Part shown: positions 1 to 32,000 of the stretch, piece after piece | Numbering within the stretch: position 1 is the stretch's first letter | Layout: each line of letters opens with the position of its first letter | Assembly: GCA_026625185.1 (NCBI GenBank) | Contig: CP113000.1 | Coordinates: 210,001 to 242,000 of the forward strand | DNA from: Thermodesulfobacteriota bacterium | GTDB taxonomy: Bacteria; Desulfobacterota; WTBG01; JAGOGO01 | Direction of reading: 5' to 3' | Length of the DNA: 32,000 nt | Notes under the pieces: generated by a model | Told to the model about the DNA's origin: nothing | Seen by the model: the letters and a program-made list of their open reading frames with translations, nothing else | The model's database searches: none | Program-made: the position numbers and the translations under genes

Positions 1-657
1 TTGTCGGGATCAGAGGCTTATGCCCACATGAAACGGATTGATTACCGCTCGGGAATCATTTTCGCTCTCGCCACGATCCCCGGTGCCATTTTGGGGGCAA
101 TTCATACCAGTTTTATTTCTCGGCGCTTATTTGATGGCCTCTTCGTTATCTTACTGTTGGCAGCTTCGATATTTTTGCTCTTCCATCCGAATTTGGTTGA
201 ACGACCCCGTAAAGGGTCTGCTCCCCGTCAGAGCGAACGCCACCTGGTTGATGCGGCCGGCATGAGGTATAATTATTCTTTTAACCTTTCGATCGGAGTC
301 GTAGTGAGTGTTTTTGTAGGTTATATTTCAAGTTTTTTAGGGATTGGTGGCGGAATTATCCATGTCCCGGCACTTGTATATCTCTTGCATTTCCCGGTGC
401 ATATTGCTACTGCAACCTCTCATTTTGTATTAGCTATTATGGCGCTTACGGGAACGTTGGTTCATATGGTAATGGGTACCTTTAGCCATGGGGTACATCA
501 GACTATCGCTTTGGCAATAGGAGTAGTTCTGGGAGCTCAAGTGGGAGCCTACCTTTCTAACCGGATTAAAGGAACCTGGATTATTCGAAGCCTTGCACTT
601 GCTTTAGGGTTTATAGGCATCAGGATCCTGATGATTCTTTTTCAAGGAAAAATATAA
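1..657 (+). CDS. TauE/SafE (DUF81) family membrane transporter, 5' end cut by window edge
   Basis: ORF is open from base 1. The product is polytopic and hydrophobic, with the Gly-rich helices typical of DUF81 (FLGIGGGIIHVPALVYLL...HIATATSHF). It is a paralogue of the ORF at 21206-21961. Confidence 0.7.
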   Translation: MSGSEAYAHMKRIDYRSGIIFALATIPGAILGAIHTSFISRRLFDGLFVILLLAASIFLLFHPNLVERPRKGSAPRQSERHLVDAAGMRYNYSFNLSIGVVVSVFVGYISSFLGIGGGIIHVPALVYLLHFPVHIATATSHFVLAIMALTGTLVHMVMGTFSHGVHQTIALAIGVVLGAQVGAYLSNRIKGTWIIRSLALALGFIGIRILMILFQGKI

Positions 658-772
658 AATTATCGATAATACCCTTTAGGTATCTTCAAAGAAGATAAAC
701 CTCGAGCTTTTAGTTTCAACGTATGGGTATCCAGCGCTTTTTATAGGTACCTTTTTAGAAGGGGAAACGATT

Positions 773-1276
773 TTGGTGATCGCCGTTTTTTTGGCGCATC
801 GCGGTTACCTCGAACTTCCCTGGGTGATTTTAATCGCTTTTTGGGGAACCTTCTCCGGAGATCAGCTTTATTTCTGGCTTGGCCGGACCAAAGGGGTTAG
901 CTTTCTAACCAGAAGGCCTTCTTATCGGCGGGGAGTAGAAAAAGCCCAGGACCTTCTTGGAAAGCATCAAAAGCTCATTATCTTAGGATTCCGTTTTGTC
1001 TACGGACTTCGCAACGTAATACCTTTTGCCATTGGGATAAGTAATATTAACCCCAAACAATTTATTGTGCTTAACGCTCTGGGCGCGATCGTATGGGCAA
1101 TGATAGTAGGCAGCGGAGGTTATTTATTCGGCAATGCATTGGAAATTATCATTGGCGACATAAAGCACTACGAATTGGAAACCCTGGCAGTCATTGCTAT
1201 TAACGGCGTCATAGTGTGGTTGGTATATTTTTGTCGCCACTGGAGAACTAACCATTTTGCAATAAAAAACAAGTGA
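773..1276 (+). CDS. DedA family membrane protein (start codon uncertain)
   Basis: DedA-like sequence (FSGDQLYFWLGRTKG, FRFVYGLRNVIPFAIG). The DedA-typical motif YGYPALFIGTFLEGETIL is encoded in frame upstream of the first canonical start (TTG at 773), back to a TAG at 677-679. No ATG/GTG/TTG lies in between. Confidence 0.7.
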   Translation: MVIAVFLAHRGYLELPWVILIAFWGTFSGDQLYFWLGRTKGVSFLTRRPSYRRGVEKAQDLLGKHQKLIILGFRFVYGLRNVIPFAIGISNINPKQFIVLNALGAIVWAMIVGSGGYLFGNALEIIIGDIKHYELETLAVIAINGVIVWLVYFCRHWRTNHFAIKNK

Positions 1277-1444
1277 ATACCATCATCCGTTATCTGGATA
1301 TAGAAATAAAAGGGGAGGTAAAACAGGGAGATAAAACAGCTAAAGACTTGAAGACCTAAACCCTTATTACCCATATTAACCCAACAAAATGCTTGTTAAA
1401 TCTGTCATGAATACGATGAGGACTAACGTCAGGAATAGACTGCA

Positions 1445-2908
1445 ATGACGACGACCGTTGGTAATCTGGCACACTACGTCTGGCACATCGCTGCCATCGG
1501 ACTTGGGTTGCTTCTCTCTGTGTTGGCGACTGGGCACGCGGTTCTCAACAAGCGCGATCCGCGTGCCGCCATCGCGTGGGTAGGGTTTGTTTGGTTCGTG
1601 CCCTTGGTCGGGGCTGTCATGTACTTCATGTTCGGAGTCAATCGCATTCGCCATAAGGCCGCTTTGCTGCGAAGGAACCTTGAGCGGTACCGGGCACAAG
1701 CGGCGCAACCAGAATGTCTGCCCGAAGACCTGCAGCGTCATCTGCCGGATCACGGAGGGCATCTCAAGGTACTGGCTCGGGTCGTTGGGAGTGTGGTAGA
1801 GCGTCCCTTGCTGCCGGGCAATCGGATCGATCCGTTGGTGAACGGAGATGAAGCCTATCCGGCCATGCTGGAAGCGATTCACAACGCACGCCGGACAGTC
1901 TCTTTCGTGACCTATATCTTCGATCGGGACGAAGTCGGGATTGCCTTTGCGCATGCGCTTGGTGAGGCCGCCCGCCGGGGCGTGGAAGTGCGGGTGCTGA
2001 TTGACGCGACTGGGACTCGGTATTCCTGGCCCACCATTCTCCCCACGCTGCGACGTGAGGGAGTGAAGCACGCGCGGTTTCTTCCGTCGTTTGCTTTGAG
2101 GCATTTGATGTCGATGAACATGCGCACACACCGGAAAATCCTGGTGGCGGATGGGCGCGTGGGATTTACCGGCGGCATGAATATTCGAGTGGGACACTGC
2201 CTTCAACGCCAACCGCCAAACCCGGTACAGGACGTCCATTTCCGAGTGCAGGGCCCGGTGGTGACCCAACTGCAGGAGGTTTTCACCGATGATTGGCTGT
2301 TCACGACCGGCGAAGCCTTGCGTGGGGATTCGTGGTTTCCCAAAACCGAAAGCGCGGGGCAGGTGTTGGCGCGAGGCGTGACCGACGGCCCGGATGAGAA
2401 TTTCGAGAAGTTTCTTTGGACGTTGTTGGGAGCCCTCTCGATTGCCCGCTATTCAGTCCGGATCATGACCCCGTATTTTCTGCCCGACCCTGCCGTGGTA
2501 TCCGCCCTGAATCTGGCATCCATGCGGGGTGTGCAGGTTGATATCATTTTGCCCTCACGAATCAACCTGCCGTTCGTCTTGTGGGCCTCCCGGGCGATGT
2601 GGTCGCAAGTGCTCCAGCACGGATGCCGGATATGGCTAACCCCGCCTCCATTCGATCACTCAAAACTCATGCTGGTGGATGACTGCTGGGTGCTGCTGGG
2701 ATCGGCCAACTGGGATTCGCGAAGCTTGCGCCTTAACTTTGAGTTTAACTTGGAATGTTACGACACCGAACTCACCCAGCGGCTTGATCAGTGGTTCGAG
2801 ACAAAACGGAAATGCGCCCATTTTGTGACGATGGAGGAGGTCAATGGTCGCACACTGCCGGCTCGCCTTCGCGACGGCATTGCGCGATTGCTGACGCCGT
2901 ACTTGTAG
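1445..2908 (+). CDS. cls: Cardiolipin synthase (PLD superfamily, two HKD motifs)
   Basis: N-terminal TM helices and two HxKxxxxD motifs (HRKILVAD...GGMNI and HSKLMLVD...GSANWD). Length of 487 aa is typical of Cls. G+C is markedly higher than in the neighbouring genes. Confidence 0.9.
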   Translation: MTTTVGNLAHYVWHIAAIGLGLLLSVLATGHAVLNKRDPRAAIAWVGFVWFVPLVGAVMYFMFGVNRIRHKAALLRRNLERYRAQAAQPECLPEDLQRHLPDHGGHLKVLARVVGSVVERPLLPGNRIDPLVNGDEAYPAMLEAIHNARRTVSFVTYIFDRDEVGIAFAHALGEAARRGVEVRVLIDATGTRYSWPTILPTLRREGVKHARFLPSFALRHLMSMNMRTHRKILVADGRVGFTGGMNIRVGHCLQRQPPNPVQDVHFRVQGPVVTQLQEVFTDDWLFTTGEALRGDSWFPKTESAGQVLARGVTDGPDENFEKFLWTLLGALSIARYSVRIMTPYFLPDPAVVSALNLASMRGVQVDIILPSRINLPFVLWASRAMWSQVLQHGCRIWLTPPPFDHSKLMLVDDCWVLLGSANWDSRSLRLNFEFNLECYDTELTQRLDQWFETKRKCAHFVTMEEVNGRTLPARLRDGIARLLTPYL

Positions 2909-2984
2909 TCCGGGCCTTTCCCGAACACCTCAAGCTGTGGGAAGACTGACTGAGGAGCTACCGGACGGAAGCGAACAAAAGATT

Positions 2985-5543
2985 ATGACCAAGACAAAAT
3001 TCTTTCATAACATCGGCCCGCTTGTAGGGGTACTCCTTTTTACGGTAGCCCTCTGGGTTCTGCATAGCGAACTCAAGACCTACCATTTTCACGACATTCT
3101 TAAGCGCACTCGTGAACTTCCCGTCCACCAGGTTGGGTTTGCTTTTTTGCTCACGGTGCTCAGTTATCTTATTATGACGGGATACGACACGTTGGCCTTA
3201 CGGTACATCCAAAAACCACTTCCCTACAGCAAAACCGCTTTCGCTTCTTTTGTCGGTTATTCCTTTAGCAATAACATCGGGCTTTCTATGTTGGCCGGAG
3301 GTTCGGTCCGGTTTCGTCTTTATTCGGCATGGGGACTTTCAGTGATTGATATTACCAAGGTAGTTCTTTTTTGTACCGCCACCCTCTGGCTCGGATTCTT
3401 AACCCTTTCCGGCGTAATTTTTCTTATTGAACCACTTGCCATTCCCCGGGCGCTTCACCTTCCTTTTTCCTCCGTTCAGACCCTGGGAGTGATTGCCCTG
3501 GTTCCGGTAGTGTGCTTCTTTTTTGTCAGCCTTTTACGAAAGCGATCGCTCACAATTCGTGACTGGGAGTTCACCATCCCTTCCTTTAAGCTTTTAAGCG
3601 CTCAAATAACGGTTGCGTTGTTTGATTGGTTTATAGCGGGGTGCGCACTCTATGTTCTTTTGCCGGTTTCACCGAATCTTTCATTTCTGGGAGTGCTCGG
3701 AGTATTTCTTTTGGGACAACTTGCGGGCCTGGCAAGTCAAATTCCCGGTGGGCTCGGGGTTTTTGAGTCCGTAACCATTCTCCTGTTATCTCCAATGCTT
3801 ACGGCTTCTGAAATCCTCAGTTCCCTTTTAGTTTATCGCGGCATGTACTATATCCTTCCGCTTCTCATTGCCGCACTTATGCTTGGTGTCCAGGAGGTGC
3901 TTCAAAAAAAGGAAGGAGTGAAGCGGATCGCCCGTTTTTTCGGCCAATGGGTTTCGGAATTACTCCCACAGGTATTTGCTTTTACGACATTTGTAGGCGG
4001 GACGATTCTTCTTTTCTCAGGAGCAACCCCTGGTGTAGGCTGGCGTTTTTCCTGGCTTAAAGACCTCCTTCCCTTACCTGTCGTAGAAGTCTCTCACTTT
4101 CTTGGGAGTATAATCGGTATCGGCCTTCTGCTTCTTGCTCGAGGCTTGCAGCGCCGTATTGATGCCGCTTATATTTTAAGTTCGATTCTGTTAGGAGCGG
4201 GAATCGTCATTTCCATTCTTAAAGGGTTTGATTATGAAGAGGCGCTTATTCTTACCATCATGCTTGGAGCTCTTTTTCCCTGTCATCGTTATTTTTATCG
4301 GAAGGCCTCTCTCTTTAATGAAAGTTTTACTCCGAGGTGGACGGCGGCTATTGTCCTAGTACTGATTTGTTCCGTCGCTTTGGTTCTTTTTTCGTACAAG
4401 CATGTGGACTATTCTCATGACCTTTGGTGGAGTTTTACTCTTTACGGCCATGCTTCCCGCTCACTCAGGGCTATTGTTGGAGCGATCGGAGTCGGGCTCT
4501 TCCTTTCGATGGCACGACTTCTCCGTCCCGCTCAAGTGAAATTCACATCTCCCGGAATAGATGATCCGGGAGTGGTAAAGAGTATTGTTCAACAGTCATC
4601 TCAGACCTATGCTTTTCTCGCCCTGCTCGGTGATAAGAGTTTTCTTTTCAATGAAAAACGGAATGCCTTTATTATGTACAACACCTCCGGAAGAAGCTGG
4701 GTCACCATGGGAGACCCGATCGGCCCGGAGGAGGAAAGTCGTGAACTCATCTGGCGTTTCCGAGAGATGTGCGACCGTTACGATGGATGGACCGTTTTTT
4801 ATGAAGTAGGGACCAAAAACATTCCTCTTTACCTTGATCTCGGGCTTGCCCTCCTTAAAATCGGCGAGGAGGGGCGGGTTTGGCTGCCGGATTTTTCTTT
4901 AGAAGGAAATGCCCGCAAAGGATTCCGCCATATTCTTAATAAACTCGAAAAAGGGGGTTATGGGTTTGAGATTGTTTTACCGGAAAACATTCCGTCTCTT
5001 CTTCCGGAGTTACGGAATATTTCCGATGCCTGGCTCAAGGAGAAAAACACGCGAGAAAAAGGGTTTTCGCTCGGTTTTTTTGAAGAAGAATATCTGAAAC
5101 AATTTCCTACCGCCCTCGTACGGAAGGACAAGAAAATAATTGCTTTTGTCAACATCTGGCAGGGAGCAGAACAGGAAGAGCTTTCTCTGGACCTGATGCG
5201 TCATTTCCCTGATGCTCCTAATGGAATTATGGACTATCTTTTTCTCCATCTTATGCTTTGGGGCAAAGAAGCGGGATATAAATGGTTTAGTCTGGGAATG
5301 ACCCCATTTGCAGGTATGGAAGACCACGCCCTTGCCCCGCTCTGGAACCGGCTGGGTGCTTTTATTTTTACCTACGGTGAACATTTTTATAACTTCCAGG
5401 GTTTGAGGCAATACAAACAAAAGTTTGACCCTCAGTGGGAGCCTAAATATATAGCTTCTCCCGGCGGCCTTGCTTTGCCAGGCATTATTACGAATATTGC
5501 CTCGCTGATTTCCGGAGGTGTGAAAGGAGTGATTGCGAAATGA
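2985..5543 (+). CDS. mprF: MprF-type aminoacyl(lysyl)-phosphatidylglycerol synthase/flippase
   Basis: About 850-aa protein with a long polytopic N-terminal domain and a cytoplasmic C-terminal DUF2156/LPG-synthase-like domain (FLALLGDKSFLF...YNFQGLRQYKQKFDPQWEPKYIA). ATG at 2985 (MTKTKFF) is preferred over the GTG at 2937 that opens the ORF. Confidence 0.85.
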   Translation: MTKTKFFHNIGPLVGVLLFTVALWVLHSELKTYHFHDILKRTRELPVHQVGFAFLLTVLSYLIMTGYDTLALRYIQKPLPYSKTAFASFVGYSFSNNIGLSMLAGGSVRFRLYSAWGLSVIDITKVVLFCTATLWLGFLTLSGVIFLIEPLAIPRALHLPFSSVQTLGVIALVPVVCFFFVSLLRKRSLTIRDWEFTIPSFKLLSAQITVALFDWFIAGCALYVLLPVSPNLSFLGVLGVFLLGQLAGLASQIPGGLGVFESVTILLLSPMLTASEILSSLLVYRGMYYILPLLIAALMLGVQEVLQKKEGVKRIARFFGQWVSELLPQVFAFTTFVGGTILLFSGATPGVGWRFSWLKDLLPLPVVEVSHFLGSIIGIGLLLLARGLQRRIDAAYILSSILLGAGIVISILKGFDYEEALILTIMLGALFPCHRYFYRKASLFNESFTPRWTAAIVLVLICSVALVLFSYKHVDYSHDLWWSFTLYGHASRSLRAIVGAIGVGLFLSMARLLRPAQVKFTSPGIDDPGVVKSIVQQSSQTYAFLALLGDKSFLFNEKRNAFIMYNTSGRSWVTMGDPIGPEEESRELIWRFREMCDRYDGWTVFYEVGTKNIPLYLDLGLALLKIGEEGRVWLPDFSLEGNARKGFRHILNKLEKGGYGFEIVLPENIPSLLPELRNISDAWLKEKNTREKGFSLGFFEEEYLKQFPTALVRKDKKIIAFVNIWQGAEQEELSLDLMRHFPDAPNGIMDYLFLHLMLWGKEAGYKWFSLGMTPFAGMEDHALAPLWNRLGAFIFTYGEHFYNFQGLRQYKQKFDPQWEPKYIASPGGLALPGIITNIASLISGGVKGVIAK

Positions 5544-6307
5544 AACAAGGTTTTCTGGTGCTTCTGGTGCTTCTGGTTGGTATGGTCACTATCGCGGATG
5601 CAGAAGAAACCTCCCTTGAATACGGACGATTCGGCAAGGTCAGCCTTTATCAAGGGTCCTCAACACCATCTCACGTTGTACTCTTTGTATCGGGAGATGG
5701 AGGATGGAACCTTGGGGTGGTCGATATGGCGAGAGAGCTGGCTACACTTGATGCTCTCGTGGTGGGTATAGATATCATTCATTATCTCCGGGAAATAGAA
5801 AAGACCGATGAAGCCTGTTTAAACCCGGCGGCTGAATTTGAGATGCTCAGCACGTTTGTCCAGAAAAAACTCAATTTTCCCCGCCCCACCGTGCCCGTGC
5901 TGGTGGGCTACTCCTCAGGAGCAACCTTGGTCTATGCCGCCTTAACGCAGGCTCCTCCCAATACCTTTTGCGGGGCCATCAGCCTAGGATTCTGTCCGGA
6001 TCTGTTGTTAACCAAACCGCTCTGTAAAGGACACGGACTTGAGTGGGAGATTGGACCAAAAGGTAAGGGGGGATATATCTTCCTGCCCGCAACCAATCTC
6101 CAGAACCCCTGGATCGCCTTGCAAGGTACTATTGACCAGGTCTGCGACCCCGCTTCCACTGAAGACTATGTGAAGAAGGTTAAAGGCGGAGAAATCGTCA
6201 TATTGCCAAAAGTTGGTCATGGTTTTTCAGTGCCCAAAAACTGGTTGCCACAATTTAAGAAGGCCTTTCTTCGAATAGTAGAAAAAGATAAGGCGGGTCA
6301 ACCCTGA
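5540..6307 (+). CDS. Secreted alpha/beta-hydrolase module, AcvB/VirJ-like (single module)
   Basis: Start ATG overlaps the mprF stop (ATGA at 5540-5543). Signal peptide MKQGFLVLLVLLVGMVTIADA. Motifs SGDGGW and GYSSGA (GxSxG nucleophile elbow). Clear paralogue of the N-terminal half of the next gene. Confidence 0.7.
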   Translation: MKQGFLVLLVLLVGMVTIADAEETSLEYGRFGKVSLYQGSSTPSHVVLFVSGDGGWNLGVVDMARELATLDALVVGIDIIHYLREIEKTDEACLNPAAEFEMLSTFVQKKLNFPRPTVPVLVGYSSGATLVYAALTQAPPNTFCGAISLGFCPDLLLTKPLCKGHGLEWEIGPKGKGGYIFLPATNLQNPWIALQGTIDQVCDPASTEDYVKKVKGGEIVILPKVGHGFSVPKNWLPQFKKAFLRIVEKDKAGQP

Positions 6308-6420
6308 TCAGAAGAATTTATGACAAACAGCGAGGCGATTGCCTCTGCACAAGGAGCAGGCCGAGGAAAAATTTTCTAAACCTCATTTGATTAACGGAGT
6401 AGACAAGGAGTAGAGGCACG

Positions 6421-7872
6421 ATGAAAAGGATAGTGTTATTGATGCTTGTTATCATGCTGGCAGGAATGATTAGCAACGCCCGCGCTGAAGACGAGACTTT
6501 GCAGTGCGGTCGCTTCGGTACCGTCCATCTTGTTCGAACCTCACCCCAGCCGTCCCACATCGCCCTTTTTATGTCCGGAGACGGCGGCGGGTGGGAGCAG
6601 CGGATGGTTGACATGGCGCGCGCATTTGCCGAGCTGGACACGCTGGTAGTGGTAATTGATATTAACTATTATCTCAAGGAACTTGAAAAATCAGGCGAAT
6701 CCTGTGCGTATCCTGCTGCCGATCTGGAGATGCTGAGCAAGTTTATTCAAAAAAAACTTAACTGGCCCCAGTACACACTGCCGCTTTTGATCGGTTATTC
6801 TTCGGGCGCAACATTAGTGTATGCGGTTCTGGCGCAGGCACCGCCAAATACCTTTTGCGGCGCGATCAGTCTGGGTTTTTGCCCTGACTTTTGCCCCGAC
6901 CTTGGTGCTTTGCACAAGCCTTTTTGTCGAGGATATGGTCTGGAGTGGAAGACTGAGCCGCACAGAAAGGGATGTGTATTTTTACCGGCCACGAATCTTT
7001 CGGGTCATTGGATTGTTCTGCAAGGGATTACTGATCAGGTTTGTGAGCCGGCGATTACTGAGGCCTTTGTGAAGCAGGTAAAAGGAGGAGAAATTATTAT
7101 GCTGCCCACGGTTGGTCACGGTTTTTCTGATCCGGTCAAGTGGATGCCGCAGGTAAAACCTGCGTTCCTGAGTGTAGTAGCCAACGACAAGACGGCTCGA
7201 CCTCTTCAGCCGGTATCATTAAAAGACCTCCCGCTGGTTGAGGTTCCGGCACAAGGCCCCGGTGCTGATAATGTTCTGGCGGTGGTCGTAAGCGGTGATG
7301 GCGGCTGGGCAGGGATTGATCGCGATATTGCGAACACCCTCTCGCGTAAAGGGGTTCCGGTCGTGGGGTTAAACTCTCTTCAATACTTCTGGAAACGGCG
7401 TACCCCGGAAGAATCCTCCCGGGATTTGGAAAAGATTATCAGGCACTATCTTGTAAACTGGGGGAAAGAACGCGCCATCCTTATCGGGTATTCTCTGGGC
7501 GCGGATGTTCTTCCCTTTATGGCTAACCGGTTGCCCCGTGAGTTGCTGGACCACGTATCGCTGATTGCACTCCTTGGACCGGATGAAAAGATTGACTTTG
7601 AATTTCATCTTTCCTACTGGATGGGCGGTTCGTTAGGAAGTAATGCCCTGCCAGTTCTCCCTGAGGTTAAGAAGCTTTACGGGAAAAAGATTCTCTGTTT
7701 TTGCGGAGATGAAGAAACAGATTCACTGTGCCACAAAATGAATGCCAGTCTGGCAAAAACAATTGTTCTTAAAGGAGGTCATCATTTTGGAGGAGATTAC
7801 GAGGGGATTGCGGAAACGATTTTAAAGGAATCGTGCGCTCCTGATGGCTCTCTTGAAAGGAGAACCAAATGA
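6421..7872 (+). CDS. AcvB/VirJ family protein (two-module; putative aminoacyl-PG hydrolase)
   Basis: Signal peptide. Two homologous modules, each carrying SGDGGW and GYSxGA (GYSSGA, GYSLGA). Size of 483 aa and position after an mprF/lpiA homologue match the known lpiA-acvB arrangement. Confidence 0.75.
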   Translation: MKRIVLLMLVIMLAGMISNARAEDETLQCGRFGTVHLVRTSPQPSHIALFMSGDGGGWEQRMVDMARAFAELDTLVVVIDINYYLKELEKSGESCAYPAADLEMLSKFIQKKLNWPQYTLPLLIGYSSGATLVYAVLAQAPPNTFCGAISLGFCPDFCPDLGALHKPFCRGYGLEWKTEPHRKGCVFLPATNLSGHWIVLQGITDQVCEPAITEAFVKQVKGGEIIMLPTVGHGFSDPVKWMPQVKPAFLSVVANDKTARPLQPVSLKDLPLVEVPAQGPGADNVLAVVVSGDGGWAGIDRDIANTLSRKGVPVVGLNSLQYFWKRRTPEESSRDLEKIIRHYLVNWGKERAILIGYSLGADVLPFMANRLPRELLDHVSLIALLGPDEKIDFEFHLSYWMGGSLGSNALPVLPEVKKLYGKKILCFCGDEETDSLCHKMNASLAKTIVLKGGHHFGGDYEGIAETILKESCAPDGSLERRTK

Positions 7873-8591
7873 TTCGAAAACCGCACGAGTTAATGATTTG
7901 TCAGATCTGCAAAGAAAAGAAAAAGCTAAATGAGGTGTTGTCCGGGGAGCTGGTGCGCCCCTCTTTGGTAGAAATGATTCAAAAGAAATACCCCGATTGG
8001 TCCTCTGAAGGATTCATCTGCCGAGCTGATCTTAATCGCTTTCGTACCGACTACATCCAAAACCTGGTGGAAAAAGAAATGGGTGAACTTTCAACGTTGG
8101 AATTGGATGTCATGCGAAGCATGAAGGATCAGGAGTTGCTCTCCAAAAATGTCAATGTTGAATTTGACCGCACAGCGACCATCGGCGAACGAGTAGCTGA
8201 CAAGGTTGCCGAATTCGGGGGAAGCTGGGGTTTTATCACCACTTTTACCGTGGTGATCGTGGGGTGGATCATCATGAACTCAATCGTTTTATTTCTGAGA
8301 CCATTTGACCCCTATCCTTTTATTCTTCTCAACCTGGTTCTTTCCTGCGTGGCCGCTTTTCAAGCGCCGATCATTATGATGAGCCAGAACCGGCAGGAAG
8401 CTAAAGACCGCCTGCGATCTGAACACGATTATCAGATAAACCTCAAAGCCGAACTGGAGATTCGTCATTTAAATGAAAAGTTAGACCACCTTCTGGCGCA
8501 ACAATGGCAGCGACTGGTAGAGATTCAGCAGATCCAGATGGATTTAATGGAAGAGCTTGCCCGCAAAACTCCTCGGGAATTAGGCGGTTAA
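7869..8591 (+). CDS. DUF1003 domain membrane protein
   Basis: ATGA overlap with the preceding stop (7869-7872). Conserved DUF1003 core: GSWGFI..., FDPYPFILLNLVLSCVAAFQAPIIMMSQNRQ..DR..., followed by a C-terminal coiled coil. Confidence 0.7.
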   Translation: MIRKPHELMICQICKEKKKLNEVLSGELVRPSLVEMIQKKYPDWSSEGFICRADLNRFRTDYIQNLVEKEMGELSTLELDVMRSMKDQELLSKNVNVEFDRTATIGERVADKVAEFGGSWGFITTFTVVIVGWIIMNSIVLFLRPFDPYPFILLNLVLSCVAAFQAPIIMMSQNRQEAKDRLRSEHDYQINLKAELEIRHLNEKLDHLLAQQWQRLVEIQQIQMDLMEELARKTPRELGG

Positions 8592-8651
8592 GTAAAACTT
8601 ATTGGAAAAATTAAGATTTATTAGTTTACAGGTAGGGACAACACCTTTACT

Positions 8652-8677
8652 TGAGGTGGTGAATTTTTTCCACCTCA
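8652..8677. other. 8-bp stem-loop between convergent genes (TGAGGTGG-N10-CCACCTCA), no flanking U-tract
   Basis: Inverted repeat read directly from the sequence. It lies between the stop of 7869-8591 (+) and the stop of 8729-8914 (-). The T-run sits in the loop, not after the stem, so a terminator function is uncertain. Confidence 0.3.
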
Positions 8678-8728
8678 GCAACAGCATAAAAAAACAAACA
8701 AAAAATTATACTTAAATAAACCCCTTTC

Positions 8729-8914
8729 TCACGCGGCAATTTTCTGCTGCAGACGTTTAATGAGATCATTCATGAAAACTTCCATTCCTTGAAGATACCG
8801 CCGGAATTCTTTCTTATCCGTATCCACAATTTCCCGTCGCAGCTCAGGCAGGTATCTCACCAGAATTTCCCGCAGCATTTCCGCCTCTTGAGGAGTCATT
8901 TCAATTTGTGCCAT
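8729..8914 (-). CDS. Small (61 aa) charged helical protein, unknown function
   Basis: Good RBS (GGGAGGG 6 nt before the ATG on the - strand). Amphipathic helical sequence. No family recognised. Confidence 0.5.
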   Translation of the reverse strand: MAQIEMTPQEAEMLREILVRYLPELRREIVDTDKKEFRRYLQGMEVFMNDLIKRLQQKIAA

Positions 8915-9020
8915 AAGCGCCCTCCCTTCTTTTTTGTCTGCATACCTGCAAACGTTTTAATTCTTCTTATGATTATTAATATAATCAAAAAATTTTAAAA
9001 GTCAAGCCGGTTAAAAGGGA

Positions 9021-9163
9021 TTTACCCCGTTAGAAATGCCCGGCCTGCCCTGTTAGGTGTTAAATATCTAACGGGTTAAAGAAGCACTGGGTAACCTTAA
9101 AGATTCTTACACTTTTTTACGGGTGGAAAATGTCCGTGGGGAAAACCTTCTAACGGGGTTTAC
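9021..9163 (+). repeat. Nested-palindrome repeat element, copy E1 (longest, 143 nt)
   Basis: Outer inverted repeat CCCCGTTAGAA...TTCTAACGGGG, inner inverted repeat CCCTGTTAG-N11-CTAACGGG, and core AAGAAGCACTGGGTAA. Flanked by TTTAC on both sides. Homologous to 15747-15860, 11684-11791 (-) and 30911-30957. Confidence 0.85.
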
Positions 9164-9203
9164 TTCAAGATTAAACAAAATAACAAGGTGAGTTTTGTTT
9201 GTG

Positions 9204-9701
9204 TTAATCAGTTTCCTTAATCACTTGACCGTGGGAAGTAAAAGAAACACCTTGTTGGCCCTTGGTGCCAATCATTATAGCCTCGATCAAAGGCGCGGTG
9301 ACATTACTTTTTGATTCCCAGGTTACAATAAAACTAGCGCCTGAACCTCCACTCTTATCGGATTCCTGAATAATAACCCGCGTTGAGGTCAGAGGATTAA
9401 GCTTTAAATGATTCTGCAGGTAACCTTTAAGAAGTTTACCCTCGGAGCCATAATAGTTTATTGATGTTATGGTAATTGGAGAATCAGGATCGGTATTTCT
9501 TATACTGAGCGTTGCCGTTAGGTCAAGGGGATGTTCCTCCCGGTCACCATGATAAATATGAGAATAAATCGGCACATAAACCATCTGACCCCGGCATCGT
9601 TTGACTTCCGCTAAGGTGTAATGTGTGATGAGGAGCGCATTAATAACAAAGACAAACCCTAAAAGAAATAAACACTTTTTTAAGTAATTTTTTGGTATCA
9701 T
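9204..9701 (-). CDS. DUF3124 domain protein with N-terminal membrane anchor/signal
   Basis: Matches my memory of the DUF3124 signature: VYVPIYSHIYHGD, LSIRNTD, SGGSGASFIV.W, and a hydrophobic N-terminus. RBS GGAG lies before the ATG. Confidence 0.65.
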   Translation of the reverse strand: MIPKNYLKKCLFLLGFVFVINALLITHYTLAEVKRCRGQMVYVPIYSHIYHGDREEHPLDLTATLSIRNTDPDSPITITSINYYGSEGKLLKGYLQNHLKLNPLTSTRVIIQESDKSGGSGASFIVTWESKSNVTAPLIEAIMIGTKGQQGVSFTSHGQVIKETD

Positions 9702-9984
9702 TTTTTCTCCTTGAAACTATGTGGATAACTTTGTATGTCCTCCTAAGGGTGGCTTTGGCATAACCAAAGCGGTTGTGTTTTTTTAAGATAAGTTTTATCC
9801 GGGTAGAGTAAAATACACGTGACCATTTTTTTATTTTTATACCAATACACTAAGTTTTGTCAACCGCCTTAATCATCGGACGAAAAGTTTTACCAGTAAG
9901 GAAATTCCTCTCCCCCAAATTGGAGAGAGGGAGAATAAAAAATCTTACAAGAAACTGATTTTTGCCGGCGGATAGTTGAGTTTT

Positions 9985-12900
9985 TTATTTGCCGGCGAGG
10001 TATTGTTTGAGAAACCGGGCGGTGTACGAGGTATGAGTGTGCTTTAGAATTTCCTGGGGAGCGCCGGTTGCCAAGACGTAGCCGCCTTGGTCCCCTCCTT
10101 CCGGTCCCAGGTCAATGATATGGTCTGCGGCACTAATGATGTCGAGGTTATGTTCGATAATGGCAACCGTATTTCCTTTATCCACCAGCCCGTGAAGTAC
10201 GCTTAAGAGTTTTTCAATATCCGCGAAGTGAAGACCGGTGGTTGGTTCATCGAGGATATACAATGTCTTCCCCTGGGCGGAACGGGAGAATTCATAAGCG
10301 AGTTTAATCCGCTGGGCCTCTCCGCCGGAAAGGGTGGGGCTGGGCTGGCCCAGGGTGAGGTAGTCAAGACCCATGTCGGTAATAATCTTTAAAGGCCTGG
10401 CGATAGCGGGAATGGCGGAAAAGAAATTCGCGGCTTCCTTCATGGTCAGGTTGAGTACTTCGGAAATTGTTTTGCCTTTGTAGTTAATGTGTAATGTCTC
10501 TTCATTAAACCGCGTTCCTCCGCAGACCTCACAGTCCACATACACATCCGGGAGAAAGCTCATCTCGATCCTCTTTTTTCCTTGCCCGGCGCAGGCTTCG
10601 CATCGCCCTCCTTTCACGTTAAAGGAAAACCGTCCGGGATTATATCCCCGCATCCGGGCATCGGGGATAAACGAAAAAAGCCTCCGGATGTCATCATAGA
10701 AACCCACGTAGGTTGCGGGGGTTGAGCGGGGAGTACGGCCAATAGGGGAGTGGTCAACATCGAGCACCCGGTCAAGATGTTCCCACCCGGATAAAGCAGA
10801 GAATGTCGAATTGTTTTGTTTTAGACCCAGAAGGTGATTTTTAACACCCCCTAAGATGACTCCTTTTAAGAGAGTTGACTTTCCTGCGCCGGAGACACCG
10901 GTAACGCAGGTTAAGGTTCCGAGGGGAAGGGCGATCTCGATATTTTTGAGGTTATGTTCCCGAGCGCCTTTAACCATAAGCCATGTATCCGGCGAGCGTT
11001 TTCGCGAGGTAATGATTCGGCGGTTGTGATTTTTCAGGAATTGTCCGGTAATTGAGTGAGGAGTATTTAACAGTGTTTTGAGTGTTCCGGAGGCGATTAC
11101 TTCACCTCCCTGAATTCCTCCTCCGGTGCCCAAGTCAACAATAAAGTCTCCGTGCCGGATGGTCACTTCATCATGTTCCACCACCACCAGACTATTACCC
11201 AAGTTTTTTAGCTCTTTCAAAGTTTGAACCAGCATCCGGTTATCGCGGGGGTGAAGCCCGATGGTCGGCTCATCCAGAATATAACAGGCCCCGCGCAGGT
11301 TGGAGCCTAACTGAGCGGCTAAACGGATCCTTTGAGACTCACCTCCGGAAAGGCTGTCTCCGCGGCGATTGAGGGTGAGATAGGAAAGACCAACTTTGAG
11401 AAGAAAGGCAAGGCGGGTGTTAATCTCCCGGACAATGGCGCCGCCGATTGCCTGTTCGTGAGAAGAAAAGGAGATGGCGCGAAAAAATTTCTCCGCTTGA
11501 GCAACCGAAAGCGACGTCACATCCCAGATCCCCAAACCCTTTACCTTGACGGCCAGCGCATTAGCCTTAAGTCTTTTTCCTTTGCAGGCCGGGCATTCAA
11601 CCTCGTTAACGTCAGACGGCCTATCGGTTGCTTCGAGGAACTGATCATAAAAGAATTCTTGCGAGTAATGATCAGGCTCGGCTATAAACCCCGTTAGAAG
11701 ACTTTCAGACGGAGCATGTACCCGGTGCTTCTTCACCCCGTTGGATTTTGATATCAAACGGGGCAAACGGAGACTTTCTAACGGGATAAAACCTATTCCC
11801 GCGCAGCGGGGGCAGGCGCCGTGTTTGCTGTTAAAAGAAAATAAGCGCGGGTCAAGCGGTTCAAAGCTCTGAAGACAGCGGGGGCAAAACAACGTATCGC
11901 TGTACCGCTTTTGTTTGCCCTCAGCACTAACAGCAAAAAAAGTACCCTCCCCCTGTTGGAGGCTTTCTCGAACGATCTCATCCAAGGTAATTTTTCTCCC
12001 GGAAGAGACATTCTGCCGAGCAATGAGGAGGTCAACTTCATGCTCCTGGTAACGGCTTAAAGCCGGCGGCTTGCTGAGATCAATGATTTTTCCATCAATA
12101 CGGGCTTGGGAATAGCCCTTTTTCAGGGCCTGGGTGAAAATATCTTTATGGAACCCTTTTCTTCCGAAAACTTTGGGGGCAAAGAAAGAAACAAGTTCTT
12201 CCCGAAACGATGCCTGAATATCTTGCGCGATTTGTTCCACGTTCTGAAGCGTGATCGGCTGATCGCATGAAGGGCAGTACTGAGTGCCGAGCTTACTGTA
12301 GAGAAGGCGGAGGAAATGGTAGATTTCCGTCACGGTGGCAACAGTCGACCGTTTTCCTTCCCGGTACATCCGCTGTTCGATCGCCACGGTGGGAGGGATT
12401 CCGGCGACCAAGTCAACATTGGGTTTATCCATGATCTTAAGATACTGCCGGACATAAGGGGTAAGGCTTTCGAGATAGCGGCGCTGGCCTTCCGCGAACA
12501 GGATATCAAAAGCAAGCGTGGATTTGCCTGAGCCGCTCATTCCGGTGATGACCGTCATTTTCCCCCGGGGGATGGTTACCGTGATGTTCTTGAGGTTGTG
12601 TTCCCGCGCGCCCATAACCCGGATTTCCTCGGCAGAAGGTTTACCCTTTTTTTTAACGACCGCACGAGGTTTTTTCTCGTGGATGTTTGAGGCGCCCGGT
12701 TTGAGAATCTCTTTCAGGAACTTTCCGGTCCGGGATTGAGGACACGCCGCAACTTCTTCAGGAGTACCTGCGGCCACGAGAAAGCCTCCGGCCTCACCTC
12801 CTTCGGGTCCCAGGTCAATGATATAATCAGCGTATTTAATGACCTCGAGGTTATGTTCCACGATAACGACGGAGTTTCCCTTTGCCACTAAACTCTGGAG

Positions 12901-15495
12901 AGTCGTGAGGAGCTTGGCGATGTCATCACAGTGAAGGCCAATGGTCGGTTCATCAAAGATAAACAGGATATTTTTGGACTGCGGAGCGCTGATCTGTTTC
13001 GCTAATTTAAGCCGCTGGGCTTCTCCGCCGGAGAGGGTGTTGAGAGGCTGACCTATCTTGATGTTGCCCAAACCGACATCAGTGAGGACTTTTAAATGAG
13101 GGCTTACCTTGGGGAGGACTTTGAAAAACTCCAATGCCTCATCCACTGTGAGGCTCAAAACCTCTGCGAGATTTTTTTTCTGAAAAGTGACTTCCAAGAT
13201 TTCCGGCTTGAACCTTTTTCCCTGACAGTCAGTACAGGTGATGTAGATATCGGCTAAAAACTGCATTTCGGTTTTCTCATACCCGTCTCCTTTACAGGTC
13301 TCACATCTTCCGCCCTCGACATTAAAGGAAAACGATGAGCTCGTGTATCCCCGCTCCTGAGCGAGCGGAGTGCGTGCAAAAAGAGCGCGGATGGCATCAA
13401 ACGCTTTAAGATAGGTCAGGGGGTTTGAGCGCGGGGTTCCGCTGACGGTTTTTTGGTTAACCAGCATGACCTCGTGAATCAGCTCAGTTCCTTTGATCGC
13501 GGCAAACGCGCCCGGTTTTTCCTCAAACACTCCTTTTTCTCGCTTTATGCCACGGTAAAGAATCTCTTCAATCAGGGTGCTTTTTCCTGAACCCGAAACA
13601 CCGGTTACGCACACCACCATTCCCAGAGGAATTTCGAGGTCGAGGTTTTTGAGATTGTGCTCGCCTGCTCCGAAGATCCGGATCGTGTTGGTTTTTCGAG
13701 GGCTTCTCCTTTTTTGGGGGAGAGAAACTTTCAGCGCTCCGGAGAGGTATCGCCCGGTAAGCGAGTTCTTAGCTCGTGTTATTCCCTGCGCTTTTCCGAA
13801 ATAGACTAATTCTCCTCCCTTCTCCCCGGCGCCCGGACCGAGGTCGAGGATGTAGTCGCTGTTCTTGATGATTTCCGGATCATGCTCCACCACCAGCACG
13901 GTGTTATTATTTTTTTTAATCTGATGGAGGATATTCATTAAGCGGAGGTTGTCGCGGGGGTGAAGCCCGATGCTCGGTTCATCGAGGATGTAAAGGGTGT
14001 TGGCAAGCGAGGAGCCTAAGATAGTGGTGAGATTCAGCCGTTCCACTTCACCGCCCGAAAGGGTGCGCGACTGGCGGTCTAAGGAAAGGTACCCAAGCCC
14101 GACATCAATCAGGTAAAGGAGACGGTTTTTGATTTCCTGAAGAATGGTCTCGCTGACCTTGTCATCTTTGGCCTGAAGGCGGGTAAAAAAATCATGAGCC
14201 TGAGCAACACTCATCCGGTAAAGCTCGCCGATATTTTTTTCTTCCACCTTCCAGAAGAGCGCTTCTTTTTTGAATCGTGTGCCATGGCAGGCCGGGCACT
14301 CACGGTATCTCCGGTAGCGGGAAAGGAAGACCCGGACGTGCATCTTGTATTTTTTAGTCTCCAGCCATTCAAAAAAGCCCCGGATTCCGTAATAGTCGGA
14401 AGTTCCATTGATAATGTCCTGCTGATCTTTTTCCTTTAAATCTTTAAACGGGATAGTAGTCGGGATTTTCCGGGCGCGGCAAAACTCCATCAGGTCGTCA
14501 AACTCGATTCGTCCGGGCTCGGGCTTCCAGGACTTGATGGCTCCTTCTCGTAATGATTTGGTCTTATCCGGGATAACCAGTTCGATGTCAAAGTCAATGA
14601 TTCTTCCAAACCCGCGGCAGTTTTCGCACGCCCCTAACGGGCTGTTAAAAGAAAAAAGATTGGGGACCGGATACTGGTAATTGAGGTCACAATAGGGGCA
14701 GTGAAACTCGGCGCTGAATTTTAAAACATCCTGTCCCGGAAAAACAAGCGAGCAATGCCCTCCGCCAAACTTAAGCGCTCCTTCGAGCGAATCAATGATC
14801 CGCTTTTTTGCCCCTGTTTTCATGGTCAGCCCGTCCATCACCATGAGAACTTCTTTTTTGGCTTTCTTGAGGACCTGGCTGAGCGGCAGAATTTCGTTGT
14901 TATAATAAGCGCGTGAAAACCCCATGCCTGAAAGATAGGTTTCTACGTCATTCCGGTTAAGTCCATTAAATTTAATGGGGAACGCGATAATAAATTCTGT
15001 TCCTTCCCCCCGGGTCAGGAGACTCTCCCAGATGGTGAACGGTGTATCCCGTTCTACTTCTCTTCCGCAGGCAGGACAATAAAGAAGCGCTATTTTAGCG
15101 AAAAGCAGTTTACAGAAGTCAGTGATCTCGGTCATGGTGCCCACAGTGGAGCGGGACGTTTTTACCAGGTTTTTGCCGTCAATGGCGATGGCCGGCGGAA
15201 TTCCTTCGATTTTATCCACCCGGGGTTTATCCATCCGGTCCATAAACTGGCGGGCATAAGGGGAAAAGGTCTCCACATACCTTCTTTGCCCTTCAGCGTA
15301 CAGGGTATCGAAAGCGAGGGATGATTTTCCCGAGCCGCTTACCCCGGTAATGGCGATGATCTGAAAGAGGGGGATTTCAAGGTTCAGATTTTTTAAATTA
15401 TTCTGCTTGGCGCCGATAATCCGGATTGAGTCGTAAGCGTTCATTTTTTTGAGGTACTGCTGGGTGTGATTTTTAATCTCTTTCTTTCTTGACAA
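9985..15495 (-). CDS. Tandem-fused double UvrA-like ABC ATPase (two complete UvrA units, four nucleotide-binding modules)
   Basis: Four Walker A motifs (GVSGSGKSS, GVSGSGKST, GMSGSGKST, GVSGAGKST) and four LSGGE signatures. CxxC zinc modules appear in UvrA order in both halves. The two units are joined by a basic linker (KKPRAVVKKKGKPSAEE). The ORF opens with TTG at 15495. ATG at 15444 (MNAYDSIRIIGAKQNNLKN) resembles a canonical UvrA N-terminus and may be the real start. Confidence 0.85.
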   Translation of the reverse strand: MSRKKEIKNHTQQYLKKMNAYDSIRIIGAKQNNLKNLNLEIPLFQIIAITGVSGSGKSSLAFDTLYAEGQRRYVETFSPYARQFMDRMDKPRVDKIEGIPPAIAIDGKNLVKTSRSTVGTMTEITDFCKLLFAKIALLYCPACGREVERDTPFTIWESLLTRGEGTEFIIAFPIKFNGLNRNDVETYLSGMGFSRAYYNNEILPLSQVLKKAKKEVLMVMDGLTMKTGAKKRIIDSLEGALKFGGGHCSLVFPGQDVLKFSAEFHCPYCDLNYQYPVPNLFSFNSPLGACENCRGFGRIIDFDIELVIPDKTKSLREGAIKSWKPEPGRIEFDDLMEFCRARKIPTTIPFKDLKEKDQQDIINGTSDYYGIRGFFEWLETKKYKMHVRVFLSRYRRYRECPACHGTRFKKEALFWKVEEKNIGELYRMSVAQAHDFFTRLQAKDDKVSETILQEIKNRLLYLIDVGLGYLSLDRQSRTLSGGEVERLNLTTILGSSLANTLYILDEPSIGLHPRDNLRLMNILHQIKKNNNTVLVVEHDPEIIKNSDYILDLGPGAGEKGGELVYFGKAQGITRAKNSLTGRYLSGALKVSLPQKRRSPRKTNTIRIFGAGEHNLKNLDLEIPLGMVVCVTGVSGSGKSTLIEEILYRGIKREKGVFEEKPGAFAAIKGTELIHEVMLVNQKTVSGTPRSNPLTYLKAFDAIRALFARTPLAQERGYTSSSFSFNVEGGRCETCKGDGYEKTEMQFLADIYITCTDCQGKRFKPEILEVTFQKKNLAEVLSLTVDEALEFFKVLPKVSPHLKVLTDVGLGNIKIGQPLNTLSGGEAQRLKLAKQISAPQSKNILFIFDEPTIGLHCDDIAKLLTTLQSLVAKGNSVVIVEHNLEVIKYADYIIDLGPEGGEAGGFLVAAGTPEEVAACPQSRTGKFLKEILKPGASNIHEKKPRAVVKKKGKPSAEEIRVMGAREHNLKNITVTIPRGKMTVITGMSGSGKSTLAFDILFAEGQRRYLESLTPYVRQYLKIMDKPNVDLVAGIPPTVAIEQRMYREGKRSTVATVTEIYHFLRLLYSKLGTQYCPSCDQPITLQNVEQIAQDIQASFREELVSFFAPKVFGRKGFHKDIFTQALKKGYSQARIDGKIIDLSKPPALSRYQEHEVDLLIARQNVSSGRKITLDEIVRESLQQGEGTFFAVSAEGKQKRYSDTLFCPRCLQSFEPLDPRLFSFNSKHGACPRCAGIGFIPLESLRLPRLISKSNGVKKHRVHAPSESLLTGFIAEPDHYSQEFFYDQFLEATDRPSDVNEVECPACKGKRLKANALAVKVKGLGIWDVTSLSVAQAEKFFRAISFSSHEQAIGGAIVREINTRLAFLLKVGLSYLTLNRRGDSLSGGESQRIRLAAQLGSNLRGACYILDEPTIGLHPRDNRMLVQTLKELKNLGNSLVVVEHDEVTIRHGDFIVDLGTGGGIQGGEVIASGTLKTLLNTPHSITGQFLKNHNRRIITSRKRSPDTWLMVKGAREHNLKNIEIALPLGTLTCVTGVSGAGKSTLLKGVILGGVKNHLLGLKQNNSTFSALSGWEHLDRVLDVDHSPIGRTPRSTPATYVGFYDDIRRLFSFIPDARMRGYNPGRFSFNVKGGRCEACAGQGKKRIEMSFLPDVYVDCEVCGGTRFNEETLHINYKGKTISEVLNLTMKEAANFFSAIPAIARPLKIITDMGLDYLTLGQPSPTLSGGEAQRIKLAYEFSRSAQGKTLYILDEPTTGLHFADIEKLLSVLHGLVDKGNTVAIIEHNLDIISAADHIIDLGPEGGDQGGYVLATGAPQEILKHTHTSYTARFLKQYLAGK
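11684..11791 (-). repeat. Nested-palindrome repeat element, copy E4, embedded in frame in the double-UvrA CDS
   Basis: The - strand reads TTTTATCCCGTTAGAAAG...GCCCCGTTTGATATCAAAATCCAACGGGGTGAAGAAGCACCGGGTA...TCTTCTAACGGGGTTTAT. This is collinear with copy E2, including an identical 12-mer GTGAAGAAGCAC. Length is 108 nt, encoding FIPLESLRLPRLISKSNGVKKHRVHAPSESLLTGFI. Confidence 0.85.
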
Positions 15496-15667
15496 TTTCT
15501 TGTTTTTTTGATACTACCGTTTTGGTTTTTAGGAAGCGATCTTTTTTCAATTACCAAGCTATTATCATCGTTTAAAATTTTAAAAAATATTTTATTATTT
15601 AAACCCCGTGCCCTTCGGAAAGAGTATCGCGCAATCACTTAGAATAGACAAATCCGCGCAAAAAAAA

Positions 15668-15683
15668 GTATATTTAAATATAC
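15668..15683. promoter_or_regulatory. Perfect 16-bp AT-rich palindrome GTATATTTAAATATAC in the divergent intergenic region (candidate operator)
   Basis: Perfect dyad read directly from the sequence. It lies between the - strand double-UvrA start and the + strand ORF at 15950. The function is inferred only. Confidence 0.3.
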
Positions 15684-15746
15684 GCTCTTTGCCTCTTTGT
15701 TTCCAGGCAGGGAATCAAAAATTTTTTGTTAAAGAAATTACCGGCG

Positions 15747-15860
15747 TTTTACCCTGTTAGAAAGACCAGCTTGCCCTGTTAGATATAAAATATCTAACAA
15801 AGTGAAGAAGCACGGGGTAATGGTAAATACACCGGTTGAAATTCTTCTAACGGAGTTTAC
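15747..15860 (+). repeat. Nested-palindrome repeat element, copy E2 (114 nt)
   Basis: TTTTACCCTGTTAGAAAG...GCCCTGTTAGATATAAAATATCTAACAAAGTGAAGAAGCACGGGGTAA...TTCTTCTAACGGAGTTTAC. About 80% identical to E1 over the left 70 nt. Confidence 0.85.
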
Positions 15861-15949
15861 CGGAATCTGATATTTTTTAAAAATTTTTCCGCTTTTCCGG
15901 AAGACCACCCGCTTATTGTGTTACAACAACTCAGGAAAAACAGGAGAAC

Positions 15950-16372
15950 ATGAAACGAGATAACAAGATAGATGAATTATTCGAAGAGTTTGGCTCTTCA
16001 ATGTCGGTAAATTTGATTGTCCAAGGCCCCCGAGAAGTTCTTGACCTCAGAGGTCAGCTTCTTAAAGGGTGTTTGCAATGCCAAAAGCGGATCAGTGAAT
16101 TTATGCTTTCCCAGGATATTGCCTGCGCTCTTACCGCCGGTCACTATGAGATAAAATCCGATGCCGCAAAATTTCTTCAAAAAATCTGCAACAATGCTAT
16201 TTCCCTTGCTAAGGCAAGCGAGAAAACCGACGGTCTTGTCCGGGCTTCCGGGGATACGGCCATGGTGCTGAAAACCTTAAAAGAGGTTGACCCGAAAAAA
16301 TTCCTCGAAGTTTTGTGTATCCTGTTAAAATACGAAAAGGAGAAAAAGGGTGACAAAGCTCATACCGTATAA
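15950..16372 (+). CDS. Hypothetical protein (140 aa), no recognisable domain
   Basis: RBS GGAG lies before the ATG. The 3' end overlaps the next ORF by 23 nt. Probably helical. Confidence 0.55.
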   Translation: MKRDNKIDELFEEFGSSMSVNLIVQGPREVLDLRGQLLKGCLQCQKRISEFMLSQDIACALTAGHYEIKSDAAKFLQKICNNAISLAKASEKTDGLVRASGDTAMVLKTLKEVDPKKFLEVLCILLKYEKEKKGDKAHTV

Positions 16373-16961
16373 GAAAGCAAAAAGCCAGGCACTTAAGCTT
16401 CTTAAAGCAAAAGATGTAAAAGAAGCGGAGAATGTTTTAGCCCTTTGCACGGATGAAACCCGTTTGCGCATTTATGGTGAAATGACACCTCATGAGCTGG
16501 GATTGCTGGCTTCCCGGGGAGACATGAGCTGGATAATTTGCGAACTGCCCCGGGAAATGCTGATTAACGCGCTCGCTCATGATCCGGAACTGATTGATGA
16601 AAAAGGCCAGCTCTATCCGGTGCAGGCAGTGGCGGTTGCCTATTCTTTAACTGACCGGGAGGATGCTCCTAACCTTTATCAGGAAGAGGACCTTATCCGC
16701 AATATTGTAAGCATGGCTTTTTTGGTTGAAGTGCCGGAGGAATTTGATTTTGAAGAGGCAGATGAGGTGGAAAACTGGCTATTGAACCATTGGCTTAATC
16801 GATTTGAGCCGGACATTGATGACTTGCTGAAATACGATGAGGAAACGTTATTTGGTATTACGGCAGATATCCGCGAGAAAGCGAAGGAAGAGATCCGAAT
16901 AATTCAAAAAGCGATGAAAGCACGAGCGGAAAAAGTCGAACGCGAAATGTTTGATATTTAA
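16350..16961 (+). CDS. Hypothetical acidic protein (203 aa), no recognisable domain
   Basis: GTG start 7 nt after AAGGAG, inside the 3' end of the preceding ORF, which suggests translational coupling. Asp/Glu-rich (EEFDFEEADEVENW). Followed by a terminator. Confidence 0.55.
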   Translation: MTKLIPYKKAKSQALKLLKAKDVKEAENVLALCTDETRLRIYGEMTPHELGLLASRGDMSWIICELPREMLINALAHDPELIDEKGQLYPVQAVAVAYSLTDREDAPNLYQEEDLIRNIVSMAFLVEVPEEFDFEEADEVENWLLNHWLNRFEPDIDDLLKYDEETLFGITADIREKAKEEIRIIQKAMKARAEKVEREMFDI

Positions 16962-16980
16962 ATTTGGCGGCTTCAATTTC

Positions 16981-17035
16981 ACCCTCACCCTGACCCACTC
17001 CCTCAAGGGAGAGGGTATTTCTATTTTTCCTTTTT
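16981..17035 (+). terminator. Rho-independent terminator candidate
   Basis: ACCCTCACCCT (16981-16991) pairs with AGGGAGAGGGT (17006-17016), 11 bp with one mismatch. Followed by ATTTCTATTTTTCCTTTTT. Starts 20 nt after the stop at 16961. Confidence 0.5.
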
Positions 17036-17104
17036 CTCACAGGATAGAGGGCGTATCTCGGCGCTATGATTAATAACTTTTTTAAGGAATAAGACAACAC
17101 TTCT

Positions 17105-18922
17105 ATGACGTTTCTGGTGAAGTGGAAACCTGCCCGAAAAGAATGGGATCCTGATCTCCAAAAACCATTTTTGGTTCAGGTTCTTAAAAAAGCGGTGTTT
17201 AGTAATCTGCTTGACCTGGAGTTTTTGTTTTATTTTAAGAACTCGCTCTCGGTTATGTGTGAGATCTGGCTCAAAAGGGTGGGGATTGATCCAATGATCA
17301 ATGCCGGCAAAAACTTTCATGCTTTACAGGATGAGTTTTATAAGGTGCTCGCGCATATCAACCGGGGATTTGAGCTTGAAGTAAATGCCGACTGGAAGGA
17401 CGGCGTGGGAAGATTAATTGAGCTTTGGAGGAATATCGAACGGGAAAATGAAGCGCGATGGAATGACTATAAGGAGGAGCGGCGCAAGGGCGATCCGGCC
17501 AGCCGTTTTGAGCTGAAAGAAGAGCCTAAGCAGGATGTGGCCGATGCTTTCTGGGTGAGCATGTTCAGAAAAGGAAGAAAGTGGAGAAAAGAGGCGCTTG
17601 ACCTTGCGGAGGCAATCGACGGGCAGCAAGCCCGGTTTTTTTTCTCCCCGTTTGAGAGTGATGAACACAAGACTTTTACTGATACCAAGACTCATGTGTT
17701 GAGGGACACTCAGGAAGAATGGATTTATACCAGGCTTTCCTCCAGACTGGGGTTAAGCCCTGGTTATGATTTTCTGGTAGAGACTTTCGCGGCAAGTTTG
17801 AAGACGGTCAAAAAAGCTCAAAGGATTATCCGCGAAGGCAATGCCAAACTTTGGCTGATCAATAATTTTTTTCAGATCAACCGGAGGGAGTGGGTCTATT
17901 TACTGGGAACATTAACCGGCGGTCATGTTCCTTTGGAGCGCTTGTTCGGCAATCTGATCACCACCATCATTCTCAAACACGACCGAAAATCATTTGAACT
18001 CAAAGAAGAGGATGCGGGGGATCTGTTTCGAATTTTTTGGATTCATGGGCTCACGCTTCCCTATGACCAGGCAGAATACGCCGCGCGCTTCCTGCACCAA
18101 GCCATTGTCAATGCCAAAGAATACAAAATTTACGCGGACACGTTCAGAATTTTATCCGCTCTGCACAAAGCCGGAGACAACGGGAAAAGCTATAAAACTT
18201 TTTTTGAGGCGGGCAAGGTTTTGTCCGCTTTGGATAAAGAAATAAATCATATCGTCCAGCACCAGATCTACGAAGCGGACGTTGACCTCTCCGGATTGGA
18301 CGTACCTATTGACACGGAAAAGAAATACCGGTTGTTGATCGCGAAGCTGGAGTTAATGGTGTCGCTGGAGATGGAAATTCATAAGGTGGTGGAAGAAATT
18401 TTCTGGAAAGACATTGAGACGTTTTCCGATCTTATCCGAGCGTATAAGATCCAGAAGAGAAGAAAACATTCCGACAAAGAAAAAGAAACATTAAAAAAAA
18501 TAGCCCAAAAATATTATCTCCGACCAGATGAGAAAAATTTTCTTTCCTATGCTCCCGATCGCTGCTACGTGGGCAAAGAGCTGGGGTACTTTAATGTGAG
18601 AGTGTCGCGGGAAGGGCACGGGGAAACTCCGGGCAAACTTTTATTTGCAAAAAAGACCCAGAAGGTAAAAAGAGACTACCTGATTCCGCCCCTCCATATC
18701 CGCCGGGAATTAATCTCTTTGTGCGGCCGCTACGGAAAGATCATTGCGGACATCACCGACAAGAAAAAAAACCAGGTTTTTCCTGATGCCAAACTCATCT
18801 GGACTCCAACCAAAATTCAGGTCACCGACAAACGATACCAGCGGAAGATCAAACCCCAAACCCTCTACGAGGTTAAGATTAAACAGGCGCTCCCCCGCAA
18901 GCTGAGGGAAAAGTGGGAATAG
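17105..18922 (+). CDS. Hypothetical protein (605 aa), no recognisable domain; Lys/Arg-rich C-terminal region
   Basis: Long uninterrupted ORF with G+C like the neighbouring host genes. Weak RBS (AAGGA 16 nt upstream). The basic tail (KRYQRKIKPQ...PRKLREKWE) hints at nucleic-acid binding; this is inference only. Confidence 0.6.
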   Translation: MTFLVKWKPARKEWDPDLQKPFLVQVLKKAVFSNLLDLEFLFYFKNSLSVMCEIWLKRVGIDPMINAGKNFHALQDEFYKVLAHINRGFELEVNADWKDGVGRLIELWRNIERENEARWNDYKEERRKGDPASRFELKEEPKQDVADAFWVSMFRKGRKWRKEALDLAEAIDGQQARFFFSPFESDEHKTFTDTKTHVLRDTQEEWIYTRLSSRLGLSPGYDFLVETFAASLKTVKKAQRIIREGNAKLWLINNFFQINRREWVYLLGTLTGGHVPLERLFGNLITTIILKHDRKSFELKEEDAGDLFRIFWIHGLTLPYDQAEYAARFLHQAIVNAKEYKIYADTFRILSALHKAGDNGKSYKTFFEAGKVLSALDKEINHIVQHQIYEADVDLSGLDVPIDTEKKYRLLIAKLELMVSLEMEIHKVVEEIFWKDIETFSDLIRAYKIQKRRKHSDKEKETLKKIAQKYYLRPDEKNFLSYAPDRCYVGKELGYFNVRVSREGHGETPGKLLFAKKTQKVKRDYLIPPLHIRRELISLCGRYGKIIADITDKKKNQVFPDAKLIWTPTKIQVTDKRYQRKIKPQTLYEVKIKQALPRKLREKWE

Positions 18923-18939
18923 CTTCTCCCGGAATTTCC

Positions 18940-18967
18940 TTGACAAATTCAGACGATATGCTATCAT
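18940..18967 (+). promoter_or_regulatory. Sigma70-like promoter candidate (TTGACA-N16-TATCAT)
   Basis: Hexamers read directly at 18940-18945 and 18962-18967. This would give a leader of about 180 nt before the ORF at 19154. Confidence 0.4.
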
Positions 18968-19153
18968 TTAAAAATAATTTTAAGCGGGGGATTCTCGCCT
19001 TTTCCTATTTCCTACTGGATTTGGTTTATGGGCATGAAACATGTTTTACATTATATTTCAAGCTTTTCGTACGTTGTTTATCGCATGTAAAAAAGGTATT
19101 ATTTGATATGAATCACCTCGTTTGTATTCTTTTAACCTTAATGGAACCAAAAA

Positions 19154-19927
19154 ATGATGGAAAATTCGTTTTGGACTGTTAGATTTTTTTCACCTAATAC
19201 GGGTGACCATGGAGATGGTGTTGTATTAATGATGAATGGGAAACTATTTGGCGGAGATTCATACTATTACTATATTGGCAGCTATAATATTATAGATAAT
19301 TATTTTGGTGCTACGATTGATGTTACCCATTTTTCTGGGCAACCACTTGCAATTTTCGGCCAGAGTCTGAATTTGAAAATAAGGTTGTCTGGTCAAGTCC
19401 AAGAGCCTGTTATGAAACTTAAAGGTCACTTGGTCAACAACCCTTCTTTAAGAGCGGAAGTTGTTTGCACTAAAGTAACCCAGGCTGGCATGTCACAAAA
19501 AAAAGAAGGGCTTTTTTATGAAGGCCAATACTATGATGCCCAGAGAGTTATCAAAACAATTTTCTCTGATGCAGATCAAAAAATTATTCTCATTGATAAT
19601 TACGTGGATGACATCGTTCTCGACCTATTAACTGTGAAAAAACCAAAAGTAGAAGTTAATATTTTAGGAAAGACAATCAAACCAAGTTTTAAGGCATCTG
19701 CGATTACCTTTAGCAAGCAATATGGCAATCTTTCAATCCGTACTTCAAAAAGTTTTCATGATCGATTTTTAATTATAGATGAAAAAAAATATTATCATTT
19801 TGGCGCTTCAATAAAAGATTTAGGAAATCTTACTTTTATGTTTTCTCTTATTGAGGAGGAATCTGTGGTTAATTCACTTAAGGCTAAACTTTCTCAGGAG
19901 TGGGCTGTAGCAAACGTTGAGATATGA
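19154..19927 (+). CDS. Two-domain protein: GrlR-like N-terminal beta-barrel plus C-terminal single HKD-like (PLD-superfamily / MIT_C-like) domain
   Basis: The N-terminus FWTVRFFSPNTGDHGDGVVLMMNGKLFGGDSYYYYIGSY fits the GrlR-family pattern as I recall it. The C-terminus has HDRFLIID (HxRxxxxD, the HKD spacing) followed by GASIKDLG. AT-rich gene with no clear SD. Confidence 0.4.
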   Translation: MMENSFWTVRFFSPNTGDHGDGVVLMMNGKLFGGDSYYYYIGSYNIIDNYFGATIDVTHFSGQPLAIFGQSLNLKIRLSGQVQEPVMKLKGHLVNNPSLRAEVVCTKVTQAGMSQKKEGLFYEGQYYDAQRVIKTIFSDADQKIILIDNYVDDIVLDLLTVKKPKVEVNILGKTIKPSFKASAITFSKQYGNLSIRTSKSFHDRFLIIDEKKYYHFGASIKDLGNLTFMFSLIEEESVVNSLKAKLSQEWAVANVEI

Positions 19928-19995
19928 TGCACCCCAGATGAAAATTGAATAGTTTGTCTTTCACCAAAACAGCGAATATTATTCATGGAGGAAAT

Positions 19996-20511
19996 ATGAA
20001 TATAAAATACAAAATGTTGTTGATGGTTTTTTTGTTTCCTTTGGTTTTGTGCGCTGCTGGAGAGTCACAGGAGAATGCTCCCCAAGTCACGTCTGAGGTA
20101 ACGTCACAGGAAATTGTTCCCCAAGTCATGCCTGAGGTAAAGCCACAGCAGAATGTTCCTCAAGTCACGCCTGAGGCGCTTGCAATTGCCGGTGCGGTGC
20201 AGTGGCTTAAAGTCACCGATGCTGAGAATTATGACAAAGCCTGGATGTATGCATCCGAGTATCTTAAAAACGCGGTTCCCAAAGATGTTTTTAAAGAGAG
20301 GCTTCAAGGGGTGAGAAGCCCATTAGGCAGCATGAAAAAACGAGTTATGGATGCAGCCCAATATGCCACCAGTCTTCCGGGATCTCCGGATGGAGAGTAT
20401 GTGGTTATAAAATTTAAAACCGAATTTGAAAAAAAAACCAACGCGGTTGAGACGCTAATTTCTAAGAAAGAAGACAGTCAGTGGAAGATAGCCGGATATT
20501 ACATCAAGTAG
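19996..20511 (+). CDS. Secreted DUF4019 family protein, paralogue 1 (with internal 13-aa x3 repeat)
   Basis: RBS GGAGG 4 nt before the ATG at 19996 (the ORF track starts at 19945). Signal peptide. DUF4019-like core: WLK..D..NYDKAW.YAS.YLK...LGSMKKR...LPGSPDGEYVVIKF.T.F...WKIAGYYI. Confidence 0.65.
   Translation: MNIKYKMLLMVFLFPLVLCAAGESQENAPQVTSEVTSQEIVPQVMPEVKPQQNVPQVTPEALAIAGAVQWLKVTDAENYDKAWMYASEYLKNAVPKDVFKERLQGVRSPLGSMKKRVMDAAQYATSLPGSPDGEYVVIKFKTEFEKKTNAVETLISKKEDSQWKIAGYYIK
20068..20184 (+). repeat. In-frame tandem repeat, 3 x 39 nt (QENAPQVTSEVTS / QEIVPQVMPEVKP / QQNVPQVTPEALA)
   Basis: Three consecutive 39-nt units read directly. Only one unit equivalent is present in the paralogue at 20643-21080. 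Confidence 0.85.
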
Positions 20512-20560
20512 CTATCATTCAATTTTCATCAATTAAAACCTTTTGACTCATCAAGTAATA

Positions 20561-20613
20561 GGGGAACCAGACTGGAACCCCACGTGCCCCCTCTTTGGAA
20601 AAGAGGGGGGGGG
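20561..20613 (+). repeat. GC-rich hairpin repeat R1 (GGGGAACCAGACTGGAACCCC plus CCCCCTCTT-TGGAA-AAGAGGGGG)
   Basis: 9-bp stem at 20587-20595/20601-20609. Lies 50-100 nt after the stop at 20511. Related to 21128-21190 and 22007-22040. Confidence 0.7.
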
Positions 20614-20642
20614 ATTGAGAAATATTACTTCCCGGATGGAAT

Positions 20643-21080
20643 ATGAAGATAGGGTATAGGGTTTTGTTAATCTTTTTTGTGTTTCCTTTTTTATTGTTTG
20701 CCGCGGAAGGGTCAGAGCAGAATATAAAAGGAAAGCCGGAGGTTCTTGCGATTGCCAGCGCTCAGCAGTGGCTTGAAATCATTGATGCCGGCGAGTATGC
20801 CGAGGGCTGGGAGAGTGCATCCGAATATTTGAAGAACACGGTTCCCGAGGATGCTTTTAAACAGAAGCTTAAAGGGGTGAGAAAGCCGTTAGGTAAAATG
20901 AAGAAACGAACTTTTGTTTCGGCGCAATATACCGCCCGTTTTCCCGCCGGGTCGGATAAAGAATATGTGGTAATCCAATTTAGGACTGAGTTTGAAAACA
21001 AAGCGTACGCAATGGAGAACCTAACCGCTCAGAAAGAAGAAGACGGGCAGTGGAGGATAGCGGGATATTATATAAATTAG
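20643..21080 (+). CDS. Secreted DUF4019 family protein, paralogue 2
   Basis: Signal peptide. Collinear with paralogue 1 (AQQWLEIIDAGEYAEGWESASEYLKN...WRIAGYYIN). Confidence 0.65.
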   Translation: MKIGYRVLLIFFVFPFLLFAAEGSEQNIKGKPEVLAIASAQQWLEIIDAGEYAEGWESASEYLKNTVPEDAFKQKLKGVRKPLGKMKKRTFVSAQYTARFPAGSDKEYVVIQFRTEFENKAYAMENLTAQKEEDGQWRIAGYYIN

Positions 21081-21127
21081 CGATCATGTACTATTTATTG
21101 ATCCACATAGTTTGTTCATTGTGTAAT

Positions 21128-21190
21128 GGGGGGAAGCAGATTGGAGTTCCCCCTAACCCCCCCCTCTTTTTCGACAGAGGGGTCTGGGGG
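21128..21190 (+). repeat. GC-rich hairpin repeat R2
   Basis: GGGGGGAAGCAGATTGGAGTTCCCCCTAACCCCCCCCTCTTTTTCGACAGAGGGG. Stem CCCCTCT/AGAGGGG. Occupies the same position relative to the stop at 21080 as R1 does to 20511. Confidence 0.65.
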
Positions 21191-21205
21191 AGTTGTAACT
21201 AACAT

Positions 21206-21961
21206 ATGAGCGTTTTAATCGGGCTGCTCGCGGGATTTTTTGGAGGACTGGTGGGGCTGGGCGGAGGGATCGTTATGATCCCTCTGATGGTCGGCATTCT
21301 CAAGGTGGGGCAGCACAAGGCGCATGGAACCAGTTTGGTCGCGCTGGTATTTACCGGAATATCCGGCGCGTTCACGTATGGGATGAAAGGGTCAGTAGAT
21401 CTTACCGCATCTCTATTGATTGCAATTACCGGTATATTTACTGCTCGCGCTGGCGCTCATTATGCGAATGCTCTCGCAGAATGGAAGCTCAAGCGGTCAT
21501 TTGGCGGTTTTATGATTGTCATCTCTCTGCTTTTGCTCATGAAGCCCTACCTTCCGCAGTTCGGTCAATTGTCAATGGGGTGGGGGAAAATAGTGATTTT
21601 TTTGTTGACCGGTATCGCCACTGGCTTTCTCTCCGGCATGATGGGAGTGGGCGGGGGGAGCATCATGGTCCCGGCGATGGTGCTGTTGGCCGGATTCACT
21701 CAACACACTGCCCAAGGAAGCTCTCTGCTGGCCATGGTTCCTGCCAGTATCGTGGGCGCGTTTACCCACTGGAAGTTGGGAAATGTAAACTTGAAGCTGA
21801 TACCAGGTCTCATCCCGGGAATTCTCATAGGAACATTTTTAGGAGGATCGTTTGCGCATCTCCTTGCCGAAGGAATGCTTCGCTTAGTGTTTGTGGCTAT
21901 GCTGATCTGGATGGGGGTAAAGTATTTTCGCAGCACGGTTACTCAGGATGATTCTTTTTAA
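21206..21961 (+). CDS. TauE/SafE (DUF81) family membrane transporter
   Basis: 251-aa polytopic protein with two internal halves, each beginning with a G-rich helix (GLVGLGGGIVMIPLMV and GMMGVGGGSIMVPAMV). Confidence 0.8.
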   Translation: MSVLIGLLAGFFGGLVGLGGGIVMIPLMVGILKVGQHKAHGTSLVALVFTGISGAFTYGMKGSVDLTASLLIAITGIFTARAGAHYANALAEWKLKRSFGGFMIVISLLLLMKPYLPQFGQLSMGWGKIVIFLLTGIATGFLSGMMGVGGGSIMVPAMVLLAGFTQHTAQGSSLLAMVPASIVGAFTHWKLGNVNLKLIPGLIPGILIGTFLGGSFAHLLAEGMLRLVFVAMLIWMGVKYFRSTVTQDDSF

Positions 21962-22006
21962 AACCTATTAACAGTATTTGGAAACGGGTCAACCGGGTGA
22001 TAGATG

Positions 22007-22040
22007 AACTCCCCCTAACCACATTTTTTGAAAAGAGGGG
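22007..22040 (+). repeat. GC-rich hairpin repeat R3 (degenerate copy)
   Basis: AACTCCCCCTAACCACATTTTTTGAAAAGAGGGG shares CTCCCCCTAACC and GAAAAGAGGGG with R2 and R1. Lies about 45 nt after the stop at 21961. Confidence 0.5.
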
Positions 22041-22197
22041 AATTGAAAATAACCGCTTTGTCCAAAAGGAGGAGACGCGTGGAGCAAGTGCAGGGAGCGA
22101 GGGAGCAAAACGATTGAAACAATCTTAAATCCAGCGATCAGGGGCATTAGACAGGGATAAGTAAAAATAAGCTGACCGCTAAATGTGGACGGTTCCC

Positions 22198-22226
22198 TTG
22201 ACTTTATAATTAAAAAAAAGGATAAT
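22198..22226 (+). promoter_or_regulatory. Sigma70-like promoter candidate (TTGACT-N17-GATAAT)
   Basis: Hexamers at 22198-22203 and 22221-22226. Lies about 80 nt upstream of the strong RBS (AAAGGAGGG) and ATG at 22305. Confidence 0.4.
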
Positions 22227-22304
22227 ATATGTTAAGGTAATTGAGGGGAGGGCAAAAAATTATTTTTTCAAATTAATTTTGATTAGTTTGAAAGGAGGGA
22301 TAAT

Positions 22305-22757
22305 ATGAATGGTTCCACTGAATTCAAAGGGCATGAACTGTTCAGATCTCTTAGCATGGAAGGAGTTCATAAAATTAGCCAGATATCAGAAGTAAAGCAG
22401 TTTAAAGCTGGTGATATTATATTTCATCCAAACCAAGAAGCAAAAAATCTCTATATCCTTGTAGAAGGTCTGGTGGCACTCCGTTTTCCCGCCACAGAAG
22501 AGGCTTTTAGTGTCAGCGTCATAAGAATTGAAAAAAACGATTTGATCGGAGCTGGTGCCTTGCTTGGTTCAACCAAATATATTAGTCAGGCGTATTGTGT
22601 CAAGGATTCAAAAGTCCTTTCTATTAATGCGAAAAAATTGCGACAAATTCTTGAAGAAGATAAAGTCGGTAGTTTTGAGGTAATATTAAGGATTGCTCAT
22701 GCATACTTTGAAAGGTATATTTCCTTGATGAACAAAATCCAAAGTATTTTTTCATGA
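22305..22757 (+). CDS. Stand-alone cyclic-nucleotide-binding (cNMP/Crp-type effector) domain protein, no HTH
   Basis: The pattern LF..LS.E....I......K.F.AGD.IF......KNLYILVEG.V is typical of cNMP-binding beta-roll domains. At 150 aa the protein is too short to include a DNA-binding domain. Confidence 0.7.
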   Translation: MNGSTEFKGHELFRSLSMEGVHKISQISEVKQFKAGDIIFHPNQEAKNLYILVEGLVALRFPATEEAFSVSVIRIEKNDLIGAGALLGSTKYISQAYCVKDSKVLSINAKKLRQILEEDKVGSFEVILRIAHAYFERYISLMNKIQSIFS

Positions 22758-22760
22758 TCA

Positions 22761-22805
22761 TTAAAGCCGGTTTCTTTATAGAAACCGGCTTTAATGAATT
22801 TTTAC
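22761..22805 (+). terminator. Rho-independent terminator
   Basis: 14-bp perfect stem TTAAAGCCGGTTTC / GAAACCGGCTTTAA with loop TTTATA, followed by TGAATTTTT. Starts 4 nt after the stop codon. Confidence 0.75.
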
Positions 22806-23081
22806 CCAAATTCTTCAAAATTTATGTATTTTTTCTTCACTTAGGGTTAGAGGGAATTTAAGGGACGTTATGATTGAATATAATCAGAAAAAAATCACCT
22901 TATTTTCTCAACAGGCATTTTGTTTTTTGTTATAAGAAAACATAGGGATCAGGTCTACAGAATTGATAAAGAGCTTTTTAAAGATATAAGTATTTGAAAC
23001 TATAAGTTATTTTTTTTGATTGTAGCGACAGATAACACCAGCACAAACAGAAAACCAAAAATTCCACCTGTGCGGCGCACC

Positions 23082-23822
23082 TTACGCAGCTAAATTTTCT
23101 CTTTTAAGAATCTCTCCCTGAGCGCTGATAATTACTTTTTCAAACGGAATTTTTTTGTTGGCTAACTCCAAACCTTTATGAACGATGAACGGAAGACCTT
23201 GACAGCAGGGCACCTCCATCACCACCACCGTTATGCTTTTGACATCTGCAGTTTTGAAGATTTCTGTAAACTTCTGAATATATGCCTCAACATCATCAAA
23301 CTTCGGACATCCCACCATGACCGCTTTTCCTTTAAGAAAATCAGCGTGAAAGTTGGGATAAGCGATCGGCGTGCAATCCGCCGCCACTAAGAGGTCCGCT
23401 CCTTTTAGAAAAGGAGCTTTGGGCGGCACCAGCCTGATCTGCACCGGCCAGTGAGTAAGGGCTGACTCTTGCACGGGGATGTTTGCTGGTTCAGGTTTTC
23501 CCGCATGAGGCGCAAAAGTTCGTATCTGAGCAGAGGGACATACACACGGCATGGTTTCTTGTTGCAGCGGGGACTCTTTGGTTTTTAAATGTGCTTCTAC
23601 GGCCTTTTCATCAAATTCTTCCACGTCCTGTTCGGTAACCTTCAACGCGTCATTGGGGCAGGTACCGAGGCATGCACCCAAGCCGTCGCAGTATTTTTGG
23701 GAAATAAGTTTTGCTTTTCCGTCAATTACCTGAATGGCACCTTCAGCGCAGGAGGGCACGCACTGGCCGCAGCCGTCGCACTTGTCTTCCTCAATGTGGA
23801 TAATTTTTCGTTTTACTTTCAT
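23082..23822 (-). CDS. 4Fe-4S dicluster ferredoxin-domain protein with Cys-rich C-terminal domain
   Basis: CDGCGQCVPSCAEGAI and CDGLGACLGTCPNDAL cluster motifs. C-terminal EVPCCQGLP motif. RBS GAGGGA. Last gene of the hcp cluster. Confidence 0.75.
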   Translation of the reverse strand: MKVKRKIIHIEEDKCDGCGQCVPSCAEGAIQVIDGKAKLISQKYCDGLGACLGTCPNDALKVTEQDVEEFDEKAVEAHLKTKESPLQQETMPCVCPSAQIRTFAPHAGKPEPANIPVQESALTHWPVQIRLVPPKAPFLKGADLLVAADCTPIAYPNFHADFLKGKAVMVGCPKFDDVEAYIQKFTEIFKTADVKSITVVVMEVPCCQGLPFIVHKGLELANKKIPFEKVIISAQGEILKRENLAA

Positions 23823-23840
23823 GGCGTTTCCCTCGATAGG

Positions 23841-24581
23841 TTATACTGATTCATGTTTTAAAAAAATTTTCTCAGCCAGTTGTTTGCCGGTTGCGGTTAA
23901 AAACGTTCGGTTGATTTTTTCCGACACTTTGTCCGGGGCGAGCTGGGTATCTTCAAGCTTTTCTTCCAGGTTGACAATCTGATCAGCATCAAAAACGACC
24001 TTAAAATTTTTGGTTTCCTGCTCACGGGGATGATGGTGATGACCAACAATATCGCAGACCTCATCGATCAGTTCCGCATCAGCTCCTAAATTCGTCAGGA
24101 TGTTTCGAGCGATGCTTGGTCCTTCCTGCTCCTGATAATGGGCGGCGTTGCTTTGGTATTTTCGCTCGGCTTCCTTGATTCCGATATCGTGGAGATAGGC
24201 GGCGGATAAAACCACCGCCGGATCTCCTTTTTCTTCTTTAATCATCTTTTCAGCGTACCTAGCTACCTTGGTGGCGTGGCCAATCCGTTTAAAATCTTTC
24301 TGGAAGTAGGCCTTCATCTCAATGGCTACCCGATCTTTGAGAAGGTTCTTCCTCTGCGCGACCAATTCCGGCGGTAAATCACCAAGGCAGTCCTTGGCAA
24401 ACTTGCAGTAGGCTGCGCAGCCAAAGTCCATGTTGGGGTTAACCACCTTTTCGCCGCACTTTTTACACCGGCGGGTTGGCTCATCTTTAAAGAACTCCTC
24501 GGCATTGCCGCACTGAGGACATTTAACCTCAAACACGGCATCAGCACTCCAATAGCGGGTGTCTTGTCCCGGACATTTCAT
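23841..24581 (-). CDS. HD-domain phosphohydrolase-family protein with N-terminal Cys-rich (zinc-ribbon-like) region
   Basis: CPQCG...CKKCG...CAAYC...C in the first 70 aa. HD signature (AAYLHDIG...VGHHHHP). Confidence 0.7.
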   Translation of the reverse strand: MKCPGQDTRYWSADAVFEVKCPQCGNAEEFFKDEPTRRCKKCGEKVVNPNMDFGCAAYCKFAKDCLGDLPPELVAQRKNLLKDRVAIEMKAYFQKDFKRIGHATKVARYAEKMIKEEKGDPAVVLSAAYLHDIGIKEAERKYQSNAAHYQEQEGPSIARNILTNLGADAELIDEVCDIVGHHHHPREQETKNFKVVFDADQIVNLEEKLEDTQLAPDKVSEKINRTFLTATGKQLAEKIFLKHESV

Positions 24582-24645
24582 TGATGCATCTCCAATAGTA
24601 GTTGTTAATTATAATAATTATTAGAGGGAGTTTTGCACCCTTTAT

Positions 24646-24667
24646 GGGGCAGGACAAGCCCTGCCCC
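24646..24667 (-). other. GC-rich stem-loop immediately 3' of hcp (GGGGCAGG-N6-CCTGCCCC), no U-tract
   Basis: 8-bp perfect inverted repeat starting 8 nt after the hcp stop on the - strand. It may be a partial terminator or an mRNA-stability element between hcp and the HD-domain gene. Confidence 0.35.
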
Positions 24668-24674
24668 TACATCT

Positions 24675-26291
24675 TTACCCCAATATAGCTTTCAGGTCCT
24701 CATCCGGGGTGCTGATGGGCTTGATATTGAAGGTTTTCACCAGCACCTCCAGCACATTCGGAGTAATAAAGGCCGGAAGGCTTGGCCCCAAACGGATGTC
24801 TTTTATTCCCAGGTATAAAAGTGTCAATAATATGGCTACTGCCTTCTGTTCATACCACGATACAATCAACGACAGGGGCAGATCATTAACACTAACCTTA
24901 AAAGCATTAGCAAGCGCCACTGCAATCTGGATAGCGGAATAGGCGTCATTGCATTGGCCTATATCCAGAAGCCTTGGTATTCCCCCGATCGCGCCCAGGT
25001 CTTTGTCAAAAAAACGGAACTTTCCACAGGCCAGGGTGAGCACCACACAATCCTGCGGGACTTTTTCCACAAACTCTTTATAGTAACTCCGACCCGGTTT
25101 GGCGCCATCACAGCCGCCGACCAGGAAGAAGTGGCGAATCGCTTTGCTTTTAACCGCGTCGATCACGGTGCCCGCGATGCCCAGCACCGTGTTATGACCA
25201 AACCCGCACATGACGGACCGGCCGTTGGCATCTTCCGGGAATCCCGGCATTTCCAGGGCCTTTTTAATCACCGGCGTAAAATCATAATTGTCAATATGGG
25301 TTACTCCCGGGAAGCCAACCAGGCCGGTGGTAAAGATGTTGCCCTGGTATGATTCTTTCGGTCTTTGGATGCAATTGGTGGTCATCAGGATTGCGCCGGG
25401 AAAGTCTGCGAACTCTTTGGTCTGGTTTTGCCATGCGGTTCCATAGTGGCCATAGAAGTGAGGATACTTTTTTAACCCCGGATAACCGTGGCAGGGGAGC
25501 ATTTCGCCGTGGGAATAGACGTAGATGCCTTTGCCTTCAGACTGCTTAAGAATCTCTTCCAGGTCTTTAAGGTCGTGTCCGGAGACCAAAATCGCTTTCC
25601 CTTTTTTGGTTCCCAGGGGTATCTTCGTTGGTACCGGATGGCCGTACGCTCCGGTATTGGCAGCATCCAAAAGCTCCATGGTCTTTAAGTTAACTTCACC
25701 GCACTTAAGCACCAGTTTTACCCAGTCATCGAGGGTAAGGGTTTTATTCAGGGTTGCGACTAAGCCTTCATGAATAAAAGCATAGATTGACTCATCTTCT
25801 TTTCCCAGAAGCAACGCATGGTCAGCGTAAGCAGAGATTCCCTTAATGCCAAATAAGAGGGTGTGCTGCAGCGCAAGAATATCAGGGTTGATGGTAGGGT
25901 CTGATTTTAGACCCACACTCTCCCCCTGTTTGATCAATCCTTCTAAAGTTGCTTCCGGTTTAATGGTCGCTGGTCCTTCGAGAAAATTTTGCTTGCCGAT
26001 TTTTTTCTTAAGATTTTCCCGAAGCGCTACCGCACGGTTGATAAAAGGGAGGAACCGTTGCGGATCAAAGTTCACATTGGTCAACGTAGAAAATAAGGCT
26101 TCCACAGTGAAAACATTTATTTCCCGGTCAGTGATTCCTTGTTTTCGAGCTTCCTGGGCAACCAAAGCCAAACCTTTAAGGCTGTAAATGAGAAGGTCTT
26201 GAAGCGTGGCCACATCGTGGGGTTTGCCGCAAACCCCTATTTTAGTGCACCCTTCGCCTTTAGCCGTTTGTTCACATTGATAGCAAAACAT
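24675..26291 (-). CDS. hcp: Hybrid cluster protein / hydroxylamine reductase
   Basis: Diagnostic N-terminus MFCYQCEQTAKGEGCTKIGVCGK. 538 aa, collinear with Hcp throughout. RBS AGGAGG. Confidence 0.95.
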   Translation of the reverse strand: MFCYQCEQTAKGEGCTKIGVCGKPHDVATLQDLLIYSLKGLALVAQEARKQGITDREINVFTVEALFSTLTNVNFDPQRFLPFINRAVALRENLKKKIGKQNFLEGPATIKPEATLEGLIKQGESVGLKSDPTINPDILALQHTLLFGIKGISAYADHALLLGKEDESIYAFIHEGLVATLNKTLTLDDWVKLVLKCGEVNLKTMELLDAANTGAYGHPVPTKIPLGTKKGKAILVSGHDLKDLEEILKQSEGKGIYVYSHGEMLPCHGYPGLKKYPHFYGHYGTAWQNQTKEFADFPGAILMTTNCIQRPKESYQGNIFTTGLVGFPGVTHIDNYDFTPVIKKALEMPGFPEDANGRSVMCGFGHNTVLGIAGTVIDAVKSKAIRHFFLVGGCDGAKPGRSYYKEFVEKVPQDCVVLTLACGKFRFFDKDLGAIGGIPRLLDIGQCNDAYSAIQIAVALANAFKVSVNDLPLSLIVSWYEQKAVAILLTLLYLGIKDIRLGPSLPAFITPNVLEVLVKTFNIKPISTPDEDLKAILG

Positions 26292-26370
26292 TTTTTACCT
26301 CCTTATTTAAATTATAATTTTAATTTTAGTTTTGCGTTGTTATCGCTATTCCATCGTATCATTAATTAAT

Positions 26371-26412
26371 AGTATACCCTCGGTGTTTGATGATTTCATT
26401 GACCTAAGTCAA
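26371..26412 (-). promoter_or_regulatory. FNR/CRP-type box TTGAC-CTAA-GTCAA plus -10 TATACT: class-II-type promoter candidate for hcp
   Basis: Perfect palindrome at 26399-26412, overlapping the stop codon of the upstream gene. TATACT on the - strand at 26376-26371. 22 nt lie between the box and the -10, which centres the box near -41.5. Confidence 0.6.
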
Positions 26413-27227
26413 CCTCCATCATTTTTTTTGCCTCCCATCAGTTTTTCGAAAAGAGCGTCAGAACCTTTTTGTTCCAGAATTTCTCCTAAACGTTCCCCTT
26501 TAGAAGAGTTTTGTTGATAGTAGTCCAAACATTGGTCAATAATATTGATTACTTCTTCCTCACTATAGATTCCCGGCAGTTCTCTGCCCAGTTGGGGATG
26601 TCGTCCCAATTTACCCCCGATTTGAATTCGAAATCCTTGGCGGCTTTCCTGCAACGTCTCCGTCTGGCACACAGCAATGCACTTACCGCAGGAAAGGCAA
26701 TTATCCTGATTGATGTACGGCTCGCTCTGCTCAAGTGAGATGGCCTTTTCCGGGCAGATTTCCACACACGCTGCGCACTGATTACCAGGACATTCCTTTG
26801 TTGCCTGAGGCTTTCTTGCACCGATTAGGCCGATATCAACAATCTGGGGGCAAGAGCAGGCATTAGGACAATCTGATAATGAAACCCTGAACTCATGGTG
26901 AAATTTCAGCGGACCGACCGCTTTTTCTTTTAGAAATGCCTTCATGTTCCTTTGAGCGAGTTTCACTTCGATTTTTTTCGCTAATGCTTCAGAAGATGCT
27001 GCCCGGTTCGGGCAACCACTGGCACCAAAACAGGTCTCCACCTGATAGCCTTTTACTTCGTCCTCCATCTGGTGAAGAAACTTTTCTTGGCAGGATTGAA
27101 TATGATTTAATGCTACCACCTTTGCGCCCCCCTGGCGCGCTTCCTCTTCAATGCGTTTTTTAACCCGTTTGCGGATGAAAAAGGGTATCTTTGCTATGCG
27201 CTCTTGAGCTTCTTTGGTCCATTCCAT
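26409..27227 (-). CDS. Small sulfite/nitrite-reductase-like Fe-S protein (siroheme-[4Fe-4S] Cys motif plus inserted 2x[4Fe-4S] ferredoxin domain; PCP-reductase-like N-terminus)
   Basis: C-x5-C (CFGASGC) and C-x3-C (CPNAC), as in SiR/NiR cluster ligands. CAACVEICP and CLSCGKCIAVC ferredoxin motifs. N-terminal MEWTKEAQERIAKIPFFIRKRVKKRIEEEA resembles the PCP_red-type helical domain. No SD before the ATG. Confidence 0.55.
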   Translation of the reverse strand: MEWTKEAQERIAKIPFFIRKRVKKRIEEEARQGGAKVVALNHIQSCQEKFLHQMEDEVKGYQVETCFGASGCPNRAASSEALAKKIEVKLAQRNMKAFLKEKAVGPLKFHHEFRVSLSDCPNACSCPQIVDIGLIGARKPQATKECPGNQCAACVEICPEKAISLEQSEPYINQDNCLSCGKCIAVCQTETLQESRQGFRIQIGGKLGRHPQLGRELPGIYSEEEVINIIDQCLDYYQQNSSKGERLGEILEQKGSDALFEKLMGGKKNDGG

Positions 27228-27294
27228 AGAAGTTTATGTTTTTGCTGAAACAATGTTCTTTTCTGGAAGTTTTTAAAACGTCTCTGTTGTTTTA

Positions 27295-27337
27295 ATTTTA
27301 TCAGTAACTATTCTGGTATTGCCTTGACATAGATCAA
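27295..27337 (-). promoter_or_regulatory. Second FNR/CRP-type box TTGAC-ATAG-ATCAA plus -10 TAAAAT: promoter candidate for the SiR-like gene, overlapping the regulator's own upstream region
   Basis: Box at 27324-27337. TAAAAT on the - strand at 27300-27295, with a 23-nt gap. On the + strand the same TTGACA could serve as a -35 for the Crp/Fnr gene that starts at 27361. Confidence 0.5.
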
Positions 27338-27360
27338 AGAAAAAGTTAATTTATAATCCC

Positions 27361-28062
27361 ATGGATAGGATAAAACAGATTGCCTACATCCCTCTGTTTC
27401 ATGGGCTTTCCCAGGAATATCTTCAGGATCTTTCGACTATCGCCATTGAACAAGTCGTTAAACGGGGAGAAGGAATATTTTCTGAAGGTGATGAAGGTAA
27501 AGGGTTTTATGTGGTCATTTCCGGACGGGTAAAAATTTTTAAACTTTCTCTGGAAGGGAAAGAACAAATTCTCCACATTTTTGGTCAGGGAGAGCCTTTT
27601 GGTGAAGTTCCGGTTTTTGCGGGAACCCCCTTTCCGGCGAATGCTGAGGCTTTGGAGAAGACCCGTCTTTTTTATTTTCCCCGCGAGGCGTTTGTTGATT
27701 TGATCAGGAAAACTCCTTCCCTGGCTTTGAACATGCTGGCTGTTTTGTCTCACCGTCTGCATCAATTCACCGCCCTGGTTGAGGACCTGTCACTCAAGGA
27801 AGTTCCGGGAAGATTGGCAGCCTACCTTTTTTACTTAAGCTATAAACAAAAAGGAAATGATGACCTTGCGTTAGAAATTACCAAGGTTCAGCTTGCAAGT
27901 CTCTTGGGCACTATTCCGGAGACGCTTTCACGCATTCTTTCAAAGATGACCAAAGAAGGAATAATTTCCGCCGACACTCATGGTCGTATCCGGATCGTAG
28001 ACCGAGAAACATTGGGAAAATTAGCGCAGGGCGAAATTCGTTTATCCCAATCGAACTTTTAA
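27361..28062 (+). CDS. Crp/Fnr family transcription regulator (HcpR-like by context)
   Basis: N-terminal cNMP-type effector domain and C-terminal HTH (TKVQLASLLGTIPETLSRILSKMTKEGII). Divergent from the hcp cluster. No N-terminal Cys cluster, so it is not a classical O2-sensing Fnr. Confidence 0.8.
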   Translation: MDRIKQIAYIPLFHGLSQEYLQDLSTIAIEQVVKRGEGIFSEGDEGKGFYVVISGRVKIFKLSLEGKEQILHIFGQGEPFGEVPVFAGTPFPANAEALEKTRLFYFPREAFVDLIRKTPSLALNMLAVLSHRLHQFTALVEDLSLKEVPGRLAAYLFYLSYKQKGNDDLALEITKVQLASLLGTIPETLSRILSKMTKEGIISADTHGRIRIVDRETLGKLAQGEIRLSQSNF

Positions 28063-29222
28063 CGCGGATGGTTTGATAACCTTTTTTTAATGCTGATGGG
28101 CTGCTTCCTCTCTTTTGCTTCCTTTATTGCCTCAGAAGGTGTCTGATTGATATATTCTTCGATTAATTTTCGTGCCTCATGATCGTACATCTGAACCGGG
28201 GGGTGTTTCATGCAATAAGCGGAAATAGGAAGCAAGGATCCCGCATCGTGACGATCCCGAGCCAGTTTGCAATAACGGATCGCATCAATCGTCACTCCAG
28301 CGCTGTTAGGTGAGTCTTGGACCGAGAGACGGCATTCTAATTCAAACGGGATGCCGGCAAACCCGCGCGCTTCCATCCGGATAAAACAAACCTTATTGTC
28401 ATTTTGCCAGGGAACATAGTCCGAAGGCCCGATATGGATATTTTCATCAGCGAGCGGTACCACGAGCTGTGATTGCACTGATCTGGTTTTTGATTGTTTT
28501 TTGGTTATGAGCCGGCTTCGCTCCAGCATATTGAGAAAGTCGGTATTGCCGCCGGTATTGAGCTGATAAGTTCGCTCTATTTGGGTTCCCCTTTCTTCAA
28601 AGAGCCGGGCTAATGTTCTGTGGAGAATGGTTGCGCCAACTTGAGACTTAACATCATCACCGATTACAGGGATTCCGCGTTTCAAAAACTTCTTAGCCCA
28701 ATCGGAATCGGAAACAATAAAAACCGGCATGCAATTGATAAAACTCACCCCGGTGTTCAGACAACACCGGGCATAATACCGGGCGGCCTCCTCTGATCCC
28801 ACGGGTAAATAGTTAAGGAGAATATCGGGTTCTGTCTCTCGAAGGGTTTGTTCCACATCAACGGGGGAGGCCTTAGCGATCCGGAAAGCACGATCGTCGG
28901 GATAATCCAGCATATGGCCGGCAACGCCATCCATGACCGGACCCATTTTCACGGTCACTCCGTAATGGGGGAGTTCTTTCCAAATCGGCATGATGCAATT
29001 GGGCTTTGCATTGATAGCCGCTTCCAGAGTTTTTCCCACTTTTCGCGTATCAATATCAAAAGCAGCAACAACCCGGATATCGCTCGGCAGATAGCCACCC
29101 AGCTCCTTGTGCATAAGGCCCAGTGTATCTTCTGGATTATGCCGGTAATATTCAATGCCCTGCAGTAAAGCGGCTGCACAATTTCCCACGCCCACTAATG
29201 CAATTTTAATTGATTCGTCCAT
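28059..29222 (-). CDS. ino1: myo-Inositol-1-phosphate (inositol-3-phosphate) synthase
   Basis: 387 aa. N-terminal Rossmann motif VGVGNCAAALLQGIEYY and family-typical blocks (GDDVKSQVGATI, LNTGGNTDF). Its stop codon overlaps the stop of the convergent regulator gene within TTAA at 28059-28062. Confidence 0.8.
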   Translation of the reverse strand: MDESIKIALVGVGNCAAALLQGIEYYRHNPEDTLGLMHKELGGYLPSDIRVVAAFDIDTRKVGKTLEAAINAKPNCIMPIWKELPHYGVTVKMGPVMDGVAGHMLDYPDDRAFRIAKASPVDVEQTLRETEPDILLNYLPVGSEEAARYYARCCLNTGVSFINCMPVFIVSDSDWAKKFLKRGIPVIGDDVKSQVGATILHRTLARLFEERGTQIERTYQLNTGGNTDFLNMLERSRLITKKQSKTRSVQSQLVVPLADENIHIGPSDYVPWQNDNKVCFIRMEARGFAGIPFELECRLSVQDSPNSAGVTIDAIRYCKLARDRHDAGSLLPISAYCMKHPPVQMYDHEARKLIEEYINQTPSEAIKEAKERKQPISIKKRLSNHPR

Positions 29223-29378
29223 GTCACATTACTCCTTTCAGGTTATCGGAGAAGACCGCACAGAAGAAAGAATAAAATAAGATATTAAATCAAGGTTAAA
29301 TTGGATAATTTTTATTCTATTCTAATAAACGAGGAAAGTCACTTTTTTTCTGTGAGTAAAAAAGCATTTTTCACTAAC

Positions 29379-30854
29379 TTACTGCTCCTTAACTACCACG
29401 AAAAAAGAGCCTTCTTTGCGGAATACGAAAAACAGGATTCCTCCTGGTAGGGAAGAATCATTTATGGTGTCTCGATAATCTTTGAGTGAGTTAACCGGTT
29501 TTCGGTTAACTTCTTTAATAACATCCCCTGATTTTAAACCAGCTTCATCAGCCGCGCTTCCTGGGTCAACCTGGAAAATAATTACTCCTTGTTCAGTTGC
29601 CGGGTAGCCAAAGTTTTGGGCTGTTTCAGGGGTGAGTTCTTCAACCTGAATCCCGATATCAGGGCCCATTTTCTCAGGCGCAAGTTTTTTTACTTCTTCT
29701 TTTTCTTTTACGGTAACAACAAAGGATTTTCTTTCTTGATCTCGAACGACAATGAGTTTAACCGATTCTCCTATGGGGGTCGTTTCTACCAGCCGGGAAA
29801 AGTCTTGTATACTATTAATTTTTTTATTGTTACACTCAACCACAATGTCTCCTTTTTTAAGACCAGCTTTATCCGCTGGGCTTCCGGGAACAACATCAGT
29901 GATCAAGTCTCCTTCCAGGTCTTTCACCCCAAAGGTCTCCGCTAATGCGGGAGTGAGTTCCTGGATAGAAACCCCCATCCATCCGCGGGTAACTCTGCCT
30001 TGTTTTGTAAGTTGTTCCATGGTTTTTTTAGCCATATTGATGGGAACGGCATACCCAATCCCGATATTTCCGTCTATTGTGGTGTTGATAAGAGTATTAA
30101 TTCCAACCACCTCGCCCTGGATATTGAATAAAGGACCTCCGCTGTTGCCAGGGTTGATAGAAGCGTCAGTTTGAATAAAATCATCGTATGGACCAGCGCC
30201 GATGGCCCTCCCTTTTGCGCTCACAACACCAGCGGTTACCGTATGATCCAATCCAAAGGGATTCCCAATAGCCATTACCCAATCTCCTATTCTCACCTTG
30301 TTAGAATCCCCCAATTTTACCGGCCCGGGAAAGTCAACCCAGGTTTTTGCCTTGATCAGGGCTAAGTCAGTCTTTTCATCACGACCGACAACTTTAGCCT
30401 CGTAGGTTTTTTCATTTGCTAAACGGATAATTATCTGCTCGGCTTCCTCAACCACATGGGCATTGGTGATAATATACCCTTCCTTGGAAACAATGAATCC
30501 GGAACCCAAACTTCTCTGTTTTTGTTGCGGGAGCTTTCGCCCAAAAAATTTTTCCCAAAAATCCCTTCCAGAAAACTCTTCGAAAGGAGATTGAGGATCG
30601 CCAAAGAAATCGGGCGATTTAGCCATTTTTGTGGTGCTGATATTGACTACTGCCGGACTTACCGTGTCCACCAAATCAGCGAAAGAAGGAGGAAAACTTT
30701 TAATTATAACAGACGAGGTTGATTTAAAAGGCAATAATTTTTTTAAAAAATCAAGGCTGCCAAAATAATACGCTCCGATAATTCCTAAAATGATACTGAA
30801 GGTCAAAATACCAACAAAAAATTTGACAGAAAATTTTCCCGAATTAGATTTCAT
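29379..30854 (-). CDS. htrA: HtrA/DegP (Do) family periplasmic serine protease with two PDZ domains
   Basis: N-terminal TM/signal segment. Catalytic triad contexts TNAHVV, DLALIK and GNSGGPL. Two PDZ-like repeats (GSPADKAGLKKGDIV and GSAADEAGLKSGDVI). Confidence 0.9.
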   Translation of the reverse strand: MKSNSGKFSVKFFVGILTFSIILGIIGAYYFGSLDFLKKLLPFKSTSSVIIKSFPPSFADLVDTVSPAVVNISTTKMAKSPDFFGDPQSPFEEFSGRDFWEKFFGRKLPQQKQRSLGSGFIVSKEGYIITNAHVVEEAEQIIIRLANEKTYEAKVVGRDEKTDLALIKAKTWVDFPGPVKLGDSNKVRIGDWVMAIGNPFGLDHTVTAGVVSAKGRAIGAGPYDDFIQTDASINPGNSGGPLFNIQGEVVGINTLINTTIDGNIGIGYAVPINMAKKTMEQLTKQGRVTRGWMGVSIQELTPALAETFGVKDLEGDLITDVVPGSPADKAGLKKGDIVVECNNKKINSIQDFSRLVETTPIGESVKLIVVRDQERKSFVVTVKEKEEVKKLAPEKMGPDIGIQVEELTPETAQNFGYPATEQGVIIFQVDPGSAADEAGLKSGDVIKEVNRKPVNSLKDYRDTINDSSLPGGILFFVFRKEGSFFVVVKEQ

Positions 30855-30910
30855 GTTTTTAGTACATTATTATTTATTGCTTTTAATAAATTTTTATAGT
30901 TTTTACTTCC

Positions 30911-30957
30911 TTACTCCGTTAGAAATGCCCCGTATGAGAGCCTTCTAACAAGGTTTA
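30911..30957 (+). repeat. Nested-palindrome repeat element, copy E3 (47-nt mini version: termini only)
   Basis: TTACTCCGTTAGAAATGCCCCG...CCTTCTAACAAGGTTTA matches the two ends of E1 with the interior missing. Lies 57 nt upstream of the htrA start. Confidence 0.7.
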
Positions 30958-31056
30958 ATATAAAAAAATTTTCCTTTTATGACAAGAAAATTCCCACTCT
31001 CTTGGAAGGGATCATCTTTTTATGTGAACGATGAGGTTAACTAAAAAGAAGTAAAA

Positions 31057-31090
31057 AGAAACAGCTCCTTCATTGAGCTGCTTCTTTTTT
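31057..31090. terminator. Bidirectional-looking terminator hairpin
   Basis: AGAAACAGCTC (31057-31067) pairs with GAGCTGCTTCT (31075-31085), with one mismatch. T-run on the + strand and an A-run before the stem, which gives a T-run on the - strand. It lies directly 3' of the tRNA fragment on the - strand. Confidence 0.55.
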
Positions 31091-31096
31091 GGGGAA

Positions 31097-31138
31097 AGGC
31101 GGCACCCGGATTCGAACCGGGGAATAAAGGTTTTGCAG
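31097..31138 (-). pseudogene. Truncated tRNA-Cys(GCA): 3' portion only (anticodon loop to discriminator base)
   Basis: The - strand reads CTGCAAA|ACCTT|TATTC|CCCGG|TTCGAAT|CCGGG|TGCCGCC|T. This parses as anticodon loop, anticodon stem 3' strand, variable loop, T arm and acceptor 3' strand. The preceding bases (GTTATT) cannot form the anticodon stem, and no GGCGGCA 5' acceptor strand, D arm or 5' half is found upstream of it on the - strand. Confidence 0.7.
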
Positions 31139-31200
31139 AATAACTTTAAGAAAATAAACTTAATAAATACAATGAATGGAAAAACGGGTAACCAGCGGTC

Positions 31201-31253
31201 TTTGCCGTAATAAAACGCAACCTATACGCAACCATTTGCCGTAGTTTGCAGAA
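31201..31253 (+). repeat. Cluster of short direct repeats: TTTGCCGTA x2, ACGCAACC x2, TTTGCAGAA (also at the tRNA-fragment boundary)
   Basis: TTTGCCGTA at 31201 and 31235. ACGCAACC at 31215 and 31226. TTTGCAGAA at 31245, identical to 31132-31140, which spans the end of the tRNA fragment. Confidence 0.6.
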
Positions 31254-31490
31254 GTGAAAAAGATTGCCCTGGTCAAGATAAGATTAATTTAGGGCAAACA
31301 AACTAAAGTAAAAAAGGTTTTGAATTGCGGCCCCTTTGTTTTTGAACAGTAAAATACATTCTTACTGGAAACCAAATACAAGAAACACCTTATTTTCACC
31401 ATTTAAATTTTAGTAATATTTTAACGAGTAGTAAAGATTGACTTTTTAATATTTATGATTATCAAAAAGGAAGATTAGAAATTATAAGGA

Positions 31491-31657
31491 GAATATAAAG
31501 TTTTTCTTTTTGTTTAGTAAGGGGATTAACAGAACTAATAACCATATAACGTTATAAGGAGGGACGCGGCATTCATCAAGTCTTATTGGGGAATACAAAG
31601 TTTTTTTATTTGTTAAGGGGATTAACAAAACTAATAGCCATATAACTTTATAAGGAG
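31491..31657 (+). repeat. Two copies (71 and 67 nt) of a direct repeat in the leader of the last ORF, each ending in TTATAAGGAG
   Basis: Copy A is 31491-31561 and copy B is 31591-31657. They share AAAGTTTTT..TT.GTT...AAGGGGATTAACA.AACTAATA.CCATATAAC.TTATAAGGAG. A third TTATAAGGAG lies at 31483-31492. Copy A contains the perfect palindrome TATAACGTTATA. Confidence 0.75.
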
Positions 31658-31664
31658 AAATAAG

Positions 31665-32000
31665 ATGAAAATTAAATTTATTCTTTTAGCTTTAGTTTTA
31701 GGTTTGTTTTTTGTTGTTTCAACAACCAATGCTGGGTCTGTTTATCATAAATACCTAATGAAAGGTTCGGTTCTTGAAGTTTCGGATAGCATGGCCTATA
31801 TATGCGTAGGCACCAAAGATGGGGCAAAGGCAGGACAGGAGCTTAATGTGGTAAGATACGTAAAAACGGAGGCAACTCCTGGCCCGAAAGAACAGCCCAT
31901 GTTCAAAAGGGAAGAAGTTGGTAAATTAAAAATAGAGAAAATTGTCGACGAACATATGGCCAACGCTAAGATAATATCCGGAGACGTTAAGGTGCATGAC
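31665..32000 (+). CDS. Secreted hypothetical protein, 3' end cut by window edge (not in the supplied ORF track)
   Basis: AAGGAG 7 nt before the ATG at 31665. My own translation gives 112 codons open to the window end: MKIKFILLALVLGLFFVVSTTNAGSVYHKYLMKGSVLEVSD.... Clear signal peptide. Confidence 0.6.
   Translation, partial: MKIKFILLALVLGLFFVVSTTNAGSVYHKYLMKGSVLEVSDSMAYICVGTKDGAKAGQELNVVRYVKTEATPGPKEQPMFKREEVGKLKIEKIVDEHMANAKIISGDVKVHD

Follow-up and report, generated by a model that had tools for sequence, protein, structure and literature searches.

Bacterial MITEs are shorter than 200 nt, carry terminal inverted repeats (TIRs) and a direct repeat, contain no open reading frame (ORF), occur in tens to hundreds of mostly intergenic copies, include internal-deletion variants, and give stable hairpin transcripts (PMC10969869). 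RPE are palindromic repeats that lie in frame in protein genes and are translated as an extra peptide in a tolerant region (PMC10969869). REPs have a conserved tetranucleotide at the foot of the hairpin, hairpin and tag together are what is recognized, and TnpA-REP cleaves on either side, on one strand (PMC8266576). In the IS200/IS605 family, the target can be a pentanucleotide, for instance TTTAT or TTCAT in Geobacillus elements, and gene-less derivatives exist, the PATEs (10.1101/2023.03.14.532601).

Here, we describe a repeat family found in a 32,000-nt stretch of the genome of an uncultured Thermodesulfobacteriota bacterium (CP113000.1, positions 210,001 to 242,000), referred to below as the window. 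The family is new and undescribed, it is large, and it belongs to a familiar kind of bacterial selfish DNA; its members are very probably copies of a noncoding, nonautonomous mobile element. Three of its features stand out: an in-frame, RPE-like insertion in a double-UvrA gene, a strictly polar TTTA target, and termini common to distant lineages of metagenome-assembled genomes (MAGs).

Results

Four copies of a hairpin repeat in the window

The initial annotation had marked four copies of a nested-palindrome repeat in the window, and all four are present, at coordinates within 1 nt of those it gave. The canonical full-length copy (positions 9021 to 9163, + strand; 143 nt) matched the full nhmmer model with an E value of 1e-38. 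It is composed, on the + strand, of a TTTA left flank (9021 to 9024), the left arm CCCCGTTAGAA (9025 to 9035), a first hairpin (about 9047 to 9076), the conserved box AAGAAGCACTGGGTA (9079 to 9093), a second, degenerate hairpin (about 9113 to 9146), the right arm TTCTAACGGGG (9148 to 9158), and a TTTAC right flank (9159 to 9163). The copy lies past the stop codon of a DUF3124 gene (9204 to 9701, - strand) and is antisense to it. Two copies belong to class B: one of 113 nt (15748 to 15860, + strand), which carries a deletion between internal direct repeats CACGGGGTAAA and occupies the intergenic space from which uvrA (- strand) and an ORF at 15950 (+ strand) diverge, and one of 107 nt (11684 to 11790, - strand), flanked by TTTAT on both sides. 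The fourth, a two-termini copy of about 47 to 48 nt located upstream of htrA (- strand), reads CTTA-CTCCGTTAGAA-ATGCCCCGTATGAGAGCC-TTCTAACAAGG-TTTAA (30910 to 30958, + strand); it carries a deletion between AAATGCCCCG repeats, and its arms have decayed.

The initial description of an 11-bp outer inverted repeat, an inner hairpin, and direct TTTAY flanks was correct. The setting of the copies needed a correction in one respect: three of them are indeed intergenic, but it had been overlooked that the 107-nt copy sits in frame within the second UvrA unit of a fused double-UvrA ORF (9985 to 15495, - strand; 1836 codons from the first TTG, with a called product of 1819 aa).

With up to 3 mismatches allowed, the right-end 15-mer had 8 matches in the window versus 1.14 expected, a number reached in 0/100 shuffles, and the internal box GTGAAGAAGCACSGGGTA had 3 matches versus 0.01 expected. 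The outer arms close each full copy into a single long hairpin (fold z-scores of -3.5 to -5). The window is part of a metagenomic JGI contig of 836 kb, the source metagenomes being 3300028916 and SRR21915714. The Logan and JGI assemblies, which are independent, were 100% identical over 12.9 kb that included two copies. At gathering score, no Rfam family matched the window, and with permissive settings the 143-nt copy had chance-level matches only (E up to 10). A search for tRNA and tmRNA genes found none, and no T-run follows the hairpin.

Copy number and taxonomic spread

A single restricted right-end pattern retrieved more than 109 matching stretches from a species-representative genome collection. 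Among the matches listed, 56 were in two related Thermodesulfobacteriota MAGs, DATEXU01 (SMAG_U8427; 32 matches) and CAVTQE01 (24 matches), and further ones were in several "Deltaproteobacteria" MAGs; an iterated nhmmer profile found about 90 copies in the fetched loci. The same 15-nt termini (TTTA-CCCCGTTAGAA ... TTCTAACGGGG-TTTA) surround unrelated interiors of 2 to 130 nt in other MAGs, labelled by their depositors as Nitrospiraceae, Thermodesulfovibrionia, Nitrospinota, Omnitrophica, Pirellulales, and Saccharibacteria, with GC contents from 37% to 54%. Since the left ends of these distant elements lay outside the search pattern, they are real relatives. A blastn search of plasmid and phage collections with the consensus gave no match, and a scan of viral contigs gave a single one, probably due to chance. 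Literature searches returned unrelated primers only for the terminal sequences and nothing for TTTAC as an IS target.

Anatomy and size classes of the element

In its canonical order, the element consists of TTTA, the left arm CCCCGTTAGAA, a spacer, hairpin 1 (GCCCTGTTAGATAT-CAA-ATATCTAACAGGG), the GAAGAAGCACGGGGTAA box, hairpin 2 (CTTTTTCACACGGGG-TAAATG-CCCCGTGTGAAAG), the right arm TTCTAACGGGG, and TTTA(C); the interior is modular (hairpin 1, GAAGAAGCAC box, hairpin 2). The 143-nt copy is no outlier in size; it is of canonical full length according to the profile matches and the size classes, and it is one of 19 copies of 138 to 150 nt. The conserved direct repeat is TTTA (4 nt), adjoining the 11-bp arms, and the fifth base of the right flank is mostly C, T in a minority of copies, and G or A now and then. 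Overall, the family ranges from 26 to about 190 nt and has no coding capacity, most copies carrying six-frame stops.

Deletion between the CACGGGGTAAA repeats gives a class of about 107 nt, to which the window copies at 15748 and 11684 belong, and deletion between the AAATGCCCCG repeats produces a two-termini form about 47 nt long, found in the window at 30910 and at four other loci. The latter had been interpreted as an internal-deletion form, and this was borne out both by its recurrence and by one orthologous site, with flanks about 96% identical, at which CAVTQE01 carries a 135-nt copy and DATEXU01 the two-termini form. Because the two forms occupy the same orthologous site, short forms can arise in situ. 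Other orthologous pairs also differ in size (110 versus 131 nt and 108 versus 146 nt).

In 57 copies, conservation reached 93% or more at each arm position, and no compensatory change was seen. Mean column conservation was 96 to 98% in the termini, the figure for the right end being inflated by its partial preselection through the search pattern, and 89% in the interior, and whole paralogs were 83 to 86% identical to one another. Hairpin 1 showed a few compensatory pairs, and hairpins 1 and 2 were unrelated in sequence.

At nine loci, a subfamily of about 173 nt was found in which the hairpin 2 loop of the canonical form holds an insert, namely a 26-nt perfect palindrome, TCCCGTTAGAAAA/TTTTCTAACGGGA, plus TAAA. 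Read on the opposite strand, this nested insert is TTTA/palindrome-TTTA/CCCC, with TAAA/TTTA duplicated. Mini-palindromes also occur on their own at three loci, L011 among them.

Insertion into the double-UvrA gene

From the first TTTAT to the second, the uvrA copy spans 102 nt, i.e., 34 codons, in the sense orientation and free of stops, and it translates as (F I) PLESLRLPRLISKSNGVKKHRVHAPSESLLTGFI in the second UvrA unit. The best homolog (P0001, from locus L112), with 75% amino acid identity in the search, reads CPRCAGMGFIAESDHY, and the window protein reads CPRCAGIGFI[PLES...LLTGFI]AEPDHY at the same place. The DNA of the empty site at L112 is GGGTTTTAT/TGCCGAG (the slash marks the insertion point), and that of the filled site in the window is GGTTTTAT, followed by the insert (CCCG...GGGGTTTAT; ends CCCGTTAGAA...TTCTAACGGGGTTTAT) and AGCCGAG. 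TTTAT occurs once at the former and twice at the latter. The single TTTAT at the empty site implies that this motif preexisted and that the insert consists of a 98-nt core with 11-bp arms plus 4 nt. The initial annotation had left open whether the TTTAY repeat was a target-site duplication or a part of the element; given the preexisting TTTAT, it is a duplicated or adjacent target, either a true staggered-cut duplication or a target joined to an element-borne motif, and not merely a part of the element at both ends. A precise-excision allele of uvrA would read GGTTTTATAGCC.

The uvrA copy departs from its class consensus where the consensus would yield in-frame TAG and TAA codons: GTTAG is changed to GTTTG, and ATCTAAC has a 1-nt deletion and a T-to-C change. 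It is inserted between the two CxxC halves of the zinc module in the second UvrA unit, at a linker that in aligned homologs can be just a few residues long or exceed 100. AlphaFold2 gave a pLDDT of 44 to 48 for query residues 311 to 360, which contain the insertion, and values above 90 for the flanking zinc-module residues. Judging from the alignment and the structural model, the insertion occupies a tolerant, variable linker of the UvrA zinc module, and the copy is predicted to be translated as a 34-aa loop insertion.

Other insertions, site polymorphism, and genomic context

Two further copies lie in frame in coding genes, one in alaS of an Omnitrophica-labelled MAG (47 + 4 = 51 nt) and one in the gene of a thiamine pyrophosphate (TPP)-dependent 2-oxoacid oxidoreductase (68 + 4 = 72 nt). 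In 3/3 in-frame coding insertions, the core plus 4 nt is thus a multiple of three (98 + 4, 47 + 4, and 68 + 4). With these parallels, the UvrA case shows cleanly how, in nature, a selfish repeat can be absorbed into a protein. Copies spanning an ORF number three among about 100, the overwhelming majority being intergenic; the rare coding insertions that survive are in frame and stop-free.

Further copies elsewhere and empty sites in relatives had been named as what a mobile element should show, and both were found. The related MAGs hold dozens of copies per genome, and besides the clean empty site in the UvrA ortholog, there is a second difference between species. At 27243 to 27311 the window has an unoccupied intergenic site, and the syntenic locus of DATEXU01 (L054; about 87% nucleotide identity to the window), which alone is filled, has a 141-nt copy; because of divergence in the intergenic sequence, the window site does not count as a clean empty one. 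Between CAVTQE01 and DATEXU01 (93 to 97% identity), 8/8 comparable sites were filled in both, and most copies therefore predate the split of the two. Considering these shared sites and the 83 to 86% identity of the paralogs, the family may be largely inactive now.

In tandem-gene contexts, the TTTA strand ran antisense to the genes in 21 cases and sense in 6, and the element typically lay about 36 to 41 nt past the stop codon of the upstream gene (41 nt for the 9021 copy). The genes between paired copies were unrelated housekeeping genes, with no transposase among them; the lack of relationship among the flanking genes excludes an operator for one regulon. An operator or other regulatory site as the primary reading of the repeat was rejected in view of the coding insertion, the nesting, and these unrelated neighbors.

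Flanking target and its polarity

TTTA was present in the flank of most copies, versus a background frequency of 0.8%, and the rare variants of the flank matched on both sides (TTTAT with TTTAT in uvrA and TTTG with TTTG at L011). Beyond TTTA(Y), nothing was conserved in the flanks. As the search pattern admitted only right arms followed by TTTA, most of the retrieved copies are uninformative on polarity, and orientation counts of 44/44 and then 50/56 were discarded as biased by it. In 11/11 unbiased copies (4 from the window and 7 secondary ones) the flank, read along the interior of the element, was TTTA-like and never TAAA; were orientation random, p would be about 0.001. This strict coupling of target direction to element orientation, which bears on the mechanism, had been missed by the initial annotation.

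An IS200/IS605 derivative would be expected to show an orientation bias with respect to replication, toward the lagging-strand template; relative to the local GC skew, the copies were oriented 27:25, by a noisy measure on 8-kb loci. Insertion into preexisting hairpin loops was also considered, and it received no general support: the flanks showed no excess of complementarity (z = -0.5), which speaks against general hairpin-loop targeting.

Search for an enzyme

It had been noted that no transposase was in view, and this is correct for the window and for 10 kb on either side. None with the ends of the element was found there or between element pairs in loci totalling about 0.8 Mb, and the fetched DNA contained no RAYT gene flanked by elements. 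An IS4-like transposase gene 5 kb beyond the window was rejected as the parent, its 20-bp inverted repeats being unrelated.

Pattern matches in Uhrbacteria MAGs led to a small family of Y1-like proteins with 8 members, which have the HUH motif NHYHF, the tyrosine motif RGY[VI]IGNPLKHGEV, and a weak match to Pfam Y1_Tnp (E = 7.7e-4). In most loci, their genes are flanked by REP arrays (AACC-stem-TAAA-stem'-GTTAGAA plus AGCCAC-TTTA-GTGGCGT) with covarying stems, and gene and arrays together are a REPtron-like system in candidate-phyla-radiation bacteria. One such gene (locus L044), with the apparent bounds TTTAT/CCCC...GGGGTTTAT/, was considered as an autonomous copy of the window element and, once homologs were compared, judged less likely to be one: its flanks are REP arrays with variable stems, and what is conserved in arrays of this type is GTTAGAA and, in most variants, the TAAA loop. 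The Uhrbacteria REPs and the window family share the signature TAAA-N4-GTTAGAA (read on the opposite strand, TTCTAAC-N4-TTTA) and nothing more. The link may be due to chance, because our own search pattern selected it (the 15-nt identity is that of one stem variant). The Uhrbacteria system is taken only as a hint that Y1 enzymes can act on hairpins of the GTTAGAA type. A tblastn search of the loci with Y1 proteins as queries gave no further match.

Discussion

Mechanism proposed for the family

The initial reading of the repeats as MITE- or REP-like was upheld on every testable point, and the results also bear on how such an element might move. In each copy, a long imperfect hairpin closed by CCCCGTTAGAA...TTCTAACGGGG stands between two direct TTTA(Y) motifs. 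Insertion takes place at a preexisting 5'-TTTA(Y), the gain being the core plus one extra TTTA, and the interiors decay in situ through deletions between internal direct repeats. Mobilization would occur in trans, and we tentatively assign it to an HUH/Y1 transposase of the IS200/IS605 or RAYT type, the leading candidate. Such an enzyme, encoded elsewhere, would recognize a single strand folded as a hairpin and cleave 3' of TTTA(Y), both in the left flank, which is the target, and where the element itself ends on the right. It would then join the element to the 3' side of a further TTTA(Y) on single-stranded DNA; the circle junction of the excised element would read GGGGTTTA-CCCCGTTAGAA. The whole statement, combining a mobile element with an HUH/Y1 mechanism, seems to us evenly balanced between right and wrong.

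The HUH/Y1 mechanism is favored because of the asymmetric target of fixed orientation, the extreme specificity for TTTA, and the tiny minimal unit, which at 26 nt is the size of a REP and too short for two synapsed double-stranded ends. The targets and PATE derivatives of IS200/IS605 elements and the foot tetranucleotide of REPs are precedents in keeping with it. Several observations stand against it. No transposase with these ends was found in the stretches searched, perfect TIRs flanked by a direct repeat are what textbooks describe for a DDE MITE, and hairpins 1 and 2 are dissimilar, unlike the left-end and right-end hairpins of IS608, which are alike. The noisy comparison with GC skew showed no bias (27:25), and the flanks showed no excess complementarity.

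Alternative explanations

In a classical MITE derived from an IS with a DDE transposase, movement would be by double-stranded cut-and-paste, with a 4- to 5-bp duplication at a preferred TTTA(Y). The 11-bp perfect TIRs, the direct repeat, the small size, the lack of an ORF, the many copies, and the internal-deletion derivatives all fit this explanation, the concordance of the rare flank variants is what a true duplication predicts, and the terminal sequence is itself conserved, beyond mere pairing. DDE transpososomes, however, are two-fold symmetric, their target preferences are typically symmetric, and insertion would be expected in either polarity; the asymmetric TTTA ran in a fixed direction relative to the interior in every unbiased copy, and the specificity for this tetranucleotide is far above usual target preferences. 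Moreover, a 26-nt perfect palindrome acts as an inserted unit, and no parent IS was found in the searched DNA, the inverted repeats of the nearby IS4-like element being unrelated. A DDE MITE is for these reasons unlikely, and single-stranded HUH/Y1 mobilization, itself held with reserve, is favored over it.

It is improbable that the host has instead kept the repeat as a REP-like element with a structural or regulatory role, for example as an mRNA 3'-end stabilizer, a terminator, or a binding site for a protein or the nucleoid, in which case function, and not ongoing mobility, would account for where the copies now lie. The regular distance from stop codons, the antisense preference in tandem-gene contexts (21:6), the stable predicted folds with some compensatory changes in hairpin 1, and the conservation of sites between two related MAGs could all be expected of a functional element. 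The clean insertion polymorphism in a coding gene, the nesting of copies in copies, the free decay of interiors, the unrelated housekeeping neighbors, and the lack of both a T-run after the hairpin and an Rfam match in the window argue against it. Function and mobility are compatible, and function is a secondary role at most.

Slightly less probable still is another sequence-directed recombinase, be it a DEDD enzyme of the IS110/IS1111 type, a serine or tyrosine recombinase, or an HUH Y2 rolling-circle enzyme. Some recombinase families of this sort leave a repeated core at both junctions, and the short asymmetric target, repeated on both sides in a fixed orientation, would suit them; the flanks, however, are conserved for TTTA(Y) alone, IS110-type targets are longer than that, and no such gene was found near any copy.

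As to chance resemblance or an assembly artefact, repeats often lie at contig ends in MAGs, but the shuffle controls rule out the former, and the agreement of two independent assemblies and the dozens of copies in other genomes leave the latter a negligible probability.

Implications

Going beyond HUH/Y1 mobilization as such, and correspondingly more speculative, is the idea that the family belongs to a previously unrecognized class of TTTA-tagged hairpin transposons, which would move as single strands by an HUH/Y1 enzyme, use the same tetranucleotide as target and end motif, and have a minimal unit of 26 nt. If true, this class would bridge the REP/RAYT systems and the PATEs of IS200/IS605, and the 15-nt termini shared by Thermodesulfobacteriota-, Nitrospirota-, Omnitrophota-, Planctomycetota-, and Patescibacteria-labelled MAGs would imply one conserved, horizontally spreading enzyme family. 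The combination of perfect TIRs, a polar 4-nt target, and a 26-nt unit is a clue that MITE-like hairpins may be HUH substrates, and if hairpin repeats are such substrates, the boundary between MITE, REP, and PATE blurs. In practical terms, the repeat family breaks MAG assemblies and is worth masking or annotating.

Comparison with known systems

The family resembles Correia/NEMIS of Neisseria, Chunjie of Geobacter, and QMITE1/2 of Coxiella in its size, TIRs, direct repeat, lack of an ORF, internal-deletion variants, and copy number. As in MITEs generally, its members are small (below about 500 bp) and noncoding, with TIRs, a target-derived direct repeat, and dispersed polymorphic copies; an autonomous IS with the same TIRs was absent from the window with its 10-kb surroundings and from the loci searched (about 0.8 Mb). 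It differs from the named MITEs in having no sequence similarity to them, no parent IS in the searched loci, and a minimal unit of 26 nt, and its flank is a fixed asymmetric TTTA of fixed polarity, in place of a variable or symmetric duplication. The duplication of Correia is a symmetric TA.

The in-frame copies in uvrA, alaS, and the TPP-dependent oxidoreductase gene liken the family to the RPE of Rickettsia, to which it has no sequence relationship; a large share of RPE copies lies in ORFs, in contrast to about 3 in 100 here. With REPs and REPINs, it has in common high-copy extragenic hairpins with a tetranucleotide at the foot, and its minimal forms of 26 to 40 nt are REP-sized. The tag is TTTA, unlike the GTAG or CGTC of REPs, and it stands in direct orientation on both sides, unlike the inverted arrangement of REPIN doublets.

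The ends of IS200/IS605 elements are not terminal inverted repeats, and their left and right subterminal hairpins are alike, whereas the ends of the window family pair together, its internal hairpins differ, and neither tnpA nor tnpB accompanies it in the searched loci. Alike subterminal hairpins without TIRs, as in PATEs, are thus not what the window family has, while the strict polarity 3' of a tetra- or pentanucleotide is. It further shares with IS200/IS605 elements and PATEs an AT-rich target on one strand (TTAC for IS608), a related motif at the right end, hairpins at the ends, and the occurrence of nonautonomous copies.

Family copies within genes and in clusters

The double UvrA that hosts an in-frame copy of the TTTA-flanked repeat family is encoded on the minus strand of the window (9985-15495) as a single fused ORF of 1836 codons with two complete UvrA units; in the second, the insertion domain that separates the two halves of the zinc module is almost absent. 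Short family members were also found inside two other genes, each in another MAG and each in frame without a stop codon: alaS (17 codons; locus L107, 7647-7693) and a gene resembling TPP-dependent 2-oxoacid:ferredoxin oxidoreductase (24 codons; L057, 6080-6147). At L077 (5785-6392), three copies in identical orientation, about 110 nt apart, lie within 610 nt, which shows that members of the family can cluster locally.

Other repeats and mobile elements

A second repeat, TGTCATTCCGGGCTTGACCCGGAATCC...GGATTCCCGCCTTCGCGGGAATGACA, was observed at L110 (5540-5625) and L081 (about 5015-5040). Its palindrome is of the ATTCC-N-GGAAT type, and at L110 a repeat of this type breaks hairpin 1, the first internal hairpin, of a TTTA-family copy. 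It looks like a further REP-like family residing in the same MAGs as the TTTA family.

Within the window, two paralogous DUF4019 genes stand side by side (19945-21080) as a 300-nt repeat with 71% identity, and the first carries three copies of a 39-nt tandem repeat (20054-20176). Close to the end of the window, an intergenic 55-nt direct repeat (31507-31561 and 31603-31657; 89% identity, 96-nt spacing) terminates in TAAGGAG in both copies.

On the source contig, about 4.6-6 kb past the right end of the window (L001, 4030-5365), lies an IS4-like insertion sequence with 20-bp inverted repeats (CCCACTAGTGTCCGGTTAAG) and a 389-aa protein containing DUF4372 and DDE_Tnp_1 domains. The adjoining DUF3854 and HTH_17 genes suggest an integrated element at this locus. 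The IS4-like sequence is unrelated to the TTTA repeat family.

Uhrbacteria-type MAGs harbor a family of small Y1/HUH-like proteins of 170-206 aa (L044, 200-900; L116, L119-L123, and L125-L129). Most of these loci have arrays of two-hairpin REPs flanking the gene; the REP stems covary and the GTTAGAA tag is conserved. The arrangement is an apparent REPtron in candidate-phyla-radiation bacteria.

What the first reader, a model, noticed from the sequence alone, without database searches (positions are those of the whole stretch)
11684..11791. Repeat element inserted exactly in frame inside the double-UvrA gene, contributing 36 codons
The - strand of 11684-11791 is a full-length copy of the intergenic repeat, collinear with copy E2 from TTTTAT...GTTAGAAAG through GTGAAGAAGCAC to TCTTCTAACGGGGTTTAT. 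It is 108 nt, a multiple of 3, contains no stop in the gene's frame, and translates to FIPLESLRLPRLISKSNGVKKHRVHAPSESLLTGFI.

It sits between the CPRCAGIG and CPACKGKR zinc-ligand pairs of the second UvrA unit. In canonical UvrA, as I recall the structural papers, these pairs flank the 'insertion domain'. The first unit has about 100 residues there. The second has 65, of which 36 come from the repeat.

This resembles the Rickettsia palindromic elements that persist in frame inside protein-coding genes. It would be a new instance in a DNA-repair-type ATPase.
Basis: partly seen in the sequence, partly recalled or inferred. Interest (0 to 1): 0.8.

Follow-up and report, generated by a model that had tools for sequence, protein, structure and literature searches.

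The report
Mobile repeat translated inside repair gene
A 98-base mobile mini-repeat (a MITE) sits in frame inside the doubled UvrA DNA-repair gene of the benzene-degrading bacterium ORM2a, adding 34 amino acids to a dispensable loop; close relatives lack it, so this is a real but already familiar kind of event.

Summary
The minus strand of 11689-11786 is a full-length copy of a repeat family. A model built only from copies on other contigs finds it at E=1e-25. The net gain is 102 nt (34 codons), not 108/36.

Orthologous uvrA alleles from metagenomes show filled and empty sites (GGT TTT ATT GCC). One empty allele differs from a filled one by a single SNP over about 640 nt around the site.

The element is a MITE: 11-bp terminal inverted repeats (CCCCGTTAGAA) and a 4-nt target repeat at TNNA. 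The same termini occur in MAGs of many phyla.

It landed where the insertion domain of UvrA unit 2 had already shrunk to about 30 residues. AlphaFold gives pLDDT 24-33 there and above 80 elsewhere. The gene stays under purifying selection (dN/dS 0.1-0.2), including downstream of the insert.

Only one site and orientation in that linker is readable. Only a sub-lineage with two specific changes lacks stop codons. The same peptide sits in frame in an MBL-fold hydrolase, again absent from close homologues.

This is a new member of a known kind.

The parts
9985..15495 (-). Doubled (two-unit) UvrA gene. It is 1836 aa counted from TTG; the likely true start is ATG at 15444 (MNAYDS..., 1819 aa), identical to NCBI WAC09176.1 of Desulfobacterota candidate ORM2a.
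   Evidence: ORF and translation. (ABC_tran, 2x UvrA_inter, UvrA_DNA-bind). (Walker A, signature and Walker B motifs present). (identity to P0121/P0124 and to ORM2a accessions). (unit 2 model matches UvrA structures, TM 0.76-0.84).
11689..11786 (-). The element proper: 98 nt, with termini TCCCGTTAGAA...TTCTAACGGGG. The first base is a window-specific C>T change, giving Thr>Ile.
   Evidence: boundaries from filled/empty comparison and family alignment. (independent profile, E=1.3e-25). (three-way fold, z=-3.6).
11787..11790 (-). Gene-proximal (5' in gene sense) copy of the 4-nt target repeat TTTA.
   Evidence: the empty site has a single TTTA; the filled site has TTTA on both sides.
11685..11688 (-). 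Gene-distal (3' in gene sense) copy of the target repeat TTTA.
11686..11787 (-). The 34 added codons, I1237-F1270: IPLESLRLPRLISKSNGVKKHRVHAPSESLLTGF.
   Evidence: pLDDT 24-33.
11736..11763 (-). Inner hairpin 1 of the element (CCCCGTTTGAT...ATCCAACGGGG). It carries the A>T change and the 1-nt deletion that make the element readable in the uvrA frame.
   Evidence: fold. (consensus gives TGT TAG stop and wrong length; both changes are required).
11596..11685 (-). Vestigial remnant (30 aa, I1271-E1300) of the unit-2 insertion domain. It evolves fast.
   Evidence: full, vestigial or absent in different doubled-UvrA clades. (remnant dN 0.17-0.18 against gene-wide 0.09 in comparisons with L004). (low pLDDT).
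11803..11814 (-). First pair of zinc ligands of Zn module 2 in unit 2 (C1228, C1231; CPRC).
   Evidence: aligns to GACPEC of 9gxk_A.
11584..11595 (-). Second pair of zinc ligands of Zn module 2 in unit 2 (C1301, C1304; CPAC).
   Evidence: aligns to CPVC of 9gxk_A.
9021..9162 (+). Intergenic copy E1: long form, 134-nt element (9025-9158) flanked by TTTA/TTTA.
   Evidence: E=7e-20. Orthologous copies lie just after uvrA in L003, L126, L127 and L128.
15748..15859 (+). Intergenic copy E2: 104-nt element (15752-15855) flanked by TTTA/TTTA, upstream of uvrA.
   Evidence: E=8e-21; the same site holds a short form in L003/L005, a long form in L004, and is empty in L002/L006.
30910..30957 (+). Intergenic copy E3: 40-nt internally deleted form (30914-30953), little more than the two termini.
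   Evidence: partial hit, E=6e-4.

Best explanation
The segment is a copy of a non-autonomous transposon (a MITE) that inserted into a TTTA inside uvrA and has been kept because it does no harm.

The element has 11-bp terminal inverted repeats (CCCCGTTAGAA), a 4-nt target repeat at TNNA, and a three-way hairpin interior.

The insertion is tolerated for three reasons:
(a) Element plus target repeat is 102 nt, a multiple of 3.
(b) Two of the three reading frames through the termini are open, and this sub-lineage carries two changes that remove the only stop and fix the length.
(c) It landed in the linker that replaces the insertion domain of the second UvrA unit. That region was already reduced to about 30 fast-evolving residues in this clade and is entirely absent in others.

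The 34 added residues are translated as part of a disordered surface loop. The rest of the protein continues under purifying selection.

The site is polymorphic among close relatives. At least two, and probably three, insertions hit this same position independently, because it is the only readable TTTA site and orientation in the linker. One lineage (the ORM2 draft and BDM alleles) probably lost the element by precise deletion between the two TTTA copies, which the terminal stem brings together.

Shown: the insertion, its boundaries, the polymorphism, the selection on the gene and the family properties. Inferred: translation through the insert, the loop's disorder, neutrality, and the order of gains and losses.
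For: Repeat identity: an independent profile gives E=1.3e-25, and three more copies lie in the window.

Filled and empty sites at DNA level are shown. L126 (empty) and L003/L128 (filled) are identical for 99 nt to the left and differ at one SNP within 540 nt to the right.

MITE properties:
- The 4-nt flanks are identical in 73 of 119 copies, against about 13 expected; 82% are TNNA.
- T(-3), A(0) and R(12) are conserved although the search pattern did not impose them.
- A second filled/empty site lies upstream of uvrA.
- The fold has the TIR stem plus two hairpins, z -3.6 to -5.8.

Tolerance:
- Unit 2 lacks PF17755. Canonical UvrA has about 117 residues at this position. The doubled-UvrA family has this domain full, vestigial or absent.
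- AF2 gives pLDDT 24-33 for residues 286-341 against a mean of 82. The model matches UvrA structures at TM 0.76-0.84.

Functional gene: dN/dS is 0.18 (window-L003) and 0.115 (window-L004), alike in both units. Downstream of the insert it is 0.12-0.13 between filled alleles, and there are no internal stops.

Readability filter:
- Inserting the 99-nt family consensus gives stops; both the A>T change and the 1-nt deletion are needed.
- Only one of the two TTTA sites in the linker is readable, and there is none on the other strand.

Recurrence:
- The same peptide is in frame in an MBL-fold hydrolase and absent from homologues at 83-84% identity.
- Three more in-frame cases occur in other subfamilies.

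Independent gains:
- The window-L004 inserts differ at 11 of 90 nt while host dS is 0.82. By my arithmetic from the values, about 37 of 90 would be expected for an orthologous neutral sequence.
- Genic copies are no closer to each other than to copies at unrelated loci.
- L005 carries a different variant.
Against: There is no direct evidence of transcription or translation: UvrA is absent from the held proteomic tables.

No autonomous transposase with these termini was found in about 1 Mb of MITE-bearing DNA.

The target repeat is strongly polar relative to the element (TTTA 31 of 39, TAAA 0-1 of 39). A symmetric cut-and-paste mechanism does not predict this.

Low pLDDT may partly reflect the few sequences that cover the insert in the alignment.

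Within the insert, dN/dS between window and L003 is about 0.4 on 11 differences. That is too few to tell neutrality from weak constraint.

The peptide is basic (6 K+R, 2 H, 2 D+E), so some contact with DNA cannot be excluded.

The gene is a recombination mosaic, so the order of gains and losses rests on local haplotypes only.
Confidence: 0.85

Rival explanations
1. Exaptation. The basic, flexible 34-residue loop has taken over part of the role of the lost insertion domain, which contacts DNA in canonical UvrA, and is kept by selection.
For: The insert sits exactly where the DNA-contacting insertion domain would be. The peptide is net basic in all three uvrA variants. Insert dN/dS of about 0.4 is below 1. 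The insertion persists in several lineages.
Against: Very close relatives do without it on an almost identical haplotype. Other clades have no linker at all. The basic stretch (VKKH) is encoded by the family-wide core GTGAAGAAGCAC and appears equally in an unrelated hydrolase. L004 has a 3-codon deletion inside the insert. The insert diverges at about the silent rate between window and L003. pLDDT is 24-33.
Confidence: 0.08
2. History rival A. One ancient insertion occurred before the L004 split, and all empty alleles (clade L001/L002/L006 and L126/L127) arose by repeated precise excision.
For: This is the fewest events on the whole-gene tree. It explains the same site and orientation in all filled alleles. 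The terminal stem juxtaposes the TTTA copies. The upstream intergenic site shows the same distribution.
Against: The window-L004 inserts differ by 12% while host dS is 0.82, and the insert evolves at about the silent rate between window and L003. Genic copies are not each other's nearest relatives. L005 holds a different variant. The gene tree is unreliable because of recombination.
Confidence: 0.1
3. History rival B. There has been no excision at all. Every filled lineage (window, L003/L128, L004, L005) gained its copy independently at the only viable site, and empty alleles were never hit.
For: There is only one readable site and orientation in the linker. Only the readable sub-lineage can survive in a gene. 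The family phylogeny is star-like. L126 (empty) and L003 (filled) share one haplotype, which fits a very recent gain as well as a recent loss.
Against: The window and L003 inserts share derived states (AAGTC, CGTCTG) seen in no other sampled copy, and six differences from the consensus in all. Their 11% divergence matches the local silent divergence. Both points fit one insertion in their common ancestor, and therefore a loss in L126/L127.
Confidence: 0.3
4. Mechanism rival. The family is not moved by a symmetric DDE transposase. It is moved by a strand-specific system (IS200/IS605-like 'peel and paste', or similar) that inserts next to a fixed tetra- or pentanucleotide and excises precisely.
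For: The flanking repeat is polar (TTTA 31 of 39 against TAAA 0-1 of 39), with C after the right copy in 72% of cases. The same polarity is seen across phyla. Subterminal hairpins are present. An empty site with no footprint sits on a filled-type haplotype. No DDE parent was found.
Against: Perfect 11-12 bp terminal inverted repeats are typical of DDE elements and not of IS200/IS605. The duplicated tetranucleotide varies among copies (TTTA, TGAA, TTGA, TCAA...) instead of being fixed. I saw no consistent match between hairpin-loop sequence and flank sequence in the copies I inspected by eye.
Confidence: 0.2
5. Artefact or decay. The insertion is an assembly error, or the gene is a pseudogene.
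For: The source is a metagenome-assembled genome. One related allele (L005) has a premature TAG near codon 52.
Against: The identical protein occurs in a closed, roughly 1000-1700x coverage genome and in an independent JGI contig. Filled alleles were assembled independently from other samples. There are no internal stops, and dN/dS is 0.1-0.2 on both sides of the insert.
Confidence: 0.02

Closest known systems
Rickettsia palindromic elements (RPE; Ogata et al. 2000, as summarised in PMC10969869 and PMC5896051)
   Same: Both are short palindromic repeats of roughly 100-150 bp found both between genes and in frame inside unrelated genes. Both add a family-typical peptide at positions compatible with the fold. 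Both are present or absent among orthologues (literature).
   Different: The host is a free-living anaerobic Desulfobacterota, not an obligate intracellular alphaproteobacterium. This family has clear terminal inverted repeats and a 4-nt target repeat. In-frame copies are a minority: 3 of 120 in the cross-phylum sample and about 3 loci among the roughly 30 sampled for the window subfamily (my rough count). By contrast, nearly half of the RPEs are in frame. Sequence relatedness to RPEs was not tested.
QMITE1/QMITE2 of Coxiella burnetii (PMC5896051)
   Same: These are MITEs with TIRs and short variable direct repeats. Some copies are in frame within ORFs or extend them, conferring basic peptides.
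   Different: The sizes differ (150-400 bp), as do the direct-repeat lengths (2-3 or 7-11 nt). QMITEs are confined to one species, whereas the termini here are shared across many phyla.
Correia/NEMIS elements of Neisseria (from my own knowledge; cited's reference list)
   Same: Both are MITEs of about 100-150 bp with TIRs that fold into a long hairpin when transcribed. Both are abundant and polymorphic between strains.
   Different: Correia elements duplicate TA, have 26-bp TIRs and are essentially intergenic. They are known for promoter, IHF and RNase III effects rather than for being translated.
IS200/IS605-derived palindrome-associated elements and REPINs (from my own knowledge)
   Same: Both show strand-polar insertion next to a short fixed sequence, subterminal hairpins and footprint-free excision. 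These features would account.
   Different: Those elements lack long terminal inverted repeats and do not duplicate a variable tetranucleotide. No Y1 transposase or RAYT was found nearby.
Canonical class I UvrA (e.g. 2r6f, 3pih, 3zqj, 9gxk)
   Same: Unit 2 has the full ABC-ATPase pair, a UvrB-binding domain and all three zinc modules. Identity is 45-47% and TM is 0.76-0.84.
   Different: Two complete units are fused in one chain. The insertion domain of unit 2 is reduced to about 30 residues, and the MITE now sits inside that remnant.

Membership tests
[quoted passage not shown] | Short (under about 500 bp), with no coding capacity for a transposase | tested here: met
   Elements are 40-134 nt. 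No ORF of its own is possible at that size.
[quoted passage not shown] | Terminal inverted repeats | tested here: met
   CCCCGTTAGAA / TTCTAACGGGG is perfect in most copies. The ends are conserved as TnnACCCCGTTAGAAr.
[quoted passage not shown] | Target-site duplication of fixed length | tested here: met
   The 4-nt flanks are identical in 73 of 119 copies against about 13 expected; other registers give 0-6. Empty sites hold one copy.
[quoted passage not shown] | Multiple dispersed copies, with filled and empty sites among relatives | tested here: met
   There are 4 copies in 32 kb and 29 more on 25 metagenome contigs. Three polymorphic sites were found.
[quoted passage not shown] | A related autonomous insertion sequence with the same termini | tested here: not met
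   None was found in about 1 Mb of loci. The IS1-like element in L128 does not carry these termini. Whole genomes could not be searched, so this is weak negative evidence.
[quoted passage not shown] | Random orientation relative to a non-palindromic target, as expected for a symmetric transpososome | tested here: not met
   TTTA occurs in 31 of 39 copies and TAAA in 0-1 of 39 in a common orientation. The same polarity is seen across phyla.
Rickettsia palindromic elements (RPE) | In-frame presence inside unrelated protein-coding genes, contributing a family-typical peptide | tested here: met
   UvrA and the MBL-fold hydrolase carry nearly the same peptide.
Rickettsia palindromic elements (RPE) | Inserted peptide lies at a position compatible with the fold (surface or loop) | tested here: met
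   The insert lies in a low-confidence loop between the Zn ligands, while the flanking domains are confidently modelled. This is a prediction, not a solved structure.
Rickettsia palindromic elements (RPE) | Sequence homology to RPE-1..10 and occurrence in Rickettsia | not tested
   No RPE sequences were available. The host is a Desulfobacterota. Rfam returned no hit in the window. This element is not filed as an RPE.
IS200/IS605-type non-autonomous elements | No terminal inverted repeats; subterminal hairpins at each end | tested here: not met
   Perfect 11-12 bp TIRs are present, although subterminal hairpins also exist.
IS200/IS605-type non-autonomous elements | Strand-specific insertion next to a fixed tetra- or pentanucleotide; precise excision | tested here: inconclusive
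   Polarity is present, and there is a footprint-free empty site on a filled-type haplotype. However, the tetranucleotide varies among copies.
UvrA (class I), host protein unit 2 | Two ABC ATPase modules with Walker A, signature and Walker B motifs | tested here: met
   GSGKS/GAGKS, LSGGE x2 and DEP x2 are present in unit 2.
UvrA (class I), host protein unit 2 | UvrB-binding domain and three zinc modules | tested here: met
   PF17760 matches at residues 1084-1187. The Cys pairs are at 1074/1204, 1228/1301 and 1632/1655.
UvrA (class I), host protein unit 2 | Insertion (DNA-binding) domain between the Zn2 ligand pairs | tested here: not met
   There is no PF17755 match in unit 2. Empty alleles have only about 30 residues here, against about 117 in 9gxk_A.

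The most novel reading that the evidence does not exclude
The termini TnnACCCCGTTAGAAr mark a very widespread, undescribed superfamily of non-autonomous elements. It is shared by Patescibacteria, Planctomycetota, Omnitrophota, Nitrospirota, Thermodesulfobacteriota and others, and it is moved by an unidentified, strand-polar and precisely excising mechanism. Within it, a 'readable' sub-lineage has arisen that can enter and leave protein-coding genes without killing them. That would make it a reversible source of loop insertions in proteins of free-living bacteria.
Probability: 0.2. Interest if true: 0.7.

Novelty: new member of a known kind. Interest (0 to 1): 0.45.

Why it matters
In-frame palindromic repeats are best known from Rickettsia and a few other host-restricted bacteria, where weak selection is usually invoked to explain them. 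Here the same phenomenon occurs in a free-living, strongly selected anaerobe, in a gene that remains under purifying selection. The case is unusually well resolved: exact filled and empty alleles coexist in the same enrichment-culture lineage.

It also shows concretely why such insertions survive. They need a multiple-of-three length, open frames through the termini, two enabling mutations and a landing site in a degenerate loop.

For annotators, it explains a 34-residue oddity in WAC09176.1 and a similar one in an MBL-fold hydrolase.

The cross-phylum conservation of the termini and their polar target are loose ends that could lead to a new transposition system. That part is not established here.

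Tried and rejected
1. Rfam, at gathering thresholds, over the whole window gave no family. The element is not a described structured RNA.
2. A full-text search for the terminal 10- and 11-mers returned only coincidental primer matches.
3. The search for an autonomous parent failed. The sequences between long-range TIR pairs are housekeeping genes. A relaxed search (one mismatch, matching 4-nt flanks, 0.6-3.5 kb apart) over 0.98 Mb found nothing transposase-like. The IS1-like genes in L128 lack these termini.
4. The viral-contig scan with the TIR pair gave 0 hits, so there is no sign of a phage vehicle.
5. A protein-database census with the MITE peptide failed. This reflects a limit of the index and is not evidence of absence.
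6. The proteomic supplements of the ORM2 study have no entry for WAC09176.1 or UvrA. One file was truncated, and only about 350 ORM2a proteins were detected, so this is uninformative.
7. Using the whole-gene tree to order gains and losses was abandoned after the sliding-window comparison showed a recombination mosaic.
8. The idea that hairpin-loop sequence guides target choice, as in IS608, was considered from inspection. It was dropped because loop and flank sequences do not co-vary.
9. attC (integron) identity was considered because of the GTTAGAA/TTCTAAC cores. It was rejected because the order of the cores is the reverse of R''...R' and because a target repeat is present.
10. In one search my 'win' element was extracted one base off. 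Only the L003 rows of that call are used.
Full report
**1. What is in the sequence**

The window carries a 5.5-kb ORF on the minus strand (9985-15495). It encodes two complete UvrA units in one chain. Pfam finds ABC_tran, UvrA_inter twice, and UvrA_DNA-bind once, in unit 1 only.

The protein is identical to P0121 and P0124. P0121 is NCBI WAC09176.1, on a 3,300,546-bp contig. WAC accessions and that size belong to the closed genome of Desulfobacterota candidate ORM2a, CP113000.1, the benzene fermenter of the OR/DGG-B methanogenic consortium.

Between the zinc-ligand pairs CPRC (C1228/C1231) and CPAC (C1301/C1304) of unit 2, the protein reads GIGFIPLESLRLPRLISKSNGVKKHRVHAPSESLLTGFIAEPD....

**2. 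The repeat is real**

The repeat finder links 11685-11789 (minus strand) to intergenic copies at about 9022-9163 (E1), 15749-15860 (E2) and 30911-30958 (E3). They align end to end.

To avoid circularity I built a profile from 16 copies on other contigs, none from the window and none from uvrA. It finds 11689-11785 (-) over its full length with E=1.3e-25, which is the best hit in the window. E2, E1 and the short E3 follow.

The quoted peptide corresponds to 11790..11683.

**3. It is an insertion, and its exact size is 102 nt**

The closest homologues in a 5.8-billion-protein collection split into two groups. Some carry the segment (P0001, P0005, and a variant in P0006). Others lack exactly it (P0002, P0003, P0004, and the 69%-identical P0007).

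I fetched the encoding contigs and aligned the DNA.
- Empty: GGA ATG GGT TTT ATT GCC GAG.
- Filled: GGT TTTA[CCCCGTTAGAA...TTCTAACGGGG]TTTA TTGCC.

The net gain is 102 nt, or 34 codons. That is a 98-nt element plus one copy of a 4-nt target repeat. The first element base is C in L003, L004, L005 and L128 and T in the window, so T is a window-specific change (Thr>Ile).

**4. What kind of element it is**

About one would be expected by chance (my estimate for 22 specified bases). The hits are MAGs of Patescibacteria, Planctomycetota, Omnitrophota, Nitrospirota, Thermodesulfobacteriota, 'delta proteobacteria', Cloacimonadota and others.

*Interiors and flanks.* Interiors are mostly unrelated between phyla. 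The four bases outside the termini are identical on the two sides in 73 of 119 copies. About 13 would be expected from flank composition, and only 5 are inverted matches. In addition, 82% of flanks are TNNA.

*Extent of conservation.* The flanking T (88%) and A (85%) and a purine at position 12 (96%) are conserved although the pattern did not impose them. Nothing is conserved further in.

*Fold.* The element folds as a three-way junction. The termini form a 12-bp outer stem that brings the two TTTA copies together, and there are two inner hairpins. z-scores are -3.6 to -5.8.

*Other evidence.* A second filled/empty site lies in the intergenic region upstream of uvrA. It is full-length in the window, long in L004, internally deleted in L003 and L005, and empty in L002 and L006.

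These are the defining properties of a MITE. No autonomous parent was found. There is no Rfam family, no paper holding the terminal sequence and no copy on viral contigs.

**5. Why the protein tolerates it**

In a solved canonical UvrA (9gxk_A), about 117 residues, the insertion domain, separate the two ligand pairs. Unit 1 of this protein keeps that domain (PF17755 at residues 303-367).

In unit 2 the domain is variable across the doubled-UvrA family. It is full length in many members, absent in some (P0010-P0012, P0014), and reduced to about 30 residues in the ORM2 clade and P0007. That remnant evolves fast: dN is 0.17-0.18 against 0.09 gene-wide in comparisons with L004.

An AlphaFold model of unit 2 used 41 sequences and reached mean pLDDT 81.6 and pTM 0.73. 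It is confident everywhere except residues 286-341 (pLDDT 24-33), which are the insert plus the remnant. The model matches UvrA crystal and cryo-EM structures at TM 0.76-0.84.

The gene is under purifying selection.
- dN/dS is 0.18 (window-L003) and 0.115 (window-L004), alike in both units.
- Downstream of the insert, dN/dS is 0.12-0.13 between alleles that both carry it.
- No allele has an internal stop.

So the gene is evidently read through the element. Direct expression data are lacking.

**6. Why this site and this variant**

The termini are closed in one frame (CCC CGT TAG; TTC TAA) and open in the other two. For a length of 3n+2, the frames pair up at the two ends. uvrA uses ...PLE...LTG....

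The 99-nt consensus of the window's subfamily is not readable at this site, because it gives TGT TAG and has the wrong length. Both an A>T change (GTTAGAT>GTTTGAT) and a 1-nt deletion in the inner hairpin are required. All uvrA copies have both changes.

Among the other sampled copies, only two have both changes, and both are inside open frames.
- L134 lies in an MBL-fold hydrolase. It adds TPLEKTRLPSLISKSNGVKKHGVNAPCESLLTGF after GYLTDNEF. Homologues at 83-84% identity lack exactly this segment, and one at 89% has a variant interior.
- L144 lies near the N-terminus of a MutY-like ORF. This case was not verified.

In other subfamilies, 3 of 120 copies are in frame, using the ...PVR...SNG... 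frame. Their hosts are an IorA-like oxidoreductase, a Memo-like protein and a radical-SAM protein.

In the uvrA linker there are two TTTA sites on the sense strand and none on the other strand. Only the observed site gives an open frame (L003 rows).

**7. History of the site**

*The gene tree and its limits.* A whole-gene tree nests empty alleles among filled ones. However, the gene is a recombination mosaic, with stretches of 0.000 divergence between different pairs. Only local evidence is therefore used below.

*(a) Filled and empty alleles on one haplotype.* L126 (the ORM2 draft, empty) and L003/L128 (filled) are identical for 99 nt to the left of the site. To the right they differ at one SNP within 540 nt. 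Both carry haplogroup-specific states that the other empty clade lacks. L126 and L127 do have the family at neighbouring intergenic sites.

*(b) Star-like insert distances.* The window, L003 and L004 inserts differ pairwise by 11-12%. Host silent divergence is 0.17 for window-L003 but 0.82 for window-L004. At the rate seen between window and L003, about 37 of 90 differences would be expected against L004 (my arithmetic); 11 are seen.

*(c) Family-wide star phylogeny.* Subfamily copies at unrelated loci are 86% identical on average and lie 2-10 changes from a common consensus. The genic copies are no closer to each other than to copies elsewhere.

*(d) Shared derived states.* The window and L003 inserts nevertheless share six differences from the consensus. 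Two of them (AAGTC, CGTCTG) are seen in no other copy.

*(e) The L005 variant.* L005 holds a different variant whose extra base is compensated by a 1-nt deletion about 10 nt downstream. That allele also has a premature TAG near codon 52.

*My reading.* The L004, L005 and ORM2-group insertions are independent hits on the only viable site (about 0.8). Within the ORM2 group the insertion is ancestral and was lost precisely in L126/L127 (about 0.55), rather than being gained twice. Slipped-strand deletion between the TTTA copies across the terminal stem is the established kind of mechanism for such losses (my own knowledge of Tn5/Tn10 precise excision). It was not tested here.

**8. An unexplained feature**

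When all copies are put in one orientation, the flanking repeat is TTTA in 31 of 39 copies on each side. TAAA appears in 0-1 of 39. The base after the right copy is C in 72%.

The cross-phylum set shows the same polarity: TTTA 20 and TTGA 10, against TAAA 3 and TCAA 0.

A two-fold symmetric transpososome acting on identical termini should not distinguish the strands. Either the ends are functionally unequal or the mechanism is strand-specific.

**9. Comparison with known systems, and verdict**

Reviews state that in-frame MITE-ORF fusions are 'not unusual'. RPEs are the extreme case, and QMITE, ERIC and BOX provide further examples.

This element behaves like an RPE but is a TIR plus target-repeat MITE in a free-living Desulfobacterota. 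I file it as a new member of a known kind.

Interest is moderate. The case is clean and instructive, with exact empty alleles, one viable site, two enabling mutations and recurrence in a second gene. The cross-phylum, polar termini are a real loose end.

Noticed in passing
L134 516-618 (contig LQYC01004429.1); proteins P0141-P0146: The same MITE subfamily is in frame in an MBL-fold hydrolase (phosphoribosyl 1,2-cyclic phosphodiesterase-like). It adds TPLEKTRLPSLISKSNGVKKHGVNAPCESLLTGF. Homologues at 83-84% identity lack exactly this segment, and one at 89% (P0142) has a variant interior.
   Followed up: yes
L028 6059-6147; L046 1732-1838; L099 906-997; L144 2858-2959: Further copies lie inside long open frames: an IorA-like TPP/ferredoxin oxidoreductase, a Memo-like protein, a radical-SAM protein (between the CxxxCxxC motif and the rest of the domain), and the N-terminal region of a MutY-like ORF. 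In the first three, length+4 is divisible by 3. They were not compared with insert-free homologues.
   Followed up: partly
Loci L008-L125 (genome-contig scan): The exact termini CCCCGTTAGAA/TTCTAACGGGG, with conserved flanking T..A and a purine at position 12, occur in MAGs of many phyla, while the interiors are unrelated. No parent transposase was identified. Mis-binning cannot be excluded for individual MAGs.
   Followed up: partly
Window copies at 9021-9162, 11685-11790 and 15748-15859; loci L129-L153: The target repeat is polar relative to the element: TTTA in 31 of 39 copies, TAAA in 0-1 of 39, and C after the right copy in 72%. This is not expected for a symmetric cut-and-paste transposon.
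   Followed up: partly
window 9204-9701 (-): A DUF3124 gene (E=1e-50) lies between the uvrA stop and copy E1. In L003, L126, L127 and L128 the E1-like copy follows uvrA by about 50 nt with no such gene. So about 0.8 kb has been gained here or lost there, next to the element.
   Followed up: no
uvrA alleles of window, L003, L126, L127 and L128: The gene is a mosaic of recombination tracts. For example, L127 is identical to L003 over alignment codon columns 0-100 and 400-650, and identical to the window over columns 750-850. Whole-gene trees of these strains are therefore misleading.
   Followed up: yes
L005, about 1700-1760 (uvrA codon ~52): This allele has TAG where the others have Tyr (AEGQRW*VETF). 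The gene was called from a downstream start and lacks the first Walker A motif. It may be a pseudogene or a sequencing error. Its MITE copy is one base too long and is compensated by a 1-nt deletion about 10 nt downstream.
   Followed up: partly
L128 6199-7304: An IS1-like transposase pair (weak DDE_Tnp_IS1 and HTH hits) is inserted just after the E1-like copy downstream of uvrA. It is absent from L003, L126 and L127. No MITE termini were detected at its ends.
   Followed up: partly
Doubled-UvrA homologues P0008-P0030: Across the doubled-UvrA family, the insertion domain of unit 2 is full length (about 100 aa), vestigial (about 30 aa) or completely absent, while unit 1 keeps it. This suggests the two units have divided their roles.
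   Followed up: partly
window 19945-21080: There are two tandem DUF4019 paralogues (188 and 145 aa; about 71% identical over 300 nt). The first has three 39-nt tandem repeats at 20064-20180 in its N-terminal region.
   Followed up: no
window 31507-31561 and 31603-31657: A 55-nt leader ending in TATAAGGAG is duplicated (89% identical, 96 nt apart) just upstream of a signal-peptide ORF that starts at 31666.
   Followed up: no
window 15950-18922 (+): Three conserved genes with no Pfam match (140, 203 and 605 aa) are divergently linked to uvrA in every related locus (L002-L007, L126).
   Followed up: no
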